NCBI GenBank assembly: GCA_030652995.1
Contig: JAUSAG010000036.1
Location: 12,349-76,348, forward strand
Direction: 5' to 3'
Length of the DNA stretch: 64,000 nucleotides
Source: Methylotenera sp.
GTDB taxonomy: Bacteria > Pseudomonadota > Gammaproteobacteria > Burkholderiales > Methylophilaceae
Part shown: positions 1 through 64,000 of the stretch, one piece after another
Numbering within the stretch: position 1 is the stretch's first letter
How the letters are laid out: the number at the start of each line of letters is the position of its first letter
Translations under genes and position numbers: made by a program
The notes under the pieces: model-generated
Told to the model about the DNA's origin: nothing
Database searches by the model: none
The model's input: the letters and a program-made list of their open reading frames with translations, nothing else

Positions 1-59
1 TAACGCGACCGGTAATGCGCCTGCGACCACGCCGCGACTTGTGCCAGAAGAGGAATTGT

Positions 60-1154
60 ATGATTAGCCGATTATTCCATCGCTTCGTTGAGCATATTGA
101 TGCGTTTTTAATGGCCTGCTTGTTGTTTACGTTATTGGCAAGCTTATTCATACTGTACAGTGCATCTGGTCAAAGTTTTGAACGTGTCTATGCGCACGGT
201 ATTAATACTGCGGTGGCGCTCAGCGTACTGTGGGTGGTTGCAAACATTCCGCCCAACCAGTTAGAACGCATTGCGCTACCGCTATATTTGTTGGGCGTTA
301 TATTACTCATTGGTGTTGCCTTGTTTGGCACCATTAGCCATGGTGCACGACGTTGGCTAAATGTTGGCATTATCCACATTCAACCCTCAGAGATTATGCG
401 CATTGCGCTACCCATGATGCTCGCTTGGTATTTTGCTAAGCGCGAAGGCAAGCCCAAACCCAGCCATTTTGCATTTGCTGGTTTACTGCTAGCCATACCG
501 GTAGTGCTCATCATGAAACAACCCGATTTAGGTACCTCTTTACTTATCACGGCCTCTGGGTTTTTTATTTTGTTTTTAGCCGGCCTGAATTGGAAATTTT
601 TATTAGGAGCTGCGACTTTACTCGCGAGCCTCTCCCCTGTTTTTTGGTCAATGCTGCATGATTATCAGCGCCGTCGCATAGAAATTTTGTTTGATCCAAC
701 CCAAGACCCGCTTGGCGCTGGCTACCACACCATACAAGCGATTATCGCCATCGGTTCGGGTGGATCTGCAGGCAAGGGCTGGTTGAATGGCACGCAAACG
801 CAGCTTGATTTTTTACCTGAACGCACCACGGATTTTATTTTTGCTGTGTTTAGTGAAGAGTTTGGATTTTTAGGTAATATGTTGTTGCTGGGTCTTTTTA
901 GCCTGATTATCATTCGTGGGCTGATGATTGCTTCTCAGGCACAAAGTACGTTTTCCAGATTATTGGCAGGAAGCATTACGTTGACTTTTTTCACCTACGC
1001 GTTTGTTAACATGGGTATGGTGAGTGGCATTTTACCTGTGGTTGGCGTACCGTTGCCTTTAATTAGCTATGGCGGCACTTCTATGGTGATGTTGTGTTTA
1101 AGTTTTGGTATTTTGATGAGCATACACACCCATAAAAAACTGGTCGCCACCTAA
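60..1154 (+). CDS. rodA: Rod shape-determining peptidoglycan glycosyltransferase RodA (SEDS family)
   Basis: Polytopic membrane ORF with SEDS motifs (GARRWL, IQPSE, QPDLGT, PERTTDFIF, GVPLPLISYGGTS). The ATG at 60 (MISRLF) is more likely than the track start at 15. Confidence 0.96.
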   Translation: MISRLFHRFVEHIDAFLMACLLFTLLASLFILYSASGQSFERVYAHGINTAVALSVLWVVANIPPNQLERIALPLYLLGVILLIGVALFGTISHGARRWLNVGIIHIQPSEIMRIALPMMLAWYFAKREGKPKPSHFAFAGLLLAIPVVLIMKQPDLGTSLLITASGFFILFLAGLNWKFLLGAATLLASLSPVFWSMLHDYQRRRIEILFDPTQDPLGAGYHTIQAIIAIGSGGSAGKGWLNGTQTQLDFLPERTTDFIFAVFSEEFGFLGNMLLLGLFSLIIIRGLMIASQAQSTFSRLLAGSITLTFFTYAFVNMGMVSGILPVVGVPLPLISYGGTSMVMLCLSFGILMSIHTHKKLVAT

Positions 1155-1178
1155 CCTAACTTAAATGGAGGTTACTAA

Positions 1179-2147
1179 ATGATTCACTTTCAGCAAGGTC
1201 TTATTATCGTATGCATCATGTTTTTGGTCGCATGTGGTGGAAAGTCCGTACAAAAACAGAATAGTCCCGCACCAAACACGCAAGCCACTGCAGCAAAAGG
1301 AGGTTATTATTTAGATGACGGCCCGGGCGACAATGTGCCTGCAGATATTGATCTTATTCCGGGTGCAACACTTAAAACAGAAAAACCACTCACACGTGCC
1401 AATAGGCCGTATTCTGCTTTAGGTCAAAAATATACCCCGATGACAAGCTACGCACCTTATGTAAAGCAAGGTATGGCTTCATGGTATGGCAAACGCTACC
1501 ATGGCCAAAAAACATCCAGTGGTGAAATTTACGATATGTACGCCATGACAGGCGCACACACCACGTTACCTATCCCCAGTTACGTCAAAGTTACCAATCC
1601 TGAAAATGGAAAATTTGTAGTAGTGCGCATCAATGATCGTGGCCCCTTTAAGCATGAGCGGTTGATAGACTTATCTTATGCTGCCGCATATCAGTTGCGT
1701 CTTATCACGCAAGGTAGCGGTTTGGTAAAAGTTGAAGCGATTGACACCAGCGCTGAAGCGTTACGTAACAGCATTAGTAATCGCAATATAGAGGTAGCGA
1801 ACAACACTGCAACCAGTCCTTTACCCGCTGAAAAATTCCCAACAATAACGCCCGAGACTACCAATAGCAATGGCTCAGATCAATCAGTTGCCAACAGTAG
1901 GCCAGATGCAAATTCAGCTAGTTATTATGTGCAAGTTGGGGCTTTTAAAAATGAGGGCAATGGTGAATTATTGCAAAAGAAAATTCTAGGCTTAGATATT
2001 GGCGGCAATACCGCAGTTGCTAACGTGTATAATAATGGCTTGTACCGTGTCAAAATAGGTCCTTTTGATACCAGAAAAGAGGCAGATACTTCTGCCGGCA
2101 AAGTGCGTAAACAATTAAACATTTCCGCAATCGTTACCAATCAGTAA
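1179..2147 (+). CDS. rlpA: Septal ring lytic transglycosylase RlpA lipoprotein (DPBB + SPOR)
   Basis: Lipobox LVAC, GMASWYG, AHTTLPIPSYVKVTN, RINDRGPF, and a C-terminal SPOR domain (YYVQVGAF...YRVKIGPF). Confidence 0.95.
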   Translation: MIHFQQGLIIVCIMFLVACGGKSVQKQNSPAPNTQATAAKGGYYLDDGPGDNVPADIDLIPGATLKTEKPLTRANRPYSALGQKYTPMTSYAPYVKQGMASWYGKRYHGQKTSSGEIYDMYAMTGAHTTLPIPSYVKVTNPENGKFVVVRINDRGPFKHERLIDLSYAAAYQLRLITQGSGLVKVEAIDTSAEALRNSISNRNIEVANNTATSPLPAEKFPTITPETTNSNGSDQSVANSRPDANSASYYVQVGAFKNEGNGELLQKKILGLDIGGNTAVANVYNNGLYRVKIGPFDTRKEADTSAGKVRKQLNISAIVTNQ

Positions 2148-2165
2148 TTACTTATATAAGATTCC

Positions 2166-3347
2166 ATGCAAACTATTATTAAACCCCCAAACCTGAACTC
2201 TTTTATCAGCGGCGTTGCTGCAAGCACACTAGTAGCTTCTATACTTTTTAGCCAGTTTACGTATGCGAATACTACGCAAATTGCACCACCGCCAGATTTG
2301 GCAGTCAAAGCGTACTTACTTAAAGACTTTAATAGCGGGCATGTTATTGCAACCCAAAATGGGAGTATGCGTGTTGAGCCAGCCTCATTAACCAAAATAA
2401 TGACTGCTTATTTAAGCTTTAAGGCTGTTAAAAATGGCCACTTGACGCTTAACCAAACATTGCCTGTGAGCGAAGCTGCATGGAAGGCTGAAGGCTCTAG
2501 AATGTTTATTGAGCCCAATAAACCTGTCACGGTAGATGAGCTTTTGCACGGCATGATTATCCCCTCGGGCAATGATGCTTCTATCACCCTAGCCGAAGGC
2601 ATTGCTAGTACAGAAGCACTATTTGCCGGCATGATGAATAAAGAAGCACAACGCTTAGGCATGAAACACACACATTTTATGAACGCTACCGGCCTGCCCG
2701 ATGCGAATCATTATACGACGGCTGAGGATCTGTCGATTTTGGCCACCGCGTTGATTCATGATTTTCCTGAAGATTACAAACGTTTATACTCACTTAAAGA
2801 GTACACCTACAACAATATCAAACAACCTAATCGCAATCGCTTACTATGGTTAGATCCTTTTGTTGATGGCATGAAGACAGGCCACACAAAATCTGCTGGC
2901 TATTGTTTAATTTCTACGGCTAAACGCGACACTACACGCCGCATTGCAGTGGTTTTAGGTGCGCCTAATGACGCTGCGCGCGCAACTGAAAGCCAAAAGC
3001 TGCTCAATTACGGATTCCAGTTTTTTGATTCCACCCTAGTTTACAAGCAAGGGCAAAGTATCAGTCAGCTTAAGGTGTGGAAGGGTAGCGAAAATCAATT
3101 AGCGTCTACGGTTGCTAGCGACTTATATCTCACGCTACCCAAAGGTGAATATGCCAACGTCAAGGCTGTAGTTTCAAGCACGCAGCCGCTGATTGCCCCC
3201 ATTAAAAAAGGGCAGGTGATTGGCAATGTTAAATTTACCCTCAATGGCAAAATCATCGGTGAACGTGCGCTGGTTGCAGCCAAGTCTATTGATGCTGCGG
3301 GCATCTTTGGGCGTGCGTGGGATTCTATTAAACTACTTTTTCAGTAA
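2166..3347 (+). CDS. dacA: D-alanyl-D-alanine carboxypeptidase (PBP5/6)
   Basis: SxxK (ASLTK), SxN (SGNDA) and KTG (MKTGHT) motifs plus a PBP5 C-terminal domain; canonical position after rlpA. Confidence 0.94.
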   Translation: MQTIIKPPNLNSFISGVAASTLVASILFSQFTYANTTQIAPPPDLAVKAYLLKDFNSGHVIATQNGSMRVEPASLTKIMTAYLSFKAVKNGHLTLNQTLPVSEAAWKAEGSRMFIEPNKPVTVDELLHGMIIPSGNDASITLAEGIASTEALFAGMMNKEAQRLGMKHTHFMNATGLPDANHYTTAEDLSILATALIHDFPEDYKRLYSLKEYTYNNIKQPNRNRLLWLDPFVDGMKTGHTKSAGYCLISTAKRDTTRRIAVVLGAPNDAARATESQKLLNYGFQFFDSTLVYKQGQSISQLKVWKGSENQLASTVASDLYLTLPKGEYANVKAVVSSTQPLIAPIKKGQVIGNVKFTLNGKIIGERALVAAKSIDAAGIFGRAWDSIKLLFQ

Positions 3348-3427
3348 ACTTATATCAGCACATGCAAAAGTGAGTAAGCTTTTGGTGTGTATGGATTAAA
3401 TGTTTTTAAAAATGATGGTGAACATTC

Positions 3428-3709
3428 ATGACCAATATCGAGCCACACACCGCACCGCCCTTAATTGATTTTCCATGTGACTTTGCTATTAAGGTCATGG
3501 GGGAAACGCAAGAGACATTTTCTGCCACGATTGTTGCCGTCATTCAAACGATTGTGCCTGCATTTAATGCAGAGCAAGTAGAAATGCGCGCCAGTTCTAC
3601 AGGTAAATATATCAGTCTTACCTGCACTGTACACGTGATCTCTCAAGCGCAATTAGATGACATTTATCGCCTATTGAGTGCACACCCGTTGGTAAAATTT
3701 GCGCTCTAA
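3428..3709 (+). CDS. ybeD: YbeD/DUF493 family protein
   Basis: LIDFPCDFAIKVMG and SSTGKYISLT motifs; canonical position upstream of lipB. Confidence 0.9.
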   Translation: MTNIEPHTAPPLIDFPCDFAIKVMGETQETFSATIVAVIQTIVPAFNAEQVEMRASSTGKYISLTCTVHVISQAQLDDIYRLLSAHPLVKFAL

Positions 3710-3722
3710 TGATTAGCGCGTT

Positions 3723-4373
3723 ATGCAACAACCTTTAATAATAAGGCATTTGGGCGTGACAGAGTTTGAAGCCATCAGCCTTGCCATGCAAACGTTTACT
3801 GCAGCGCGCACCGGCAGCACCCCGGATGAAGTCTGGCTAACTGAACATCCTCCGGTCTATACATTAGGCCTTAACCGTAAAAATGTGCGTCAACCTATGC
3901 GTGATGATATCACCGTTATTAATACAGATCGTGGTGGAAAAATCACTTTTCATGGTCCGGGCCAAGTCATCATTTATGTGCTATTGGATTTAACACGGCG
4001 CAAGCTCAATATCCGTAGCCTAGTTAGCTTGCTCGAAAATACGGTGATAGAATTATTGGCAGATTACGATGTCATTGCCACGTCACAAAAAGAGGCCCCT
4101 GGCGTTTATGTACAACTTAAAGACGCTGGAATAGCAAAAATCGCGTCACTTGGTTTACGTATCAAAAATAATTGCTGTTATCATGGATTAAGTCTTAATG
4201 TTGAGATGGATTTAACTCCGTTTGAGGCGATAGATCCATGTGGCTACGCGGGTTTGAAGGTCATAAAAACTAAAGATTTAGGCATTACGGCAAATACACA
4301 AACATTAGGTGAGTTGTTGGTACAGAAACTTACCGCTAAATTAGAACATTTGCATGAGTCATTGGGCTCATGA
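3723..4373 (+). CDS. lipB: Octanoyltransferase LipB
   Basis: [42 protein letters not shown] and IDPCG motifs. Confidence 0.96.
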
Positions 4374-4386
4374 TACGGAAATAAGC

Positions 4387-5352
4387 ATGACTAACGCTAC
4401 CCCCACTAAAGTTGCCAGCGCCAAAATCGCCGGAGTAAAAGAAATTGACGCGGCAAAAACTTCGCGTATTCCAATCAAAATCATTCCGCAACCGATTCAA
4501 CGCAAACCAGAATGGATACGCATGAAGGCGCCCGATGGCGCACGTTATCAAGAAATAAAACGGGTGTTGCGTGACAACAATCTGCATACCGTGTGCGAAG
4601 AAGCCAGCTGCCCCAATATCGGAGAATGCTTTAGTAGCGGCACAGCAACTTTTATGATTTTGGGTGACATTTGTACGCGGCGCTGTCCGTTTTGCGACGT
4701 GGCCCACGGCAAACCGCTACCACCTGATGTCAATGAGCCAGAAAACCTTGCTCGCACCATTGCACAAATGCAACTTAAATACGTGGTGATTACCAGTGTA
4801 GATCGTGACGATTTACTCGATGGAGGTGCGCAGCACTTTGTGGACTGTATCGTTGCCGTGCGTGCGCAGTCTCCCGATATCAAAATAGAAATTCTAGTGC
4901 CGGATTTTCGTGGTCGCCTAGATATTGCCCTGCAGATTTTAAGCAAGGCACCGCCCGATGTCATGAATCATAATCTGGAGACGATCCCACGGCTCTATAA
5001 ACAAGCAAGACCAGGCTCGGATTATCAGAATTCGCTCAATTTACTCAAGGCATTTAACGAGATTTATCCACACATCCCGACAAAGTCAGGCTTAATGCTA
5101 GGGCTTGGTGAAACAGATGACGAAATTTTAACCGTGATGCAAGATTTACGCGCACACAACGTAAGCATGCTCACATTAGGCCAATATTTACAACCAAGTA
5201 TTCATCACCATCCTGTGATGCGTTACGTTGATCCGAAAATTTTTGAAACATTAAAGCTAAAAGCCGATGCCATGGGCTTTAATAATACCGCCAGCGGCCC
5301 CATGGTAAGAAGTAGTTATCACGCTGACGCACAAGCGCATCAAGTCGTGTAG
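4387..5352 (+). CDS. lipA: Lipoyl synthase LipA (radical SAM)
   Basis: [12 protein letters not shown] and CTRRCPFC cluster motifs plus C-terminal RSSYHA. ATG at 4387 (MTNAT) chosen as start. Confidence 0.97.
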
Positions 5353-5467
5353 CTTTTTGCAACCTCGATGAAATGAAGTGTATGAGGTTAAGCAGGCAAG
5401 TCAGGTAGTGACAGCTCGAAAATTGAGGTTACAAAGCGCCTACAAAAAGCTTAAATAAAGGTAGATT

Positions 5468-6778
5468 ATGGTTCCGCATTTAACCACCGCACTTAATGGC
5501 CCGCTGCTGGATTTAGAAAAAAGCATGTTAGAGGCCATGCCAAACATTGAGCATTGGTTTCGCACCCAATGGCTAGAATATGCAGCGCCATTTTATGCCT
5601 CGGTTGATTTACGCAATGCGGGCTTTAAGTTAGCGCCTGTGGATACCAATTTATTCCCGGCTGGCTTTAATAATCTTAACCCGGATTTTTTGCACTTGAG
5701 TGTGCAGGCGGCAATGGTAGCGATAGAAAAAATATGCCCTGAAGCACATCGACTACTGATTATTCCTGAAAACCATACGCGCAATACCTACTACTTACGC
5801 AACGTACTTGAGCTTGCCAACATATTGAAGCAGGCGGGTATGGAAGTCAGAATAGGCTCTATTTCACCTGAAATTACTACGCCGACCAAACTTGAAACGC
5901 ACGATGGCCAGTATTTGTTGTTAGAGCCTGTGGTGCGTGTTGGCAACCGTATTAAATTACAGAGTTTTGAATCCAATGAACTGTCGCTAAAAGAATTCGA
6001 TAGCTGCGCCATTTTGCTCAATAATGACTTGTCTGGCGGCATTCCAGAAATACTAAAGAATCTGGAGCAGGATTTAATTCCACCACTCTACGCGGGCTGG
6101 AGTACACGCCGTAAATCACAACATTTTGCAGCCTACAACCGAGTAGCGGCTGATTTTTCAGCCCTTTTAGGCATTGATGAGTGGCTAATTAACCCCTACT
6201 TTGACACTTGCGGTGACATTGATTTTAATGCGCGTACAGGTGAAGATTGCCTTGCCATTAAAGTTGAACAGTTACTCGCAAAAATAAAAATTAAATACGC
6301 GCAATATGGCGTGACACAAGCGCCATTTGTGATTGTTAAGGCAAACGCTGGTACTTATGGCATGGGCATCATGACGGTAAAATCGCCCGACGATGTTCGA
6401 GGCTTAAACCGTAAAACCCGTAATAAAATGTCGGTAGTAAAAGAGGGGTTGGAAGTCACTGAAGTGATTATTCAAGAAGGCGTCTATACTTTTGAGAGCA
6501 TTAACGAAGCGGTTGCCGAACCTGTGGTATATATGATGGATCACTTTGTGATTGGCGGTTTTTATCGAGTGCACACTGGGCGTGCCATTGATGAAAACTT
6601 AAACGCGCCGGGCTCACATTTTGTACCGTTGGCCTTTGAAAAACCTTGCACTTTGCCTGACTGTGCGGGTGCGCCCGATGCAACACCTAATCGTTTTTAT
6701 GCATACGGCGTAGTCGCACGTTTGGCTTTGTTGGCTGCGGCAATTGAGTTGCAGGAGCAAGATCCGCTGAACCGATAA
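5468..6778 (+). CDS. gshA: Glutamate--cysteine ligase (betaproteobacterial GshA type)
   Basis: MVPHLTTAL start, FYASVDLRNAGFKLAPVDTNLFP, GTYGMGIM, GGFYRVH and NLNAPG; directly upstream of gshB. Confidence 0.93.
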   Translation: MVPHLTTALNGPLLDLEKSMLEAMPNIEHWFRTQWLEYAAPFYASVDLRNAGFKLAPVDTNLFPAGFNNLNPDFLHLSVQAAMVAIEKICPEAHRLLIIPENHTRNTYYLRNVLELANILKQAGMEVRIGSISPEITTPTKLETHDGQYLLLEPVVRVGNRIKLQSFESNELSLKEFDSCAILLNNDLSGGIPEILKNLEQDLIPPLYAGWSTRRKSQHFAAYNRVAADFSALLGIDEWLINPYFDTCGDIDFNARTGEDCLAIKVEQLLAKIKIKYAQYGVTQAPFVIVKANAGTYGMGIMTVKSPDDVRGLNRKTRNKMSVVKEGLEVTEVIIQEGVYTFESINEAVAEPVVYMMDHFVIGGFYRVHTGRAIDENLNAPGSHFVPLAFEKPCTLPDCAGAPDATPNRFYAYGVVARLALLAAAIELQEQDPLNR

Positions 6779-6853
6779 AAGTGTTGTAGAAATACTTTTA
6801 AAACATACCCAACGCGGGTGTAACAGATAGATTGATTTTTTGATAAGACACAG

Positions 6854-7852
6854 ATGAAACTACTATTTATTCTTGACCCACTTTCTAGCCTAAAAAGCTA
6901 CAAGGATACCAGCCTTGCCATCATGCGCGAGGCGAGTCAGCGTGGATATGAACTGTTTGTGAGCATGCAACACGACCTGTTCTTGCGAGGAAATATAGCG
7001 AGAATTAGTGCAAAAAAATTTATATTTACTGAGCAGAGTTTTTCAACCGAACCAGCGCTTAAATACGCACCCGCAGATTTTTCTGCCATTATCATGCGCA
7101 AAGACCCACCGTTTGATAACGAATATCTATACAGCACTTATTTGCTCGAAATTGCCGTGAGCCAAGGTGCAAAGGTTTATAACAACCCGACTGCTATTCG
7201 AAGCTGGAATGAAAAACTCTCTGTTACGCGCTTTGCACAATTTTCGCCTGAGTTTTTGGTAACGGCAAATAATGTGTTAATTCGAGATTTTTTAAATACA
7301 CATAAAGATATTGTAGTAAAGCCTTTAGACGGCATGGGTGGTAGTAGCATCTTTAGACTTACGTTAACCGACCCGAATATAAGCGTGATACTGGAAACCA
7401 TCACCCAATATGGCACACGCACCATTATGGCGCAACGTTATCTGCCCGCTATTTTGCAAGGTGACAAACGCATTATCGTGATTGATGGTGAACCATTACC
7501 TTACGCACTGGCGCGCATCCCACTCGCTGGCGAAACCCGTGGCAATTTAGCTGCCGGCGGCACAGGTGTTGCGCAACCACTCAACGCACGTGACCATGAA
7601 ATTGCCATCACCGTTGGTAAAATACTTAAACAAGAAGGGCTGTTTTTAGTCGGTCTTGATGTGATAGGTGAGCATTTAACCGAAATCAACGTCACCAGCC
7701 CCACTGGTATGGTAGAAATTGCTGTGCAGACAGACTGTAAGCCAGCCGGTGTTTTTATGGATGCATTGGCATTAAATCTGAAAGTTGCGCTAGAGCGTGA
7801 TGGCGCCGCTGCAACGGTAGCCTTGATGCAGCATAGCGAAATCGAGGTTTAA
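6854..7852 (+). CDS. gshB: Glutathione synthetase
   Basis: MRKDPPFD, KPLDGMGG, GDKRI, RGNLAAGG and EINVTSPTG motifs. Confidence 0.96.
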   Translation: MKLLFILDPLSSLKSYKDTSLAIMREASQRGYELFVSMQHDLFLRGNIARISAKKFIFTEQSFSTEPALKYAPADFSAIIMRKDPPFDNEYLYSTYLLEIAVSQGAKVYNNPTAIRSWNEKLSVTRFAQFSPEFLVTANNVLIRDFLNTHKDIVVKPLDGMGGSSIFRLTLTDPNISVILETITQYGTRTIMAQRYLPAILQGDKRIIVIDGEPLPYALARIPLAGETRGNLAAGGTGVAQPLNARDHEIAITVGKILKQEGLFLVGLDVIGEHLTEINVTSPTGMVEIAVQTDCKPAGVFMDALALNLKVALERDGAAATVALMQHSEIEV

Positions 7853-7853
7853 T

Positions 7854-8972
7854 ATGATATCCCCTCGATTTCATTACACTGCATCGAGGCTACGATCAAA
7901 GCTACGTTTTATGATCACTTTATTATTGCTTATCCTGCTAGGCCTCGCTATTTTCGGGCTAAACGCTTACAACAAAGAGCCGCTCTATCATAGTCAAAGT
8001 TATGTATTTGGCACCTTAGTCGATATCAGTATTTATGGCGAGCCTGATGCACGTGCCAGCATATTGAGCAATCAGATTTTGCAAGATTTTCAGAGCCTGC
8101 ATCATCAACTCCATGCGTGGAAACCAACCAGCGAGAATCAAACAAGCGAACTAGGCGCACTTAATCATGCTTTCTCGCAAGGTAAAGCCTCTGTGAGCAT
8201 TAGTCCGCAACTTGCAGAAATGCTCACGGATGCTACAAATTTTTCAGTTAAATCTCACGGCTTATTCAACCCGGCCATCGGCCATTTAATCAACACCTGG
8301 GGCTTTCAGCGTGACGAATTTGGCGCGGTCAATATTGACGATGATAAAATCAAAGCCTTGGTAAAAAGTAAGCCTAGCATGACGGACATCGTCATTAAAA
8401 ACAATAATGCTTATAGCAACAACGTGTCAGTAAAGCTTGATTTAGGCGGCTACGCCAAAGGCTATGCCTTAGACATGGCGGCCGATTATTTACGCAAACA
8501 ACAGGTTAAAAATGCACTCATCAACATCGGCGGCAATATCGTTGCCCTTGGTCAGCATGGTAAAAATCCTTGGCGCGTAGGCATACAACACCCACGCCAG
8601 CCATCGGCAATCGCCACGCTTGATTTACCCGATGGCTGGGCAATTGGCAGCTCAGGTGATTATCAGCGCTACTTTATATTAAACGGCAAGCGTTACTGCC
8701 ATATCATTGACCCACGCACGGGTTACCCTGTACAACATACACAAGCCGTGACGGTGCTTATTTCACCGCAGGCACATGCAGGCGTACTTTCAGATGTAGC
8801 CTCAAAACCTATTTTTATTGAAGCTGCTGAAAATAAAGCACAAGCTGCGGCTACATTTGGTATTGAAAATTGGATGGTTATTGATCAAAAATCTAATTTT
8901 CTAGTCAGTAAGGCGATGGCACAAAAACTACATTGGCTTGATACAAATGTTAAATTTTTCACACAACCTTAA
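7854..8972 (+). CDS. apbE: FAD:protein FMN transferase (ApbE)
   Basis: DLGGYAKGYALD, INIGGN, SSGDYQRYF and HIIDPRTG motifs. The start may be the ATG at 7911. Confidence 0.93.
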   Translation: MISPRFHYTASRLRSKLRFMITLLLLILLGLAIFGLNAYNKEPLYHSQSYVFGTLVDISIYGEPDARASILSNQILQDFQSLHHQLHAWKPTSENQTSELGALNHAFSQGKASVSISPQLAEMLTDATNFSVKSHGLFNPAIGHLINTWGFQRDEFGAVNIDDDKIKALVKSKPSMTDIVIKNNNAYSNNVSVKLDLGGYAKGYALDMAADYLRKQQVKNALINIGGNIVALGQHGKNPWRVGIQHPRQPSAIATLDLPDGWAIGSSGDYQRYFILNGKRYCHIIDPRTGYPVQHTQAVTVLISPQAHAGVLSDVASKPIFIEAAENKAQAAATFGIENWMVIDQKSNFLVSKAMAQKLHWLDTNVKFFTQP

Positions 8973-9345
8973 ACTCGCCGTTAAATCGCTGCGACTTGGC
9001 GATTGGCTCATTGTGGCAGGCAGCCTAATCGCCATTGTCTATTTATTTCAAATTTTATGGTCTAGCGAACACGCCACTAAAGTACAAATTAGGCTCGGTG
9101 ATAAAGTTTATGCCACCTACACCCTAAACCAACAGCGCGATGTACACGTGCATGGTCCCATCGGCAACGCTGTCATCAGTATTGCGCACGGCAAGGCGCG
9201 ATTTTCAAAGTCCCCATGCCATAATCAATACTGCGTGCATCAAGGCTGGCTAACGCGTGCAGGGCAAGCCGCTATTTGCTTGCCTAATCAAATTAGCTTA
9301 GAGTTGATAGGTGAAAACAAACCTTATGACTCACTTAACTATTAG
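8938..9345 (+). CDS. NusG domain II-containing protein (DUF1312/Lin0431-like)
   Basis: N-terminal TM (GDWLIVAGSLIAIVYLF), then the SPCHNQYCVHQGWL...AICLPNQISL motif typical of NusG_II proteins. Confidence 0.85.
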   Translation: MIQMLNFSHNLKLAVKSLRLGDWLIVAGSLIAIVYLFQILWSSEHATKVQIRLGDKVYATYTLNQQRDVHVHGPIGNAVISIAHGKARFSKSPCHNQYCVHQGWLTRAGQAAICLPNQISLELIGENKPYDSLNY

Positions 9346-9356
9346 CTACCATCACT

Positions 9357-9893
9357 TTGAAGCGCACAAAAATACAAACCACGGCTGACGACCACCGCAT
9401 TGCCAAGCTTGCGGCCTTTGCCATTGCCTTGCACATGATTGAAGCCGTGATTCCATCACCTATCCCAGGCGTTAAGCCCGGCATTGCCAACATCGTTACG
9501 CTGTATGTTTTAACTCAATATGGTTTTGCAACGGCGGCTTGGGTCAGTATTTTGCGAGTATTTGCCAGTAGCTTACTACTAGGCCAATTTCTATCACCCA
9601 CTTTTGCCCTTAGTTTAGGTGGCGCGGTTTTAAGTTTAATGATGTTATGGCTTGCCATGCACCTGCCGAAAAAATACTTCAGCATCGTGTCATTAAGCAT
9701 TTTAGCGGCTTTTGCCCACATTGCCGGGCAGTTGATGATCGTACGCCTATGGCTCATTCCCCATGCCAGCGTAAGTTACTTGATTCCTATATTTGCAATC
9801 GCGGCTCTGTTTTTTGGTTTAATCAATGGCCTCATTACGGCTAAGCTTATCTATAATAAGGCTTCAAATAAACCTGAGATGCCGCCACTTTAA
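9357..9893 (+). CDS. Gx transporter family protein (Hpre_diP_synt_I-like membrane protein)
   Basis: ALHMIEAVIPSPIPGVKPGIANIV, LSPTFALSLGG and AHIAGQL motifs; about 5 hydrophobic segments. TTG start. Confidence 0.85.
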   Translation: MKRTKIQTTADDHRIAKLAAFAIALHMIEAVIPSPIPGVKPGIANIVTLYVLTQYGFATAAWVSILRVFASSLLLGQFLSPTFALSLGGAVLSLMMLWLAMHLPKKYFSIVSLSILAAFAHIAGQLMIVRLWLIPHASVSYLIPIFAIAALFFGLINGLITAKLIYNKASNKPEMPPL

Positions 9894-9922
9894 GTATGCA
9901 AATACCACACAATATTGCCAGT

Positions 9923-10589
9923 ATGCTTAACCGCCTGAAATTTAACTTCTCGCAAAATAAGGCCTTGTTGCTGGCTGTGATTATCTCGTTGCTTTTTCAT
10001 TTTTTTTACTCGCAAAATCTCCACTCAAATTGCTAGAACTATACCAAGGCAGCCAACCCATAACTATCCGCTTGGTGAATATGGAGCCAGTACAAAAAAT
10101 TATTACAATCCAAGTATAACAAAGTCCGCCAAAACTTGCGCCAACACCACTAATCACGTCAGAATAGCCCATAAAAACAAACCAAAAATTAGAAGCTAAA
10201 ACTGACATAAATCCCATTAATGAGGCACCTTACACCATAGAAAAACCAGCAATAGAATCGCTAGTTGAAGATGTGCAGCAAGCTGAACAATTACTTGAGC
10301 CAACTATTATGGAGCCACTATCAACGGGAATAATAGAATCTGCAGAGATATCAGTTGTAAATGACAGTACCACCGCACCTACACCTACCATTTTGAGGGT
10401 GAAAAGGTTATTACAACTAAACTAGGTCAACTCCAAGCACTGTACCTGATTAAGGGTGATGGTGAACAAGCAAAAACAGAACTATGGCTTGCTTTAGACT
10501 ACCAATATCTACCTGTAAAAATTCGTAAAACAGAAAAAGATGGTAGTGTTATAGAGTAAGTTATTATCAAGCTAACTCTAACTATTTAG
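9923..10589 (+). pseudogene. DUF3108 domain protein remnant
   Basis: N-terminal TM/Pro-Glu-rich segment with a frameshift in a poly-T run and in-frame stops, joined out of frame to a C-terminal segment YHFEGEKVITTKLGQLQALYLIK...TELWLALDYQYLPVKIRKTEKDGSVIE* typical of DUF3108. The central part is absent. Confidence 0.7.
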
Positions 10590-10590
10590 T

Positions 10591-11256
10591 TTATGCCTCT
10601 AAAGCTATGTCAATATAACTATTCACCTCTACTCCATTTTTTTTGGCTGGTATAAACACCAGTTTTTTAACTCGCGCTTCAATTTCCGCATAAAAAATTT
10701 GCTCTGAATTGCTTATATCCAGGTTGACTATCTCGTCTACGCTACCATTTTTATCAATAAAAATTCTTAACTGATATACAACCAACAGTTTATTGGTACT
10801 TGTTTGTATTGGCGGCTCAATACCATAAACTGGTATTGCTGTTATATCAACATCGCTAGGTTTTAAATAATGATTCAGCAGACTATCATTGCTAGAGCCT
10901 AGTTGATTTTGAGCTACCTTAATTACAGGCAACTCTAATTTTTTCTTCAACGGCTTGATTTGATTTTCATGGCTAATTTTTGCCGATGCGTTGATATCGT
11001 CATTATTATTAGCATTCTCAAGATATTGAGAATGCTCCGTTAATGCTAACTCTCTTTCTAACCGCAACAACTTTGGCGGGCTTAAAATTAAAAAACCCAC
11101 CTGAAGCACGTTGTTTTTTCTCAGGCTGGGTTTTGCTAACTCAGTGTCAATATTCTGCTTAGTAAAATTTGTATTGATAGCTAAATTTAAATTAGCTATC
11201 AAAAATACATGGATCAGCACAGACACAAGTACAGCAATTGGTAGCTTGTAACGCAT
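10591..11256 (-). CDS. Hypothetical membrane-anchored protein with TonB C-terminal-like domain
   Basis: N-terminal TM (IAVLVSVLIHVFL) and a C-terminal LRIFIDKNGSVDEI...FIPAKKNGVEV segment resembling TonB_C; AT-rich. Confidence 0.6.
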   Translation of the reverse strand: MRYKLPIAVLVSVLIHVFLIANLNLAINTNFTKQNIDTELAKPSLRKNNVLQVGFLILSPPKLLRLERELALTEHSQYLENANNNDDINASAKISHENQIKPLKKKLELPVIKVAQNQLGSSNDSLLNHYLKPSDVDITAIPVYGIEPPIQTSTNKLLVVYQLRIFIDKNGSVDEIVNLDISNSEQIFYAEIEARVKKLVFIPAKKNGVEVNSYIDIALEA

Positions 11257-11270
11257 TTCTAAAAGATTAA

Positions 11271-14200
11271 TTAATCAGACGTTGGAAGCTCGCGCCAATT
11301 TAATGGAGTAAACCCAGTAGCACTTGATGGATTAACCTGAATACTATCACTATTGCCAGAATCATTACTTATACTTATTCTGCTAGTTGTGTTGCCATCT
11401 TTTCTAAAAAATGAAACATTTGTCGCTAACCCAGTACCTGCATATGATCCAATAATACTTCCACCGCTATTTAAAATTACAGATTTACCCCCCCCATAAG
11501 TCAGTGCATATAGATTATTGTTGCCAGAAGGATTGCATGCATCACCCCCTAATGAATTTGCTGCAAAGGCAACAACACCAGCAGAACTGATCATTTCTAC
11601 ATTGACCCTATACGGTGAAGTTCCATCATTACCTAAGTCTATGTAGTAACCCATTGGTTTTGCACTATTTGCAATTGCCCCGGTTGTGGCTATAGTGCTG
11701 GTGTTGTCAACCATTTGGCTTCGTGTAACGGGAAATGAGCCGTCCATGGGCAAGGTGCTGGCCGTAAACGGCTGAGATTGAGTGCCATCTAAAATAGCAT
11801 AAAAGGATTGTCCTTGAGTACTACTTACATCACTATCAGCCAATATGCGCCCAGTTCCTACAAAAACATAACGTTTTAGAGTGCTCTTATCTACTTCAAT
11901 TAAAGGTGATACGGTAATGGGTTGATTTGAGCCAAAAGCCGCTATTTTGGTAGGTGCTGGAATAGTACTAGCATCTGAAAGATCTAAACGCCACACATTA
12001 CCCAGCGCGTCTCCCGCATACGCTGCATCGGTTAACGAGTCTCTGGCATCAGCAACAAATGCATTCACATGTGCCAAACCCGCATCATTTGCAATTGAAC
12101 CTTCACCCGTTGAAATTTTTTCCAGTAAAGCGCCGGTCTGAGGGTTTACCAAGAAGAAGTAACCCTTACCGTCGTCATTGTTATAGCCAGAAGTTAATAT
12201 TACCGTCCAACCATATTTTTTTGTTTTAACCACTAACGGCGTGTCGTATGTATAGCCCATATCTTCGTGGGTAAACTCCCACAACACTTTACCGGCCAAA
12301 CCAGCTTCGCTAGCAATGCCTGCAGGGTTAGTAACATCTAAGGCATAATAAGCCTTGCCACCTTTTCCTAACCCCCCAATTAAAATTGAATGCCAAGTAT
12401 TGTCGGCAAATTTTACATCTTCAATTGCCGGGGTAGCATCCACAAAATATTTATGGTCGTATGCAGGTTTTGCAAGTGCTCCTATACCGTTATCATAAGG
12501 GGTATTAGTTGGGCCTTCAATGACAGCATTAGGTACATAGGCAAATAACTCATTACCTCCAGCAGGCACTCCATTAAATGCATGCAACATACCATCATTA
12601 GCCCCTACATAAGCCACTGTTGAACGGGCTGTATTTGCAGATTTAAATGCAGGATACCCAGCATTAAACTCCTCGGTATAAGGAGCACGAGGTGGGCCGA
12701 CAGCCACTACTTTGGAGTTCACAATGTCACCTAGAACACTAGTGCGTGTTCTAAAACTTGCTGTGCCTGATGACCCGGTATTACTTGCATCCCCACGCAA
12801 AAAGTTTACTGCATTTGCCTGATCTGCAGGATTCACAGAAAAATTTGACAATATTAAGTTGGCAGGTCTAAATGGCGTTCCTACACAGGTTTGAGTGCCG
12901 TCCGACCCGGCGACACAAGTTGATGTTGCAATTTTTCTAGCGGTATCCCAACCTGTGTCTGCAGCCTGTGCATCTAATTTTGTCGATGCGTTCCATGCAA
13001 TTGTTTCTACTGGTATGTCCCCAGAAAAAGTTACCGTATTGCCCACTACATTGCCGGTCCAAGTATCAGCTTTGTAACTTGTAGCAAAACTCATGGCGCC
13101 TGATATAACGCTTGGACTAGAAACGGCAAAAGTATTAGAAGACCCGGACAATTTGCTTAAAATATCCATAAAAGCATTATCTAAACCAGCCATCATGGCT
13201 GCTGGATTATTGGCTCTATAATAGTTATCTGGGTCATTATCTCCATTTTTATCCCATGTCGCGACAGGTAACGCCACGGTTGGACCTAGGTAAGGGTCAA
13301 ACCCCGTTGGTACATCAAAACCACCAAATTTTGCAGTTAAATAAAATTGATTAAAACGGTTGCTACCATCGTTTCTAAAGCCAGACTCTAGTACATCTAA
13401 CCAATAAGTACTTACAGTTTGCTTCCCGGCAAAGTCTGGACGTATATCACGGGTATGCAAATCATAGGCTATGCCAGCCATGTAATAACGAGCATTGCCA
13501 GCGCCAGTGTTAAAATTACTTAAAGGAGCGGGTGTGCCTTGCAATGCGCCCACTCGATTGGTAGCTACTGCTACATTAAAATTGGTCGGTACTGCCATAT
13601 TAAGACTTCCGTCCCAATCTGCTGTCACCTCTGGCGGAATAGCAGGCTCATTAGCTCCACGTGAGGTACTTCCAGGTAGATTGGCATCATCCCAAGTGTT
13701 GGTGTCCCCAATACCTATAATAAAATTGGCTTGGCAAGCATATTGCACAGGATCGTTCCATGCAGTGATCACAGGGAATCCATCAATCTGCGCAGCGGTC
13801 AGGGCGTTAGTATAGCTCGCTACATTGCCTTTATTTCGATAGTACCGACTGGCGGTATAAACCAACTCGCTTACTGGGTCATAAGACTTATAACCAGATG
13901 CACTTAGGCCAAATTTATTTAAATAATTAATTACACCGCTATTGCTTACACCACTCGCTAAAGCTGTAGCAGGATCAGGATTTGTGTAAAATATCCCTGT
14001 ATTAGCATCCCACTCTGGATTGGGATTCGGCGTATCCGCAGAACCTGGATTAACAACTAATGGGCCTAAAGGGCGCATTTGGGCTCTTAATACACCACCA
14101 TCACGCGCTCTATCACTATGATTTAGATAACCTAGTGCCGCAAAATTTAATTTTTTCGAGTTTTTTTGAATCAAGCCAGTTGGTTTGTAGTTTGTACCAT

Positions 14201-14918
14201 ATTGGGTGCAATTATCTTCAAGCATTCCTGCCACACAAACTTGAGATCGTGCATAAAACTCATATATATCGTTGTTATTAACAACCCCAGGAATATTAGG
14301 ATTAGCTGCAGTACCAATTTCCGTTCCCGCATTACCTAGATTACCCGAAAGAGTAATACGAAATTTTTTACCAAGAGCACCAATTCTTACATTTACTGAT
14401 GCCCATGGAAAAGGCGTATATAAATTAGCATTAGCTGCAATTGAGGATGGATTATTTGTTCCTGAACCAATGACTGATCCGTAAGCTTTTTCCAGCACGG
14501 TCAAGGCCATCGTGTCAACGCTTCTATGACCACCAGTCAAGGCTTTTCTTAACGGGTCAATGGTTTGTGTTAATGCGTAGTTAAGAAAGTTACCGCTCCA
14601 CATATTGGTACATTGATGATTAGTGGCCAAGCCAACCGGCTCAAAATACCGCAACTCTGAATCAGTTGCATGCCCATGATAGACATAACATTTTTTATTA
14701 TCAAAATACCCAATATAGTCATCTGCGTTGTTATATGACGCATTTCTGTAAGATGACCCTACAGCCGTCGGGAACTCAGCGGATATGGTAATGGCCACAT
14801 TCCCTTGCACTGAGTTGCCTGTTAATATCGGTTTATCTGCTAAGTCTGTCGCCGCCACAGAGAGCAATGGAAGCGCTAATGTAGATAATGCGAGTAGTTT
14901 TCCAATATGCTTAAACAT
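11271..14918 (-). CDS. pilY1: Type IV pilus adhesin PilY1/PilC
   Basis: Signal peptide (MFKHIGKLLALSTLALPLLSVA) and a C-terminal PilY1 beta-propeller (YVGANDGMLHAF, YFVDATP, GGLGKGGK, LWEFT, AYAGD..GNVWR, GTGR). The track start at 15023 overlaps pilX, so ATG at 14918 was chosen. Confidence 0.92.
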   Translation of the reverse strand: MFKHIGKLLALSTLALPLLSVAATDLADKPILTGNSVQGNVAITISAEFPTAVGSSYRNASYNNADDYIGYFDNKKCYVYHGHATDSELRYFEPVGLATNHQCTNMWSGNFLNYALTQTIDPLRKALTGGHRSVDTMALTVLEKAYGSVIGSGTNNPSSIAANANLYTPFPWASVNVRIGALGKKFRITLSGNLGNAGTEIGTAANPNIPGVVNNNDIYEFYARSQVCVAGMLEDNCTQYGTNYKPTGLIQKNSKKLNFAALGYLNHSDRARDGGVLRAQMRPLGPLVVNPGSADTPNPNPEWDANTGIFYTNPDPATALASGVSNSGVINYLNKFGLSASGYKSYDPVSELVYTASRYYRNKGNVASYTNALTAAQIDGFPVITAWNDPVQYACQANFIIGIGDTNTWDDANLPGSTSRGANEPAIPPEVTADWDGSLNMAVPTNFNVAVATNRVGALQGTPAPLSNFNTGAGNARYYMAGIAYDLHTRDIRPDFAGKQTVSTYWLDVLESGFRNDGSNRFNQFYLTAKFGGFDVPTGFDPYLGPTVALPVATWDKNGDNDPDNYYRANNPAAMMAGLDNAFMDILSKLSGSSNTFAVSSPSVISGAMSFATSYKADTWTGNVVGNTVTFSGDIPVETIAWNASTKLDAQAADTGWDTARKIATSTCVAGSDGTQTCVGTPFRPANLILSNFSVNPADQANAVNFLRGDASNTGSSGTASFRTRTSVLGDIVNSKVVAVGPPRAPYTEEFNAGYPAFKSANTARSTVAYVGANDGMLHAFNGVPAGGNELFAYVPNAVIEGPTNTPYDNGIGALAKPAYDHKYFVDATPAIEDVKFADNTWHSILIGGLGKGGKAYYALDVTNPAGIASEAGLAGKVLWEFTHEDMGYTYDTPLVVKTKKYGWTVILTSGYNNDDGKGYFFLVNPQTGALLEKISTGEGSIANDAGLAHVNAFVADARDSLTDAAYAGDALGNVWRLDLSDASTIPAPTKIAAFGSNQPITVSPLIEVDKSTLKRYVFVGTGRILADSDVSSTQGQSFYAILDGTQSQPFTASTLPMDGSFPVTRSQMVDNTSTIATTGAIANSAKPMGYYIDLGNDGTSPYRVNVEMISSAGVVAFAANSLGGDACNPSGNNNLYALTYGGGKSVILNSGGSIIGSYAGTGLATNVSFFRKDGNTTSRISISNDSGNSDSIQVNPSSATGFTPLNWRELPTSD

Positions 14919-14940
14919 AATATTCTCGATATAAAACAAT

Positions 14941-15549
14941 TTAAAAAGTGAAAGTTGACTGCATAAATGCTTCTGTATTTTTAGGGCCTGTTGCTCGTAT
15001 ACTAATTCTGTAAACCACGCCATCCTCGCCGGAAAGCTTGCCTAAAATTTGTTTTTTACCCCCCCCTAAGTCAGTGCCTGCCTTACTAATAGTGCAGTTG
15101 CTGGGTGAAATTTCGCCAGTCGCTAAACACATGCGGTCAACGACATAACGAATGGTAATGCCACCAGCCGTATAAGCAATGTTGTTATTGGGCATCGTAC
15201 TGTCAAAAGTAGTTGTGTTCAGCAAGACATTGGGAATACCTAATGCATTGCTAGGTTGAATTGTTGCGTAGTAATTATCATTCACTACACTATCCACTTG
15301 TTTTGAGGCGCTTGTTGATAAGGTGCCTGCTGTAAACTTTGCTCTAATGCTGGGCATGCTTCTTTCAGCCTGATTCACCACATCTCTTTTAAACGCTAAA
15401 CTACCGGATATTAAAAGGTTGGTATCAGTAGAACGAATTAAAGCAACACTGGCAATCAGCATAATCACTAATGCGACCAGTGTAATAAAAAGTACCACGC
15501 CTGATTGCTTAGTGGCATTTGGTAAATTATTTTTTTGTAAATTAGTCAT
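14941..15549 (-). CDS. pilX: Type IV minor pilin PilX
   Basis: Prepilin-like SG|VVLFITLVALVIM lacking E5, and C-terminal YRISIRATGPKNTEAFMQS; operon position. Confidence 0.85.
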   Translation of the reverse strand: MTNLQKNNLPNATKQSGVVLFITLVALVIMLIASVALIRSTDTNLLISGSLAFKRDVVNQAERSMPSIRAKFTAGTLSTSASKQVDSVVNDNYYATIQPSNALGIPNVLLNTTTFDSTMPNNNIAYTAGGITIRYVVDRMCLATGEISPSNCTISKAGTDLGGGKKQILGKLSGEDGVVYRISIRATGPKNTEAFMQSTFTF

Positions 15550-15605
15550 AGTTGTAGTATTTTTTAAAATGTCGATTGCTCAATAAACTTTAATAGTGAC
15601 GTAGC

Positions 15606-16793
15606 CTATTTCAACATCAATGTATTGCGTAGCGGAATCACCGCTTCAAAACTACGATAGCGGAAAGTAGTGGGGGCTAAATTAACGGTTACTGGAGCCG
15701 CAGTATCCCCAAATAACTGTAGTGTTGTAGCACTGACCGTTTCACGTTCCAGCAAGGCGGTACGCATCACTACACCAATCTTAATCGCTTTAATTCTTTT
15801 TAAGCTTGTAGCTGCGGCTAATGTTCCCGCAAGCAAAGTAGCCGATGAAAATGTGCCTGTTGGGGCAACCCATGTTAATGATGACGTAGCAGGGCTTGTA
15901 TCCACTCCATAAAGTGCATGCATTTGATAAACATCATCTACATAAACACTAGGGTTAGGATTCGCCGCGGTTGTAGTAGTTTGCCTATTTTGCATTAGGT
16001 CATATTTCATCAAAGTGTTATTGGCACCCACTGCAAACATATTAAGATTAGGCGCCTGTCCCAAATTAATAACCTGTGAAGTTGTTGTGAAGTCTGCAAC
16101 AGAGCGTAAATTGACCGTGGCAGTATAGTAAGATCCGCCTAAACCAACATTACTACCGCCAGCTATCGGATTAAAAGTTGAGGCAACTTGTTGTACTAAA
16201 CAAGGTGAAACACTCGCGGCAGGTTTATCCGCCAGCAAGACCACGTCGTTAGCACGAACGCCCGCATGGTTCACCAATTTAAGTGTTGCTACAGTAGGTG
16301 ATGCTGAAAAACTAGTAGGAGACTCTCCCAAACCTGCATTACCCGACATGGTGACTATCACGTCCCCACCCACCCCTGCAGCACCGTCATATATAATTAC
16401 GGGCGCCACTCTAACTGTGGCGCTTACCGCGTTAAAGGGTGTCGGAAAAGCTACGGTAGCTGGAATGAGCTGTGTACCGCCCAATGCCATGTCAAGCCTG
16501 CATCCAAAAGCATAATCAGCACCCACTTTGTCACCGCCTCCTGTAAAGCCACTGCCGGCACTTCTTACAAGCTTATCTAATTGATAAATTGTATAACTAC
16601 CTGCTTGATTAATGTCGTTTAAAGACGTTGTGGTTCTTTTTCTACCTTCGTTAACGTTCAATACGTTATAAACCACTAAAGACATGAGTAAGCCTATGAC
16701 CAAACCCACCATAAGCTCAATAAGAGAAAATCCCTTTTGTTTTACGGAATGCCACTTAAGTAATTGTGTGTCGTATAGGGTTTTCATTAACAT
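15606..16793 (-). CDS. pilW: Type IV minor pilin PilW
   Basis: KG|FSLIELMVGLVIG prepilin motif and C-terminal FRYRSFEAVIPLRN. Confidence 0.88.
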   Translation of the reverse strand: MLMKTLYDTQLLKWHSVKQKGFSLIELMVGLVIGLLMSLVVYNVLNVNEGRKRTTTSLNDINQAGSYTIYQLDKLVRSAGSGFTGGGDKVGADYAFGCRLDMALGGTQLIPATVAFPTPFNAVSATVRVAPVIIYDGAAGVGGDVIVTMSGNAGLGESPTSFSASPTVATLKLVNHAGVRANDVVLLADKPAASVSPCLVQQVASTFNPIAGGSNVGLGGSYYTATVNLRSVADFTTTSQVINLGQAPNLNMFAVGANNTLMKYDLMQNRQTTTTAANPNPSVYVDDVYQMHALYGVDTSPATSSLTWVAPTGTFSSATLLAGTLAAATSLKRIKAIKIGVVMRTALLERETVSATTLQLFGDTAAPVTVNLAPTTFRYRSFEAVIPLRNTLMLK

Positions 16794-16859
16794 TAAATTC
16801 CTAATTCATCTCTCGTTTTTTATTACTTGATCTGTAGCGTTTACTGCCTAGCTCAATCA

Positions 16860-17267
16860 TTATTGAACAAATACACTAGTCTCATATTTACTTGCATTAT
16901 CAGTACCAAGCTTAGTTGGTGCTTTCCACGTCACCGTCACCGTTGCAAGACCGGCAACCTCAGTCACATCACCAGCGGCGTTAGATAATATTGAGTTTTG
17001 CACCTTCAACTTCCAAGCAGTAATGTCTCCAGATATTGCCGCTGAAGCAATAGTACTGGTTTTTTTAGCCCACATTTGAGACACCATATCATTAGCTAAA
17101 ATTGATGCAACGGCTCGGTCTTGAGAATTAATTGAGTTCTGAGTTGCAACTGCTTGCATCCCTACTAAACCCAATACACCAAAAGCAAAAAGGAGGGTGG
17201 AAATTAGCACTTCTAATAACACCGCACCTGAATTTTTTTTTCTTAACCTGCTGTATTTATTAGTCAT
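16860..17267 (-). CDS. pilV: Type IV minor pilin PilV
   Basis: SG|AVLLEVLISTLLFAFGVLGLVGMQA motif. Confidence 0.87.
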   Translation of the reverse strand: MTNKYSRLRKKNSGAVLLEVLISTLLFAFGVLGLVGMQAVATQNSINSQDRAVASILANDMVSQMWAKKTSTIASAAISGDITAWKLKVQNSILSNAAGDVTEVAGLATVTVTWKAPTKLGTDNASKYETSVFVQ

Positions 17268-17268
17268 A

Positions 17269-17811
17269 TCAACACCCGTCCGCTGCAGTTGCTAAGCTTT
17301 TATTTGGATCACACATCCTGACCCCCCCTGAACTAGAGACAACAACCCTTAATGCTCTAGCTCCTTTTGGATTAGTAATGTTATAAGTAACCAAGCTTGG
17401 GCTGTTTGTAAGCCTGCCTATAGCGTTAAATCTTATTTCTGCTGTCGATGCAGTAACAATAACGCTACCGCCCTCACTATTCAACACCGCACCTTGTATG
17501 TAACCGTCGGCATCGGCCTGAGTTGGAACAACCACTCTTACACCCCAGTTGCTACCCGTTACTGTGGCCGCAGCAGTAGATGAGGGTTGCACATTAGTAA
17601 CGAAAAAGGCAACCTGACGCCCTTTATTAACCGCCTCTGCTTGAGCAAGCCGAATACCGTTTTGTAATGACTCGGTAATTGTTCTTGTTTTAGCGTCTTG
17701 AATCCAGGTAGAAAAACTAGGCATTGCAAAAGCCATAATGATGCCAAAGACTAAAACCGCGATCATCAACTCAATTAACGAAAAGCCTAAATTTTTATTT
17801 ATTTTTTTCAT
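17269..17811 (-). CDS. fimT: GspH/FimT family minor pilin
   Basis: LG|FSLIELMIAV, LRLAQAEA-like GIRLAQAEA, FNAIGR and C-terminal GGVRMCDP. ATG at 17811. Confidence 0.85.
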   Translation of the reverse strand: MKKINKNLGFSLIELMIAVLVFGIIMAFAMPSFSTWIQDAKTRTITESLQNGIRLAQAEAVNKGRQVAFFVTNVQPSSTAAATVTGSNWGVRVVVPTQADADGYIQGAVLNSEGGSVIVTASTAEIRFNAIGRLTNSPSLVTYNITNPKGARALRVVVSSSGGVRMCDPNKSLATAADGC

Positions 17812-17821
17812 AATTTTTTGA

Positions 17822-18283
17822 TTAACAAGTTGCACCTTTTTTCATTAACCAACATGCTGCAGGGGTAGTACCCCAGCCAGTCTTTACTCCTGTTGTACGT
17901 TGTGTATTTGCCTGATCAATGGTGTATATGAAGTCAGAGACGATGCCGCTACCTGTAGCAGTAATGGTATATGTAGCTGCTGTTAAGTTTGAACATGCAA
18001 AACTGAACTTGCCCGCATTTGTGATTGCCGCACATGGAGATGTAAAAGCACCTACTGTTTGATAATCACGGTTATCTTGAAAATGCTGCTCTAACTTTGC
18101 CCGAGTTGCTGAGAGTGTGCTGGTGGCATCAGGCAAACTCGCCCTTATTATGTAATCTGTATAAGCAGGAATAGCAATGCTAGCCAAAATACCAATAATC
18201 GCTACGACTATTAAGAGTTCTATCAGTGTAAAGCCTTTAGATCGAGCCCAATTCTTACGTTGAAAATTTGCTAGGTTACACAT
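17822..18283 (-). CDS. pilE: Type IV minor pilin PilE
   Basis: KG|FTLIELLIVVAIIGILASIAIPAY, LEQHFQDNR, YTITATG and C-terminal CW..K.G..C. Confidence 0.88.
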   Translation of the reverse strand: MCNLANFQRKNWARSKGFTLIELLIVVAIIGILASIAIPAYTDYIIRASLPDATSTLSATRAKLEQHFQDNRDYQTVGAFTSPCAAITNAGKFSFACSNLTAATYTITATGSGIVSDFIYTIDQANTQRTTGVKTGWGTTPAACWLMKKGATC

Positions 18284-18348
18284 TTTATTTCCCCTTTTTA
18301 CTTAATATGGATAATGCCCTTGGTGAGTGGCGATGTCTATTGCCAACC

Positions 18349-18379
18349 GATAGTCGGTAATTTTTACTGAATGAGCGGT
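18349..18379 (-). promoter_or_regulatory. Candidate LytTR/AlgR-type direct repeats upstream of the pilE operon
   Basis: On the minus strand, ACCGCTCATT and ACCGACTATC repeat with a 21-bp period and resemble the AlgR site ACCGTTCGTC. Confidence 0.35.
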
Positions 18380-18487
18380 TAGCCTGGCTACTATAGGTGG
18401 AGCGTAAAGTACACCATTACAAAACAATGGTAGAATAAACCCAATTTTCAACACTCCCTACTAATCGTTTGTTCACCATCATTTTCT

Positions 18488-18616
18488 ATGAAAATATCAC
18501 CCAAAAAAATCATGACGTTATTGCTCGTAAGTTATATTCTAACGGCATGCGGCACTAAAGGGCCGCTTTATATTCCTGAGCAGCAGTATCCGCAACCAAC
18601 GCCGACCGGCAAATAG
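18488..18616 (+). CDS. lptM: Small lipoprotein LptM (YifL/LppL family)
   Basis: 42-aa ORF not in the track: MKISPKKIMTLLLVSYILTACGTKGPLYIPEQQYPQPTPTGK. Lipobox LTAC followed by G.KGPLY.P; canonical position before lysA. Confidence 0.9.
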   Translation: MKISPKKIMTLLLVSYILTACGTKGPLYIPEQQYPQPTPTGK

Positions 18617-18648
18617 AACCTGCACCATTCAATCTTTAAATGGCTTAA

Positions 18649-19908
18649 GTGATGACCTTGAATACCTTTACGCTTAAAAACAATACGCTACATGCTGAAA
18701 ACGTAGCGCTTAATAATATTGCCAGTGAGTTTGGCACGCCTTGTTATGTATATTCTAAATCTGCATTGACGCAAGCATTTGCGCGCTTTAGTGCTGGTTT
18801 TAAAGATGCGAACCATTTGGTATGCTTTGCGGTTAAATCCAACCCAAGCCTTGCTATTTTGAACCTGTTTGCCAAGCTTGGCGCAGGGTTTGATATCGTG
18901 TCTGGCGGTGAGCTAGCGCGTGTTTTAGCCGCAGGGGGCGACCCGAAAAAAATCGTGTTCTCGGGCGTGGGTAAAACTGAAGTTGAAATGCAAGCGGCAT
19001 TAAATGCGGGTATTTTTTGCTTTAACGTAGAGTCAGTCAGTGAGTTGCTACGTTTAAATGATGTGGCTAACTTTATGGGTAAAGTGGCGCCAGTATCTCT
19101 ACGTGTAAACCCCAATGTGGATGCCAAAACGCACCCTTATATTTCTACCGGCTTAAAAAATAATAAATTCGGTGTGGCATATGAAGACGCACTGGACATT
19201 TATTTGCAAGCGGCGGCCATGCCTAACATTGCGGTACATGGTGTGGATTGCCATATTGGCTCGCAAATTACTGAGTTATCGCCATTTTTAGATGCGTTTG
19301 ACCGCGTATTGGCGCTGGTTGATGCGCTGGAACAACATGGTATTCATATTCAGCACATTGATGCGGGTGGCGGCATAGGCATTTGTTATAACGATGAAAC
19401 GCCGCCAGCATTTGATGATTACGCTACTGCAATGTTGGCAAAACTAGGTGAGCGTAACATTAAGTTAGTGTTTGAACCAGGCCGCGCCTTAGTTGGCAAT
19501 GCGGGGGTTTTGCTGACCAAGGTTGAATACTTAAAACAAACTGAATCAAAGAATTTTGCCATTGTAGATGCGGCAATGAACGATTTGATGCGCCCCGCGC
19601 TATACGATGCGTATCATGCAATACAAGCGGTACAACCCCGCGATGCTGATACCGTTAACTATGAAATCGTAGGCCCTGTATGTGAAAGTGGTGACTTTTT
19701 AGGCCACGACAGAATGCTGGCACTGCAAGAAGGGGATTTGTTGGCGATTATGTCTGCAGGTGCTTATGGCATGAGCATGGCTAGCAATTACAACACTAGG
19801 CCGCGCGCGGCTGAGGTGATGGTGGATGGCGACCAAACCCACCTTATTCGGGAGCGAGAGAAAATTGCCGATTTGTTCGCGTTAGAAAAAATACTGCCAG
19901 AAGCTTAA
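18649..19908 (+). CDS. lysA: Diaminopimelate decarboxylase
   Basis: FAVKSN (PLP Lys), DIVSGGEL, HIGSQ, EPGR, GPVCESGD and SNYNTRPR motifs. Confidence 0.97.
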   Translation: MMTLNTFTLKNNTLHAENVALNNIASEFGTPCYVYSKSALTQAFARFSAGFKDANHLVCFAVKSNPSLAILNLFAKLGAGFDIVSGGELARVLAAGGDPKKIVFSGVGKTEVEMQAALNAGIFCFNVESVSELLRLNDVANFMGKVAPVSLRVNPNVDAKTHPYISTGLKNNKFGVAYEDALDIYLQAAAMPNIAVHGVDCHIGSQITELSPFLDAFDRVLALVDALEQHGIHIQHIDAGGGIGICYNDETPPAFDDYATAMLAKLGERNIKLVFEPGRALVGNAGVLLTKVEYLKQTESKNFAIVDAAMNDLMRPALYDAYHAIQAVQPRDADTVNYEIVGPVCESGDFLGHDRMLALQEGDLLAIMSAGAYGMSMASNYNTRPRAAEVMVDGDQTHLIREREKIADLFALEKILPEA

Positions 19909-19924
19909 CGCCGACATTAATCAA

Positions 19925-19997
19925 GTAGCCTCAATTCCACTGCGTTGCATCGGGGCTACAAGCTAAATAATCCGAGTTCCCTGAGACTGTCGAAGGG
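19925..19997. repeat. REP-like palindromes between convergent lysA and purU
   Basis: GTAGCCTCAATTCCACTGCGTTGCATCGGGGCTAC (19925-19959, GTAG...CTAC imperfect palindrome), then CCCTGAGACTGTCGAAGGG (19979-19997). Confidence 0.6.
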
Positions 19998-20008
19998 CGA
20001 GTAAAAAG

Positions 20009-20863
20009 TTAATCAAAAATCACCGTTTTGTTCGCGTATAGCAAAATACGGTTTTCAATGTGCCAGCGTACCGCTTTTGATAGTACTACGCGCTCTAAAT
20101 CGCGGCCTTTTTGAATTAAGTCTTCTACTTGGTCGCGATGAGAAATGCGGTCTATGCCTTGCTCTATAATCGGACCTTCATCTAGCACTTCTGTCACATA
20201 GTGGCTGGTGGCGCCAATCAGTTTAACGCCGCGTTCAAATGCGCGGTGGTAGGGCCTTGCGCCAATAAATGCCGGTAAAAAAGAGTGATGGATGTTAATG
20301 ATGCGTTGCGGGTAACGCGATACAAAGTCAGGCGACAAAATTTGCATATAGCGCGCCAACACGATTAAATCAATCTGGTACACATCAAACAGTTTGAACT
20401 GCGCGGCTTCAGCGTCTTGTTTATTGGTTTTATTCACCTCAATATAGTGAAAATCTATGCCGTAAAACTGGACTAATTTTTCTACGTCGCGATGGTTGCT
20501 GATCACTAGGGGGATTTCACACGCTAGCTCGCCACTTTTATGGCGATGCAACAAATCAGCTAAGCAATGGTCATATTGCGACACCATGATCGCCACACGT
20601 GTTTTATGTTGTGAGTGTTTGAGTTGCCATTGCATGTTAAATTGCGAGGCGATTGACGCAAAGGCTTCATTAAAGCTGGCGTCATCTAGGCTAAAGCCGG
20701 CTAGATCCCACTCAACGCGCATCAAAAATAGATTATTTTCTGCATCCTGATGTTGGTCTGCGTGTAAAATGTTGGCATTATGTTGATGTAAAAAATCAGC
20801 AATTGCCGCCACGATGCCTCTAGTGTCCGGGCAGGTAATCAATAGGGTTGCGGTGTTTTTCAT
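20009..20863 (-). CDS. purU: Formyltetrahydrofolate deformylase
   Basis: N-terminal ACT domain (LLITCPDTRGIVA), LARYMQILS, INIHHSFLPAF, GATSHYVT and DEGPIIEQ motifs. Confidence 0.97.
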   Translation of the reverse strand: MKNTATLLITCPDTRGIVAAIADFLHQHNANILHADQHQDAENNLFLMRVEWDLAGFSLDDASFNEAFASIASQFNMQWQLKHSQHKTRVAIMVSQYDHCLADLLHRHKSGELACEIPLVISNHRDVEKLVQFYGIDFHYIEVNKTNKQDAEAAQFKLFDVYQIDLIVLARYMQILSPDFVSRYPQRIINIHHSFLPAFIGARPYHRAFERGVKLIGATSHYVTEVLDEGPIIEQGIDRISHRDQVEDLIQKGRDLERVVLSKAVRWHIENRILLYANKTVIFD

Positions 20864-20953
20864 AGCGTTGTTTTTAATACGATTTGTTAAAAATTTATGC
20901 GATTATACCCCGATGCATCAAGCCACTCATCAATTTTGAGATAACGAATTAAA

Positions 20954-21952
20954 ATGACCATCAATACCAACCTCACGCCTAACATTGTGCTTGCTAATCC
21001 TCGCGGTTTTTGCGCAGGTGTTGACCGCGCCATTATTATTGTAGAGCAAGCCTTAGAGAAATTCGGCGCGCCGATTTATGTGCGCCATGAAGTCGTGCAT
21101 AACAAATTTGTGGTGGATGAGTTACGGGCTAAAGGCGCCATATTTATAGAGGAGCTTGATGAGATTCCTACTGGTAGTACCGTTATTTTTAGTGCGCATG
21201 GTGTTTCAAAAGCGGTACGTGCCGAGGCCGATGCGCGTGGCCTGACGGCCTATGATGCGACTTGCCCGCTGGTGACAAAAGTACATATTGAAGTTGAAAA
21301 AATGCGCAAAGCTGGCATGGAAATCATCATGATCGGGCATAAAGGTCACCCTGAAGTTGAGGGGACGATGGGTCAGGTTGAAGCGGGGCAAGCGGACGAA
21401 GCCGAAGACACCAGCTTGGCAATGTATTTAGTAGAAACACCTGAAGATGTAGCACATTTGCAGGTTAAAAATGCTGACAAACTCGCTTATGTGACGCAAA
21501 CCACGCTCTCTATGGATGACGCAACAGCCGTCATTAATGCCCTTAAAGCAAAATTTCCCAATATTCACGCGCCAAAAAGCGACGACATTTGCTACGCCAC
21601 GCAAAATCGCCAAGATGCCGTCAAAATCATGGCAAAAGATTGTGATTTGGTAATTATTGTCGGCTCACCCAATAGTTCTAACTCAAACCGATTGCGTGAA
21701 GTCGCCGAGAATCAAGGGGTTGAAGCTTATATGGTAGATAATGCGAGTTATCTCAAGCCTGAGTGGTTGGTCAGCAAGAAGAAAGTCGGCGTTTCTGCGG
21801 GTGCGTCTGCGCCTGAAGTTTTAGTGCAAGAAGTGATTGCGAAATTACAAAAGTTGGGTGCTGATCATGTGCAAGAGTTGCACGGCGTGGTTGAAAGCGT
21901 GGTGTTTCAATTGCCTAAAAACCTGACTAGCGCTGCTAAACGTAGCCTGTAG
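20954..21952 (+). CDS. ispH: 4-hydroxy-3-methylbut-2-enyl diphosphate reductase
   Basis: [38 protein letters not shown] and SAGASAPE motifs. Confidence 0.97.
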
Positions 21953-22022
21953 GAGCGGTCCGTGACCGCGAACAACAATACGAATATGCCACCATCTTCC
22001 GCGGTCACGGACCGCTCCTACA
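21948..22022. repeat. Perfect inverted REP doublet (REPIN-like)
   Basis: TGTAGGAGCGGTCCGTGACCGCG (21948-21970) and its exact reverse complement (22000-22022) flank a 29-bp spacer; GTAG-family REP signature. Confidence 0.85.
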
Positions 22023-22462
22023 AAACTCCGATCTCTGCACTTGTGCTTATCCATACCCCTGATTTGCAGGTGCTCATGATGGAACGCGCCGACAAAGCCG
22101 GGTTTTGGCAATCTGTCACGGGTAGTGTAGAAGGTAATGAAACGCCATACCAGGCCGCCGTTCGTGAAGTGTTTGAAGAAACCGGCCTAGACGCAACTCA
22201 ATACGATTTGCAAGACTGGCAAGTCTCGAATGTGTATGAAATTTACCCGCACTGGCGACACCGATATGCGCTAGGCGTGACGCAAAACTGTGAACATTTG
22301 TTTGGCCTAGAACTACCTGGTAAATTACCCATCAAACTAGCGCCAGACGAGCATGTGCGTTATGAATGGGTAGATTGGCGCGAGGCGGCAAAGCGCGTTT
22401 TTTCATGGACTAATGTGGATGCGTTAAAAAGATTAGGTGAACGACATCAGTTATCGTTATAA
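21986..22462 (+). CDS. nudB: Dihydroneopterin triphosphate diphosphatase NudB
   Basis: YKTPISALV, WQSVTGS, Nudix box (AVREVFEETG) and FSWTN. The start is uncertain (GTG 21962 or ATG 21986, both inside the REP doublet). Confidence 0.93.
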   Translation: MPPSSAVTDRSYKTPISALVLIHTPDLQVLMMERADKAGFWQSVTGSVEGNETPYQAAVREVFEETGLDATQYDLQDWQVSNVYEIYPHWRHRYALGVTQNCEHLFGLELPGKLPIKLAPDEHVRYEWVDWREAAKRVFSWTNVDALKRLGERHQLSL

Positions 22463-22496
22463 AATGACTTTTTTAGAATTCGTACGTTAAATTAAC

Positions 22497-23594
22497 ATGC
22501 AAACAGCAACGATTAAATTTGAGAAATTTCAAGCCGCAGATGATGCAGACTGCCAACGCCGCATTATTGCCGCAAAACAAAAGTTAGGTAAGCGCCTGGT
22601 TATTTTAGGTCATCATTACCAAAATGAAAGCGTGTATCGTCATGCGGATTACACCGGTGATTCGCTGAAACTATCTCGCTATTGTGAGAATCTGGATGCC
22701 GAATACATTGTGTTTTTAGGCGTGCACTTTATGGCTGAAGTAGCGGATATTTTAAGCCGCCCTGACCAAATCGCCATTCTGCCTGATCTTGCTGCTGGCT
22801 GCTCAATGGCGGATATGGCTAACCTTGCCAAGGTTGAACGCAGCTATCGCGAGCTAAATAAAGTACTTAATTTTGACGAGAAAATCACCCCTGTTACCTA
22901 CATTAACTCTGCGGCTGACCTCAAAGCTTTTTGTGGTGAACATGGCGGTATTGTTTGCACCAGCACCAATGCACCCAAAATTTTAGACTGGAGCTTTAAG
23001 CAGCGTGAAAAGGTACTGTTCTTTCCAGACCAAAATTTAGGTCGCTGGAGTGGCCATAAAATGGGGATTCCTTTGGATCAAATGCCAGTATGGGACCCAG
23101 ACCAGCCACTTGGTGGTTTAACTGTTGAGCAGATTAAGCATGCAAAGATCTTGTTATGGAAAGGGCATTGTGCGGTACATCAAATGTTCCGCTTACAAAA
23201 TATCACCAAGTTTCGCGCTGAACACCCTGATGGTTTTGTGATTTCACATCCTGAAGCACCGTTTGAAGTTTGTCTAAACTCTGATTATGTCGGCTCAACT
23301 GAATATATTTTAAAAACAATCACTGATGCGCCGGCTAATACCAAATGGTTGGTAGGCACTGAGCTTAATCTGGTCAATCGCTTAGCTGAGCAAATGAAAC
23401 CGCAAGGTAAGCTAGTGCAGTTTATGAGCCATGTGGTGTGCGAATGCTCTACCATGGCGCGTATAGATCCACAGCATCTAGCATGGGTATTAGAGAATTT
23501 GGTTGAAGGCAAAGTAGTGAACCAAATCAAAGTGCCCGAACATGAGGCGAAACTGGCTAAACTTACGTTAGAACGGATGTTGGCGGCTTCGTAA
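22497..23594 (+). CDS. nadA: Quinolinate synthase NadA
   Basis: ILGHHYQ, GDSLKLS, AGCSMADMA, YINS, CAVH and CECSTM motifs. Confidence 0.95.
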   Translation: MQTATIKFEKFQAADDADCQRRIIAAKQKLGKRLVILGHHYQNESVYRHADYTGDSLKLSRYCENLDAEYIVFLGVHFMAEVADILSRPDQIAILPDLAAGCSMADMANLAKVERSYRELNKVLNFDEKITPVTYINSAADLKAFCGEHGGIVCTSTNAPKILDWSFKQREKVLFFPDQNLGRWSGHKMGIPLDQMPVWDPDQPLGGLTVEQIKHAKILLWKGHCAVHQMFRLQNITKFRAEHPDGFVISHPEAPFEVCLNSDYVGSTEYILKTITDAPANTKWLVGTELNLVNRLAEQMKPQGKLVQFMSHVVCECSTMARIDPQHLAWVLENLVEGKVVNQIKVPEHEAKLAKLTLERMLAAS

Positions 23595-23617
23595 TCTCTT
23601 GAGCTAACTTAAAAATT

Positions 23618-23651
23618 ACTGTCATTTCGAACGCAAGTGAGAAATGACAGT
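23618..23651. terminator. Hairpin after nadA (terminator or degenerate REP-like element)
   Basis: Stem ACTGTCATTTC / GAAATGACAGT with a 12-nt loop. Confidence 0.45.
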
Positions 23652-23685
23652 GAAAATATTTCACGTTTAATCATCAAAATATACC

Positions 23686-24120
23686 ATGAACCCAACCTGC
23701 CCACTTTGTCAGCCAACAACGCACGAAACATTATGGCAAGATGATTTCTGCCGTGTGGTGTTGCTTAATGATGCAGACTACCCTGCTTATTGTCGTGTTG
23801 AATTACTGGCGCACGTGAAAGAAATGACGGATTTACCTCCGCCACAACGCGCACGCATGATGAAAACAGTGTTTGCAGTTGAAGTGGCGTTAAGAGAAGT
23901 TATTCATCCAGATAAAATCAATTTAGCCAGCCTAGGCAATAAAACCCCGCATGTGCATTGGCATGTGATTCCACGCTTTGAGCATGATAAACACTTTCCA
24001 AACTCACACTGGGGTGAGGTATTGCGGGGTGGAAGCCCAGCGCAGCTTGATATCAATGACAAAAAAATACTCATTGAAAAAATGGGCGCGCATATAGAAT
24101 GTGCTTTAAAGTCCAAATAA
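23686..24120 (+). CDS. HIT family protein
   Basis: CPLC N-terminus and the INLASLGNKTPHVHWHVIPR histidine triad. Confidence 0.92.
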   Translation: MNPTCPLCQPTTHETLWQDDFCRVVLLNDADYPAYCRVELLAHVKEMTDLPPPQRARMMKTVFAVEVALREVIHPDKINLASLGNKTPHVHWHVIPRFEHDKHFPNSHWGEVLRGGSPAQLDINDKKILIEKMGAHIECALKSK

Positions 24121-24129
24121 ACAACTTTC

Positions 24130-24258
24130 CCACGAAATACACCAAAAGCACGAAATTAGTTGGTGCTTTATCAGTTAGTGCGGCGTTACCATTCCAAGTC
24201 CTAATGGAAAATCTGGGTTAAATTTTTTGTTTTTTCGTGGCTTTGGTGTATTTCGTGG
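24130..24258. repeat. Inverted-repeat element (CCACGAAA-type arms)
   Basis: 26-bp arms at 24130-24155 and 24233-24258 match at 24/26 positions as inverted repeats; 77-bp spacer; lies between convergent genes. Confidence 0.7.
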
Positions 24259-24264
24259 ACTATA

Positions 24265-24576
24265 TTAAACCACCAACCGCTCAACCACCTTGCCATTGAT
24301 TAGATGACTTTCAATAATCTCATCAATGTCTTCATTATCAATAAATGTGTACCAAATCCCCTGCGGATAAACCACCAATAACGGCCCTTCACCACAGCGA
24401 TCAAAACAGCCGGCGCGGTTAACGCGTACTTTGCCTTCACCGTTTAAATTAAGCTGTTTTACCCGCGCTTTCATGTGATCAAACGCGACTTCTGCACCTT
24501 TATCCATACAGCAGGCTGCGCCATTTTCACGTTGATTGAGGCAGAAAAATATGTGATATTGAAAGTGGTTAGTCAT
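24265..24576 (-). CDS. Thioredoxin-like [2Fe-2S] ferredoxin
   Basis: HIFFCLNQR...CC...RVNRAGCFDRCGEGPLLVVYPQGIWY motif. Confidence 0.9.
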   Translation of the reverse strand: MTNHFQYHIFFCLNQRENGAACCMDKGAEVAFDHMKARVKQLNLNGEGKVRVNRAGCFDRCGEGPLLVVYPQGIWYTFIDNEDIDEIIESHLINGKVVERLVV

Positions 24577-24615
24577 CAGTTGTGAGTGCTTAATAGAGAA
24601 TGTCATGAAGGGGAA

Positions 24616-25605
24616 TCACTCAGTAGCTAGATTGTCTTCTTTGGTAAACGTCCAAGTTCTGGTAATACTCAATACGTCAATTTCCTTACGCACATCATCA
24701 GGAAAATGCGCATAGGGCGCACCCATTTCCACAATGTGTATCGCGGCTGCATCCAGCACTTTATGCCCTGAACTGCGGTTAATTTCAATCGACTCGATAC
24801 TGCCATCGGCTTTAATGGATACGGTTAATTGCAATTGACCATAAAGTTTTAAATTTTTAGCCGCTTCCGGGTAGTTTAGATTGCCCACTTTTTCTACTTT
24901 TTGCCGCCATGATTCTACATAAAGGGCATAACGGTATTCTTTAGTGCGTGCGCCTATAAATTTACGTTTTGGACGTTTTTGGTATTCATCTTGCTGTTTA
25001 GAAATAATCGCTTCCAGCCGGTCCATTTCTAATGCGGTTGCGGTGATGTCAGCCAAATTCAGTTTTCTATTAGGCGTTTTTTGATCATCAGCATCTGCTT
25101 CTTTAGCAGCCGACTTTTGTGTTTGTTTGGACTCTACAATATTAGCCGCGTTAATTTGTGTCATCAGGGCTTGTGCTTGCTTCTCTAGCTCGGCTACGTT
25201 TTTCTGATCTCGCACTTGTTCAGCCGCTTGCTTAGACGCTTTGGCGGCTTTTTTTGTGACAGCCTCTGGCTTGGCTGTAAACTCTGCTTTTTGCTGCTTT
25301 AAGGCGGGTAACGCCGTTTTCATTTTTCGGTCTAGCTCTGTATTGCCGCCACGATCTAAATTAGCTTGCGCATATACTTCAGTGTTTTCTGGCTTAGCTT
25401 GCGTTTTTGCATTGACTAATACCACTTGTAATACAGGTAAATTATCACGAACTTTTTTAAGTTCCGGCTCAAAGTGAATACTTAAAATAACAAGGTGTAA
25501 AGCGATTGAACTCCAAATGGCAATGCTCATCACGCTCATGACTTTTAATTTAGCAATCAGCGTAGTCTGCGTTTTTAATTCAGTTTTTTTGCGTTGCTTA
25601 GCCAA
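24616..25605 (-). CDS. TonB family energy transducer
   Basis: N-terminal TM (SIALHLVIL), Ala/Lys/Gln-rich linker, and TonB_C (GNLNYPEAA...SSGHKVLDAAA...ITRTWTF). Confidence 0.85.
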   Translation of the reverse strand: MAKQRKKTELKTQTTLIAKLKVMSVMSIAIWSSIALHLVILSIHFEPELKKVRDNLPVLQVVLVNAKTQAKPENTEVYAQANLDRGGNTELDRKMKTALPALKQQKAEFTAKPEAVTKKAAKASKQAAEQVRDQKNVAELEKQAQALMTQINAANIVESKQTQKSAAKEADADDQKTPNRKLNLADITATALEMDRLEAIISKQQDEYQKRPKRKFIGARTKEYRYALYVESWRQKVEKVGNLNYPEAAKNLKLYGQLQLTVSIKADGSIESIEINRSSGHKVLDAAAIHIVEMGAPYAHFPDDVRKEIDVLSITRTWTFTKEDNLATE

Positions 25606-25609
25606 AGTT

Positions 25610-26998
25610 TTACACTTCTTTTAATGCATCAAGTATTTTTTGATGAACACCGCCAAAGCCACCATTGCTCATTACCAGCACGTGGTCACCAGGTTTTGCC
25701 GCTTGTGTAATGGCGGTCACCAGTTGCTTTAAATCATCATGTACTTGAGTTTTGCTACTGATTGGCGCCAAGGCCTCGGTAGCATCCCATCCCAAATTAG
25801 CTTGGTAGCAAAACACCAAATCTGCTTCTTGTAGGCTAGCTGGCAGTGCATTTTTCATCACGCCCAGCTTCATGGTATTAGAGCGCGGCTCTAATACTGC
25901 CAAGATTCTAGAACCGTCGCGTGCGCTGCCAACTTTAGCGCGCAAGCCTGCCACGGTGGTTTCAATAGCGGTGGGGTGGTGCGCAAAGTCATCATACACC
26001 GTCACCCCATTGACTTCGCCTCGTGTTTCCATGCGACGTTTTACATTTTTGAATTCAGTTAATGCGGCGATGCTCACTTCAACTGCAACACCTGCATGTC
26101 TGCCTGCGGCGATACTCGCCAGCGCATTCATACGGTTGTGTTCGCCTAATAAATTCCATGCGACGCGACCTTGTGGTTTGCCCTTGTAAAGCACATTAAA
26201 ACTGCCGTCGCCTTGAGCGTTAGCCGCTTGCCAATCAGCATCTGTGCCAAATTTTTCTACAGGTGTCCAGCAGCCCTTATCTATCACACGTTGTAAGCTA
26301 GCTTCTTTACCATTAGCTACTACTAAACCTTGCTGCGGAACAGTGCGTACTAAATGATGAAATTGTTTTTCAATTGCGTCTAGATCTTCAAAAATATCTG
26401 CGTGATCAAATTCCAGATTGTTTAACACCGCTGTGCGCGGGCGGTAATGCACAAATTTGGAGCGTTTATCAAAAAATGCCGTGTCGTATTCATCCGCTTC
26501 AATCACAAAGAAGGGTGAAATGCTGTTGCTATCTTGTTTGGGTGCTTGCGGCAAGCGTGCAGAAACTGCAAAGTTTTCAGGTACGCCACCGATTAAAAAA
26601 CCAGGTGCTAAACCTGCATATTCCAATATCCATGCCAGCATGGATGATGTGGTGGTTTTACCATGCGTACCTGCTACCGCTAACACCCACTTGCCTTGTA
26701 GCACATTCTCTGCCAGCCATTGCGGACCAGAGATATAAGGTAACCCCTGATTAAGAATTTCTTCCATCAGCGGATTGCCACGCGATACCACATTGCCAAT
26801 CACGTAAATATCAGGATTAAGTTTAGTTTGCGCAGGGTCAAAACCTTCAATCAACTCAATGCCTTGCGCCCCCAGTTGTGTGCTCATCGGTGGATAAACA
26901 TTAGCATCACAACCCGTGACCCTATGTCCAGCCGCCTTTGCTAACACAGCAATGCCGCCCATGAACGTGCCGCAGATGCCTAAAATATGAATGTGCAT
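25610..26998 (-). CDS. mpl: Murein peptide ligase Mpl
   Basis: MHIHILGICGTFMGG, AGTHGKTTTS, EADEYD, DDFAHHPTA and MSNGGFGG motifs. Confidence 0.96.
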   Translation of the reverse strand: MHIHILGICGTFMGGIAVLAKAAGHRVTGCDANVYPPMSTQLGAQGIELIEGFDPAQTKLNPDIYVIGNVVSRGNPLMEEILNQGLPYISGPQWLAENVLQGKWVLAVAGTHGKTTTSSMLAWILEYAGLAPGFLIGGVPENFAVSARLPQAPKQDSNSISPFFVIEADEYDTAFFDKRSKFVHYRPRTAVLNNLEFDHADIFEDLDAIEKQFHHLVRTVPQQGLVVANGKEASLQRVIDKGCWTPVEKFGTDADWQAANAQGDGSFNVLYKGKPQGRVAWNLLGEHNRMNALASIAAGRHAGVAVEVSIAALTEFKNVKRRMETRGEVNGVTVYDDFAHHPTAIETTVAGLRAKVGSARDGSRILAVLEPRSNTMKLGVMKNALPASLQEADLVFCYQANLGWDATEALAPISSKTQVHDDLKQLVTAITQAAKPGDHVLVMSNGGFGGVHQKILDALKEV

Positions 26999-27017
26999 AG
27001 AGTTAATTCTAATAGTT

Positions 27018-30000
27018 TTAAGAGAGATTTGGCGCAAGCCAGCGTTCTAGATAGTCTTTTGGTAGCCCTCTACGTTGTGCCATATCCAGCCATTGGTCTT
27101 CACCAATTTTATCAACACTAAAGTATTTAGCTTGGCGGTGCGCAAAGTAAAAGCCAGAAACTGCCGCTGCAGGTTGCATGGCGAATGATTCGGTGAGTGT
27201 CATGCCGATTTCATCGCATTGCAGTAAGTTGAACATATCGGTTTTTACGGTATGGTCGGGGCAGGCGGGGTAGCCAGGTGCGGGGCGAATGCCTTGATAA
27301 GATTCTTTAATCAGCGCATCAACTGGCAACGTTTCATTTGCCGCGTAACCCCATAAATCAGTGCGGATGCGCTCATGCATGTATTCAGCAAAAGCTTCGG
27401 CAAGCCTATCCGCCAGCGATTTGAACATAATGCCGCTGTAATCATCATGCGCATCGGCAAAACGTTTTTCAATTTTCTCTGTCCCTAAACCTGCCGTCAC
27501 CGCGAATAAGCCGATGTAATCTGCGGCCTCACCTTTAGGCGCAATTAAGTCACTTAAACATTGATTTGGGCGCGGCACGCCATCAATCACTGGTTTTACG
27601 CTTTGCTGACGCATGCCGTAGTAAGTAAAGGCGACTTGATTGCGACTGTCGTCGGTGTAGATTTCAATATCGTCATCATTCACTGTGTTAGCAGGCATGA
27701 GCGCAATGACGCCATTGGCGCTGAGCCATCTGCCATCAATGATTTTTTTGAGCATGGCTTGCGCTTCAGCAAATACTTTAGTTGCCGCGTCACCTACCAC
27801 ATGGTCACTTAAAATCGCGGGATAGCTACCGGCTAAATCCCAAGTTTGAAAGAACGGCGACCAGTCGATATATTTGGCGATTAAGCTTAAATCAATGTTC
27901 TTAAACACGCGGCGACCAATAAATTTTGGTTTTACGGGTGTATTGTCGCCATCAAAAGCAAGTTTCATTTTGTTCTTACGGGCATCGGCAATCGTCAGCA
28001 AAGGCACGCCTTTTTTATTGGCGTGTTGTGCGCGTGCTTTTTCGTAATCTGTATTGATATCGGCAATATAAGCATCGCGCGTTCCTGGCGTAAGTAGCGA
28101 TTGCATCACCGCCACCGAGCGCGAGGCATCAGGCACATAAATAATTGGGCCGTCATAAAACGGGGCAATTTTAACGGCGGTGTGGGCACGCGAAGTCGTG
28201 GCGCCACCAATCAGTAAGGGCATTTTTAAATCATGAAAATACGGGTCGCGTTGCATCTCTTTTGCCACATACGCCATTTCTTCCAACGACGGCGTAATCA
28301 ACCCCGATAAGCCAATAATATCTGCATTCTCGGCCTTGGCCATCGCCAAAATTTCAGCCGCGGGCACCATCACGCCCATGTTGACCACTTCGAAGTTATT
28401 GCATTGCAACACTACCGAGACGATATTTTTACCAATGTCATGCACGTCGCCTTTTACTGTGGCAATCACCACTTTACCTTTTGGTTTAGCGACAACGCCG
28501 GTGCGCTCTTGCTCTAGCGCTTTCTCTGCTTCAATGAACGGGATTAAATGCGCTACGGCTTGCTTCATCACGCGGGCAGACTTCACCACTTGCGGCAGAA
28601 ACATCTTGCCCTGACCGAATAAATCGCCGACCACGTTCATGCCGTCCATCAAGGGGCCTTCAATCACGTGGATGGGTCTGCCACCACTTGCCATGACTGC
28701 CGCGCGCGCTTCTTCGGTGTCGTCCACAATAAAGTCGGTAATGCCATGCACCATGGCGTGGCTCAGGCGTTTAGCCACTGGCGCGGGGGCTTCAGCCGTG
28801 CCGCGCCACTCTAATGTTGCAGCTTCTTTTTTGCCTCCGGCCACTAGCGTACTGGCAATTTCTATCATGCGCTCGGTCGGGGCGAGTAGATTATTCTCAT
28901 CGATAATACGGTTGAGTACCACGTCTTCCACACGTTGTTTTAGCTCTGGAGCGAGGTCATCGTACACACCCATCATGCCGGCATTAACAATACCCATGGT
29001 CATGCCCGCTTTAATGGCGTGATATAAAAACACGGTATGAATCGCTTCACGCGCAGGGTCGTTGCCCCTAAAACTGAAACTGACATTAGATACGCCGCCC
29101 GATATTTTGGCATGCGGTAAATTTTGCTTAATCCAGCGCGTAGCTTCAATAAAGTCCACGGCGTAATTGTTGTGCTCTTCAATCCCTGTCGCGATGGCGA
29201 AAATATTGGGGTCAAAAATAATGTCTTCTGGCGGGAAATCAATCCCTACCAATAAGTCATAGGCACGTTTGCAGATTTCTGTTTTTCGCGCGTAAGTATC
29301 GGCCTGACCCTTTTCGTCAAACGCCATCACAATAATGGACGCACCGTAACGGCGACACAGTTTAGCCTGGCGCAAAAACTCCGCCTCGCCTTCTTTCATC
29401 GAGATTGAATTAACAATCGACTTGCCCTGCACGCATTTCAAGCCGGCTTCTATCACGCTCCACTTGCTGGAATCGATCATAATCGGCACGCGCGCAATAT
29501 CAGGCTCACTGGCGATTAAGTTTAAAAAGTGCGTCATGGCCTGCACGGCATCCAGCATGCCTTCATCCATGTTAATGTCGATGACTTGTGCACCGTTTTC
29601 AACCTGCTGCCGCGCCACGCTCAAGGCTTCTTCAAACTGACCATTGATAATCATGCGTGCAAAGGCTTTGCTGCCGGTAACGTTGGTGCGCTCGCCCACA
29701 TTGACGAATAGTGAATTCTCGTCAATGATAAATGGCTCCAAGCCTGAGAGTTTGGTGACCGGTGCAAGTGTCGGCACCTGACGTGGCGGCAGGTTTTTAA
29801 TAGCCTCAAAAATCGACTTAATGTGCGGCGGGGTAGTGCCACAGCAACCACCCGCGATGTTGATAAAGCCACTGGTAGCGAATTCTTTTATTAGGCTGGA
29901 CGTCACATCAGGCGTTTCATCAAAGCCGGTATCGCTCATTGGATTGGGTAGCCCTGCATTCGGGTAAATACACACAAAAGTATCGGCAATTTTTGAAAGC

Positions 30001-30809
30001 TCCTCTGCATAAGGACGCATTAAAGTTGCGCCCAAAGCACAGTTTAAACCGATGGTGATTGGCTTAGCATGACGTACCGAATGCCAAAATGCCGTCACAG
30101 TTTGACCAGATAAAATACGCCCTGAAGCATCAGTCACCGTACCTGAAATCATAATCGGGTAACGCTGTCCGCTCTCTTCAAAAAATGTATCGATAGCAAA
30201 TAAAGCTGCCTTGCAATTGAGCGTATCAAAGATGGTTTCCACCATTAAGATATCAGCACCACCTTCTACCAGTGCTCGCGTTTGCTCTAAGTAAGCATTC
30301 ACCAACTGATCAAAACTCACATTACGCGATGCGGGGTCATTTACATCAGGCGAGATGCTGGCGGTTTTTGGTGTGGGCCCCAACGTGCCTGCCACAAAGC
30401 GCGGTTTATCTGGTGTGCTGTATTTATCGCAGGCTGTGCGGGCAAGCTTGGCCGATTGCACATTCATCTCGTAAACAAGATGCGCCATGTGGTAATCATC
30501 CTGCGCCACACTGGTGGCACCGAAGGTGTTGGTTTCGATAATGTCGGCGCCTGCGGCCAAGTATTGCTCGTGAATTTCTTGAATAATTTGCGGTTGTGTC
30601 AGGCTTAACAGCTCGTTATTGCCTTTTACAAACAGCTGGCGCTCGCCTGTCGGCGCAGCAAAGTCAGCAAAACGCTCACCGCGATAATCGGCCTCGGTCT
30701 GCTTATATTGCTGAATCATGGTGCCCATAGCGCCATCCAGTATAAGGATGCGCTGTTTGAGCAGTGCTCGAAGTTTTATTTCTGTTGCAGATGCGATTGA
30801 TTGGTTCAT
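27018..30809 (-). CDS. metH: Cobalamin-dependent methionine synthase
   Basis: [35 protein letters not shown] and [10 protein letters not shown] motifs; 1263 aa. Confidence 0.98.
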
Positions 30810-30875
30810 GAAGAATCAGTGATTAAAATTTATCTAATTTTATCACGCAACCTGTTTTGTCAGGTAACTAGCCCA

Positions 30876-32302
30876 CTAAATTGCACCACGTCGATACTGC
30901 ACTGCTTCGGCAATATGCGCGGGTTTTATATCAGCGTCACAGCTCAAATCGGCAATAGTACGCGCTACTTTTAAAATACGATGATACGCACGCGCAGATA
31001 AATTGAGTCGTGAAATAGCGGTTTTGAGTAATGTTAACCCTGCGTCATCGGCTTTGCAGTAGTGCTAAATCTCCTTGGTCCCCAGTAGGTTGTTGGGCTT
31101 GCCTTGACGTGCTAACTGTAATGACCGTGCCTTTTCTAATCGTGTTCTTACTACATGTGAGTGTTCACTATCGCTCGCTTGAATCAGCTCATCTTCTTTG
31201 AGGCAGGAACTTCAATATGCAAATCAATAAGGTCTAACAAAGGCCCGGAAGTTTTAGCTTTATAGCGCGAAACTTGATCCGGCGTGCAACGACATTTGTT
31301 ATTATAATGACCCAAATAGCCACAAGACATGGGTTCATGGCCGCAATTAGCTGAAATCTAGCGGGGTATTCCGCCTGCCGTGCCGCGCGTCAAATAGTGA
31401 TGTGTCCCCTTTCAAGTGGCTCGAGCAAAACCTCTAATACTTTTCGATCAAATATAGACCTCATCTAAAAATAAAACACCATTATGTGCCAGACTAATTT
31501 CCCCTGGACGCTGAATGCCACCATCACCCACCAAAGCCACGCCTGACGCGGTATGATGCGGTGCGCGATAGGGTCTGCGTTTCCAGTTTTCAAGCTTATA
31601 ACTGCCATTTAATGATTGAATCGTGGCAGCTTCCAGCGCTTCATCCTCGGTCATTCTCGGCAAAATGCCCGCAAAACGGCTGGCTAACATGCTTTTACCT
31701 GTGCCTGGCGGGCCGCTCAAAATGACGCTATGTCAGCACGCTGCGGAGATCTCTAACGCCCGCTTGGGCATACTTTGCGCTTTTACGTCGCTAAAAACTG
31801 GATAAGAAAATTCCTGCGGTTGCTCGTTAGGGGCTAGTTGAGTCAGTGCAGTATGACCGCTTAAATGCGCGCAAACCTCAAGCAGTGATTTTGCCGGGTA
31901 GATAATGGCATCGCGCACCAAGGTAGCTTCAGTCGCACTCATTTGGGGTAAGATAAATGCACGTTTTGGTGCATTTTGTAGTAATGCGCCGTTATTCGCA
32001 TGACTCATCATGCTGGATGTCATGGCTAGCGCACCTCTTATTGGGCGCAGTTCGCCCGTTAGTGCTAATTCACCAGCAAATTCATAGTGGCTCAACGCTG
32101 CAGAAGGTATCTGCCCAGATGCCGCTAAAATACCTAAGGCAATAGGTAAGTCGTAACGTCCGCTTTCTTTGGGTAAATCTGCAGGCGCAAGGTTCACGGT
32201 AATCCGTCGTGCTGGAAACTCAAACTGCGCGGTCAGTAAAGCCGCACGCACGCGGTCTTTGCTTTCCTTAACTTCGGTTTCAGGTAAGCCCACAATGGTC
32301 AA
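30876..32302 (-). pseudogene. comM: comM/yifB (Mg-chelatase-like AAA+ ATPase), main body
   Basis: TIVGLPETEVKESKDRVRAA, NLAPADLPKESGRYDL, Walker A GPPGTGKSML, GEISLAHNGVLFLDE, AAMNP and SARAYHRILKVARTIADL. In-frame stops at 31733-35, 31390-92 and 31065-67 plus frameshifts. Confidence 0.92.
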
Positions 32303-33123
32303 TATTGATATAGTCTTACATGCTGATTTGGCACGTAATGTATTAGCCTGGAAATGTGTCGGTGTATGTTAAGTTGTTATGGTAAATATACGGGGATTTT
32401 ACACCACATAATTAATTGGCAGAGTCGTGCTTTTGTTTTCTGAAATCCCACGGTGGCATAGCATTTGTATCTGCCCACAAGCCTAGTTTGTCACGTTGCG
32501 CCAAATATTCTGCGTCAGCGTAAATTGAGCGATCTTCAACTTCTTGCTCATTTTGATATTTCTTATAATGCCACGCTAGGCCACGCTGGATTTGATGAAG
32601 ATTTACATCTTTACCATTGAACATTATTTTACCAATGATTCGCTGGTATCTGTCACGTTTATTAAATTCAACAGTGACGACTTTACCGCCTATTTCATCA
32701 TCTAAAGCTTGCTTTGATTTATTACCGAACGCCTGCTTTTTCTCAGGAGCATCAATGCCTGACAGCCTGATTTTATGTAGTTCATTATCGTTAGTTAGCA
32801 CATTCACCGTGTCACCATCTGTGACTTTTATGACCTTGCCTTGTAACTGATCGGCAAGACTGGTGAGTGTTGTGAACGCCAAGATTAATGCTAATATTGT
32901 TTTCAATGTGCCAGTCCGTTGGTGCTAGATTGTAGTGTGGGGTGATGGAAATCTGCCCGCCAATTTAACCATTGAAAAACAATCAGTTACATACCAGTGC
33001 TAGCAGTGTGAGATGTTTTGTTAACGAGTTTTTTTGTAGATTAAATATCCATCAAAGTATTCTTTGAATCAACCTTGATGCAGTAGACACTTTTAAGCTA
33101 ATTGTTGTCCTGTTTACTTATTT
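32300..33123. mobile_element. ~820-bp foreign insert within the comM 5' region (remnant of an integrative element)
   Basis: Separates comM codons 1-15 from the TIVGLPE segment and contains a nuclease gene; no integrase in the insert. Confidence 0.65.
32412..32906 (-). CDS. Thermonuclease (SNase) family protein with signal peptide
   Basis: VIKVTDGDT, RLSGIDAPE, DRYQR and GLAWHY...GLW motifs; N-terminal MKTILALILAFTTLTSLA. TTG start. Confidence 0.93.
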   Translation of the reverse strand: MKTILALILAFTTLTSLADQLQGKVIKVTDGDTVNVLTNDNELHKIRLSGIDAPEKKQAFGNKSKQALDDEIGGKVVTVEFNKRDRYQRIIGKIMFNGKDVNLHQIQRGLAWHYKKYQNEQEVEDRSIYADAEYLAQRDKLGLWADTNAMPPWDFRKQKHDSAN

Positions 33124-33169
33124 GCTCCATACCGCTTAGCGCGAGGCTATACAATACAGCTAAGCTCAT
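33124..33169 (-). pseudogene. comM: comM/yifB N-terminal fragment
   Basis: Reads MSLAVLYSLALSGME, the typical YifB N-terminus, starting 10 bp downstream of the ubiK stop. Confidence 0.8.
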
Positions 33170-33179
33170 CAAAGTAGCC

Positions 33180-33419
33180 TCATGGTTTTTGTTTTGCTTC
33201 TAATTCTGTTAACTTGATCTCTAATAATTCCAGCTTTTGCCGCGTATTACGTAGCACCTCCGCCTGCACATCAAACTCCTCACGTGAAACAAACTCCATT
33301 TTGGTGAACACGCCCTTTAATAGTGCATTGATGTTTTTCTCCGCATCCTCCAATGGAGAGTTTTTAATCATCTCTTTGATTTTATTAGATATTCCATTTA
33401 CTTTTTCTATACTCAACAT
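33180..33419 (-). CDS. ubiK: UbiK/BMFP accessory factor (YqiC family)
   Basis: KMEFVSREEFDVQAEVLRNTRQKLELLE coiled coil; canonical position upstream of comM. Confidence 0.9.
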   Translation of the reverse strand: MLSIEKVNGISNKIKEMIKNSPLEDAEKNINALLKGVFTKMEFVSREEFDVQAEVLRNTRQKLELLEIKLTELEAKQKP

Positions 33420-33530
33420 GTTGCATCCTTAACTAATTTGTTGCAGTTTAGCAGGTTTCTTCACATAAAGACAAAGCGCTCACAGAATCAACATAAAACT
33501 TATCTTATTGATTATTAACAAAATTTATGT

Positions 33531-33546
33531 TGGCACGCGCATTGCT
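33531..33546 (+). promoter_or_regulatory. Sigma-54 promoter of torF-glnK-amtB
   Basis: TGGCACGCGCATTGCT matches the -24/-12 consensus TGGCAC-N5-TTGCW. Confidence 0.85.
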
Positions 33547-33595
33547 TTAGTAATTATGTAATTTTTGTTTTTATTTTTTTAAGGAGTCAAGCAAC

Positions 33596-34525
33596 ATGCG
33601 TAAATCATTATTATCACTTGCAGTACTAAGCGCCATTGCTCTACCTACGTTCGTATCAGCTGAAGAAGTCGCTGAGGCATCTACTACGGAAGCGGCTGTA
33701 GCGCCAGCTGTAGCAAAATCAGCATGGTCAGCATCTTCTAACATCGGCTTTGTTTCTGATTACTATACTCGTGGTATTTCACAATCTTGGCATAAGCCAG
33801 CATTGCAAGGTGGTATTGACTTTGCACACACCAGCGGCTTTTTCGTTGGCGTATGGGGTTCAAATGTTTCACCTAACACTTTTCCTGATGCATCATTGGA
33901 ATTAGATGCCTATTTTGGTTACAACGGTCAAATCTCTGCAATAAAAGACTTAAATTATACTGTAGGCGCTATTGGTTACTTTTATCCAGGTGGCGATTGG
34001 AAAAAATGTGTGGCATGTACAACTGCAGACGGCGTTACACCTAATACTGGAGGTCGCTGGGACACCTATGAAGCAAACTTTGGTCTTTCTTACAAATGGG
34101 TTAGTGCTAAAGCATCCGTCACGTTGGGTGACTGGTTTGGTGCCGAAAAAGGCACAGGTTTCACTAGCGGTTCAAGTGGTACAACCTACATTGAATTAAA
34201 TGCTGCTTATCCTTTGCCATTTTGGGATTTAACATTAATTGGTCACGTGGGTAGATTAGATGTTTCAACCCAACTGTCTCAAGTGGTTGCAGATGTAGGT
34301 AACGGTGAAAGAAGTCCAGATTACACTGACTATAAAATTGGTCTGAGTAAATCTTTCAGCTTTGCCAACGCTGATGGTTGGAATGCCGGCCTGTATTACG
34401 TTGGTGCATCAGATAACGGCTACTGGGGTAAAACTGGTTTTGGCGGCCCAAGCTTTAACGGCAGTACAGAACATAAAGATTTGGCTGACAACCGCTGGGT
34501 TGTGTCTTTAACTCGCGCTTTTTAA
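33596..34525 (+). CDS. TorF family putative porin
   Basis: Signal peptide, SDYYTRGISQ...PALQGGIDF, ELDAYFGY and a terminal aromatic residue (TRAF); upstream of glnK. Confidence 0.87.
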   Translation: MRKSLLSLAVLSAIALPTFVSAEEVAEASTTEAAVAPAVAKSAWSASSNIGFVSDYYTRGISQSWHKPALQGGIDFAHTSGFFVGVWGSNVSPNTFPDASLELDAYFGYNGQISAIKDLNYTVGAIGYFYPGGDWKKCVACTTADGVTPNTGGRWDTYEANFGLSYKWVSAKASVTLGDWFGAEKGTGFTSGSSGTTYIELNAAYPLPFWDLTLIGHVGRLDVSTQLSQVVADVGNGERSPDYTDYKIGLSKSFSFANADGWNAGLYYVGASDNGYWGKTGFGGPSFNGSTEHKDLADNRWVVSLTRAF

Positions 34526-34579
34526 TCTTTTTAATGCATGGGGTTTGGTCTAGCGCCGAACCCCACGCCTACCTACTAG

Positions 34580-34927
<348 letters not shown>

Positions 34928-34931
34928 GGGG

Positions 34932-36449
34932 ATGAAAATGAAAAAGTTAATTTCGATATTTGCTTTAATCGCCACACTGGCCATTGGCTTCAGCACAAAC
35001 ACTTTTGCTGAAGATGCTGCGCCTGCGGTTGATGCAGCAACGGTTGTCACTTCTGAGGCAGCACCCGTAGTTGAAACAGCACCCGTAGCCGCAACTGAAG
35101 TAGTAGCGCCAGTTGTAGAAGAAGAGGCAGCACCTGCACCTGTACCCAATAAGGGCGACACTGCCTGGATGTTAATTGCAACCGTATTGGTAACGCTGAT
35201 GGTGATTCCAGGTTTAGCATTATTTTATGGCGGTTTGGTGCGCCAAAAAAATATGCTGTCTGTGCTCATGCAAACCTTTATGATTTTCTCTCTCATGGGC
35301 GTGTTGTGGGCTATTTATGGCTACAGTGTAGCGTTTACAGGCGGCAATCCATTCTTTGGTGGTTTAGGTAAAGCTTTCCTAGCCGGCATTACGCCAGACT
35401 CTGTTGGTGCTACATTTAGTAAAGGTGTTGTAATTCCTGAACTATTATTTGTAGCTTTCCAACTGACCTTTGCTGCCATTACACCGGTATTGATTATTGG
35501 TGCGTTTGCTGAGCGTATGAAGTTCTCTGCAATCTTGGCATTCATGGTGTTATGGTTCACGTTCGCTTACTTACCAATGGCACACATGGTTTGGTATTGG
35601 GATGGTCCTGATGCAATTACTGATGCTGCTTCGCTTGAAACTGTATTGGCTAACGCTGGTTGGTTATGGGCAAAAGGTGCACTAGACTTTGCGGGCGGTA
35701 CAGTAGTACATATCAACGCTGGTGTTGCTGGTTTGGTAGGTGCAATCATGGTTGGCAAGCGTATTGGTTACGGTAAAGAATCAATGGCCCCACACAGCCT
35801 GACTTTAACGATGGTAGGTGCAGCTTTACTATGGGTGGGCTGGTTCGGCTTTAACGCTGGTTCAAACCTTGAAGCAAACGGTTACGCAGCATTGGCTTTA
35901 GTTAACACAATGATTGCAACTGGTGCAGCGACATTATCATGGGCTTTTGCTGAATGGTTACTCAAAGGCAAACCATCCATGTTAGGTGCGGCTTCTGGTG
36001 CAGTAGCGGGTTTGGTTGCAATTACACCAGCTTGTGGCTTCGTAGGTCCTATGGGTGCTATTGTCATCGGTTTGCTTGTTTCACCAATCTGCTACTTCTT
36101 TGTGGCTAAAGTGAAATATGCATTTGGTTATGATGATGCGTTAGATGTATTTGGTGTGCATGCAATCGGCGGTATCTTTGGCGCACTAGCAACGGGTGTG
36201 TTTGTAAACCCTGCGCTTGGTGGCATGGGCGTGTATGATTATGTTGCTAATGCAGTAGGTGAATACAACTTTGCCGCACAAATGACTGCACAAGTATATG
36301 CAATATGTACAGCAATTGTCGTCTCAGCAACTGTTTCATTCATTGCTTTCAAAATTGTAGATGTGTTAATCGGTCTACGTGTAAGTGAAGAATCTGAACG
36401 TGAAGGTTTAGATACAACAGAGCACGGCGAACGGGCATATCACGTGTAA
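34932..36449 (+). CDS. amtB: Ammonium transporter
   Basis: GDTAWML, PGLALFYGG, DFAGGTVVH, GWFGFNAGS, DDALDVFGVH and EREGLD..EHGE motifs. Confidence 0.97.
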   Translation: MKMKKLISIFALIATLAIGFSTNTFAEDAAPAVDAATVVTSEAAPVVETAPVAATEVVAPVVEEEAAPAPVPNKGDTAWMLIATVLVTLMVIPGLALFYGGLVRQKNMLSVLMQTFMIFSLMGVLWAIYGYSVAFTGGNPFFGGLGKAFLAGITPDSVGATFSKGVVIPELLFVAFQLTFAAITPVLIIGAFAERMKFSAILAFMVLWFTFAYLPMAHMVWYWDGPDAITDAASLETVLANAGWLWAKGALDFAGGTVVHINAGVAGLVGAIMVGKRIGYGKESMAPHSLTLTMVGAALLWVGWFGFNAGSNLEANGYAALALVNTMIATGAATLSWAFAEWLLKGKPSMLGAASGAVAGLVAITPACGFVGPMGAIVIGLLVSPICYFFVAKVKYAFGYDDALDVFGVHAIGGIFGALATGVFVNPALGGMGVYDYVANAVGEYNFAAQMTAQVYAICTAIVVSATVSFIAFKIVDVLIGLRVSEESEREGLDTTEHGERAYHV

Positions 36450-36463
36450 TTAAGTTTTAAGTG

Positions 36464-36497
36464 AGTAAAAACGGGCGCTGATGCGCCCGTTTTTACT
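36464..36497 (+). terminator. Intrinsic terminator after amtB
   Basis: AGTAAAAACGGGCGC-TGAT-GCGCCCGTTTTTACT perfect stem. Confidence 0.88.
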
Positions 36498-36567
36498 GGT
36501 AGGTAAAACGAAGATAAAACAATACTTAAAGGCGATATAATACACATTTACGGTTTGAGATTAACGC

Positions 36568-38553
36568 ATGACCCGCTATCGTCCTAAGTCAAACATCAAT
36601 AATAAGGCAGTACAAAAACTCTGGCAATTTACACACAGGTTTGATGCTTACGCACCATTAGTGGTGATGTTCATTATCGGGCTTATTGTATTATCCGCGT
36701 CTCGTTTTGGTCTGGTGTTGTGGAAGTTTGACCGCGTCAACACTACAGGTCAGCTTGCGGCCATTTTTATGCAAGGCATACGCGTTGATATTATCCAGCT
36801 GTGTTTACTGAGCTTAATTCCCGTACTATTGATGCCCATATTTGCCATTGCTAAATGGTGGCGCGGCTGGCAATGGTTTACTTATGTTTGGGTCACTTTA
36901 GCGGTAGTACTGCTGGTGTTTTTAGAAGTGTCCACTCCTGGATTTATTTCCGAATACGATGTACGCCCTAACCGTATTTTTGTTGAGTATCTAAAGTACC
37001 CGCATGAAGTGGCTAGCATGCTGTGGGTTGGATTTCGTATTCACATTTTTGCCACACTTAGCTTTGTTGCCCTCACGCACTATGTGATGCATGGTTTAAT
37101 GAAGCCTTGGCTCAATGCCAAATCTGCATGGTCACTCAAAACAACACTCATTACCTGGCCGTTGATTTTTGTTTTAGTGGCATTTGGCATCCGCTCTTCA
37201 TTAGGTCACCGCCCTGCTAACCCCGCGTTATTTGCGATTACCGCAGATAGTATGGTCAATAGTTTGGTGCTTAACTCTGGATATTCTGTTACTTACGCGA
37301 CTTACAATTTGCTTAAAGAAACTAAATCCAGCGACATTTACGGCAAGATGCCGCGTGAAGACGTATTCAAGATTACAGGTGCAAGCGAGGCTGATATCCC
37401 CACCTTGACTACGCTAAACCCTAGCCATCAACGTGAAAAACCACTTAACTTGGTGATTATTTTGCAAGAAAGCTTAGGCGCGACTTTTGTAGAGTCTTTA
37501 GGTGGCACGCCGGTGACGCCCAATATAGAAAGGCTGAAAAACCAAGGCATTTGGTTTGAGCAACTTTATGCTACCGGCACGCGCTCTGTGCGTGGTATTG
37601 AAGCGGTCACCTCAGGCTTTCAGCCCACGCCAGCCGACAGCACCGTGAAACTTTCAAAGTCGCAAAAGAACTTTTTCACGCTTGCTACTTTACTTGAAAA
37701 ACTAGGCTACACCACAGAGTTTATTTACGGTGGTGAATCGCACTTTGACAATATGCGTGGCTTTTTTACCGGCAATGGTTTTCAACATATTGTGGATCAA
37801 AAAGATTATATTAACCCAGTATTTGAAGCTAGCTGGGGTGTTTCTGATGAAGATTTGCTTAACAAAACGCATGAGCAACTTTTGGCGCACCACAAAACTG
37901 GCAAGCCATTTTACACGTTAGCGTTTTCATCTTCTAATCACGCGCCATTTGAGTTTCCGGATGGTCGCATTGAGTTATACGAGCAACCCAAAGCCACCGA
38001 TAACAATGCTGTAAAATATGCCGATTACGCGATTGGAGAGTTTTTCAAAAAAGCGCAGCAAAGCGCATATTGGAAAGATACTGTATTTTTAATCGTCGCC
38101 GACCATGACATTCGCGTGCGCGGTGAAACACTCGTCCCGATTGAGCGCTTTCATATTCCTGGCCTTATTTTAGGTGCTGATATTCAACCGCTGCGCTACA
38201 CAGGGATTGCAAGCCAAATTGACTTACCTGTTACCTTGCTGTCGCTCATGGGCGTGCAAGCGCAACACCCTATGACAGGACGTGATTTATCCAGCATAGC
38301 CCCTGACAGTTTTGGTCGCGCTATGATGCAATATAACGACAACTACGGCTGGATGCAGGAAAGCGAAGCGGGAAATCAAGTGGTGGTGCTACGTTCTGGT
38401 AAAGCGCCTGCGCACGGAACTTATGACGCAAAAACTAAACATTTAAGTGAAACACCCCCGCCTGTCAATGCGACAGAGTTAGAGCAACGTACGCTCGCCA
38501 ATGTATTGCTGCCAGATTTGCTTTATAACGAACAACGTTACCGTTTACCTTAA
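36568..38553 (+). CDS. LTA synthase (LtaS)-like sulfatase-fold membrane transferase
   Basis: About 5 N-terminal TM helices, then ILQESLG, TGTRSVRG (catalytic Thr), SSNHAPF and VADHD motifs. Confidence 0.88.
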   Translation: MTRYRPKSNINNKAVQKLWQFTHRFDAYAPLVVMFIIGLIVLSASRFGLVLWKFDRVNTTGQLAAIFMQGIRVDIIQLCLLSLIPVLLMPIFAIAKWWRGWQWFTYVWVTLAVVLLVFLEVSTPGFISEYDVRPNRIFVEYLKYPHEVASMLWVGFRIHIFATLSFVALTHYVMHGLMKPWLNAKSAWSLKTTLITWPLIFVLVAFGIRSSLGHRPANPALFAITADSMVNSLVLNSGYSVTYATYNLLKETKSSDIYGKMPREDVFKITGASEADIPTLTTLNPSHQREKPLNLVIILQESLGATFVESLGGTPVTPNIERLKNQGIWFEQLYATGTRSVRGIEAVTSGFQPTPADSTVKLSKSQKNFFTLATLLEKLGYTTEFIYGGESHFDNMRGFFTGNGFQHIVDQKDYINPVFEASWGVSDEDLLNKTHEQLLAHHKTGKPFYTLAFSSSNHAPFEFPDGRIELYEQPKATDNNAVKYADYAIGEFFKKAQQSAYWKDTVFLIVADHDIRVRGETLVPIERFHIPGLILGADIQPLRYTGIASQIDLPVTLLSLMGVQAQHPMTGRDLSSIAPDSFGRAMMQYNDNYGWMQESEAGNQVVVLRSGKAPAHGTYDAKTKHLSETPPPVNATELEQRTLANVLLPDLLYNEQRYRLP

Positions 38554-38558
38554 TCACT

Positions 38559-40817
38559 ATGCTTCAATCTAAAAAACAACCGAGCATGCTCACTTGGCCG
38601 ATCATTCGTAAAGGTTTGGCTTATATTTTAAGTGGTAAACTTTACATCAAACACGGGCATTTGCCGCCTGTTAACCATGTGGTACCAAATGACTTTATCG
38701 GCGTGTGCGTGGCCTCTGCCGCAGAGGACAGTATGGATGATTATGCCATTGCACAATTGCATGCATTAGGCATTAAACAAGTACGGCTTGATTTTACCTA
38801 TGGCGATTTAGAAAGCTTTAATGCGCGCTTTTTACAACGTTTAATTGCAGAACAATGTAAAGTGACCTTGCATTTAGTACAGCCTTTTGCACATGCAAGA
38901 AACATGGAAAGCGCAAACGAGCTCGCGATTTGGCAAGCCTTTGTAGATGCGGTACTCGCACGGTTTGGTGCAGGTGTCACGCGGATTGAAATCGGTACTA
39001 CCATCAACCGCAAGCGCTGGGCAGGCTATACGGTGAATGGCTTTTTGCGCGCTTGGGAGGTTGCCTTCACCGCAACGCAACAACATAACATTCAGCTCGC
39101 CGGCCCTAATGTCACAGACTTTGAGCCTATTTACAATATTGGCATATTAGCGTTGCTTAAAGCTAAAAAGCAATTGCCCGCTGTGCACACCAATAATCTC
39201 TTTTCAGAGCGTGTATCAGAACCTGAACGCTTTGATCACCGCGTGTTTAAATATCGCTGGGCGACGATTCTAAAGTATAACCTGATAAAAAAAGCGCGCT
39301 TGCTCAAAAAAATCAGCACGGACTTTGGTATCAAGCATTTCATCTCCCCCGTCGCATTTTGGGCTATTTATCGTATTCAGCGCTTACTACCTGATGGTGA
39401 GCAAAAACAAGCAGATTATGCCGCGCGTTACCTGTTGCTCAACGCCGCGTCGGGCGCGCTAGATCAAGTATCTTGGGGTGCATTGATTTGCCATCGTGAA
39501 GGTTTGATTAATGACGGTTTAAATGATGCCCAATATCCTGCGCTAGAGCGTGTAACGCACTATGCAAGCGTAGATGGTGAACTAAAAAACTTCTGGCATC
39601 ATGCCAGTTTTAATGCGTTTAAAACAGCAGCATCGATGATACAAGGCGCGCGCTATCAGGAGGCAATCTCAACAGCAACCGGCTTGGAGATTCACCACTT
39701 TCAAACTGCGCAACACGACATCCATGCGCTGTGGACAATCAACGGCAAGGTTGCTTTATTGCAAGATATTTATGATTTGGCGGATATCGGGCAAGCCGAG
39801 GCTATTAACCGAGACGGCGTCAGACTCAGTACCATGCCCGACATTGTCAACGAATCCCCTATTTACCTGCTGTGGCCTAAAAACTGTTTAGTTTCCATTA
39901 AAAGCAATCTAGCTTTAACCAAAGACCTCGCCATCCACGCGCATATTCAAGGCTTGCAATACTACCCGTTCCATCAAGCCGGCTGGTTTGGCATGATTTT
40001 AGCTAACAGTGCAGAGCAAGCCGCGTTATTAGGTCAGCAGTTGCATCCTGATAACCTAAAGAGTCCACAAAAAAACAATGCATTGCGTCACGCACGCAAT
40101 GCTATTTGGGCGCTCACTGACCCACGCAACCCTTTAAATCAGGTAACCGTTAAGCAGCCGGTAAAAATGTATCCGCACAAGGCATTTTTAGATAAGTTTA
40201 AGCCCAGTAAAGCCAAGCGTAGCTGGAATGGCGCGGTAGAGCTTTTAAGGCGTGGTGTAAATACCGCGCACCCTGTTGCTTTTTTTGAACAAGAAAATGA
40301 CAGCACACTTAAGCAGAATTTTTACATCTGTGATTATGTAAAAGCCGATTGTTCGGTAGGCGAAATGTTTGTACATTTTGCCAAAGGCAATAAGGAGTTT
40401 TACTTTACCAATAAAAACTGCGTTATTAGTGCAGAAGATACCTATGCGCAACTGGCAAACTACCTGCACCATATGCACAAATCAGGTACATTTTTCAGAG
40501 ATCTGTCTGGTGGCAATGTGTTGGTACAATGTTTGGACAATAACGAGTTGTATTTTTCACTGATTGATACCGCGCGCGCCCGTTTTTATACGTACCCAAC
40601 GCCGATTAAATACCGTACTTCTGACTTGGCACGTATCTGTAACAAACTACATTGGGCTGGTCGTGAGCGTTTCATGGGCTTATATTTAGCTAACATTGGT
40701 ATGAAATTTACCATCAAGGTAAAACTAGCCTTTAATTTGTATGATTTTAAAGTAGCATTTAAAAGAAAGTATGGGCGTAAAGGCATTAAAAAGTTAATGA
40801 ATAAATTTAAAAAGTAA
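38559..40817 (+). CDS. Fusion of a glycoside-hydrolase-like TIM barrel and an LPS-kinase (Kdo/InaA-like) domain
   Basis: C-terminal kinase: SKAKRSW, FFRDLSGGNVL, SLIDT, DLARI. The N-terminus has a (beta/alpha)8-like pattern (GIKQVRLDF, IEIGTTIN, LAGPN). Confidence 0.65.
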   Translation: MLQSKKQPSMLTWPIIRKGLAYILSGKLYIKHGHLPPVNHVVPNDFIGVCVASAAEDSMDDYAIAQLHALGIKQVRLDFTYGDLESFNARFLQRLIAEQCKVTLHLVQPFAHARNMESANELAIWQAFVDAVLARFGAGVTRIEIGTTINRKRWAGYTVNGFLRAWEVAFTATQQHNIQLAGPNVTDFEPIYNIGILALLKAKKQLPAVHTNNLFSERVSEPERFDHRVFKYRWATILKYNLIKKARLLKKISTDFGIKHFISPVAFWAIYRIQRLLPDGEQKQADYAARYLLLNAASGALDQVSWGALICHREGLINDGLNDAQYPALERVTHYASVDGELKNFWHHASFNAFKTAASMIQGARYQEAISTATGLEIHHFQTAQHDIHALWTINGKVALLQDIYDLADIGQAEAINRDGVRLSTMPDIVNESPIYLLWPKNCLVSIKSNLALTKDLAIHAHIQGLQYYPFHQAGWFGMILANSAEQAALLGQQLHPDNLKSPQKNNALRHARNAIWALTDPRNPLNQVTVKQPVKMYPHKAFLDKFKPSKAKRSWNGAVELLRRGVNTAHPVAFFEQENDSTLKQNFYICDYVKADCSVGEMFVHFAKGNKEFYFTNKNCVISAEDTYAQLANYLHHMHKSGTFFRDLSGGNVLVQCLDNNELYFSLIDTARARFYTYPTPIKYRTSDLARICNKLHWAGRERFMGLYLANIGMKFTIKVKLAFNLYDFKVAFKRKYGRKGIKKLMNKFKK

Positions 40818-40978
40818 AACCTAAAAATCAATTCAATACGCTTCTAATGGTTTTCACTAGCTTGTTTTAATGACTAACGTCGTGTTGTAAGTTTAAGTTA
40901 GCCGTATGATTCTAATCACGTAATGCAAATGCTATATAAGCAAAAGCGGCACGAATCAATTAACTTAGGAGAATTACT

Positions 40979-41050
40979 ATGTGGACAAAACCTGCTGCTA
41001 CTGAAATGCGTTTCGGTTTCGAAGTTACAATGTACGTAATGAATAAATAG
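40979..41050 (+). CDS. pqqA: PQQ precursor peptide PqqA
   Basis: MWTKPAATEMRFGFEVTMYVMNK with the ExxxY core; strong AGGAG RBS. Not in the track. Confidence 0.95.
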   Translation: MWTKPAATEMRFGFEVTMYVMNK

Positions 41051-41085
41051 TTTTAAACAAGTAATTGCTTACGTATGCTTAAGTA

Positions 41086-41132
41086 CGTACACATAAAAAA
41101 GGGTGCAATTAGCACCCTTTTTTATGTGTACG
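41086..41132. terminator. Long perfect hairpin terminator after pqqA
   Basis: 21-bp perfect stem CGTACACATAAAAAAGGGTGC-AATTA-GCACCCTTTTTTATGTGTACG. Confidence 0.88.
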
Positions 41133-41310
41133 AAGTTGAGCGAATAAAAAAGCTTAGATTTACCGTCATGGCGTGATTCGTAGCATGATTTTTATTAGCG
41201 CCGGTTTTTAATCTGACTCGGACGTTAGCATTCACTATAGACCGCTAGCTTGCCCGTCTGCTAAAGTAAGGCTAAAATAAACCAAAATAGCATCGACACT
41301 TCGACATATC

Positions 41311-42714
41311 ATGAAAATCGCCCCACTCCCCAATAATGAAGCAGAGCGTTTAGCCGCGCTTAAAAAATATGACATTCTGGACACTGAGCCTGATGCTGCG
41401 CTAGATGCCATGGTGCAATTGGCTTCCTACATTTGCCAAACCCCAATTGCCGCCATTAGCTTGATTGATGAAAACCGCCAATGGTTCAAGGCGATTGCAG
41501 GATTGGACGTGAAGGAAACCCATAGAGACGTCGCCTTCTGCGCGCATGCCATTCTTCAAGATGAAACCATGATTGTGCGTGATGCCCTAGAAGATGAACG
41601 ATTTTTTGATAATCCGCTAGTCACCTCTGATCCGGATATTCGCTTTTATGCCGGCGTGCCGCTCGCCGATGAAGAAGGCGTGCACTTAGGTACCTTGTGT
41701 GTGATTGACCGTGTACCGCGCGACCTGAGTCAAGCGCAATTAGATGCCATCAATGTATTGGCAAAAAACATTATGGCGCACTTAGATTTACGCGCCTCTC
41801 ATAAACTGGCGCGTGAACATATCAATGATCTGCAAATATCGGAGATAATTTTTGATTCAGCCAGCGAGGCCATCGTCGTGACCGATGCCGAAAACCTGAT
41901 TGTGACTGTGAATCCGGCATTCACTAATATGACGGGCTACACTTATCAAGATGTTGTTGGTAAAAACCCTAGTTTTTTAAGCTCTGGGCGGCAGAGTAAG
42001 GCGTTTTATCAAGTGATGTGGCAAAGTTTAAACATCACAGGTCACTGGGATGGAGAATTATGGAATAAACGGAAAAACGGGCAGGAATACGTAGAATGGT
42101 TATCGATCAATGTTATTTTTAATGCCGATGGTAGCAAGCGTTTACATGTGGCTATTTTTTCTGACATTACCGATAAGAAGGCGGCGGATGAGCTGATCTG
42201 GAAGCAAGCCAACTATGACCATTTAACGCAGTTGCCAAACCGCAGTTTGTTTCGTGATCGCCTGGAGCAGGAAATTAAAATGTCGCACCGGTTAAGTCAG
42301 TCTGCGGCGCTACTCTTTATTGATCTTGATCATTTTAAAGAAGTGAATGACACCTTGGGGCATGATGCTGGTGACGTACTGCTGGTGCAAGCGGCATACC
42401 GAATCAGCCAATGTGTGCGTGACGCCGACACGGTTGCACGTATGGGCGGTGATGAATTTACCGTTATTTTGTCGCAGCTCGGTGACACCAAGCACGCGGG
42501 CAAGGTCGCACAAAATATTATTGAACAGTTATCTCAACCCTTTATCATTAGTGGGACTACGTTAAATATCTCCGCTAGTATTGGCATTGCCTTTTGCGCT
42601 CAAGATGGCAAAAGTGTGGAGCAGTTGCTAAAAAATGCGGACAAGTCGATGTATGTAGCAAAGGCTGCGGGGCGTGGGCGCTTTAATTATTTTACGACAG
42701 ATCCCGTTAGCTGA
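41311..42714 (+). CDS. GAF-PAS-GGDEF diguanylate cyclase
   Basis: GAF (FCAHAIL, RFYAGVPL), PAS (VNPAFTNMTGY), GGDEF with an RxxD I-site; no EAL domain. Confidence 0.92.
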   Translation: MKIAPLPNNEAERLAALKKYDILDTEPDAALDAMVQLASYICQTPIAAISLIDENRQWFKAIAGLDVKETHRDVAFCAHAILQDETMIVRDALEDERFFDNPLVTSDPDIRFYAGVPLADEEGVHLGTLCVIDRVPRDLSQAQLDAINVLAKNIMAHLDLRASHKLAREHINDLQISEIIFDSASEAIVVTDAENLIVTVNPAFTNMTGYTYQDVVGKNPSFLSSGRQSKAFYQVMWQSLNITGHWDGELWNKRKNGQEYVEWLSINVIFNADGSKRLHVAIFSDITDKKAADELIWKQANYDHLTQLPNRSLFRDRLEQEIKMSHRLSQSAALLFIDLDHFKEVNDTLGHDAGDVLLVQAAYRISQCVRDADTVARMGGDEFTVILSQLGDTKHAGKVAQNIIEQLSQPFIISGTTLNISASIGIAFCAQDGKSVEQLLKNADKSMYVAKAAGRGRFNYFTTDPVS

Positions 42715-42847
42715 TTTTGCGTGAATAGGGTGTTACTGGCTATTTCGCGCAAGCAATAGCGCTGTTACAGAGTGATAGATGACTGCCATTATTTTAGAGA
42801 TACGTTATCATTGAACATAAAAGTGTGAAACACGTAAGTTAACGTCA

Positions 42848-44134
42848 TCACTTCAGCACAAACTCTTTTGGCAACAACACCCAGATTTTACCTAACTGCT
42901 TCATGGCGCCTGCCTTTGAGCCCGCATCAACCCCAGTGCCCCAAAAAAAGTCAGCCCGCACACCGCCTTTAATGGCGCCACCTGTGTCTTGCGCCATCAT
43001 TAGTCGTTTTAAAGGTTTATTGGTATTGGGTTCGGTAGTAGATAAAAATACCGGCGCTCCTAAGGGTACGAATTTAGGGTCAACCGCAACACTGCGTCCT
43101 CCTAAAACAGGCACACCAAGTGCACCTAGTGGACCTGGCAGGCCTGCTGGTAGCTCCCTAAAGAATACATAACTTGGATTATTGTTGAGTAACTCACGTA
43201 ATTTATCTAAATTATTACGCGCCCAGTTTTTAATGCCCTGCATGGAGGCCTGCGCCAGCGTCAACTCCCCACGCTCAATCAGCAAACGGCCGATTGAATT
43301 ATAAGTATGACCATTTTGATTGGCATAACCTACATGTACTTGCTCGCCATTTTCTAACTGCACCAAGCCTGAACCTTGAATTTGCAAGAAAAAAACATCA
43401 ATAATGTCATCAATATAAATAAATTCTTGCCCTTTAACTGGAGAATCTTCGGTTTCTATTTCGGCTCGATTGTAATAAGGCACTAATTTATTGCCGACTA
43501 ATCGTCCGCGCACGCGTTTGAACTTTAATTCAGGAAATAACGTGTCTAGTTCAACCGTTATTAAATCATTAGGGCTTGAATACAGCGGGTAAGGATATTG
43601 TGCAGACTGGGTGCGACTGCCTTTTAACAGTGGCTGATAATAGCCTGTAATCAACCCATTATCTGAACCATCAACATTGGTTGTTTTGTACACTGAAAAA
43701 TACTGTTTAAAGTAAGCCTGTACTGCATTTTTACTGGGTTTGCTTGTTGTTTGACTATTTAACTGCAACGCAGCATTGCATGCTTTTTGCCACGTAGGTT
43801 TATTCACCAAGGTCGAACAGCTTTGCATCCACGCCGGCCATGCCAGACTCAAATTGTCTGTTTGCAATCCATCGATTTCATCCCATTGCGTGGGCTTGAG
43901 CAGGCTGTAATCCGTAAGCTTAGCGAGCTCTTTGGCGGCGTCGGGTAGCCTTGGCTCGACCGGCTTTTCAGCATCTGTGATTTGAACCGGCGGCTTTTCA
44001 ATGACACAGTCACATTTGGCTAACGGTGGAGCAGGTGGTGGGATTGGTGTGTGGGATTTAATATTTTTATCTGCACATGCCACCATGGTCATGGTGGTCA
44101 ATATAAGTAAGGCATGTTGCGTAATTTTTTTCAT
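42848..44134 (-). CDS. mltA: Membrane-bound lytic murein transglycosylase A
   Basis: Lipobox MVAC, TGYYQP, FFLQIQGSG, NPSYVFF and AQDTGGAIKG..RADFFWG motifs. Confidence 0.95.
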   Translation of the reverse strand: MKKITQHALLILTTMTMVACADKNIKSHTPIPPPAPPLAKCDCVIEKPPVQITDAEKPVEPRLPDAAKELAKLTDYSLLKPTQWDEIDGLQTDNLSLAWPAWMQSCSTLVNKPTWQKACNAALQLNSQTTSKPSKNAVQAYFKQYFSVYKTTNVDGSDNGLITGYYQPLLKGSRTQSAQYPYPLYSSPNDLITVELDTLFPELKFKRVRGRLVGNKLVPYYNRAEIETEDSPVKGQEFIYIDDIIDVFFLQIQGSGLVQLENGEQVHVGYANQNGHTYNSIGRLLIERGELTLAQASMQGIKNWARNNLDKLRELLNNNPSYVFFRELPAGLPGPLGALGVPVLGGRSVAVDPKFVPLGAPVFLSTTEPNTNKPLKRLMMAQDTGGAIKGGVRADFFWGTGVDAGSKAGAMKQLGKIWVLLPKEFVLK

Positions 44135-44224
44135 AATTTTTAGTAAAACATTAGTCGCGAAGCGCCAAGGTAGCGCATAATTTGAACGTTGAGACTCTTT
44201 AAAACATTTAGTTTAAAAAATTGC

Positions 44225-44409
44225 CCACGAAATCCACTAACTACACGAACAAATTAACCCCCCCTATGCGACTGAATATAAACCTGATGGATGGGCCGTA
44301 TATTTAGTTTAAGTTGTCGTTTTATTTTTAGACTTTTACTGTACGTATTTGCCAGTTTACTGGTTTATTGCGGCTTATCATTTTTTTCTGGTTCGTGTTT
44401 TTAGTGGAT
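44225..44409. repeat. Second inverted-repeat element of the CCACGAAA/CACGAA type
   Basis: ATCCACTAACTACACGAAC (44232-44250) and GTTCGTGTTTTTAGTGGAT (44391-44409) match at 17/19 as inverted arms; 140-bp spacer; the left arm is preceded by CCACGAAA. Confidence 0.55.
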
Positions 44410-44426
44410 CAAAGCCATTTTCAAGT

Positions 44427-44810
44427 TTAGTGCAGTACCCTAGGCATCACCAGAGAAAATGCTGGAATTACTGCATCAAACTGCACGCCATCTTCTGCCA
44501 CCATTTGATAAGTTCCCTTCATTTCACCCATTGGCGTGTTAATGAGCGTGCCACTGGTATATTCAAACTGCGCAGACGGCTTTAATAAAGGCTGCGCACC
44601 CACTACACCTAAACCTTTTATTTCTTGTTGCTCACCATTAGCTTCGGTGATTATCCAATGTCGGCTAATTAACTGGGCGGCAACACTTCCTGTATTGGTG
44701 ATGGTCACATGGTAAGCAAACGCGTAGCGATTGTGCTCAATATCTGATTGTTCGGCAATAAAGGTGACTTCTACCTTTACCGTACATTCGTAGTGTTTAG
44801 CGCTAGTCAT
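44427..44810 (-). CDS. apaG: ApaG protein
   Basis: AFAYHVTITN, QLISRHWII, GLGVVGAQP and FEYTSG motifs. Confidence 0.96.
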   Translation of the reverse strand: MTSAKHYECTVKVEVTFIAEQSDIEHNRYAFAYHVTITNTGSVAAQLISRHWIITEANGEQQEIKGLGVVGAQPLLKPSAQFEYTSGTLINTPMGEMKGTYQMVAEDGVQFDAVIPAFSLVMPRVLH

Positions 44811-44831
44811 GAGTGACCACCAATAACGACA

Positions 44832-45614
44832 CTATGCAATTAACCCGCTAGTCGGTGAGCTTGGGCTGGCAGAATAGAGTTTTTTAGGCATGCGTCCCGC
44901 TAAATAAGCATCACGTCCAGCCTCTACTGCTTTTTTCATCGCGCCCGCCATCAAAACAGGGTTACGCGCTGCGGCAATGGCTGTATTCATCAGCACGCCC
45001 TGACAACCCAGTTCCATGGCAATGGCCGCGTCTGACGCTGTGCCAACGCCAGCATCAACCAGCACTGGAATTTTGGCATTTTCAATGATGATTTGCAGAT
45101 TCCACGGGTTTAAAATGCCCATACCAGAGCCAATTAAAGACGCTAACGGCATCACAGCGCAACAGCCAATGTCTTCCAACTGCTTAGCGATAATGGGGTC
45201 ATCAGAGCAATATACCATGACATCAAAACCGTCTTTTACCAAGATTTTTGCGGCGGCAATGGTTTCAATCATATTAGGGTAAAGCGTATTCGGGTCTCCC
45301 AGTACTTCTAATTTCACTAATCTGTGGCCATCTAACAGCTCGCGCGCTAAGCGCAGGGTACGCACTGCATCATCGGCCGAATAGCAGCCTGCGGTATTAG
45401 GTAAATAGGTAAACTGTTCCGGCGGTAAAAAATCTAACAATGACGGCTCGCCCGCGGTTTGTCCGATATTGGTGCGTCGAATGGCTACTGTAACAATCTC
45501 AGCGCCACTGGCATCAATCGCGGCGCGCGTTTGGGCAAAGTCTGCGTACTTTCCCGTGCCTACCAATAAACGTGAGCGATAGGTTTTATCTGCAATTTTT
45601 AATAAGTCTGACAA
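44832..45614 (-). CDS. thiG: Thiazole synthase
   Basis: [21 protein letters not shown] and [10 protein letters not shown] motifs. Confidence 0.97.
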
Positions 45615-45671
45615 CTGTTATATCCTTTATTTACTTTATGCCAACTTTAGACGCTTACTTTAAGTTAACGT

Positions 45672-45875
45672 TTAGCCGCCACCGACCGCACCAACAATCT
45701 CCAGTTGATCACCATCGGCCAGCAGTGTAATTTCAAATTTGCTACGCGGAACAATCTCACCATTGAGTTCAATGGCTAAACGTTTACCGCCTAGATCCAG
45801 GTTGTGAACAAGGTTAGCTACATTACAGCTAGCCGCTTCGAAGCTACGTGGTTTTCCATTGATAGTAAGTTGCAT
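45672..45875 (-). CDS. thiS: Sulfur carrier ThiS
   Basis: ELNGEIVPRS and C-terminal EIVGAVGGG. Confidence 0.96.
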   Translation of the reverse strand: MQLTINGKPRSFEAASCNVANLVHNLDLGGKRLAIELNGEIVPRSKFEITLLADGDQLEIVGAVGGG

Positions 45876-46101
45876 GTTGATTAGTAATCATTAAGCCAGC
45901 TGAAATAACCTAGATGGCGCAATAATCCGCGTGATTAATATAGATTAGAAAATATCATTTTACGAAAATAATAGGGTGCTTAGCAAACCTTATATCGATT
46001 ATTTGCACATCGCCAAAGTCTACTTATCCTCCAAAAATCATGAATGCCGTTGTACAATATCTAAAGTTTCATATTTTGAAAGACAATTCAGAAAGCTCAT
46101 C

Positions 46102-46842
46102 ATGAACATTCAAAGCCATATCTCAGACATTAACACACCCACAGGCGTCATGCGCACTTATATCCACCGTCCGGTGGGTGATGGTAAATATCCAACCATT
46201 TTGTTTTATTCTGAAATTTTTCAACAAACAGGACCAATTGAGCGTGCAGCTAAACTAATGGCCAGCCATGGTTATGCCGTATTGGTGCCTGAAGTGTTTC
46301 ACGAACTTAATCCAATTGGCACCATATTAGGTTATGACGACGCGGGACGTGACAAGGGCAATGCAGACAAAGCTGCAAAAGACGTGCAAGGCTATGACAC
46401 TGATAACGCGGCACTCATTGTTTATGCAAAACAACAGGCTTGGTATAACGGCAACATTGGCGCTATGGGATTTTGTATAGGCGGCCATCTGGCGTTTCGT
46501 GCTGCACTGCAAGCAGACGTTAAAGGCACTGCTTGTTTTTATGCAACTGACCTGCATTCACAAGCTATTCCTAATAAACCTGGTCAGCACAGCATGGATA
46601 AGCTTCAGGATATTACAGGTGAGCTACTGATGATTTGGGGTAAGCAAGACCCGCATATTCCAGCGGCAGGGCGTGCAGAGGTTTATAAAAAACTAGGCGA
46701 TGCAAACCTAACGTTTACTTGGCATGAGTTTAATGCGCAGCATGCTTTTATGCGTGACGAAGGTGAGCGATATGATGCGCAAACAGCGATGATTGGTTAT
46801 CAGCTTGCACTGAGCTTGTTTAGCCGCACCTTACATCAGTAA
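46102..46842 (+). CDS. Dienelactone hydrolase family protein
   Basis: YSEIFQ, GFCIGG nucleophile elbow and HAFMRDEG. ATG at 46102 is more plausible than the track start. Confidence 0.9.
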   Translation: MNIQSHISDINTPTGVMRTYIHRPVGDGKYPTILFYSEIFQQTGPIERAAKLMASHGYAVLVPEVFHELNPIGTILGYDDAGRDKGNADKAAKDVQGYDTDNAALIVYAKQQAWYNGNIGAMGFCIGGHLAFRAALQADVKGTACFYATDLHSQAIPNKPGQHSMDKLQDITGELLMIWGKQDPHIPAAGRAEVYKKLGDANLTFTWHEFNAQHAFMRDEGERYDAQTAMIGYQLALSLFSRTLHQ

Positions 46843-46920
46843 CACCAAGGCATCAGTAAGGCTCGGTTATCAACAACGCCAAGCTTTACAATTGATACTC
46901 AAGCGGTTTTGATCCGCATG

Positions 46921-46956
46921 AAATTCAAAAGCCCGCTTTCGCGGGCTTTTGAATTT
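46921..46956. terminator. Bidirectional intrinsic terminator
   Basis: AAATTCAAAAGCCCGC-TTTC-GCGGGCTTTTGAATTT between convergent genes. Confidence 0.88.
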
Positions 46957-46985
46957 TTAACAGATTAGCTTAACTTTAGCTTGGC

Positions 46986-48497
46986 TTACACTTCTAGCTG
47001 AGGACGACCAGCTTCTGGCCAGTCTAAGTGGTAGAACTGGCCGCGTGGCTGATCTTTACGCTCATAGGTGTGTGCGCCAAAGTAGTCACGTTGACCTTGT
47101 AGTAAATTTGCAGGTAAATCTGCACTACGGTAGCCATCGTAATACGCCATTGCAGCAGCAAAGCCCTGTGCTGGAATGCCATTAGTGACTGCCAAGGCAA
47201 TCACTTTACGCCAGCCTGCTTGACCGTCGTTCATTGCTTGCGTGAAGTATGGATCTAACATCAAGTTTTTCAAACGTGAGTTTAACGCATAAGCATCTGT
47301 GATTTTTTGTAAGAAACGTGCACGGATGATGCAACCACCGCGCCAGATTTGTGCAATCTCACCGAAGTTCAATTTCCAATTGTAAGCCACTTGAGCTTTA
47401 TCAATCAGTTGGAAGCCTTGTGCGTAAGCGCAGATTTTTGAGCAATACAATGCATTTTTAATCGCTTCAATAATGGCAGCTTTGTCGGTTTCAACTTTAA
47501 TTGTCGGGCCTTTTAAGATTTTGCTGGCTTCAACACGCTCTTCTTTTAAGCTTGATAATGCACGTGCATAAACCGCAGCGGCAATCGCATTTGCTGGTGC
47601 GCCAAGTTCAAGCGCGTTAGCTGCAGTCCACTGACCTGTACCTTTTTGACCGGCGGTATCTAAAATTTGATCTACCAAGAAGCCTTTAGTCATTGGATCT
47701 TTTTGTTGCAGAATATCGGCAGTAATTTCAATCAGGAAGCTTGATAGCTCACTTTTATTCCATTCTTCAAATACTTTGCCAATTTCGTCCGCTGGCATGC
47801 CAAGCAAGTTTTTCATTAACCAGTAAGCTTCGCAAATCAATTGCATGTCAATGTATTCAATGCCGTTGTGCACCATTTTTACGTAGTGACCAGCACCGTC
47901 TGGGCCGATGTATTCAGCACATGCAAAACCGCCAACAACTGGTTTACCTGGTGTGCCACCTTCCATAGGCTCGCCTGTTACAGCATCCACTTTAGCAGCG
48001 ATGTCGCGCCAAATTGGCTCTAAGCTTGCCCATGCTTTACGGGTGCCAGATGGCATGAGAGATGGACCAAAACGTGCACCTGTTTCGCCGCCTGAAACAC
48101 CTGAACCGATAAACTCAATGCCTTTAGCTGTAAGTTCTTTTTCGCGACGAATAGTATCTGTCCACAATGAGTTGCCGCCATCAATAATGATGTCACCTTG
48201 CTCAAGGAAGGGTAACAAAGCGTTAATGGTAACGTCAGTTGCACTACCAGCTTTAACTAGCAATACAATTTTGCGTGGGCGCTTAATGCTTAATACAAAA
48301 GAAGCTAAATCTGCATGCCCGACTACATTGGCATGTGAAGGCTCATTCTTTTTGCATTCTTCAATAAAATTAGTTGTTTTTTTAGGGTCGCGGTTATAAA
48401 CCGCAATAGTGTAACCGTGATCGGCAATATTTAAGGCTAAATTCTGGCCCATGACAGCTAGGCCAACTAGGCCAATATCAGCATTTCTTGTAGTCAT
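46986..48497 (-). CDS. gnd: 6-phosphogluconate dehydrogenase (decarboxylating)
   Basis: [35 protein letters not shown] and [10 protein letters not shown] motifs. Confidence 0.97.
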
Positions 48498-48679
48498 TTA
48501 TCTTCTCTTTTGGAGTTGTTTAATGGAAAGGGTGTTTTTGTGGATAAGATTATAAAACTATTTGGTAGTCTTAATTGCAAAATTTTAAGGTAGGTGCCTT
48601 ATTTATTTAGTAATATTCTTTAGGCAACAAAAAACTTGACCCAAATCAAGGGTGTTGGTGTTATTGCAACGCGATTCAT

Positions 48680-48907
48680 TTAATAGTCACTACTTCTGCC
48701 TGTTGAATATCCTTGAGGAATATCATTTTGCCACTCACCGCAATCTGCACAGCGATGATCATGCATGGTGGGGCTGAGCTCTAAATGCGCGCTACCGCAA
48801 TACTTACAATGCGTAGCATGTAGCTCCGGCGTTTTGTGGTGCTCTGTAGCCACTTTTGTGCTACCTAATCCGTATTTATTGTCCATGGCTGACTCCATTG
48901 TGAACAT
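48680..48907 (-). CDS. Small putative zinc-ribbon protein
   Basis: CKYC...CADC pair of CxxC motifs in a 68-75 aa ORF occupying an otherwise empty region. Confidence 0.6.
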   Translation of the reverse strand: MFTMESAMDNKYGLGSTKVATEHHKTPELHATHCKYCGSAHLELSPTMHDHRCADCGEWQNDIPQGYSTGRSSDY

Positions 48908-49091
48908 AAGCGTGGATTGTTTAAGGTACGCTTTTTTTGTGATATCGGCAATGTTTTTAGTGGCTAATTTAAGGGTACAAAATTGTATATGCTTAAGGGG
49001 CGGATCAGGTTTTTTTGTTTGTTTTGCTTATTCCACAATGTGGTTAAGGTCGAGGCTGTATTTAACGACATGCGTTATGCGTGGCGGTTGT

Positions 49092-51953
49092 TTATAATAA
49101 GCCTTGCGTCCAGCTTGCATTTGGCTGGTAAGCTTCCACCCAAGCTTGCACTTCAATAGCAGGCATTGGACGCGCAATGCCGTAGCCTTGCACTACAGAG
49201 CAACCCATGCGTAGTAGCCATACTCCTTGCTCAGCAGTTTCCACGCCTTCGGCTACTACCTTACGTTTAAAGTCACGGCTCAAACTAATGACACCGGCCA
49301 CTACCGCTAGGTCATCGGCGTCTAGTAGCATATCGCGTACAAATGACTGGTCAATTTTAATGACTGCAACTGGCAGTCGGCGTAGATAAGTCAATGAAGA
49401 ATATCCCACACCAAAATCATCTAAAGCAAAACTCACGCCTAGAAGTTTACATTTATTGATGGTATGCGCTACGCCTGCCACATCTTCAATCGCTGCGGTT
49501 TCTGTGATTTCCAGCTCGAGTTTTTTTGGTGAAATTTCAGGAAACTCTGCCAATAACAAAGCAAGCCGCTCTGCAAAATTAGCCTGTACCATGTGCAGGG
49601 CAGCGATGTTGACGCTTACTTGAAAATCAAGGCCTGCGTTCAGCCAAATTACCATTTGACGTAAAGCCTCGCTAATCACCCACTCACCCAGCAGGATTGA
49701 GAAATCCGTATTTTCAACAATCGGTAAAAACGTAATGGGTGGGCGCAGGCCTTGTTCCGGGTGTTGCCAGCGAATGAGGGCCTCCATGCCAACAACCTTA
49801 CCTTCACGCAAATCAACTTTGGGTTGATAAAATAAACGAAACTCGCCATTAGGCAGCGCGGCTTCTATTCTTTCGCGGTCTTGGCGTAAGCCACGGAACT
49901 CTCTATCATGATCAGCATCGAAAAGCTGAATGCGACTGCCCCCGCTCACTTTAGCTTGATACATGGCGTGGTCGGCATGGCGCAGTAAAGTGTCGGGTGC
50001 ATTATTGTCAGCAGGAAAAACCGTATAACCAATACTTGAAGAGATGCTGACTTTCTCTCCTGCGATGTCATAGGGCATTTTTATTGTACTGAGTAGACGA
50101 TCTAGTATTTGTTCACATTCACCGATGTCATTTAAGCCACACAGCAACACGGCAAACTCGTCGCCACCAAGTCGCGCCACAGTATCGCCATCGCGCAAAC
50201 ATACGCTCATGCGCACGGCTAATTGCACCAGCAAATAATCACCAGCCTCGTGGCCTAAAGTATCATTGACAGGTTTAAACCCATCAAGGTCAAGGCAGCA
50301 AACCGCTAACACTTCACCAGAGCGTTCTGAGCGCGCTAGCGCCTGTTGCAGGCGGTCTGCTAGCAGGGCGCGGTTAGGTAACTGTGTGAGCGGATCATGA
50401 TAGGCCATGCGTTCTAAATTCTGCTGCTGCTCTTTAGATTCGGTGATGTCTGAAAACAAGCCGACATAATTCGTGATATTTTGTGATTCATCACGTACGG
50501 TAAAAATATCAAGCCAAGCAGCATACACTTGACCATCCACTCGGCGGTTCCATGTTTCCCCTCGCCACTCACCGTCGGAGGCGGAGACCTGCCATAGTTG
50601 CTCAAGCAAGCTTGGGTCATAAGTACAAAACCCCAAGTCCTGTGGCGTATGCCCCATGGCATCAGCATGCAAATAACGTGTAATCTCGCTAAAAGCCGGA
50701 TTAACCTCAATAATGCGTGCCTCTGCATCCGTAATAAAAATACCATCATGGGCATGATCAAACACACTGGCAGACAAGCTCATGCGATCTGCATTATTAC
50801 GCAAGGCTTGCATGGTCTGGCGCAATTTAGTGCGCATTTCCAGTACGTTGGCCATTAAGGTGTTTGGTTTTGCGACTAACTCATCCTGATTTAAATCTCC
50901 AGCAGCAATACGCTGAACAACCTCAATTGCCAATTCAGGGTCGCCGCCAATCGGGTCTAGAATCAAGTGGCGCAATTGCCATAAAATAATGGCAATCAGT
51001 AAGGCGCCAAGCAAGGTTCCGGCAATAATAATAAACCAGGAATTAGCTAAGCCAATGGCACGCGCCTCATTTAATGGATAGGTGACTACAACCTTAAACC
51101 CCCATTTTGGGATATCTTCGGTAACAAATATCCAGTTATCTGGCCGCGCTTGGAGTAGGGTGGCGGCTTTATTTTGTTTGGTATGCGAGGAAAGAAAGCG
51201 TATTTTATTAGATTCATCTAATACCACTGCAAATCCGGTTTTCAGTTGACGCATATTTTCTACGGTGTCGCGTAGCACTTTCATGTCCACTTTATAGCCA
51301 ACATAAAGTGCACCGATGACTTGCTCTTTGTCGTCGAATAAAGGGTCGTAACGAGTGATGTACGGTTCACCTAAAATATCGACAACGCCGTGAAATGGCT
51401 GTCCGCTGCGCAAATGACCAATCACTTTGCCATCAGGGTTGAGTGAGGTGCCCAAGGCGCGCAACCCATTCTTTTGTTTAACATTGGTGGCAACGCGCAC
51501 AAAATTATCGCCGGATTTTACAAATACCGTTGCCGTGCCGCCAAGTAAGTTACTCACGTTATCTACTAAAGAGATGCTGTTCGCGAGTGAGACCTCTCCT
51601 ATTTTGAGGTTGGGGACCAAACGCCCATCGACACTTACCGATCCGTCAATAGCCGGCTTTCCTAAAGCGTCGCTACGTTGTTTTAACAGGTTTGAAGCGG
51701 CGTTGGCTTGCTCGCTCACCAGTTCATCCGTTACATTAAGTAAACGTAACAGCGTCAGCGCCTGCTGGCGAGCGTTGGTTTGGATAATATCTAAGTGCTG
51801 AGCAGTTTGTTGCCCGGTTAATATAAAAGGGGCTGCCGCTAACAAAACTAGCACGGGCAACAGAAAACGCCAGATTGTAGAAAGCTTTTTTTGCATGTTA
51901 GAAATAGGGTGTAACAAGACTAAATTGGAATTCATGCTACCATAATTAGCCAT
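49092..51953 (-). CDS. Cache-PAS-GGDEF-EAL c-di-GMP signalling protein
   Basis: TM, Cache-like periplasmic domain (GGTATVFVKSGDNFVRVATNV, YITRYDP), TM, PAS, GGDEF and EAL. The start may be the ATG at 51896. Confidence 0.92.
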   Translation of the reverse strand: MANYGSMNSNLVLLHPISNMQKKLSTIWRFLLPVLVLLAAAPFILTGQQTAQHLDIIQTNARQQALTLLRLLNVTDELVSEQANAASNLLKQRSDALGKPAIDGSVSVDGRLVPNLKIGEVSLANSISLVDNVSNLLGGTATVFVKSGDNFVRVATNVKQKNGLRALGTSLNPDGKVIGHLRSGQPFHGVVDILGEPYITRYDPLFDDKEQVIGALYVGYKVDMKVLRDTVENMRQLKTGFAVVLDESNKIRFLSSHTKQNKAATLLQARPDNWIFVTEDIPKWGFKVVVTYPLNEARAIGLANSWFIIIAGTLLGALLIAIILWQLRHLILDPIGGDPELAIEVVQRIAAGDLNQDELVAKPNTLMANVLEMRTKLRQTMQALRNNADRMSLSASVFDHAHDGIFITDAEARIIEVNPAFSEITRYLHADAMGHTPQDLGFCTYDPSLLEQLWQVSASDGEWRGETWNRRVDGQVYAAWLDIFTVRDESQNITNYVGLFSDITESKEQQQNLERMAYHDPLTQLPNRALLADRLQQALARSERSGEVLAVCCLDLDGFKPVNDTLGHEAGDYLLVQLAVRMSVCLRDGDTVARLGGDEFAVLLCGLNDIGECEQILDRLLSTIKMPYDIAGEKVSISSSIGYTVFPADNNAPDTLLRHADHAMYQAKVSGGSRIQLFDADHDREFRGLRQDRERIEAALPNGEFRLFYQPKVDLREGKVVGMEALIRWQHPEQGLRPPITFLPIVENTDFSILLGEWVISEALRQMVIWLNAGLDFQVSVNIAALHMVQANFAERLALLLAEFPEISPKKLELEITETAAIEDVAGVAHTINKCKLLGVSFALDDFGVGYSSLTYLRRLPVAVIKIDQSFVRDMLLDADDLAVVAGVISLSRDFKRKVVAEGVETAEQGVWLLRMGCSVVQGYGIARPMPAIEVQAWVEAYQPNASWTQGLL

Positions 51954-52023
51954 TATTAAGGCTGTGATTAGGTTAGCTTAAACTGGCTATTTATCTTATT
52001 AAAATAACTTGGTTAGAGAGTTT

Positions 52024-52389
52024 TTATTTTTTTAACTGTGGTTTACAAGCAGTATATGCGATTTTTTCGCCATCATTCAAGGTTGTTGCATCGCCGTTAA
52101 TCTCTAAAGCAATAATGCCGCTGGTAAATCGGTTATTACCATCGCCAGCTTTAGTTAAATTCACTTCATGCGTTGGGTAAATCAACCACGCATCATTACC
52201 ATTATTTAACATGCGTACATGAAAACGCTTATTACCTTCACAAATATATTCCGTGGCATTGACTGGCGTGCGTGATTGCTCATTGCTGTCTGACCCAAAC
52301 GGATTAGACAGGTTAATTGAGCTGCATGCGGGCAATATGGCAAATAAACCCAGTGCCAGCCATAATTTTTTTAATTGAGTCGTCATCAT
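52024..52389 (-). CDS. MliC-family lipoprotein (putative lysozyme inhibitor)
   Basis: Lipobox LPAC and the Y.CEG...NRFTSG...YTAC pattern with two conserved Cys. Confidence 0.6.
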   Translation of the reverse strand: MMTTQLKKLWLALGLFAILPACSSINLSNPFGSDSNEQSRTPVNATEYICEGNKRFHVRMLNNGNDAWLIYPTHEVNLTKAGDGNNRFTSGIIALEINGDATTLNDGEKIAYTACKPQLKK

Positions 52390-52453
52390 TACAGGTCTTT
52401 TAAGTTGAGATAAGGGTTACATTTTGCCATGATTAAGCAGTACGCGCTTAAAT

Positions 52454-53446
52454 TTACTGATGCCCCGCACGACGCAGGCGATCTAACACCGCGGCCCATT
52501 CTGGGGTATTGGGCGGCAATTCTATTAATAAGCAATCCACTTGCATTGCATCCAAGCTGTGGAGCGTACTATATAGCTGCTCGGCAACTTTATTGGGCTG
52601 GTCGGGCAAGGCCATGGTCGTGCAACTAGGAACATCGCCGTTGCCTATCAGCATTGCAGCGCAAGTGACATGCGCCTCGGCAAAAGTTTTGCAGGCTTGA
52701 TTAAGCGACATTCGATTGTTGAATAGCCTTAGTGGCGTGCGCGGTGAATAATGCAAAGCATGCTGCCCCGGCACTTTTGGCGTGGTTTGGCTAACACCAA
52801 TATCGATAACACCCACGGCTTCATTGCTGGTAGGAAGGTTGGCCAACTCAACATTCGCTATGTTGGCAATGTCTTCTTCACTAATCATGCCAGGGCGCAG
52901 CAATTGCCATTGCCCATTAGCCGCCACGCTGACAATGGTTGATTCAATCCCCACATTGCATGCACCACCATCTAACACCGGTATCGCCTCACCCAGACCC
53001 GCTTCTACATGATGGGCTGTGGTTGGGCTTAACTGCGTAAATAAATTGGCAGAAGGTGCCGCAACACTTAAGCCGCTTTGTTTAAGCAAGGTAAGGGCTA
53101 ACGGGTGGCTTGGTACGCGTAGCGCCACCGTAGGCTCACCACCACGCACTACGCGTGATACATGGATTTTTGCTGGTAACACCAAAGTAAGTGGGCCTGG
53201 CCAAAAGGCTGTTGCAAGCTTGATTGCAACCTCAGGGAACACCGTCACCCAGTCTTTTACTTGGCTGATGTCGCTAATATGCACAATCAAAGGATGGTCA
53301 GCCGGACGTTGCTTAATGGCGAATATCTTTTTTAACGCTGTATCATTTGTCGCATCTGCCGCCAAGCCATAGACGGTTTCGGTAGGGATCGCCACCACCT
53401 CACCTTGTTTTAGTTTGGCAATGGCCTGTTCTAAGCTGACGCGCAT
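52454..53446 (-). CDS. sua5: Threonylcarbamoyl-AMP synthase (Sua5 type)
   Basis: PTETVYGLAAD, KQRPADHPLIVH, AAPSAN, GIESTIV, PG...HYSP and a C-terminal Sua5 domain. Confidence 0.94.
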   Translation of the reverse strand: MRVSLEQAIAKLKQGEVVAIPTETVYGLAADATNDTALKKIFAIKQRPADHPLIVHISDISQVKDWVTVFPEVAIKLATAFWPGPLTLVLPAKIHVSRVVRGGEPTVALRVPSHPLALTLLKQSGLSVAAPSANLFTQLSPTTAHHVEAGLGEAIPVLDGGACNVGIESTIVSVAANGQWQLLRPGMISEEDIANIANVELANLPTSNEAVGVIDIGVSQTTPKVPGQHALHYSPRTPLRLFNNRMSLNQACKTFAEAHVTCAAMLIGNGDVPSCTTMALPDQPNKVAEQLYSTLHSLDAMQVDCLLIELPPNTPEWAAVLDRLRRAGHQ

Positions 53447-53566
53447 AATGTTTTAATTAAAACTTAAAAATGACATTTTACTACTTTAATCATCCAAGTT
53501 ATTCAAATTGAAAATTTCAGGTTTGTAGCATCATGCGCTAAAATGCATTTTTTAAAAGGAACACAC

Positions 53567-53893
53567 ATGACTCAAATCACGGTAGAAAATAATCCAAGCC
53601 AGCAACGATTAGAAGCATTGGCGGTTACTCAATGGCCAACTTGGCAAAAAGAGGTTTCTGTTTTTCCATGGACGTTCCCTGAGCAGGAAATCGCTTATAT
53701 TTTAGAAGGTGAATGCGTGATTACACCCGCTGGCGGCGCTCCTGTGACTTTTGGCAAAGGTGATTTAGTGACTTTTCCAGCCGGCATGACCGCAAGCTGG
53801 GAAGTAAAGCAACCGCTACATAAACATTATCAGTTAGATGGCTCTAAGCTTTGCCAAATCTATCGCCGTATTAAACTGGCTTTAAAACTATAA
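53567..53893 (+). CDS. Cupin_3 (DUF861) family protein
   Basis: WPTWQKEVSVFPW, YILEG, GDLVTFPAG and KHY motifs; AAGGA RBS. Confidence 0.88.
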   Translation: MTQITVENNPSQQRLEALAVTQWPTWQKEVSVFPWTFPEQEIAYILEGECVITPAGGAPVTFGKGDLVTFPAGMTASWEVKQPLHKHYQLDGSKLCQIYRRIKLALKL

Positions 53894-53902
53894 CCATCTC
53901 TG

Positions 53903-54544
53903 TCATCCAGCTTTTCGAAACGTTAAATTGACACGATATTCGCCAAAGGCTGGGTGATAGCCCATCTTGAGCGGCAGCACGCCGTGATAACGCAAGCGTG
54001 AATCCCCGCCCCACACCAGCACGTCACCATGATAAAGCGGCAACTTTACCGCTTTACCCGCTCTTTCAAAACTGCCCAACTGAAATACCGCCACAACCCC
54101 TAATGAAACCGAAACAATCGGCTGGGTAAAATCTCGTTCGTTTTTGTCCTGATGCAAACTCATGCGCGCACCGACTTGGTAACGGTTGATTAAACAGGCA
54201 TCCGGCTTAAAATCTGCATAACCAGCCTGCATGGCGGCCTTGTGTGCCAATGTGATAAAACTTGCAGGCATGTCCGGCCAAGGCTTACCCGTTACAGGAT
54301 CTTGCGCATCGTAGCGGTAGCCTTTTTTATCTGTCACCCAGCCTAATTCCCCACAGTTGCTCATGGCAACCGACATGGTAAAACCACCTGGCGTGACCAT
54401 GTGACGAAATGGCACAAGCGCTATCACAGCATGCAAATCTTCAAGTATAGCCGTCTGTTCACGTAAGGCGAATCCTCTTAGTAACATCGCGCCCTCAGCC
54501 AGTGTTAAGGATTGAGGCTCATCTGTTTTATCAAACAAATCCAT
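53903..54544 (-). CDS. alkB: DNA oxidative demethylase AlkB
   Basis: TPGGFTMSVAMSNCG, ACLINRY, LHQD, HG and RVNLTFR motifs. Confidence 0.96.
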   Translation of the reverse strand: MDLFDKTDEPQSLTLAEGAMLLRGFALREQTAILEDLHAVIALVPFRHMVTPGGFTMSVAMSNCGELGWVTDKKGYRYDAQDPVTGKPWPDMPASFITLAHKAAMQAGYADFKPDACLINRYQVGARMSLHQDKNERDFTQPIVSVSLGVVAVFQLGSFERAGKAVKLPLYHGDVLVWGGDSRLRYHGVLPLKMGYHPAFGEYRVNLTFRKAG

Positions 54545-54686
54545 GGTTAATTCCTTGATCCTTACCTGATCCTCTTAATTCATTTTTAATTGATAGCAAT
54601 TGACCGAGGTTTGCCACATGACACACCTCAATGCTTGCTGTTGAATTTGCGTTTTAGAATTCACAGCGTTTGTTTATAATCAACCG

Positions 54687-55310
54687 ATGAGCACACAATA
54701 TCAACCAATATCGCAGTTTTTGAGTGAATTAGACTATGACTGGGCGCAACTCATCGCAACCGTTGGTGAGTGCAAATTTCAAACAAAACCCGAACGCGAA
54801 CCTTATGAAGCCTTAGTGCGCGCAGTAGCTTACCAACAGCTTAGCACCAAAGCCGGGGACGCAATTTTAGGTAAATTTATTAAAAATTTTGGCGCATTTC
54901 CCTCGCCTGAACAACTCATTGCCGCTGAATTTGATACCCTGCGCGCTACTGGTTTTTCTGGCAGAAAAATTGAAACGCTTAAAGTAATTGCCGCAGGGGC
55001 CATGAGCGGCTTGGTACCATCGCGTGAGATTGCCGACAACATGAGCAATGAGGCGTTGATTGAGCGCCTAGTAAGGCTCAAGGGCATTGGGCAATGGACG
55101 GTAGAAATGATGTTGATATTTACCTTGGCGCGCATGGATATACTGCCCGCTGATGATTTTGGCATCGCGGATGGCTACAGGCGACTAAAAAAGCTGGATG
55201 CTCCCCCCAAGTGCAAACAAATGGCTGAAATCGGCAAAGCGTGGAGTCCTTATCGCACCATTGCCAGTTGGTATTTGTGGCGCGTACCAAAAGAGCTGGG
55301 TCCGATTTAG
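54687..55310 (+). CDS. DNA-3-methyladenine glycosylase II (AlkA-like, HhH-GPD)
   Basis: ALVRAVAYQQLS, LKGIGQWT, ILPADD and WSPYRTIASWYLW motifs. Confidence 0.93.
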   Translation: MSTQYQPISQFLSELDYDWAQLIATVGECKFQTKPEREPYEALVRAVAYQQLSTKAGDAILGKFIKNFGAFPSPEQLIAAEFDTLRATGFSGRKIETLKVIAAGAMSGLVPSREIADNMSNEALIERLVRLKGIGQWTVEMMLIFTLARMDILPADDFGIADGYRRLKKLDAPPKCKQMAEIGKAWSPYRTIASWYLWRVPKELGPI

Positions 55311-55320
55311 TGGGCGGGCA

Positions 55321-55599
55321 AGTCATCATAATGATGCAGAAGTCGGCGTATCTAAAAAGTTAACTTATTCACCAACCTTAGCGTCTAGCGCTCAAGCTTG
55401 GGCTGACCACTTAAAAACAAGCAGTCATTGCCAAATGCGCCATAGCAACTCAAAGGCCCGGTATGGAGAAAACCTTTATTGGGGCAGTGCGCTGTCATGG
55501 TCTGATGGTCACAAAGCGTTGCAAAAAGTATCGTCTGAGCAAGTGTGGGTATGCTGTTGCCTGCCTGCCGGTAACTGGGTGGGTAAAAAATCCTACTGA
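55321..55599 (+). pseudogene. CAP/SCP (PR-1-like) domain remnant
   Basis: AEVGV..LTYSPTLASSAQAWAD, YGENLYW and C-terminal PAGNWVG are present; the start/signal peptide and the central GHYTQ segment are missing. Confidence 0.7.
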
Positions 55600-56266
55600 G
55601 TAGTAGGTCAAAAATGAGCGTTGATATTCAAGTTATTTCGACTCACTCTGGCTCACTGTGGCGGCAACGGCATGCTGTTACTTTTAAACTTAAATTAAAT
55701 TGTAATTGCCGTAAATTAAGTGTATAAATTAGGTGTGGCTCTTAAAACATAAGTTTTTAAATCTTACCGTTTATCAGGAGACGTTTATCGACACTTCAAT
55801 CATTAATCATCTTTAGTAACCACTTAAGCCAGTGATCAATGACTGGCAATATCGGCATCCCATAAGCCGAAACACAACGCCGCTTTAATGCGGCGTTAGT
55901 ATTTTTATTGGGTGAGGTAACTAGGTTAACAATACATCTGCTACGGTACATTGGGCCGGCGAGCCCACATGCCATTGAATGCAGATAGCCCACAAGTTCA
56001 ATATTTGCAAATTGGTTAGTGCGCCTAATCTATATCAGCAGAATCGCACTAGGTCAACGATGACTCATCGGCAAGGCTTGAGTAAACTCATGGCATTGCT
56101 TACTGCCTTATTCACTGCACTAACGCGTTAGATTCTACCATGCTTGGCGCCCGTGATATTTAACATGCAGATAATCTCAGTCATAGCTGTACGTTTTTGC
56201 CAACTGTTCTGCTTTTACATGTAGCTAGGCATGTAGCTTCTGGATAATTTTCCAGCTTTTTTAAAG

Positions 56267-57487
56267 CTAGCCGAACGTACCGTCTATCCGTGGTTTAAGT
56301 AATATAGGGGCGTAGATCACCACAAAAATGGTAAACCCAATTATCCAGAACAATGCTGAGATTAACACCCAGCTTGCATAATGTTGCATGGCAAGCATGG
56401 GCACAAAAATACGAAATATGGCGCTGACCGCGATTGCCGCAAAAGCGAACGTTAGCCAGGGTGAAGATTTTCTAATATCGCGCCCGGTATGGCCCAACGC
56501 TACCCGCGCCATCATACCCATAGTCATTAAGCCCACACCACCGATAGTAAAAAGATGCAAAGTTAAAATAGCAGGTATGGCGAGCTGCGTTTGTAATCCA
56601 TAACATAAAAAGCCTAGGTTAATAATCAATAAAGATAAATACAAGCTCCACAGCAAAGGCACTTGCCATATGCCGTGCGCATACCAATTACGTAACCGAT
56701 AGCTATTAAGGGCAAATAAAGCCAATGCTAACCATGAGGTTAAGCGAGGGGCGTGCAGAAAAACCTCATTAACAAACAGTGCCAAAAATAAAACCAAAAT
56801 ACTGAGATCAAGCCACTTATGTTGCTTTAAATTTACTTTATTTCCTGCGCCATTGCTAGCAACGCCACGTTCAATAAAAAATGGGATCACACGACGTCCT
56901 ATCATTAAAATAAGGCTGATAAATAGCAGCACCGCACCATTGATGGCGTACAGCATACCGTCTTGCAATAGGCCATAGTAGCCCAAATAAAATACTACGT
57001 TACCTATCCATAGCAATACAACTTTGGCCACCACAGCCAATTGTGGCCATTGTTTTGCACTTGCAATCGGCTTTGAGATTGCCAAAATTAGTATCAAACC
57101 AAACAGCAAGTCTGCAACTGCCGCCCACAGCAGTAAACTTGTACCAAATAAAAACAATACCCGCGCTAGACACCACAGCATAAATAAACCCATTAAAGGC
57201 TTACCGTTAACCGTTTGTACCCCAGTCCAATTTTTAACCGCTGTGAGCAAAAACCCTGCAACGACCGCCACGCCATAGCCATATAACATTTCATGCGCAT
57301 GCCATTGGCTATTAGTAATAGTGTTTATTTGCACAAAACTGTGCCCAGAATAAATCAGCATCCACCACACAATAGAAACCACAGCAAAAATACTGGCGCC
57401 TAAAAAGAATGGGCGGAAGCCAAGATTAAACAAGGCGAAACCTTGTGCCTGATTAGGCTTGCTCATTTGAATTTGCACCACAGCCAT
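56267..57487 (-). CDS. nnrS: NnrS family protein
   Basis: LGFRPFFL, WHAHEMLYGY, GFLLTAV.NWTG, GRRVIPFF, LHLFTIG and RVALGHTGR motifs. Confidence 0.95.
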   Translation of the reverse strand: MAVVQIQMSKPNQAQGFALFNLGFRPFFLGASIFAVVSIVWWMLIYSGHSFVQINTITNSQWHAHEMLYGYGVAVVAGFLLTAVKNWTGVQTVNGKPLMGLFMLWCLARVLFLFGTSLLLWAAVADLLFGLILILAISKPIASAKQWPQLAVVAKVVLLWIGNVVFYLGYYGLLQDGMLYAINGAVLLFISLILMIGRRVIPFFIERGVASNGAGNKVNLKQHKWLDLSILVLFLALFVNEVFLHAPRLTSWLALALFALNSYRLRNWYAHGIWQVPLLWSLYLSLLIINLGFLCYGLQTQLAIPAILTLHLFTIGGVGLMTMGMMARVALGHTGRDIRKSSPWLTFAFAAIAVSAIFRIFVPMLAMQHYASWVLISALFWIIGFTIFVVIYAPILLKPRIDGTFG

Positions 57488-57573
57488 AATAATTGCACCT
57501 TTGATAACCTGAAAAGTTGACCCATGTTAGCTTTATATCAAAAATATTTCCTTGATATAAAGCATGAATAAAT

Positions 57574-58305
57574 TTAACTGCGCAAATAATTGACCACGAC
57601 GGGTAACAATACCGCACTCAGCACGCCATTTAAGCCCATTGCCATACTGGCGTAGGTGCCGGCCTCTTCATTCACGCTAAAGGCGCGCGTAATGCCCAAG
57701 CCGTGGGCACCCACGCCAATTGCAGTGCCGCGTATCCACCATGGCTTTATACGTAAAAAATTCATGATGAATGGCGCCAAAATGGCGCCCAACATACCTG
57801 TTGCCACGGTAAACACTGCAGTTAATGTAGGCGACACATGAATGCGCTCTGCAATACCCATGGCAATTGGTGCGGTGACGGATTTTGCATACATACTACC
57901 GACAATGTTATCACCCGCACCTAGCATACTGGCAATACCCACAGCGCTGCCAATAGAAACTGCACTACCAATCAGCAACGCCAGCGTCATTGGAACCAGC
58001 TTGCCTTTTAAGCTGTTACAACCGCGATAGATTGGCACGGCCAATGCTACCGTTGCCGTCCCTAGCAAAAAATGCACAAACTGTGCACCTTCAAAATACT
58101 TTTGATAGGGCATGTCTATGACATAAATGCAAAACGTAGCCAGCAATACCGAAATGGCCACTGGATTTACAATGGGGTTGCGGTTGGCTTTAACATACAA
58201 AGTGTAACCAAGCTGGTAGGTTGCCAAGGTGAGAATAAGCGCAAACAAGGGGCTACCAGAAAGATAAACCCAAATTTCAGCAATAGGGAGTCGCTCATTC
58301 ATCAT
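57574..58305 (-). CDS. lrgB: LrgB family protein
   Basis: HFLLGTATVALAVP, KSVTAPIAM, GVGAHGLG and MGLNG motifs. Confidence 0.93.
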   Translation of the reverse strand: MMNERLPIAEIWVYLSGSPLFALILTLATYQLGYTLYVKANRNPIVNPVAISVLLATFCIYVIDMPYQKYFEGAQFVHFLLGTATVALAVPIYRGCNSLKGKLVPMTLALLIGSAVSIGSAVGIASMLGAGDNIVGSMYAKSVTAPIAMGIAERIHVSPTLTAVFTVATGMLGAILAPFIMNFLRIKPWWIRGTAIGVGAHGLGITRAFSVNEEAGTYASMAMGLNGVLSAVLLPVVVNYLRS

Positions 58306-58642
58306 GCGCACGCTTTGCAAAAAATTTTAATACCAGTGCGGTGGTGGCAATGGTTAACATCACGCTAATTAACAAGGCTGCGGTGACGGCTAGGGCGTGG
58401 GTTTTTAAATCAGGTAAAAATAAAATAACCCCGACTGAGGCCGGCACAAAAAGCAATCCCAAATGTAGCCTGAAACTATCTGCAACCATACCAAGCGGCT
58501 GGTTTACCTCACCTTTTACCAGCAAAAATGCCAATAAAAATAATAAACCCAACACCGGGCCTGGAATATTAGGCCATAATAATATGGACACCAACTCGCC
58601 CAAGCCCTGCCAAATCAATAGCTGTACTAAGCCGTTAATCAT
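58295..58642 (-). CDS. cidA: CidA/LrgA family holin-like protein
   Basis: GELVS...IPGPVLGL and HLGLLFVPASVG motifs; overlaps the lrgB start. Confidence 0.92.
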   Translation of the reverse strand: MINGLVQLLIWQGLGELVSILLWPNIPGPVLGLLFLLAFLLVKGEVNQPLGMVADSFRLHLGLLFVPASVGVILFLPDLKTHALAVTAALLISVMLTIATTALVLKFFAKRAHDE

Positions 58643-58893
58643 TAGATGCGCTTTCGATGGTTAAAAAATCTATATTCAGAAATTAAAGACAGTTTTAACA
58701 TAAGCTTTGATGTGATGGCAAACTTAAAAGCTAAAGCTGATAGCGCCGTAAAACAACAGTATCCACTGGTTTTAAAGCGCTAAAATTCTTGCTGGTAAAT
58801 CAGCGCTGTAATTTAGCGTTAAAGCCGGCTCATTGCGAGCGATGGATGCGCTTCCCAAGCGGTTTTAATGTACCGCACAAAAACATCGATTGC

Positions 58894-59013
58894 TTATTTT
58901 TTGGGCACAACACCCGACTTAGTAGGCGTTATAAATGATGTGGGCACCACAACATCTTTGCTCTTTTTAGGTTTTTTCGTTTCTTTGTTACTTTTAATTT
59001 GACCTTTGGCCAT
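58894..59013 (-). CDS. 39-aa basic small protein
   Basis: MAKGQIKSNKETKKPKKSKDVVVPTSFITPTKSGVVPKK preceded by an AGGAGA RBS. Not in the track. Confidence 0.7.
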   Translation of the reverse strand: MAKGQIKSNKETKKPKKSKDVVVPTSFITPTKSGVVPKK

Positions 59014-59162
59014 GATGCTTCTCCTATGATAAATATTGCGCCTTCATCATAGGCTCATTGCAGAATATAAGTGGATTTTTTATACTCCCTTCAATGTGCT
59101 AACGCCAGTTTTAGGCTAAAAATTAGGCCCAACTCAGGTTTAAGTCAACTGCCAAAAATGAC

Positions 59163-61295
59163 TTATTTTAGCTTGGACTGGTTCATCACCAACGCCTCAA
59201 GCCCAATCTCTGGCAATGGTTTGCTGAAATAGTAGCCTTGTAGCTCATCACAACCAATTGATTTAAGATAGTCGTACTGATAACCAGTTTCTACGCCCTC
59301 CGCAATCACCTTCATACCTAAGCTCTGCCCAAGCACGATGATGGCTTTAAGAATAGCCATGTTGGCGGGGTCTTTTTCAAGGCTGCTGACAAAGGCTTTG
59401 TCGATTTTCAAACGATCAATTGGAAAGTCTTTTAGGTAAGCCAAGCTGGAATAGCCAGTTCCAAAATCATCAATGGCTAGTTTGACACCAATCTTCTTCA
59501 ATGAGTGCAGTGTTTCTATAAACTTGGCGGCATCGTCTATTAGTGTGCTCTCTGTAATTTCGAGTTCTAGACAGTCTGAATCTAGTTCAGTGGCCTCCAA
59601 AATTTGTTTGATAGTTTCGGCTAGATTCGGTTGCCTGAATTGGCGTGGCGAAACATTGACTGCAATGGGAAAGGGACGTCCTGTTTTTTCTTTTAATTCT
59701 TTAGCTTTTTTACAAGCTGTTGTTAGTACCCACTCACCTATTTTCTCGATAAGACCGGTTTCTTCAGCAATCTGAATGAATCTCATGGGTTCGATTAACT
59801 CTTCGCCAGGAGGTTGCCAGCGTATTAGAGCCTCTGCGCCACTGATTAAACCAGTGGCAAAATCCACCTTAGGTTGGTAGTAGAGCAGAAACTCGTCATG
59901 TTCTATCGCAAGGCGTAATTTGTATTCCATCATTACGCGCTCGGTCAAGGCTTTGTTTAATGCTTTCGTGTAAATTTGATAGTTGTTGCGACCTGCTTTC
60001 TTGGCTTTATACATCGCGGAATCGGCATTTTTAAGTAACGCGTTTGGCTCAACACCATCATCTGGGTAAATGCTGATACCTACGCTACAGGTGACTAAAT
60101 AATCCAGTTCATTAATCATGCATGGTTCAGCAACGCTAGTTAAAATACGTTGCATGCTGAGCGAGATGTCGTTCACATTATCGATATTAGTAATCAATAT
60201 TACGAATTCATCACCGCCAAGCCTCACCACAGTATCTATTTCACGGACGCAGCTAGACAGTCGCTGAGACATTATCAATAATAATTGATCGCCTACCTCA
60301 TGTCCCATACTGTCATTAATGAGCTTAAACTGATCAAGATCAATGAATGCAACCGCAATTTTGTTTTTGTAACGATCGGCGAAATTGATGCATTGCTGAA
60401 GTCGATCATTCAACATATAACGATTGGGTAATCCAGTCAGACTGTCATGTGTGGCTTGATGCTCAAGTTGAGCGTCATAGCTTTTTCGCGCAGTAATATC
60501 CTCAACGGTGCCTTCGTAGTAAAGTAAAACCCCGACTTCGTCGTACACCATACGTGCATTTTCAGAAATCCAGATAGTGCTGCCATCTTTTTTGTAAACT
60601 AATGATTCAAAGTTCTGCACGTTTTGATGATTTTCAATGGCCTGCACAAACTCCTCACGGCGACCGCTGGCAACATAAAGTTGTTGCTGAATATTATTAA
60701 GGGCACTTATTAAATCTTCTGGTGAATTGTAGCCGTACATGCGGGCCAATGCAGGGTTAACCATCAGGTAGCGTCCATTAGGTGACGTCTGAAAAATACC
60801 TTCAATCGCATTTTCAAATATGGATCGATAACGAGACTCTGTATCACGCAATGACTGTTCAATATTCTTACGTTTGGTGATGTTCTGAATTAAGCCTTTT
60901 ATTGCATGGATTTGACCTTGATCGTTATAGATTGGGTTTCCACGCTCAGACACCCAAATGATGCTGCCATTTGCATGTTGAATGCGGTATTCGATTTCAA
61001 AGCGAGTGCCGAGTTTTACTGCCTCATCAATCTTGTCGCGCACCATCTTGCGATCTTTCTCAAAGGTAATTTTTTCATAGGAAATCAGATTATTGAAGAT
61101 TAGATCATTCGGGTTATAACCTGTTAAATCCTTACATCCGGCACTAGCAAAAATCATGGTCCAGAACTCATCATAGAGGTTGCAATAAACCAGAGCATCC
61201 ATATTGCCCACTAGATTTTCCAGCATCTGCAGGCGATCATCCACGAAGGAGTCAGCAGTAATCTGAATATTGGTTTTTGAAGATGATAAGTTCAT
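59163..61295 (-). CDS. PAS-PAS-GGDEF-EAL protein
   Basis: Two PAS/PAC domains (EYRIQHANG; IFENAIEGIFQT), RLGGDEF, AEALIRW and DDFGTGYSS. Confidence 0.94.
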   Translation of the reverse strand: MNLSSSKTNIQITADSFVDDRLQMLENLVGNMDALVYCNLYDEFWTMIFASAGCKDLTGYNPNDLIFNNLISYEKITFEKDRKMVRDKIDEAVKLGTRFEIEYRIQHANGSIIWVSERGNPIYNDQGQIHAIKGLIQNITKRKNIEQSLRDTESRYRSIFENAIEGIFQTSPNGRYLMVNPALARMYGYNSPEDLISALNNIQQQLYVASGRREEFVQAIENHQNVQNFESLVYKKDGSTIWISENARMVYDEVGVLLYYEGTVEDITARKSYDAQLEHQATHDSLTGLPNRYMLNDRLQQCINFADRYKNKIAVAFIDLDQFKLINDSMGHEVGDQLLLIMSQRLSSCVREIDTVVRLGGDEFVILITNIDNVNDISLSMQRILTSVAEPCMINELDYLVTCSVGISIYPDDGVEPNALLKNADSAMYKAKKAGRNNYQIYTKALNKALTERVMMEYKLRLAIEHDEFLLYYQPKVDFATGLISGAEALIRWQPPGEELIEPMRFIQIAEETGLIEKIGEWVLTTACKKAKELKEKTGRPFPIAVNVSPRQFRQPNLAETIKQILEATELDSDCLELEITESTLIDDAAKFIETLHSLKKIGVKLAIDDFGTGYSSLAYLKDFPIDRLKIDKAFVSSLEKDPANMAILKAIIVLGQSLGMKVIAEGVETGYQYDYLKSIGCDELQGYYFSKPLPEIGLEALVMNQSKLK

Positions 61296-61348
61296 TGGTT
61301 GGGCATACAGCTAAAAGAACACCTGAAAGTTTATTTGTTTAAACATAA

Positions 61349-61364
61349 AGCAGTATTCATGCCG
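61349..61364 (-). promoter_or_regulatory. Candidate sigma-54 promoter for the PAS-GGDEF-EAL gene
   Basis: Minus-strand CGGCATGAATACTGCT has canonical GG-N10-GC spacing, about 55 bp upstream of the start. Confidence 0.5.
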
Positions 61365-61629
61365 ACTTGATTTCTGTGAAGCTAATACATAAATTTGTTG
61401 TATGGCAACCTGCCATCGGCATCGCTATATCAAACAACAATATATTCTTTTGATTAAATGCATGTTAAAAGTGCTGATATGTGAGCGAGTGCACCAAAAC
61501 TAAGCAGTAGCTGAAAATCGCATCACTTGGCATTAGAAATGGCGATGAAAAATAAGAACATTCTCTGATGGCGCATATTTTGCTTACCAATTACTTAAAA
61601 GGTCATTAAGCACCTATAACAATCACTAT

Positions 61630-64000
61630 ATGAGCATGAAGATGAGCCAAATAACGCCAATTCAGATTGATAACTTTCTTCCTTATATGCGTGACGTAGT
61701 TCGTTGCGAACAGTCTTTGCATGAGCTTAATCTGATGTGGCGCATTATTGAGTCTTCTGCCAAGATGAACTGCCCCATCGAGGCCAAAAGCATTTTGCCT
61801 ACGATGGCAGCAACGCGCGTAGGTTTTAATCGGCTTGAAAAAGAGTTGGTATTAAGTCTGGTACAAGAAAAAGTGGCAACAGTGTTGAATGAAATCGGCA
61901 CAAAAGCGCAGTATGTCATTGATATTTTAGTGCGTAATCTTTATGAGCGCACCGCAGATGTTGGCTTTCTTGCTACCGATAAAGATTTGTGTGCATTTGT
62001 GGCAGGCGTATCTGGCAATGAAGATAAAATCCGTGCGCGACTACGTGCTTATAGAAGTAAATACACGGTTTATGATGAGATTATTTTGCTGGATGTTAAT
62101 GGCAATGTGTTGGTGCAGATTAACCAAGAGACGCCAATCGAAGGTAGCTTGGATCCTTTGATTCAAGAAACCTTGGTATCAGATCAATATGTAGAAACCT
62201 ATCGCGCTACAGATTTGCGGCCGAATAAAGATAAAGCGCTTATTTATTCTAAACGCATGTTGCATCCTGAAACGGGTGCAGTCATCGGCTTGTTATGTTT
62301 GTGCTTTAATTTTGTGGAAGAGATGGCGGGTGTTTTTGAATCGCATGGTGACCCCTCTGGACGCTCCGTTATGCTCTTGCTTGATGGCGATAATTGCGTC
62401 ATAGAAACAAGTGACCAGCGCTGGATTCCAGTGGGAGCCGTACTCCCCGTGAATCGTGATGCGCAATCAAACTTGATGATTTATGGAGGTCGCGAATATT
62501 TGATACGTACATTTATTGCAGATGGCTACCAAGGCTATATGGGCCCTGTTGGCTGGCAAGGGCAGGTTATGATTCCGGTAGAAATAGCTTTTACCGGCAA
62601 AGAAACGAATGCATTAAAAGCGTTGGCCCCACGAGTTGCCAGAGGCTTGCTGTCGCATGCTCAATCTTTCTGCCCACCGCTTTATGAAGTCATGAACGCA
62701 GCATCTACCATACGTAGGGTGGTGTGGAACGGGCAGGTCATGACTGCTGGGCAAGGTGGGGAGTTGTTGAAATTAAAAACCATCTTGGATCAAATTAGTG
62801 AAACAGGTACGCGTAGTAACGAATTGTTCGCTCAGTCAATCAATGATCTTTACGAGACGGTGCTGGCTTCCAGGTTGCAGGATTCTGAATTTGTGTCACA
62901 CCTGTTAGTTGATTTGCTAGATCGTAATTTGTATGAACGCTCTGATGATTGTCGCTGGTGGGCAGTAACACCTGAGCTAAAAATAGCACTCGAATCTGGG
63001 GTCGTTGATAGCAAAAAAGCCACACAAATGACAGATATTCTGGAATATATCAATAAACTTTACACGGTATACACCCGTATTTTTGTCTACGATCGCAATG
63101 GAAAAATCGTCTCCAGCACAAATCCGATTGATGACAATGACTCGATTATAGGGACAAAAATCGACGACCTGACGCTGGCTCAAGTGATGGGTTTGCGCAC
63201 GGAGCAGGAATATTATGTATCACCCTTTGCACCTGATGCCTTGTATGGCAATGCGCCTACATACATCTATCATGCAGCTATTATGGCGACTGGAGGAAAT
63301 TCTGTTGTTGGCGGTATCGGCATTGTTTTTGATTCTGCCCCTGAATTTTTTGCAATGTTGCAAGGTGGCATCTCAACAAAAGGGGCGGTAAAAGCTTTTT
63401 ATATCAATAGGCAGGGGCGGATTATTTCAAGTACAGACCCCTCCCGTTCGGTAGGCGATATCTTAGAGATTGACGCAGATTTGCTTGCATTGCCCAATGG
63501 CAAAAGTGCATCTCGTATTGTGATCCATGACGGCAACTATTCAATACTTGGATGTAGCGTTTCTCACGGTTATCGCGAGTTTAAAGTCACAGATGGATAT
63601 AAAGAAGATGTGATCGCCGTAGTCTATGACTCGTTTGGAGAGGTGCGTGAGCAATTTAGTTCTGGCAACGATTCCGCATCAATTATTGACACGTATTTTG
63701 TTAAAACTGACGATCCTGAATTTGCTACGTTTTTTATTGATGAAGGGTTATTCTCCATAGAAGCTGAATATGTTTTGGAGGCGTTGGCAGGCTCTGAAAT
63801 CTCTTCGGTTTCGATAGGTGGTCGTACCGAGCGAGTTGGCGTGATCTCAATACAGGATGACAGCAAAGGTAAGACTTATGCCTGGGTATTTGATCTTGGA
63901 TACTTACTAAGCGGTATCCCATCGGTACAGGACAGTAATAGCCAAGTTGTAATTGTAGAGTGCGGACATCACAAAATAGGATTGTTAGTAGGCGCGCTAC
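61630..64000 (+). CDS. Large soluble Cache-like/CheW fusion protein (3'-truncated by the window)
   Basis: Open frame from ATG 61630 to the window end (>790 aa, hand-translated), absent from the track because no stop is reached. Two repeats begin with RNLYER; the C-terminal part is CheW-like (EFATFFI...VFDLG..L...VVIVE....GLLV). Confidence 0.85.
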   Translation, partial: MSMKMSQITPIQIDNFLPYMRDVVRCEQSLHELNLMWRIIESSAKMNCPIEAKSILPTMAATRVGFNRLEKELVLSLVQEKVATVLNEIGTKAQYVIDILVRNLYERTADVGFLATDKDLCAFVAGVSGNEDKIRARLRAYRSKYTVYDEIILLDVNGNVLVQINQETPIEGSLDPLIQETLVSDQYVETYRATDLRPNKDKALIYSKRMLHPETGAVIGLLCLCFNFVEEMAGVFESHGDPSGRSVMLLLDGDNCVIETSDQRWIPVGAVLPVNRDAQSNLMIYGGREYLIRTFIADGYQGYMGPVGWQGQVMIPVEIAFTGKETNALKALAPRVARGLLSHAQSFCPPLYEVMNAASTIRRVVWNGQVMTAGQGGELLKLKTILDQISETGTRSNELFAQSINDLYETVLASRLQDSEFVSHLLVDLLDRNLYERSDDCRWWAVTPELKIALESGVVDSKKATQMTDILEYINKLYTVYTRIFVYDRNGKIVSSTNPIDDNDSIIGTKIDDLTLAQVMGLRTEQEYYVSPFAPDALYGNAPTYIYHAAIMATGGNSVVGGIGIVFDSAPEFFAMLQGGISTKGAVKAFYINRQGRIISSTDPSRSVGDILEIDADLLALPNGKSASRIVIHDGNYSILGCSVSHGYREFKVTDGYKEDVIAVVYDSFGEVREQFSSGNDSASIIDTYFVKTDDPEFATFFIDEGLFSIEAEYVLEALAGSEISSVSIGGRTERVGVISIQDDSKGKTYAWVFDLGYLLSGIPSVQDSNSQVVIVECGHHKIGLLVGAL

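Follow-up and report, generated by a model that had tools for sequence, protein, structure and literature searches.

A probable genomic-island remnant with a putative nuclease gene interrupts comM in Methylotenera

The window, i.e. the whole stretch of 64,000 nt of Methylotenera sp. DNA analysed here, carries on its minus strand the gene order ubiK, broken comM (30876-33169) and metH (Table 1). A genome scan with the comM fragment gave 80 Methylophilaceae loci; the ubiK-comM-metH synteny is kept in 70 or more related loci and comM is uninterrupted in about 70 of the 80. In the nearest locus, L001 from a Methylotenera MAG, the gene order is unchanged and comM is intact, with 507 aa. The interrupted gene is a ComM/YifB orthologue, as the fragments in the window match PF13541 (4.7e-39) and PF01078 (5.4e-36), and the intact orthologue in L001 matches TIGR00368 at 2e-188 and the ComM entry PDB 8RXD at 4.5e-160.

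The start ATG of comM is found at 33169, directly after ubiK, and 44 nt from there encode MSLAVLYSLALSGM plus 2 nt of the next codon; in its present state this stub translates as MSLAVLYSLALSGMEQISKQDNN and then a stop. A preliminary description of this DNA had proposed that comM is split by a foreign insert replacing about 17 codons, with a 15-codon fragment left at the N-terminus and no target duplication. Alignment to L001 confirmed the split: comM homology ends at 33126, restarts at 32299 with the ACC of T33, from where it continues to the stop at 30876, and the 826 bp in between (32300-33125) have a GC content of ~0.39 vs. ~0.48-0.50 in comM. The stub does align with the comM N-terminus (42/44 nt identical to L001, blastn E=3e-14), and the estimate of the loss was close, as the insert stands in place of ~52 bp (comM nt 45-96, from the third position of codon 15 to codon 32), or of 49 nt if the two T's at 32302-32301 are counted as comM. 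The repeat search around the insert gave no flanking direct or inverted terminal repeats, with short matches at chance level only, and no target duplication, as is expected under site-specific recombination.

Table 1. Features of the comM locus, with positions in the window.
Feature	Position	Strand	Basis
ubiK (BMFP family)	33180-33419	-	Pfam PF04380, 2.8e-20; conserved neighbour upstream of comM
comM 5' stub, nt 1-44 (M1-M14 + 2 nt of codon 15)	33126-33169	-	42/44 nt identical to L001 comM
Probable island remnant, 826 bp, GC ~0.39	32300-33125	-	DNA alignments to L085, L090, L092 and L037; composition
34 bp at the left deletion joint	33093-33126	-	blastn, 88% over 34 nt to L085 9399-9432
Last 8 codons + stop (KNTLMDI*) of a 105-aa island ORF	33041-33064	-	Alignment; complete ORF at L085 9534-9851
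Putative SNase/thermonuclease-family gene, 164 aa, TTG start, predicted signal peptide MKTILALILAFTTLTSLA followed by DQ	32412-32906	-	PF00565
Core of the ~45-bp motif (GGTGTAA.A...CCGTATAT.TACCATAAC)	32376-32405	-	Fuzzy search; alignment A1
Decayed island leader	32300-32387	-	Alignment A1; L085 translation
Terminal arm GTAAGACTATATCAATATTG followed by AC, presumed recombinase-binding	32298-32319	-	0-1 mismatch in all 13 loci with this island type
comM codons 33-507, pseudogene	30876-32299	-	Codon-aware alignment to L001; Pfam ChlI and Mg_chelatase on fragments
comM codon 221, nonsense	31733-31735		
comM codon 313, -2 bp	~31459		
comM codon 336, nonsense	31390-31392		
comM codon 357, -1 bp	~31327		
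comM codon 399, -1 bp	~31203		
comM codon 445, nonsense	31065-31067		
metH, intact downstream neighbour, 1263 aa	27018-30809	-	ORF

The part of comM that follows the insert is itself decayed. Codon-aware alignment to L001 showed six lesions in it, three stop codons and three frameshifts, which the preliminary description had not noticed. The intact metH next door indicates that poor sequence quality is not the cause of these lesions. On the branch leading to the window, comM has 24 synonymous and 17 non-synonymous changes, vs. 51:7 and 54:3 on the branches of L001 and L085 (Fisher p=9e-6), so the window gene must have been unconstrained for some time. Window comM is thus under relaxed selection and evolves without constraint. 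ComM depends on its Lon-like domain to oligomerise and to translocate DNA, and E22 and S26 lie where its subunits meet; residues 1-32 fall in this domain and include strands and interface residues (PMC11612176).

The only ORF of the insert is intact and encodes a putative nuclease of the SNase family, a gene that the preliminary description had passed over. The predicted protein matches PF00565 at 5.8e-24 (85 bits, cut-off 21) over the full profile (1-107), and staphylococcal thermonuclease at E=5e-10 with low identity. In a HMMER alignment to 3SR1, its DGDT, RLsGIDaPE and DRYqR segments fall on the staphylococcal Ca2+/catalytic positions, with Ala and not Thr at position 41; in the staphylococcal enzyme we take D21, R35, D40, E43 and R87 to be the Ca2+-binding and catalytic residues. 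The N-terminal segment was judged by inspection to resemble a signal peptide. The nuclease gene is under purifying selection, with dN/dS of 0.08-0.12 vs. its relatives, and many relatives with 70-99% identity are present in Methylotenera assemblies; a metagenome scan with the nuclease gave mostly 50-60%-identical thermonucleases in unrelated contexts. PADLOC gave a generic SNc-domain match only, an Rfam search of the insert no RNA family, and a simple promoter scan no minus-strand promoter for the nuclease gene. Going by its family and its context, the putative nuclease most likely acts on DNA in the periplasm or outside the cell, where it would degrade or scavenge incoming DNA, and its role could accordingly be sought in anti-transformation or in DNA scavenging.

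Over 815 bp the insert is homologous to the right end of much larger islands (>10-20 kb) that meet comM at precisely the same nucleotide in a further four Methylophilaceae lineages (L037, L085-87, L090-91 and L092-94). In each of these the island ends with the same nuclease gene, directly upstream of comM T33, with 78-87% aa identity to the window nuclease and with the same ~110-bp tail after it, into which an additional HNH gene is placed in L092-94. Upstream of the nuclease gene the islands carry >10 kb of cargo that is wholly different among L037, L085, L090 and L092, and that includes methyltransferases and restriction-like genes, a 5-hmdU kinase with a MazG_C protein, and UvrD, NERD and PLD proteins. 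Window 33064-32250 corresponds to L085 9828-10653, and the insert and the final ~1.1 kb of the L085 island are collinear. At its left edge, the 34-bp match in L085 is island-internal intergenic DNA, ~600 bp upstream of the nuclease gene, and L085 runs on leftwards as island DNA where the window has comM codon 15. Between this match and the remnant of the 105-aa ORF, ~395 bp of L085 DNA are missing in the window.

These islands, an island family of >10-20 kb in Methylotenera and other Methylophilaceae, integrate in comM left of the AC of T33, and their conserved right end consists of a putative secreted SNase gene, the ~45-bp motif and a 22-bp terminal arm. We consider it probable that the 826-bp insert in the window is the dead right-hand end of one such site-specific island. 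The nuclease dS between the window and L090 is 0.59 vs. a saturated dS (>2) for host comM, and the nearest host, L001 (metH dS 0.15), has an intact comM and no island. Between hosts, the island right end has thus diverged far less than the hosts themselves have, which shows that the nuclease-ended islands have moved horizontally among Methylophilaceae. The 10-kb flanks of five nuclease homologues held no ubiK and no comM 5' part, and neither was found by tblastn or short blastn in L186, which was walked for >20 kb with the left end of the island still unreached. A second copy of the terminal arm was not found in either orientation in the searched islands, and scanning IMG/VR for the junction pattern, the nuclease, the recombinase of L006 and the polymerase and integrase of L186 yielded no useful match.

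The native comM site is an imperfect dyad, GGCTTGCCAAGCTTT-AC-nATTGTTGGCTTGCC, of which the AC belongs to codon T33. Every junction type diverges immediately left of this AC, where the islands join; the junctions examined are right junctions only. The terminal arm is nearly invariant across the islands over its 22 bp, reading GTAAGACTATATC(A/T)ATATTG before the AC, and lies in the conserved 3' end of alignment A1, and the ~45-bp motif is conserved at module boundaries of these islands. An ATG inside this motif opens a leader of 27-29 codons in frame with T33 in four of four independent islands with an intact comM (L085, L090, L092/94 and L037; one example translates as MYHNNLPTPTPFSTKPLRTKSCKTISIL), and the leader indels among them are only -3 and -6 nt. 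Together with the conservative comM branch of L085 (54:3), these open in-frame leaders suggest that the island may re-head ComM instead of simply breaking comM, and as residues 1-32 lie in the Lon-like domain any re-headed ComM would be altered. Since intact islands fuse the leader to codon 33, insertion alone may not have inactivated comM, and any order of events proposed for the window is tentative.

A leader-headed ComM may therefore have worked or been selected, and window comM may have been lost later for unrelated reasons, e.g. because transformation gave no benefit. The leader in the window is itself decayed (ATG>ATT, a +1 frameshift and then a stop), as would fit a gene that was once used, and the ATG and open frame kept in the other islands and the 54:3 ratio in L085 point the same way. 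Nevertheless, there are just four independent leaders, and some of the leader falls on conserved DNA motifs that a role in recombination or regulation may keep constant; the changes counted on the L085 branch may precede or follow the insertion, and the leader is unlike residues 1-32 with their Lon-domain strands and interface residues. We regard this course of events as possible but doubtful.

The preliminary description had suggested a search for larger elements with the same junction sequences and an integrase; the islands were found, but in those of L037, L085/L186, L090 and L092 the 10-20 kb around the nuclease gene contain no serine recombinase, nor is there one between nuclease and comM. 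In the window insert no recombinase or transposase gene was found among the ORFs or by Pfam, which fits a remnant. Large serine recombinases (Resolvase + Recombinase + Zn_ribbon_recom) do start 33-37 bp from the same AC in L006, L188/189 and L190. The terminal 12-mer of the L006/L188/L190 elements resembles that of the window, and SNase-family genes are present also in the L188 and L190 elements (50% and 45% identical to the window nuclease). The nuclease clade is otherwise located immediately upstream of a serine recombinase (L088/89, L095-97/99 and L101), which abuts a 5'-truncated comEC whose Competence domain begins at profile position 28-34. L098 has the same nuclease-recombinase order, and contigs P0003 and P0004 probably show this adjacency too. 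Moreover, the DNA that directly follows the 3' end of the L095 recombinase gene has its homologue at window 32408-32361. Of the recombinases looked up, P0146 adjoins moaC and not comM. In our view the most probable integrase for the window's island type is a large serine recombinase, with its gene in another part of the island or acting in trans, and this is the least certain part of our account.

The islands of L085/L186 and L090 share a 360-aa tyrosine integrase (PF00589 5.5e-29), beside a family-B DNA polymerase gene, that is 95% identical between them despite the saturated comM dS of their hosts. This could mean that the window's island type was integrated by a tyrosine recombinase, perhaps within a self-replicating element with the family-B DNA polymerase, and that the serine-recombinase elements at the same comM site are unrelated co-users of a hotspot. 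The right ends near which no serine recombinase is found are nonetheless horizontally mobile. However, 7-13 kb separate the tyrosine integrase from the comM junction and the island continues past it, and its conservation (95%) vs. that of the nuclease end (83-87%) suggests a separate, younger and nested element. The terminal 12-mer shared with serine-recombinase elements at the same AC, and the otherwise constant linkage of the close nuclease clade to a serine recombinase, also speak against a tyrosine recombinase, which we hold to be the less likely but still a serious alternative.

Taken together, the findings support the proposal of the preliminary description that an integrative element left the insert as its scar after a later partial deletion: the insert is homologous to the right end of larger islands, its left edge matches island-internal L085 DNA and is followed by the 8-codon ORF remnant, and in L006, L188 and L190 this comM site is taken by elements with a recombinase. 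In the pathway we propose, one deletion would have begun at comM nt 45, taken out the left junction and nearly all of the island, and stopped ~600 bp upstream of the nuclease gene, and a second, internal one of ~395 bp would have taken the small ORF. These deletions would have removed any recombinase and the left attachment site, leaving a stub that could not excise. Without residues 15-32 of the Lon-like domain, comM would have drifted neutrally and gathered its three stops and three frameshifts, and the nuclease gene would have been held by purifying selection after the rest of the island was lost.

The arrangement of ubiK, comM stub, nuclease and comM might instead be the original small insertion, with the large islands as later accretions upstream of the nuclease. 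The wholly different cargo in L037, L085, L090 and L092 is what repeated insertion would give, but the window keeps only the last 8 codons of the 105-aa L085 ORF and 34 bp of upstream intergenic DNA with ~395 bp gone between them, and ~52 bp of comM are missing, including the left half of the attachment dyad. In addition, the nearest host relative has an empty, intact comM and the same end is common to islands in hosts of saturated divergence, which makes an original small insertion very improbable. The arrangement of the window recurs in the NCBI MAGs GCA_030684715.1 and GCA_030692945.1 and in the Logan assemblies SRR13727536 and SRR13727520, among which there are 5 SNPs in 2.6 kb and all indels are common to all (14 contigs read). 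Although the source is probably a metagenome-assembled genome and the L041 contig begins exactly at the comM junction, the misassembly that the preliminary description had named as a way in which its reading could fail is ruled out: at least four independent assemblies agree in these junctions and in all six comM lesions, and metH alongside is an intact 1263-aa ORF. The scar is thus real, and the chance of an artefact or a chimeric MAG contig is negligible.

The AbaR islands are Tn7-like, with Tns transposition genes and a target duplication. At the comM site of the window no Tns genes and no 5-bp target duplication were found; a TnsA-like fragment was found at a different comM site, in L057 only. 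Like the islands described here, AbaR (Tn6022-like) in A. baumannii is a large island that interrupts comM and is maintained in the population, and less curing by natural transformation has been proposed as its gain (PMC11441513), but it occupies another position in comM, whereas the site here is codon 32/33 and the window holds a stub only. Mobile elements in comM are documented in Acinetobacter, Aggregatibacter, Mannheimia, Francisella, Pseudomonas syringae and Vibrio, and the insertion has been read as self-protection of the element from deletion by transformation (PMC4774983, PMC11441513, PMC12378983); the hotspot character of comM, on which the preliminary description had relied, is thus recognised in several hosts. 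Recurrent targeting of one position is also known from integrase-bearing elements at the orthologous comM position in Aggregatibacter, Mannheimia, Francisella, P. syringae and A. baumannii, which have been read as intragenomic conflict with transformation (Croucher et al. 2016, PMC4774983; PMC12378983). Unlike those, the present elements have environmental methylotrophs as hosts and the window copy is a degraded remnant.

A serine-recombinase element in a competence gene, with no target duplication, is known from the A118/phi10403S prophages in comK of Listeria (PMC3556126, PMC12378983). In that Gram-positive host the insertion is a prophage, able to excise and so potentially reversible, and the gene it interrupts codes for a regulator, whereas the stub in the window has lost its recombinase and left junction and would be irreversible. 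Element-encoded nucleases that lower transformation include YokF of the B. subtilis SPbeta prophage (PMC4774983) and IdeA/SxnA of Vibrio ICEs and Dns of Campylobacter CJIE1 (PMC12378983). The putative nuclease of the window resembles these in being borne by a mobile element and secreted or periplasmic, here as a prediction from its sequence; IdeA and Dns belong to nuclease families other than SNase. YokF, like the window protein, is of the thermonuclease family, and SPbeta is integrated by a large serine recombinase.

A more far-reaching reading, which we think unlikely, is that the islands are dedicated anti-transformation elements that combine integration into competence genes (comM and, in the sister lineage, comEC) with a junction-proximal SNase, carried in every case, and a ComM re-headed by the conserved island leader in place of residues 1-32. 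If so, the SNase could destroy incoming DNA, the re-headed helicase could have been selected as a hypomorph or a dominant-negative subunit, and the window would represent a host that kept the nuclease after the rest of the element died.

Mobile-element insertion in comM, element DNases and serine-integrase elements in competence genes are already known; what is new here is the group of hosts, a conserved nuclease that goes together with integration into two different competence genes, and a fossil in which only the nuclease is left. Used with its cognate serine recombinases, the conserved 60-bp comM site could also offer an integration tool for Methylophilaceae. The findings extend the picture of comM as a hotspot from pathogens to free-living freshwater and soil methylotrophs, and they fit a conflict model in that one nuclease-carrying island family is found in two competence genes and comM is struck at no fewer than three positions by different element types. 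In such a conflict, the window would record an end state in which the element is gone, comM is decaying and dead beyond recovery, and selection still maintains one cargo gene.

Insertion into comM is not confined to codon T33, and the comparison of related loci from other assemblies (L-numbers) shows that the gene has a second insertion hotspot at about residue 225, in the AAAGGH / Walker A region. Several loci broken at or near this position are listed in the table, and the contig ends in L007, L014 and L025 were grouped with the same hotspot. The insert in L057 contains a 570-aa protein with a PNP_UDP domain and a TnsA-like N-terminal fragment, and is a Tn7-like remnant. A third break was found at about residue 308–313 in Methylotenera versatilis 7 (L043, 6834–11878) and in L079 (~6813), followed by proteins of 781 and 708 aa for which a Pfam search gave no match. 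In the window comM pseudogene, a 2-bp deletion and a cluster of substitutions (P314S, E315I) at ~31450–31465 coincide with this third site and could be an old footprint. Separately, two ubiK-like copies (3802–4035 and 5672–5884) were observed upstream of the intact comM in L018, and this pair could likewise be a scar left by a rearrangement there.

Related elements also occupy other targets. The serine-recombinase elements of L188 (16156–19771) and L191 (3907–7525) have a common backbone, composed of a 151-aa protein with a weak REP_ORF2-G2P match and a ~1005-aa protein in which no known domain was found; the former lies in comM and the latter next to moaC. Sister elements inserted in comEC (L088, 10001–14075; L095, 10001–14324; and L101) carry an SNase-family nuclease of the same clade as the comM-type islands, those abutting codon T33, followed by a large serine recombinase, and comEC is left as a 5'-truncated ORF of 525–533 aa. 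The genes carried as cargo are of the defence type and encode SIR2, a DUF87 ATPase, Vsr, and an MvaI/BcnI restriction enzyme accompanied by a C5 methylase.

Two DNA motifs recur in these islands and elements. The first, of ~45 bp (GGTGTAACAT.CCCGTATATGTACCATAACA.CTACCTACACC), is repeated at module boundaries; it may act as a site of recombination or as an operator, or form a 5' leader. The second, also conserved, is ACATCTCACACTGC.C.CACTG (window 33003–33016; L088 10595–10608; also in L095 and L101). In the comM-type islands it precedes the nuclease gene by ~110 bp, and in the comEC-type elements it lies downstream of that gene. Over the whole 64-kb window no tRNA genes were found, and the sole Rfam match was the Methylophilales-1 sRNA, which is consistent with the taxonomic placement of the window.

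Coordinates of listed features in the window and in related loci
Feature	Locus	Position	Strand	Remark
Large serine recombinase	L021	6570–8342		48 bp past comM break at ~residue 225
comM fragment, aa 33 to ~237	L190	9296–9913		elements on either side
~3-kb insert in comM	L057	2341–5300		second hotspot, ~residue 225
~45-bp motif, one copy	window	32376–32405
~45-bp motif, two copies	L092	10502–10531 and 11296–11325		direct repeat around HNH gene
~45-bp motif, two copies	L095	~10820–10945		ahead of recombinase gene
~45-bp motif, diverged copy	L186	18520–18549		within polymerase ORF
Methylophilales-1 sRNA	window	56014–56125	(-)	Rfam RF03011, 90 bits

The tyrosine integrases in L186, which extends the island of L085, and in the comM-type island locus L090 are 95% identical, and synonymous divergence between their hosts is saturated. 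The integrase gene adjoins genes for conserved secreted proteins and for a family-B (protein-primed-like) DNA polymerase, and this module (L186 13351–20564; L090 1–3961) may represent a self-replicating integrative element nested within the comM islands.

Follow-up and report, generated by a model that had tools for sequence, protein, structure and literature searches.

We have found that an open reading frame in a 64-kb stretch of Methylotenera DNA (the window) very probably encodes an exported DNase of the staphylococcal nuclease (SNase) fold and is a conserved end gene of genomic islands inserted in competence genes of Methylotenera. In the window, the gene lies in an insert that splits comM. 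The insert is the remnant of a far larger island, of which the nuclease and short conserved flanks are left. Close relatives of the nuclease are found almost always at the end of islands that split comM or comEC, which makes a role against DNA uptake plausible. The features of the locus are as follows, where comM' denotes the part of comM that begins at native codon 33.

33180-33419, minus strand: ubiK (BMFP family; Pfam BMFP E=2.8e-20), the native upstream neighbour of comM
33125-33169, minus strand: comM 5' remnant, codons 1-15, MSLAVLYSLALSGME (by six-frame translation; native R9 is now L)
32300-33124, minus strand: whole insert of 825 bp, a deletion remnant of a genomic island without a recombinase gene
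33099-33126, minus strand: left-end motif AGCAAATAAGTAAACAGGACAACAATTA, adjoining comM codon 15
33041-33064, minus strand: 3'-end remnant of a 105-aa island ORF, where homology to the related locus L001 resumes in the alignment
32995-33022, minus strand: B-box, core CATCTCACACTGC, a conserved element about 110 bp before the nuclease start codon and a candidate promoter/operator region
32412-32906, minus strand: nuclease gene of the SNase family, coding for 164 aa from a TTG start; residues 1-18 (32853-32906) form the putative signal peptide
32361-32405, minus strand: C-box, GGTGTAA..CGTATATTTACC..TACACC, which carries the ATG of a chimeric comM' in relatives
32300-32319, minus strand: island right end GTAAGACTATATCAATATTG, which directly precedes comM codon 33 and is a candidate recombinase half-site
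30876-32299, minus strand: comM' pseudogene, native residues 33-507, with three nonsense codons and three frameshifting deletions

The nuclease gene and its predicted product

A preliminary description of this DNA reported an intact SNase-family gene with the motifs DGDT, GIDAPE and DRYQR, and each part of that report was confirmed. An ORF with exactly the bounds 32412-32906 on the minus strand encodes 164 aa and matches Pfam SNase (PF00565) with E=5.8e-24 and 85 bits (cut-off 21) across profile positions 1-107 of 107, so that membership in the staphylococcal nuclease/thermonuclease family (PF00565, COG1525) extends over the full domain. The motifs occupy residues 30-33, 50-55 and 85-89, respectively. 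In the alignment, D32, R47, D52, E55, Y87 and R89 correspond to D21, R35, D40, E43, Y85 and R87 of staphylococcal nuclease, and all are invariant across 34 homologues of the window protein. T41 of staphylococcal nuclease, a residue that binds via its backbone, is A53 in the window. The AlphaFold2 model (mean pLDDT 90.7) has the OB-fold barrel and three helices of the family. In the PDB it is closest to staphylococcal nuclease (TM 0.85, rmsd 2.2 Å), and the top 50 Foldseek matches are nearly all SNase structures, with target TM of at most 0.86. The protein is predicted to be a Ca2+-type DNase of the staphylococcal nuclease fold, which would cut DNA without sequence preference and outside the cytoplasm.

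A Sec-type signal peptide had also been proposed, and the n-region, the h-region, the residues at -3 and -1 and the lack of a lipobox all fit one. In the putative signal peptide, MKTILALILAFTTLTSLA followed by DQ, residue 2 is K, the core is hydrophobic, and positions -3 and -1 are occupied by S and A, respectively; its layout (MK-TILALILAFTTL-TSLA/DQ) matches the signal peptidase I type. Despite varying sequence, these features are kept in 34 homologues, with A at -1 in 32 of them. The AlphaFold2 model places a low-confidence helix at residues 2-13. By such criteria, the nuclease is predicted to be Sec-exported with a type I signal peptide.

The region around the start codon is divergent. The window gene begins with TTG, a legitimate bacterial start codon, and ATG is present in all eight relatives whose DNA was compared. 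The 15 nt that lie 5' of the start cannot be aligned to relatives, and the segment ahead of the start has 13 nt fewer than its L001 counterpart. Upstream, the B-box is kept in the window, L001, L175 and L004, is weaker in L176, and is not recognisable in L010 or L177. A simple sigma-70 scan gave no site on the strand of the nuclease, and a promoter and terminator scan of 32200-33500 gave matches at the level of shuffled sequence, none of them on the minus strand. Sequencing runs containing the nuclease sequence were groundwater DNA metagenomes only, with 0 RNA runs among them.

An island remnant inside comM

ubiK ends with a stop codon 10 bp upstream of the comM ATG. The native start MSLAVLYSRALSGMDAPEVVVEVHLANGLPSF, directly followed by TIVGLPE, is seen in over 100 ComM proteins of Methylotenera, and in the window the insert splits the gene after codon 15, with comM resuming at codon 33 (the T of TIVGLPE, 32299). 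The disruption of comM noted earlier was correct: codons 1-15 are followed by the insert and then by a dead comM' from codon 33. Counted from T33, the nonsense codons are at positions 189, 304 and 413, and deletions of 2, 1 and 1 nt lie at nt 841, 975 and 1101. A functional comM would have an open frame with the ChlI N-domain, the Mg_chelatase AAA+ domain and the C-terminal domain, which the window copy does not provide, and it is also startless. All of its lesions are common to 11 near-identical contigs. The recombinase-less fossil has reached fixation in the population (17 contigs, 3 MAGs), and a look-up with the window UbiK found only this same reduced population.

That the insert is a remnant was established from alignment to L001 and L007. 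Its GC content is approximately 0.39-0.40 vs 0.45-0.51 in comM and metH. The 17-mer core of the left-end motif occurs once in the window, where 0.04 chance matches are expected, and is also found within the L001 island (L001 4410-4426). The 105-aa island ORF, of which a 3' end survives in the window, is complete in L001 (L001 4534-4851). In the window C-box, ATT has replaced the start codon, and a 1-nt insertion additionally disrupts the frame. The C-box ATG is present in 5/5 lineages with an intact comM', and is missing from the window and from those copies that lie before a recombinase gene (L004, L092 and L091).

Within the insert, repeats were limited to short chance-level matches, with no terminal repeats. 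A tRNA scan found no tRNA gene in the window. No similarity to recombinases or to comEC was detected anywhere in the 64 kb, nor does a large serine recombinase (LSR) gene stand at the island end within them. The intact target could not be recovered from attL and attR, and 17 comM codons (A16-F32) are gone at the left junction. The window island has lost its variable cargo, most of the 105-aa ORF, any recombinase and those 17 codons. The insert had been described as an element; it is instead a recombinase-less fossil of one. The nuclease had also been called the only cargo of the insert, which holds in the window because the rest of the larger island has been deleted, but not elsewhere, as relatives keep 6 to >10 kb of cargo. 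A phage origin of the nuclease was rejected, with a homologue in just 5 of 50,697 phage records.

The preliminary description took the intactness of the nuclease beside a stop-ridden comM as a sign of selection. The lesion count alone does not settle this, since the window lineage has 0 lesions in the nuclease (495 nt) vs 7 in comM' (1424 nt), and with length allowed for, 2.4 are expected in 495 nt, P(0) being ~0.09. Substitution patterns, in contrast, agree with the claim. The dN/dS of the nuclease against homologues, a check suggested at the outset, is 0.02-0.12, which indicates purifying selection. On the window branch, the nuclease has 20 synonymous and 12 non-synonymous changes with no stop or indel (pN/pS 0.16), a ratio equal to that of the sister branches. 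For comM', the window branch has 30 synonymous changes and 25 non-synonymous ones, 3 of them stops (pN/pS 0.26), and the L001 branch has 42 and 4 (0.03). Purifying selection has acted on the nuclease, the window branch included.

It is improbable that the gene is a decaying relic that is no longer expressed and whose frame is open by time rather than selection. The TTG in place of ATG, the shortened and unalignable segment before it and the empty sigma-70 scan of the nuclease strand would all suit a relic, as would P(0) ~0.09. So would the polymorphism of the population, in which 3/9 SNPs lie in the nuclease gene (6.1 per kb vs 0.3-0.7 per kb in comM' and metH), two of them non-synonymous, including A53S in the IDAPE loop. 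A relic is, however, at odds with a substitution ratio like that of the sister branches, and with a usable start codon and catalytic residues that are all intact.

Related islands in comM and comEC

Close homologues of the nuclease are present at the same comM junction in five further Methylotenera lineages (L001, L010, L175, L176 and L177), with a right junction identical to that of the window. Recurrence of homologues in comM-inserted elements, another suggested check, was thus observed, and extends to islands in comEC. For L001, the reading that a normal chromosomal gene precedes an intact comM was discarded: its comM lacks the native 32 residues and has the island junction. The cargo upstream in the five relatives varies by lineage and consists largely of anti-phage defence genes; it includes two N6/N4 methyltransferases (L001/L090), GajA/GajB, MvaI/BcnI restriction-modification and MazG_C with an hmdU kinase (L010), and SIR2 with HerA (L176). 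The 10-kb flanks of L090, L010 and L171 stop short of the left ends of their islands.

In all five relatives, comM' is an open chimeric frame, whose N-terminus of 27-29 aa is island-coded, replaces the first 32 ComM residues and starts at the ATG in the conserved C-box. The dN/dS of these chimeric genes is 0.06-0.08, which suggests that their hosts still use ComM. The preliminary description had the element removing the recombination helper. This was not upheld: with comM' intact and under purifying selection in 5/5 relatives, ComM is not lost through the insertion as such. The window comM decayed later, on its own branch and separately from the insertion.

The nuclease gene lies 25-110 bp upstream of comM' on the same strand in six lineages, and nuclease and comM' of the relatives are probably on one transcript. 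This arrangement raises the idea of a pro-competence nuclease, co-transcribed with comM' and processing incoming double-stranded DNA in the periplasm. No terminator-like site separates the two genes in the window (scan matches are at shuffled level), and Methanococcus maripaludis needs a secreted thermonuclease for its transformation (PMC10133366). We nevertheless regard this as very improbable. Most Methylotenera comM genes are native after ubiK without a nuclease, 117/120 best ComM matches have a native or merely shortened N-terminus, the nuclease is island- and plasmid-borne rather than part of the core genome, and it also occurs in comEC-splitting islands, which would abolish uptake.

The comM junction is shared with islands of other content. 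In L172 and L174, genes for 600-aa LSRs lie 41-45 nt from the junction; these islands break comM at the same nucleotide as the six nuclease islands, before TIVGLPE, and carry unrelated cargo. A site-specific junction is common to independent islands, and comM codon 32/33 is an LSR target. Homologues with 79-83% identity to the nuclease adjoin LSR genes in islands that split comEC (L004/L171, L092 and L094), in the order nuclease, LSR, comEC'. These islands split the AISGLHI motif, and comEC' matches only positions 192-663 of TIGR00361. The LSRs of L004, L092, L094, L172 and L174 have Resolvase, Recombinase and Zn_ribbon_recom domains, whereas that of L091 is partial, and NCBIfam gives weak matches of the relatives' recombinases to CcrB and XisF. 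Among homologues with at least 72% identity, 10/11 resolvable contexts are comM or comEC island junctions, the exception being L093. Two observations place the nuclease gene on an integrated mobile element: its position in an island remnant in comM, and relatives in LSR islands.

No recombinase was found beside the junction of the comM-type nuclease islands, which therefore seem to be non-autonomous. In L091, the order is nuclease, C-box and the 3' end of an LSR gene, and from this arrangement and the common C-box we infer that an LSR gene was deleted. A look-up with the L091 LSR fragment for a link of the type nuclease, LSR, comM' returned short or partial proteins only; L189, the sole long contig, carries an unrelated 89-aa remnant and neither nuclease nor comM. 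Beyond Methylotenera, further SNase homologues lie beside a truncated comM with other break sites in Desulfogranum (L080) and MAG252 (L070), and random placement would give about 0.05 comM-adjacent cases among 80 loci.

Proposed role of the nuclease

We tentatively propose that the most likely service of the nuclease is to the island, against DNA uptake, because it is the constant gene of cargo-variable islands in two different competence genes. The exported enzyme would destroy incoming DNA before uptake, in the periplasm or outside the cell, and with transformation lowered, an empty allele would be less likely to displace the island. In the relatives, the island end supplies a start codon and 27-29 residues to comM' behind the nuclease. 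In the window lineage, that start was lost, after which comM' gathered its 3 stops and 3 frameshifts. The nuclease would then be the only layer of a block that came with the window island, ComM loss being a later and separate decay.

Several observations weigh against this role. In the five relatives, comM' is kept under purifying selection, and incoming DNA can probably still recombine there despite the nuclease. The wider family is plasmid-borne, and anti-transformation is not the obvious role there. As comM is a general island hot spot, part of the association may be hitch-hiking. By analogy, YokF of Bacillus subtilis, which spares competence, and the Methanococcus thermonuclease that transformation needs (PMC10133366) might also speak against it. 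Finally, the window gene has a TTG start and a divergent 5' region and holds 3/9 SNPs.

It is possible, although on balance unlikely, that the nuclease is instead host-beneficial cargo, used in an oligotrophic groundwater methylotroph to obtain phosphorus, nitrogen or nucleotides from environmental DNA, or to remodel the biofilm matrix. The gene would have survived by its usefulness, and the link to competence genes would reflect the integration site of the islands merely. Staphylococcus Nuc acts in eDNA turnover and biofilms (PMC3994088), and a benefit to the host would agree with the groundwater source, with purifying selection that persists on the window branch and with retention of the nuclease as the sole island gene in a recombinase-less fossil fixed in the population. 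It leaves unexplained the constant end-gene position at two competence genes, with defence-rich cargo, as well as the comM-junction cases in other phyla.

Service to the island could also take a form other than a barrier to uptake. Homologues at 45-54% identity over ~85% of the length are present on at least 5000 PLSDB plasmids (4380 conjugative), mostly enterobacterial, many in Escherichia, Klebsiella and Salmonella. The ParB nuclease of RP4 presumably belongs to the SNase family. Its gene lies in the parCBA stability operon of RP4/RK2 beside parA, which encodes a site-specific recombinase (PMC7314908). ParA is a serine recombinase, but a small resolvase and not an LSR. A module for element maintenance or against competitors, tied to the LSR and serving island stability or the exclusion of rival plasmids and elements, would fit the plasmid distribution, the adjoining LSR genes in L004, L092, L094 and L091 and the destruction of plasmid DNA in transit by YokF (bioRxiv 10.1101/2025.10.26.684598). 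We consider it clearly unlikely, since an exported enzyme cannot reach the island's own cytoplasmic recombination, and the comM-targeting LSR islands L172 and L174 are without the nuclease.

It is established that mobile elements can encode transformation-blocking DNases and that elements can insert in comM or comEC (PMC12378983, PMC4774983, PMC7693049). The preliminary description invoked IdeA and Dns as precedents. The analogy is functional only: the nuclease matches just the SNase model in Pfam, and IdeA and SxnA are homologous to Dns, with 51% identity (PMC7693049), so homology was rejected. IdeA/SxnA of the Vibrio cholerae ICE VchInd5/SXT, and Dns, CJE0566 and CJE1441 of Campylobacter CJIE1, 2 and 4, resemble our nuclease as exported, mobile-element-borne nucleases that are proposed or shown to degrade incoming DNA (PMC12378983, PMC7693049), but no description places those elements inside a competence gene. 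Islands inside comM are known from Acinetobacter, Aggregatibacter, Mannheimia and Vibrio, and insertions in comEC of S. pneumoniae, like those of the nuclease relatives, and in comK of Listeria (PMC4774983, PMC12378983, PMC7693049). The Methylotenera islands differ in their LSR, in their comM site, which follows codon 32 (in V. cholerae C6709 it is at 197 bp), in rebuilding, in relatives, a selected comM' that takes its start and N-terminus from the island, and in having an exported nuclease as constant end gene. As in the relatives, SCCmec Ccr, XisF, SPbeta and A118 have an LSR at the island end beside a split host gene; here, however, the targets are comM and comEC, the host is a betaproteobacterial methylotroph, and the window copy is without a recombinase.

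YokF and YncB of B. subtilis share an SNase-type domain and a signal peptide with the window nuclease. YokF, which is located on prophage SPbeta, destroys DNA in transit at the envelope and blocks nanotube-mediated plasmid transfer with no effect on competence (bioRxiv 10.1101/2025.10.26.684598). It differs in its length of 296 aa and in a membrane anchor and C-terminal auto-inhibitory domain, both missing in the window nuclease. The plasmid "thermonuclease family protein" genes, such as that in the pCROD2 backbone (IncX4), are alike in identity (45-54%) and size but belong to plasmid backbones and not to chromosomal islands at competence-gene junctions.

A fuller version of the anti-uptake proposal, which we hold to be doubtful as a whole, casts the nuclease as the dedicated "anti-curing" backbone gene of LSR islands in Methylophilaceae, which would form a hitherto undescribed family specific for comM and comEC, many carrying anti-phage defence. 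Its comM-type members would rebuild a working comM in an operon behind the nuclease, and the C-box would serve a second purpose as the insertion site of cassettes.

Two anti-transformation routes of mobile elements are known, insertion into a competence gene and production of a DNase. To our knowledge and in reviews (PMC12378983, PMC4774983), they are described for separate elements, and mostly for pathogens. Here, in common methylotrophs of freshwater and groundwater, one island family combines competence-gene insertion with an exported nuclease of another fold family. If the nuclease lowers transformation, the islands would offer a testable case of "chromosomal curing" conflict in environmental bacteria. 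The chimeric, selected comM' warns against scoring each "interrupted comM" as a loss of function. If true, the anti-uptake role could also hint at the role of the very common plasmid-borne thermonuclease genes; homologues of the window nuclease carry the JGI label "endonuclease YncB".

A decayed comM gene and its surviving nuclease

The window comes from a groundwater Methylotenera. Native Methylotenera ComM is about 507 aa long, starts MSLAVLYSRALSGMDAPEVVVEVHLANGLPSF-TIVGLPE in more than 100 proteins, and is encoded from 10 bp past ubiK. In the window the gene is split, and 17 codons (A16-F32) are missing:

33125-33169: comM codons 1-15, directly after ubiK
32300-33124: insert of 825 bp, between comM codon 15 and T33
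32412-32906, minus strand: SNase-family nuclease ORF, 164 residues
32299 to 30876: comM' (the 3' part of comM), resuming from T33 after the insert

Relative to four intact relatives, comM' has acquired three nonsense codons along with three deletions (2, 1 and 1 nt). Since every lesion is common to 11 near-identical contigs (several samples, three MAGs), the broken state is fixed in this population.

The preliminary description of an SNase-family nuclease with a signal peptide and an intact active site was confirmed. A Pfam PF00565 match spans the full domain of the ORF (E=5.8e-24, 85 bits). By alignment with solved structures, D32, R47, D52, E55, Y87 and R89 correspond to SNase D21, R35, D40, E43, Y85 and R87, and none of the six varies among 34 aligned homologues. 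An AlphaFold2 prediction has high confidence (mean pLDDT 90.7), with staphylococcal nuclease variants as its closest matches among solved structures (target TM up to 0.86, rmsd ~2.2 A). Residues 1-18, MKTILALILAFTTLTSLA followed by DQ, have the sequence features of a type-I signal peptide and lack a lipobox cysteine. Among the 34 homologues this segment drifts in sequence and keeps its features, with K or R at position 2 in most, a retained hydrophobic core, a small residue at -3 and A at -1 in 32. The start codon is TTG in the window and near-identical contigs and ATG in the eight relatives examined at the DNA level; the 15 nt 5' of the window start cannot be aligned with the relatives' conserved leader. 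Judged by sequence, the gene encodes an exported SNase-family nuclease and is all that survives, as a gene, of a serine-recombinase island that decayed inside comM, an anatomy that we consider solid.

Islands at comM and comEC

The 825-bp insert is, by comparison with other Methylotenera lineages, the fossil of a large island. In lineage L001, a nuclease 83% identical to that of the window occupies the same comM junction; before it come a complete 105-aa ORF and more than 10 kb of sequence with two N6/N4 DNA methyltransferases. The window retains only the final 24 nt of this ORF, along with the B-box (a conserved element 5' of the nuclease) and a 28-nt motif that is internal to the L001 island. 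The order nuclease, ~110 bp, comM' also occurs in L010, L175, L176 and L177 (nuclease identity 72-87%), so that homologues do recur in comM-inserted elements, a check proposed at the outset, and the junction GTAAGACTATATC(A/T)ATATTG/ACC is identical across all of these islands. Their cargo is different in each, with examples including GajA/GajB, MvaI/BcnI restriction-modification, MazG_C with hmdU kinase, SIR2 with HerA, and a tyrosine integrase.

No recombinase lies between nuclease and junction in the nuclease-comM' islands. Foreign N-termini were found in three of the best 120 ComM matches, all breaking at the identical residue, and two of the three (L172 and L174, islands without the nuclease) encode a 600-aa large serine recombinase (LSR) with Resolvase, Recombinase and Zn ribbon domains, oriented away from comM' and starting 41-45 nt from the junction:

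L172, 8196-9998 / 10001: LSR island, same comM site as window 32299/32300
L174, 8173-9975 / 10001: LSR island, same comM site as window 32299/32300

Because these LSRs adjoin the same break, the comM codon 32/33 position is an LSR attachment site. The site is used by at least two other LSR islands, and the cargo of L172 and L174 is unrelated (ThsB-like TIR protein, SLATT, QueC, UvrD helicase and others). The LSR gene has presumably been lost from the comM nuclease islands. How this may have happened is suggested by L091, in which the nuclease is followed by the C-box (a motif 3' of the nuclease) and the next 12 nt as in comM-type islands, and then, on the opposite strand, by an LSR gene's 3' end. 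A search for a contig joining nuclease, LSR and comM' found none. The C-box, at 32361-32405 in the window, occurs twice in L177 (around 7480-7520 and 8200-8245), on either side of an additional 175-aa ORF of unknown family, and as two tandem copies in L092 (10831-10950); it looks like a cassette insertion site.

In L004/L171, L092 and L094, nuclease homologues (79-83% identity) have an LSR gene of 541-570 aa at a distance of 280-700 bp. Directly beyond the LSR is comEC, its first residues inside the AISGLHI motif:

L004, 7474-9075: comEC split inside AISGLHI by an LSR island
L092, 12747-14324: the same
L094, 2916-2975: the same

The comEC remnant covers only ComEC/Rec2 model 192-663 and Pfam Competence domain 35-267, and the 5' third was not found within 10 kb. 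Upstream cargo includes SIR2 with HerA, Lamassu-like LmuB, CTD9/MC5 and an MvaI/BcnI-MTase-Vsr system that L010 carries too. One of the comEC-island genomes and the window population belong to a single run series. Among all homologues of 72% identity or higher with readable context, 10 of 11 lie at a comM or comEC island end or beside an LSR (exception, L093); almost without exception, the close relatives are the end gene of comM or comEC islands.

Several features of the island ends were also observed. The left-end motif (window 33099-33126; L001 4398-4426) marks one left breakpoint in two contexts, next to comM codon 15 in the window and within island DNA in L001, which hints at a recombination site and tandem accretion of islands. 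Short conserved intergenic modules around the nuclease, the A-box CCGTTGCCCTGT and B-box CATCTCACACTGC (L001 4434-4445 and 4879-4891; L004 4875-4887, 5495-5506 and 5596-5608), vary in order between comM-type and comEC-type islands, suggesting modular shuffling of the island end. Just 5' of the nuclease, L010 (5616-9589) and L177 (2637-6598) share a module of four to five genes, encoding MazG_C, a 5-hmdU DNA kinase helical domain, an unknown 258-aa protein, Peptidase_M78 and an HTH protein; these genes are of DNA-hypermodification type, carried in a chromosomal island.

Selection on the chimeric comM' and the nuclease

In L001, L010, L175, L176 and L177, comM' is open for ~470 codons, and its frame extends 27-29 codons upstream into the island, to an ATG within the C-box. 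The island-coded N-termini (MYHNNLPTPTPF..., MYPIHISTPFV..., MYPIQIPTPFV... and MYMYPIQLPTL...) all finish KT(I/M)SIL, and lineages differ in length only by multiples of three. The ATG is present in 5/5 lineages with open comM' and missing in the window and in C-box copies preceding a recombinase gene (L004, L092, L091). Between island-bearing lineages comM' dN/dS is 0.06-0.08, with synonymous sites near saturation; the L001 branch carries 42 synonymous and 4 non-synonymous changes, and the window branch 30 and 25, the latter including 3 stops. Open frames, dN/dS and branch counts together show that selection kept the chimeric comM' and that the window copy decayed later. The original proposal that the island removes ComM therefore does not hold, ComM loss not being a property of the island. 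In island carriers transcription of comM must begin in the island, most simply as one transcript with the nuclease; in the window, nothing terminator-like separates the two. The comM' frames of L172 and L174 are likewise open, with short foreign N-termini.

It had also been argued that a nuclease intact beside a decaying comM suggests selection. Selection is supported by pairwise dN/dS of 0.02-0.12 and by the terminal window branch, where 20 synonymous changes stand against 12 non-synonymous ones (pN/pS 0.16; sister branches 0.12-0.18), but the within-lineage contrast is weaker than had been assumed, since 7 disabling lesions in 1424 nt of comM' predict 2.4 in the 495 nt of the nuclease, and P(0) is ~0.09. 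Across 7.5 kb (window 27018-34525) the population is nearly clonal, with 99.8-100% identity, and of its nine variable sites three belong to the 495-bp nuclease gene: A53S, A149S and a synonymous change. A53S lies in the IDAPE active-site loop.

Window and L175 share 83-93% identity in the nuclease and 57-78% in most of comM' (86% and 73% nucleotide identity in the window 32299-33130 comparison); for window and L001 the values are ~83% and 90-98%. As these divergences are discordant, the island end has recombined or moved among lineages and been exchanged across species, although there is no recombinase. L175 also differs from the window in its downstream genes.

Possible function and wider distribution

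The nuclease would destroy incoming DNA and so protect the island, a function that we propose tentatively and hold to be somewhat short of an even chance. Rival explanations arise from precedents that tie SNase-type enzymes to mobile elements otherwise, or to transformation itself. RP4 ParB is a putative SNase homologue. In the RP4 stability operon, the nuclease gene parB adjoins parA, encoding a site-specific recombinase (PMC7314908), and YokF, a product of prophage SPbeta, destroys plasmid DNA in transit and leaves competence unaffected (bioRxiv 10.1101/2025.10.26.684598). In Methanococcus, transformation requires a secreted thermonuclease (PMC10133366). Island protection is the better fit to the distribution of the nuclease. 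Mobile-element insertion into comM, comEC and other competence genes is established, as are mobile-element DNases degrading transforming DNA (PMC4774983, PMC12378983, PMC11472951); no description of an exported nuclease combined with a competence-gene island was found in the reviews and papers covered. IdeA and SxnA are Dns homologues (PMC7693049), and because the window nuclease is of a different family, it may act similarly without belonging to their group.

The wider nuclease family (45-54% identity) occurs on at least 5000 PLSDB plasmids, 4380 of them conjugative, for example in an IncX4 backbone, and is nearly missing from phages. Of 80 surveyed species-level genomes holding a homologue, two more place an SNase gene next to a truncated comM, with breakpoints at other positions:

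Desulfogranum marinum (L080), 8419-10621: comM' from near residue 63, with an IS1595-like gene adjacent
MAG252 (L070, a Pseudomonadota MAG), 9953-11004: comM from the LPEF motif near residue 307

The two pairings of SNase with truncated comM are independent. Desulfogranum encodes an intact exported SNase-Ada_Zn protein 130 bp from comM', and the SNase of MAG252 appears frameshifted. About 0.05 such neighbours per 80 loci would be expected under random placement, a fairer null being islands at a known hot spot. In a further genome (L071), comM is intact and an SNase gene lies 0.5 kb from its 3' end.

Follow-up and report, generated by a model that had tools for sequence, protein, structure and literature searches.

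Two adjacent genes of Methylotenera sp. (GCA_030652995.1 JAUSAG010000036.1:12349-76348) encode an LtaS-like membrane transferase (P0001) and a protein in which a glycosidase-fold barrel is fused to a WaaP-like kinase (P0002), and we propose that they may act together as a module for the phospho-decoration of the LPS inner core, or of a similar glycolipid, by analogy with WaaP plus EptC. We regard the chances of this reading as about even. All positions below are those of the window, which is the whole stretch of 64,000 nt that was analysed. Both ORFs are intact, and the TAA stop codon of P0001 (38551-38553) is followed by the ATG of P0002 at 38559, in agreement with the 5 bp given for the gap between the two genes in the earlier note. 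No terminator or promoter-like site is present in this 5-nt spacer, and the terminator of the upstream glnK-amtB unit (amtB was identified via Pfam) sits upstream of P0001 and separates the pair from amtB. The two genes are an operon, with the following features:

36469..36495, + strand: intrinsic terminator of the upstream glnK-amtB unit, read from the sequence as a GC-rich hairpin (acgggcgc/tgat/gcgcccgt) and then a T run
36568..38553, + strand: P0001, LtaS/OpgB-like membrane phospho-transferase of the VP1736 (PDB 3LXQ) family, 661 aa (3LXQ match, PF00884)
36661..37203, + strand: five predicted TM helices of P0001, residues 32-50, 75-93, 109-127, 151-169 and 190-212 (hydropathy scan)
37447..38256, + strand: sulfatase/LtaS-fold catalytic domain of P0001 (Pfam PF00884; alignment to LtaP 4uop)
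38554..38558, + strand: spacer of 5 nt between P0001 and P0002 (sequence reading)
38559..40817, + strand: P0002, pseudo-glycosidase barrel, β-sandwich and WaaP-like kinase, 752 aa (Pfam, AF2, Foldseek)
38697..39488, + strand: PslG/GH39-like (β/α)8 barrel of P0002, residues 47-310 (AF2 secondary structure, Foldseek, profile-to-PslG alignment, residue counts)
39651..40004, + strand: β-sandwich of P0002, residues 365-482 (AF2, Foldseek, residue counts)
40056..40703, + strand: Kdo/WaaP-type kinase domain of P0002, about residues 500-715 (Pfam, profile alignment to WaaP 6dfl)
40713..40814, + strand: basic helical C-terminal tail of P0002 (AF2, residue composition)

The neighbours of the pair in the window are glnK-amtB, pqqA, a GGDEF gene and mltA; no LPS gene adjoins the pair there, which speaks against the LPS reading.

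P0001 belongs to the LtaS/sulfatase fold. Its Pfam Sulfatase domain (PF00884, 1.5e-46, residues 294-563) follows the five TM segments, and it is closely related to VP1736, a Vibrio parahaemolyticus protein of unknown function whose structure, 3LXQ (E 2.3e-139 over residues 214-655, 442 residues), is the closest solved one. The soluble 3LXQ construct begins at P0001 residue 214, just past the predicted TM region, and the basic N-terminus implies an N-in topology that would place the C-terminal domain in the periplasm. When aligned to LtaP (4uop, 2.6e-18), E301, H457 and D522-H523 of P0001 match the conserved E, H and D-H, positions that we take, from what is known of LtaS, to be metal and substrate ligands, and a Thr/Ser in the GTRS segment lies at the place expected for the nucleophile Thr. 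The layout is thus shared with LtaS/LtaP (Gram-positive lipoteichoic acid synthase/primase) and with OpgB/MdoB, which likewise combine a five-TM N-terminus with an extracytoplasmic sulfatase-fold domain; however, the host of P0001 is Gram-negative and lacks OpgG, and relatives of P0001 lie in LPS-core clusters. The OpgB phosphoglycerol transferase models are its best NCBIfam matches (1.5e-21), but at 76.7 bits against a 572-bit equivalog cut-off it is far from OpgB/MdoB phosphoglycerol transferase I, and OpgG (PF04349) was not found in this genome or in 6/6 other fusion-bearing Methylophilaceae tested. The LtaS equivalog was rejected at 51.6 against 970 bits, and EptA/EptC/MCR phosphoethanolamine transferases were rejected with E 0.03-0.04 for the MCR models and no Pfam domain besides PF00884.

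P0002 starts with a fold of clan GH-A. The N-terminal GH-A-like barrel that had been suggested from the sequence is recovered in the AF2 model (pLDDT 94.3, pTM 0.92) as a (β/α)8 barrel with a C-terminal β-sandwich of the kind found after the barrel in GH39 and GH30 enzymes. The best Foldseek matches are PslG (5bx9, E 1.2e-14, TM 0.68), GH39 (5jvk, 1.9e-13) and GH30 xylanases (6e-10), and the barrel profile also matches the PslG sequence (E 1.7e-4). PslG (PDB 5BX9/4ZN2), a GH39-like endoglycosidase of the Pseudomonas Psl exopolysaccharide, resembles P0002 in sequence at β1-β2 (DFxGxN, VRLD) and around β7-α7, and P0002 keeps R76, H105, H210/N213 and W306, so that the Arg of β2, the His of β3, the His/Asn of β6 and the Trp of β8 are conserved. 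PslG is periplasmic, whereas P0002 is cytoplasmic.

The catalytic residues of such a glycosidase are absent. In the profile alignment, the PslG Glu in WSTEWGW, which we take to be the nucleophile E276 (literature numbering and our own residue count), falls on cTYtaW of the family, that is V265 of P0002, so no nucleophile Glu stands at the end of β7; this column reads Y21/H15/V5/S4, with E in none. The stretch IEIGTTIN, which the earlier note had seen in place of the acid/base motif, is indeed present at residues 143-150: β4 (residues 142-145) is followed by G-T-T-I-N-R (family consensus E-I-G-S-T-P-N-R), and the N-E-P motif is replaced family-wide by (S/T)-T-(P/I). Position 148, T148 in P0002 and assigned to the N-E-P site by motif and strand position only, reads T43/A4/V1/S1 among 49 family members, with no E or D. 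A canonical glycosidase Glu is thus found at the two assigned positions in 0/49 members. P0002 is not a canonical glycoside hydrolase, as judged from these alignments, because the nucleophile Glu aligns with V265 and N-E-P reads (S/T)-T-(P/I), and its barrel is most likely catalytically dead, with the usual pseudo-enzyme signature of binding residues kept and both catalytic Glu lost. E144, N150, R151, W154, E223 and R290 are invariant in the barrel family, as is W392 in the β-sandwich, and eleven positions, two Glu and three Arg among them, do not vary even at 25% identity. With E144 and E223 invariant, the barrel could still have a non-canonical active site.

The last third of P0002 is a kinase of the Kdo/WaaP family. 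The PF06293 match of P0002 itself is narrow (1.6e-4, residues 539-695, 21.6 bits against a 21.3-bit cut-off), and 40/49 family members match the model, the best at 1.2e-16. The fusion family profile matches P. aeruginosa WaaP (6DFL) at 5.6e-13, and Foldseek aligns the C-terminal part of P0002 to 6dfl with E 6.6e-9 and TM 0.68, so that model and solved member both place P0002 in this family, which also includes KdkA, WaaY and InaA. The intact kinase motifs claimed earlier are confirmed, with RDLSGGN at 647-653 and IDT at 669-671, and the catalytic residues are conserved in 39-41/41 fused members. The phosphotransfer residues comprise K532 (β3 Lys, 40/41), E561 (αC), the catalytic loop R647-D648-L-S-G-G-N653 (D648 40/41, N653 39/41), the metal-binding D670 of I669-D670-T (41/41) and R673, and they align with the HRD and IDL segments of WaaP. 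The layout of catalytic loop and metal Asp is the same, with FRDLSxGN/IDxxRA in P0002 against HRDCYxxH/IDLHRA in WaaP. Assignment to the WaaP/RfaP heptose(I) kinase equivalog (NF011703) was rejected at 24.6 bits against a 170-bit cut-off; two other genes of this genome match that model at 304 and 247 bits. P0002 contains no hydrophobic or TM segment (maximum 19-residue Kyte-Doolittle mean 1.37), in keeping with the missing signal peptide described earlier and with a cytoplasmic location. Its last 45 residues hold 14 K/R against 1 D/E, and this basic tail probably anchors the protein peripherally to the cytoplasmic membrane, on its inner face. WaaP is likewise cytoplasmic, with probable peripheral membrane binding, but we know of no characterised PF06293 member in which the kinase is fused to a glycosidase-fold barrel.

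The conservation of the gene pair, which the earlier note suggested surveying, was followed across related loci and genomes. At 35/90 loci the P0001-like gene and the fusion stand in tandem, separated by -4 to 32 bp (median 5). Of 101 Methylophilaceae genomes, 44 carry the two genes (25 of them in tandem), 55 carry neither, 2 carry the fusion alone and 0 the transferase ortholog alone; the two fusion-only genomes are incomplete MAGs, 78-81% complete. Presence and absence split within single genera, and the two genes are gained and lost together in Methylophilaceae. An unlinked P0001 ortholog, 52-63% identical, is found in 14/16 further fusion-bearing genomes (Methylophaga, Porticoccus, Rhodocyclaceae, Azoarcus, Methylophilaceae). 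In a class sample of 401 genomes, one fusion genome (G213) has no P0001-like gene, and 9-10 genomes have a P0001-like gene (37-52% identity) without any barrel homolog, profile search included, so the dependence is one-sided. What stays constant is the association of barrel and kinase, whether in one fused protein or, as in other bacteria, in two adjacent genes. For example, in one locus (L107) a 460-aa barrel gene is followed after 3 bp by a 277-aa Kdo-family kinase gene and then by GT4 and sulfotransferase genes, and in another (L101) the barrel gene lies next to a divergently oriented gene for a 270-aa Kdo-family kinase; the barrel-kinase link predates the fusion. The earlier claim of a functional pair is supported by the tandem loci and the near-perfect co-occurrence in Methylophilaceae, with the qualification that the LtaS-like gene often lies elsewhere in the genome and also occurs without the barrel. 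Taken as a whole, the earlier interpretation is partly supported: its structural part stands and is strengthened, and the dependence within the pair is one-sided.

Judged by gene context, the LPS inner core is a likelier target than EPS or periplasmic glucans. In two loci (L039 and L053), a GT9 heptosyltransferase gene (with a divergent GT4) is directly upstream of the LtaS-fusion pair, and in Rhodocyclaceae the fusion is flanked by an MsbA-like ABC exporter, a small Kdo-type kinase and a GT-like gene. Outside Methylophilaceae, the P0001-like transferase is also seen without the fusion inside LPS-core clusters: in one such locus (L116) the LtaS-like gene lies together with WaaA, KdkA (289 bits, with the cut-off at 142 bits), two GT9 genes and an O-antigen ligase, and in another (L121) GT9 and HldE adjoin the P0001-like gene. 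It is conceivable that the pair instead modifies a non-LPS envelope glycan, such as a glycolipid, a periplasmic glucan or an undecaprenyl phosphate-linked intermediate of capsule or EPS, with P0001 as an OpgB- or CgmB-type phosphoglycerol transferase. This would fit the OpgB models as best, if far sub-threshold, matches of P0001, the action on exopolysaccharide of PslG, the closest structural relative of the barrel, and the sulfotransferase and UDP-glucose dehydrogenase-type genes that lie nearby in L107. However, EPS/capsule genes flank the pair in 0/90 loci, OpgG is absent as described above, and the recurrent neighbours of both families are GT9, WaaA, KdkA, HldE and MsbA-like genes; we consider this alternative unlikely.

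Two further explanations concern what the proteins do rather than which polymer they act on. The barrel may not be dead: a relocated catalytic set (E144, E223, N150, R151, R290) could carry out new chemistry on a phosphorylated sugar, e.g. cleavage or formation of a glycosyl-phosphate bond, which would make the fusion a bifunctional editing enzyme. The eleven invariant positions seem to go beyond the need of a lectin-like module, and stand-alone barrel proteins carry the same invariant residues, but non-acidic residues at both canonical catalytic positions in all members, together with the pseudo-enzyme signature, make this quite improbable. The proteins may also serve membrane-lipid housekeeping, in which P0001 uses phosphatidylglycerol or phosphatidylethanolamine and frees diacylglycerol, and the fusion and an LplT-like MFS protein handle lipid by-products, or the kinase phosphorylates a lipid or a protein. 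In many loci of the Methylotenera clade, the gene directly upstream of the LtaS-fusion pair, or of the fusion, does encode an LplT/Aas-N-terminal-type MFS protein; Methylobacillus has an outer-membrane phospholipase A gene downstream in convergent orientation, a PLD-like gene is upstream in one locus (L006), and P. aeruginosa WaaP reportedly has protein tyrosine kinase activity. Yet the MFS and phospholipase neighbours occur in no more than one or two genera, where they may simply reflect synteny; the PF06293 kinases characterised so far all act, to our knowledge, on LPS sugars; and a barrel of glycosidase fold that conserves sugar-subsite residues speaks for a carbohydrate as ligand, so that we hold lipid housekeeping to be very improbable.

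In the proposed phospho-decoration of LPS, the operon would modify an envelope glycolipid in two compartments, most likely LPS at its inner core or lipid A end. P0002 would work at the cytoplasmic face of the inner membrane, where the dead barrel may serve as a recognition module holding an anionic oligosaccharide, because the sugar-contacting residues and an Arg/Lys-rich invariant set are kept, and the WaaP-like domain would transfer phosphate from ATP to a sugar hydroxyl. The glycolipid would then be flipped across the membrane, and periplasm-facing P0001 would add a phospho-alcohol (phosphoglycerol or phosphoethanolamine, from membrane phospholipid) to the same glycan, possibly with the phosphate placed by the kinase as acceptor. 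We infer the substrate, the transferred group and the kinase-first order of steps. In E. coli/Salmonella, the cytoplasmic kinase WaaP phosphorylates HepI, and the periplasm-facing, sulfatase-fold EptC(CptA) then adds phosphoethanolamine. We propose the same division of labour here, with a PF06293 kinase in the cytoplasm and a polytopic PF00884 transferase facing the periplasm, both acting on one glycolipid; however, P0001, with its five TM helices, belongs to the LtaS/OpgB/VP1736 type and not to the EptA/EptC type, and the E. coli genes do not form an operon pair. Two genuine WaaP genes and a standard core cluster lie elsewhere in this genome, a point against the proposal, and therefore the target sugar of the pair would not be the usual HepI.

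Neither protein family, the VP1736-type transferase or the barrel-kinase fusion, has been studied before, and no publication on this two-gene system was found. A bolder version of the proposal, which we hold to be rather unlikely, is that barrel plus kinase form an undescribed two-site enzyme of the LPS inner core, in which the barrel has been rebuilt (E144, E223 and the Arg cluster) for a phosphorylated or anionic sugar, and that P0001 completes a new pyrophospho- or phosphodiester decoration (e.g. P-glycerol or PP-ethanolamine) on the kinase-installed phosphate. If this is true, the two genes would represent a new outer-membrane modification pathway, mainly of methylotrophs and marine hydrocarbon degraders.

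The P0001-P0002 pair looks like a two-gene operon placed amid unrelated housekeeping genes. Both reading frames are intact on the + strand with 5 nt between them, which agrees with the spacing reported in the earlier note, and no terminator-like site was found between the two genes. On the 3' side of P0002, a small pqqA and a GAF-PAS-GGDEF gene are followed by the convergent mltA. A perfect TATAAT hexamer also lies between the amtB terminator and P0001 (36536-36541, 26 nt 5' of the P0001 start), and no good -35 partner was found for it.

Features of the two-gene locus (window positions)
~36469-36495: GC-rich hairpin and T run, terminating the upstream glnK-amtB unit
36568-38553, + strand: intact P0001 ORF, LtaS-like transferase, 661 aa
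38559-40817, + strand: intact P0002 ORF, barrel-kinase fusion, 752 aa

The architecture of the fusion protein P0002 was predicted with AlphaFold2 from a 49-sequence alignment reaching down to 25% identity, and the resulting model had a pLDDT of 94.3 and a pTM of 0.92.

Domains of P0002 in the AlphaFold2 model
Residues 13-24: N-terminal helix
Residues 47-310: eight-stranded (β/α)8 barrel
Residues 365-482: β-sandwich
Residues ~500-715: kinase domain
Residues 719-752: two basic helices (14 K/R among the final 45 residues)

When the model was compared with the PDB by Foldseek, the top match was PslG (5bx9; E 1.2e-14, TM 0.68 on the target), followed by GH39 (5jvk) and GH30 xylanases, and the C-terminal part matched WaaP (6dfl; E 6.6e-9, TM 0.68). 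The GH-A-like barrel that had been read from the sequence is thus confirmed at the level of predicted structure. Sequence comparison gave the same assignments, with 5.6e-13 for the family profile against WaaP and 1.7e-4 for the barrel-only profile A3 against PslG; single-sequence and shallow-profile PDB searches with the barrel gave no match, and PslG was reached only by profile A3. No hydrophobic segment was found in P0002, which is therefore expected to be cytoplasmic, as an ATP-using kinase must be.

The two active sites of P0002 have had opposite fates, as the earlier note suspected. In the kinase domain, K532, D648, N653 and D670 are kept in 39-41 of 41 fused members (E561 in 31 of 41) and, when aligned with WaaP, fall on its HRD and IDL segments, so the catalytic motifs are indeed intact. 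In the barrel, the family reads E-I-G-(S/T)-T-(P/I)-N-R after β4 (residues 142-145) where clan GH-A has E-x-x-N-E-P-N, and at position 148 T is found in 43 of 49 sequences and an acidic residue in none, which bears out the loss of the acid/base motif (IEIGTTIN). The loss extends to the second catalytic residue. In the profile alignment, the Glu of the PslG "WSTEWGW" segment, which we take to be the nucleophile E276, falls on the family "cTYtaW" segment at V265, a column that holds Y, H, V or S and in no family member Glu. Retained residues include R76 (β2), H105 (β3), H210/N213 (β6) and W306 (β8), at positions that presumably line the -1 subsite as in clan GH-A, and E144, N150, R151, W154, E223 and R290 are invariant. 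The barrel may have a relocated active site and be active with new chemistry; we read it as a pseudo-glycosidase that binds glycan and has a cationic pocket.

P0001 carries a Pfam Sulfatase domain at residues 294-563 (1.5e-46), preceded by five transmembrane segments within residues 32-212 and, ahead of these, a basic N-terminus in the hydropathy scan. This pattern indicates that the N-terminus is inside (N-in topology) and that the catalytic domain, like that of LtaS, is outside. Among NCBIfam models, OpgB phosphoglycerol transferase and LtaS scored best, though with 52-77 bits they stayed far under their cut-offs (572-970). A far closer relative was found in the PDB, as residues 214-655 matched 3LXQ, the structure of VP1736 from Vibrio parahaemolyticus ("uncharacterized protein"), at E 2.3e-139; no paper on VP1736 or 3LXQ was found in the literature. 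In a weaker alignment with the LTA primase LtaP, E301, H457 and D522-H523 fall on conserved Glu, His and Asp-His positions, which we take from LtaS to be metal and substrate ligands, and a Thr/Ser-bearing segment lies at the expected place of the nucleophile. A classical OpgB role on osmoregulated periplasmic glucans was rejected for the Methylophilaceae lineage, because OpgG was missing both from the Methylotenera genome of the window and from each of the six other fusion-bearing Methylophilaceae in which it was sought.

The relation between the two genes was examined by linkage and by co-occurrence. Of 90 loci, 35 have a P0001 ortholog directly upstream of the fusion in the same orientation (gaps of -4 to 32 bp, median 5); these come from the Methylotenera clade, from Methylobacillus and from one more lineage of Methylophilaceae. 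Other upstream genes (QueF, SMR, YjiK-like propeller) are unrelated housekeeping genes. Since only this share is tandem and adjacency must have changed at least 6-7 times on the fusion tree, an obligatory operon partnership was rejected. Co-occurrence in Methylophilaceae was much tighter.

Co-occurrence in 101 Methylophilaceae genomes
Both genes: 44 of 101
Fusion only: 2 of 101 (MAGs, 78% and 81% complete)
P0001 ortholog only: 0 of 101
Neither gene: 55 of 101

The 44 two-gene genomes comprise 25 with tandem genes, 1 with convergent genes and 18 with genes on other contigs or far apart, and carriers and non-carriers are found within single genera (g1, g26 and g36). In G074, both genes were lost in one event: the syntenic locus (L112, G074:C1:1993000-2005000, ~5588-6193) is kept with a single deletion that joins P0001 residues 22-183, a remnant with stop codons, to P0002 residues 705-751, the last 47 codons. 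Outside the Methylophilaceae sample, 14 of 16 fusion-bearing genomes have a P0001 ortholog (52-63% identity) at an unlinked site. The neighbourhoods of the unlinked P0001 orthologs in G083 and G010 (IS elements, PilZ, two-component system and KefC-like genes) were uninformative. In a 401-genome sample of the class, a P0001-like gene was present in 4 of 5 fusion genomes, and in 9-10 genomes that had such a gene (37-52% identity), even a profile search found no barrel homolog. Strict two-way dependence was therefore rejected, and the counts indicate a one-sided dependence in which the fusion nearly always occurs with the transferase and not the reverse. The functional pair put forward from the sequence thus stands in part: co-occurrence in Methylophilaceae and the tandem loci favor it, but adjacency is not obligatory and the dependence runs one way.

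Some further features of these loci were observed. In genus g27 (G089, G075 and G026; 1.3-1.4-Mb genomes), each fusion gene has one in-frame TGA, and the LtaS-like gene of G075 has two TAA codons; these stops may reflect early decay of the pair. An MFS gene, common across Methylotenera-clade genomes, lies 5' of the LtaS-like gene in L014, L015, L017, L019, L023, L024, L027 and others, and 5' of the fusion in L008-L010. Its product aligns with the LplT-like N-terminal region of Aas-type acyltransferase models (444 bits, model positions 3-423) and has no acyltransferase part, and the gene is not at the corresponding position in the window.

The fused architecture gave 301 species hits in the GTDB genome set, with Methylophilaceae, Rhodocyclaceae/Azoarcus/Methyloversatilis, Methylophaga, Porticoccus and Alcanivorax among the matches listed, and 116 representatives at E ≤ 1e-30 in a 50%-clustered protein library; overall it is rare, with 5 carriers in the 401-genome sample of the class. 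The barrel-kinase unit predates the fusion. Stand-alone barrels of 440-470 aa have the same invariant residues, and one such gene (L107) has a 277-aa Kdo-family kinase gene 3 bp downstream, with GT4 and sulfotransferase genes beyond it. In L101 the barrel gene is divergent from a neighbouring 270-aa Kdo-family kinase gene, and in L106 a membrane-anchored barrel lies upstream of a PMT/ArnT-type GT-C gene. In the tree of 86 fusion proteins, the gammaproteobacterial Methylophaga and Porticoccus nest among Methylophilaceae, beside L039 and L053, so that the gene may have spread horizontally among methylotrophs and marine hydrocarbon degraders. In streamlined 1.3-Mb Methylophilaceae of genus g23, the amtB-mltA slot (L122, G086:C1:1227000-1237000) holds a divergent 399-aa barrel-only gene (ORF 4141-5340; 26% identity to P0002 residues 6-439), with no kinase domain or LtaS-like gene found in that slot, and in its relative P0236 the N150/R151 motif is gone. 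In one Methylotenera MAG (L030:5983-8244) the fusion is split into ORFs of 389 and 364 aa, by either a frameshift or an assembly error.

The substrate could be a different polymer, or the two genes could be linked by lipid housekeeping; three sets of observations, which we regard as independent, point to the LPS inner core. In L039 and L053, a GT9 heptosyltransferase lies directly upstream of the fusion locus with a divergent GT4, and in Rhodocyclaceae the genes that flank the fusion encode an MsbA-like exporter, a small Kdo-type kinase and a GT-like protein. Where the fusion is lacking, the P0001-like gene adjoins GT9 and HldE (L121) or comes after a GT9 gene in a cluster that also contains WaaA, a true KdkA (289 bits, cut-off 142), another GT9 and an O-antigen ligase (L116). 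In addition, all characterised PF06293 members known to us phosphorylate LPS core sugars. One point counts against this reading: P0002 is not the WaaP of its genome, which has two equivalog-level WaaP genes and a standard LPS-core cluster on other contigs. Encoded in the cluster (C26:2396-13576) are a GT9, a carbamoyltransferase-like protein, a GT4-WaaP fusion of ~660 aa and a 473-aa protein that carries two Kdo-type kinase domains; the second WaaP (C23:107179-107994, 272 aa) stands alone among GT2 genes. The target of P0002 must therefore be another position or another molecule.

In the mechanism we propose, the basic tail of P0002 would bind the inner leaflet of the cytoplasmic membrane, and the dead barrel, judging from its fold and conserved residues, would hold the anionic oligosaccharide of a lipid-linked precursor. 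The kinase, given its intact site and its family, would phosphorylate a sugar, and after flipping, P0001 would act on the periplasmic side, taking a phospho-alcohol from a phospholipid and adding it to the glycolipid, following LtaS/OpgB/Ept chemistry. The nearest precedent for this order is the action of WaaP followed by EptC, established in enteric bacteria. We give the four-step mechanism as a whole about an even chance of being correct; the system would then belong to LPS phospho-decoration, a known kind of process.

Outer-membrane stiffness, cation binding and cationic-peptide resistance are governed by the phosphate and phospho-alcohol groups that the LPS inner core and lipid A carry, and to our knowledge nearly all of the known enzymes (WaaP, WaaY, KdkA and EptA/B/C) are from enteric bacteria and Pseudomonas. 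Literature searches found no publications on the fusion, the barrel family or the VP1736 family, and as far as they showed, the fusion has not been characterised previously. The locus represents a conserved, unstudied kinase architecture and a clear natural case of a glycosidase turned into a non-hydrolytic module, and it provides a first clue to the function of the VP1736/3LXQ family, an orphan of structural genomics. Because cultured methylotrophs have both genes, some in tandem and some unlinked, the locus also lends itself to clean genetic tests; laboratory carriers include Methylobacillus flagellatus, Methylobacillus glycogenes and Methylotenera mobilis (loci L076, L037 and L014). Should the model be right, it would show how a kinase gained glycan specificity by capturing a dead hydrolase, and would add a new decoration to LPS chemistry.
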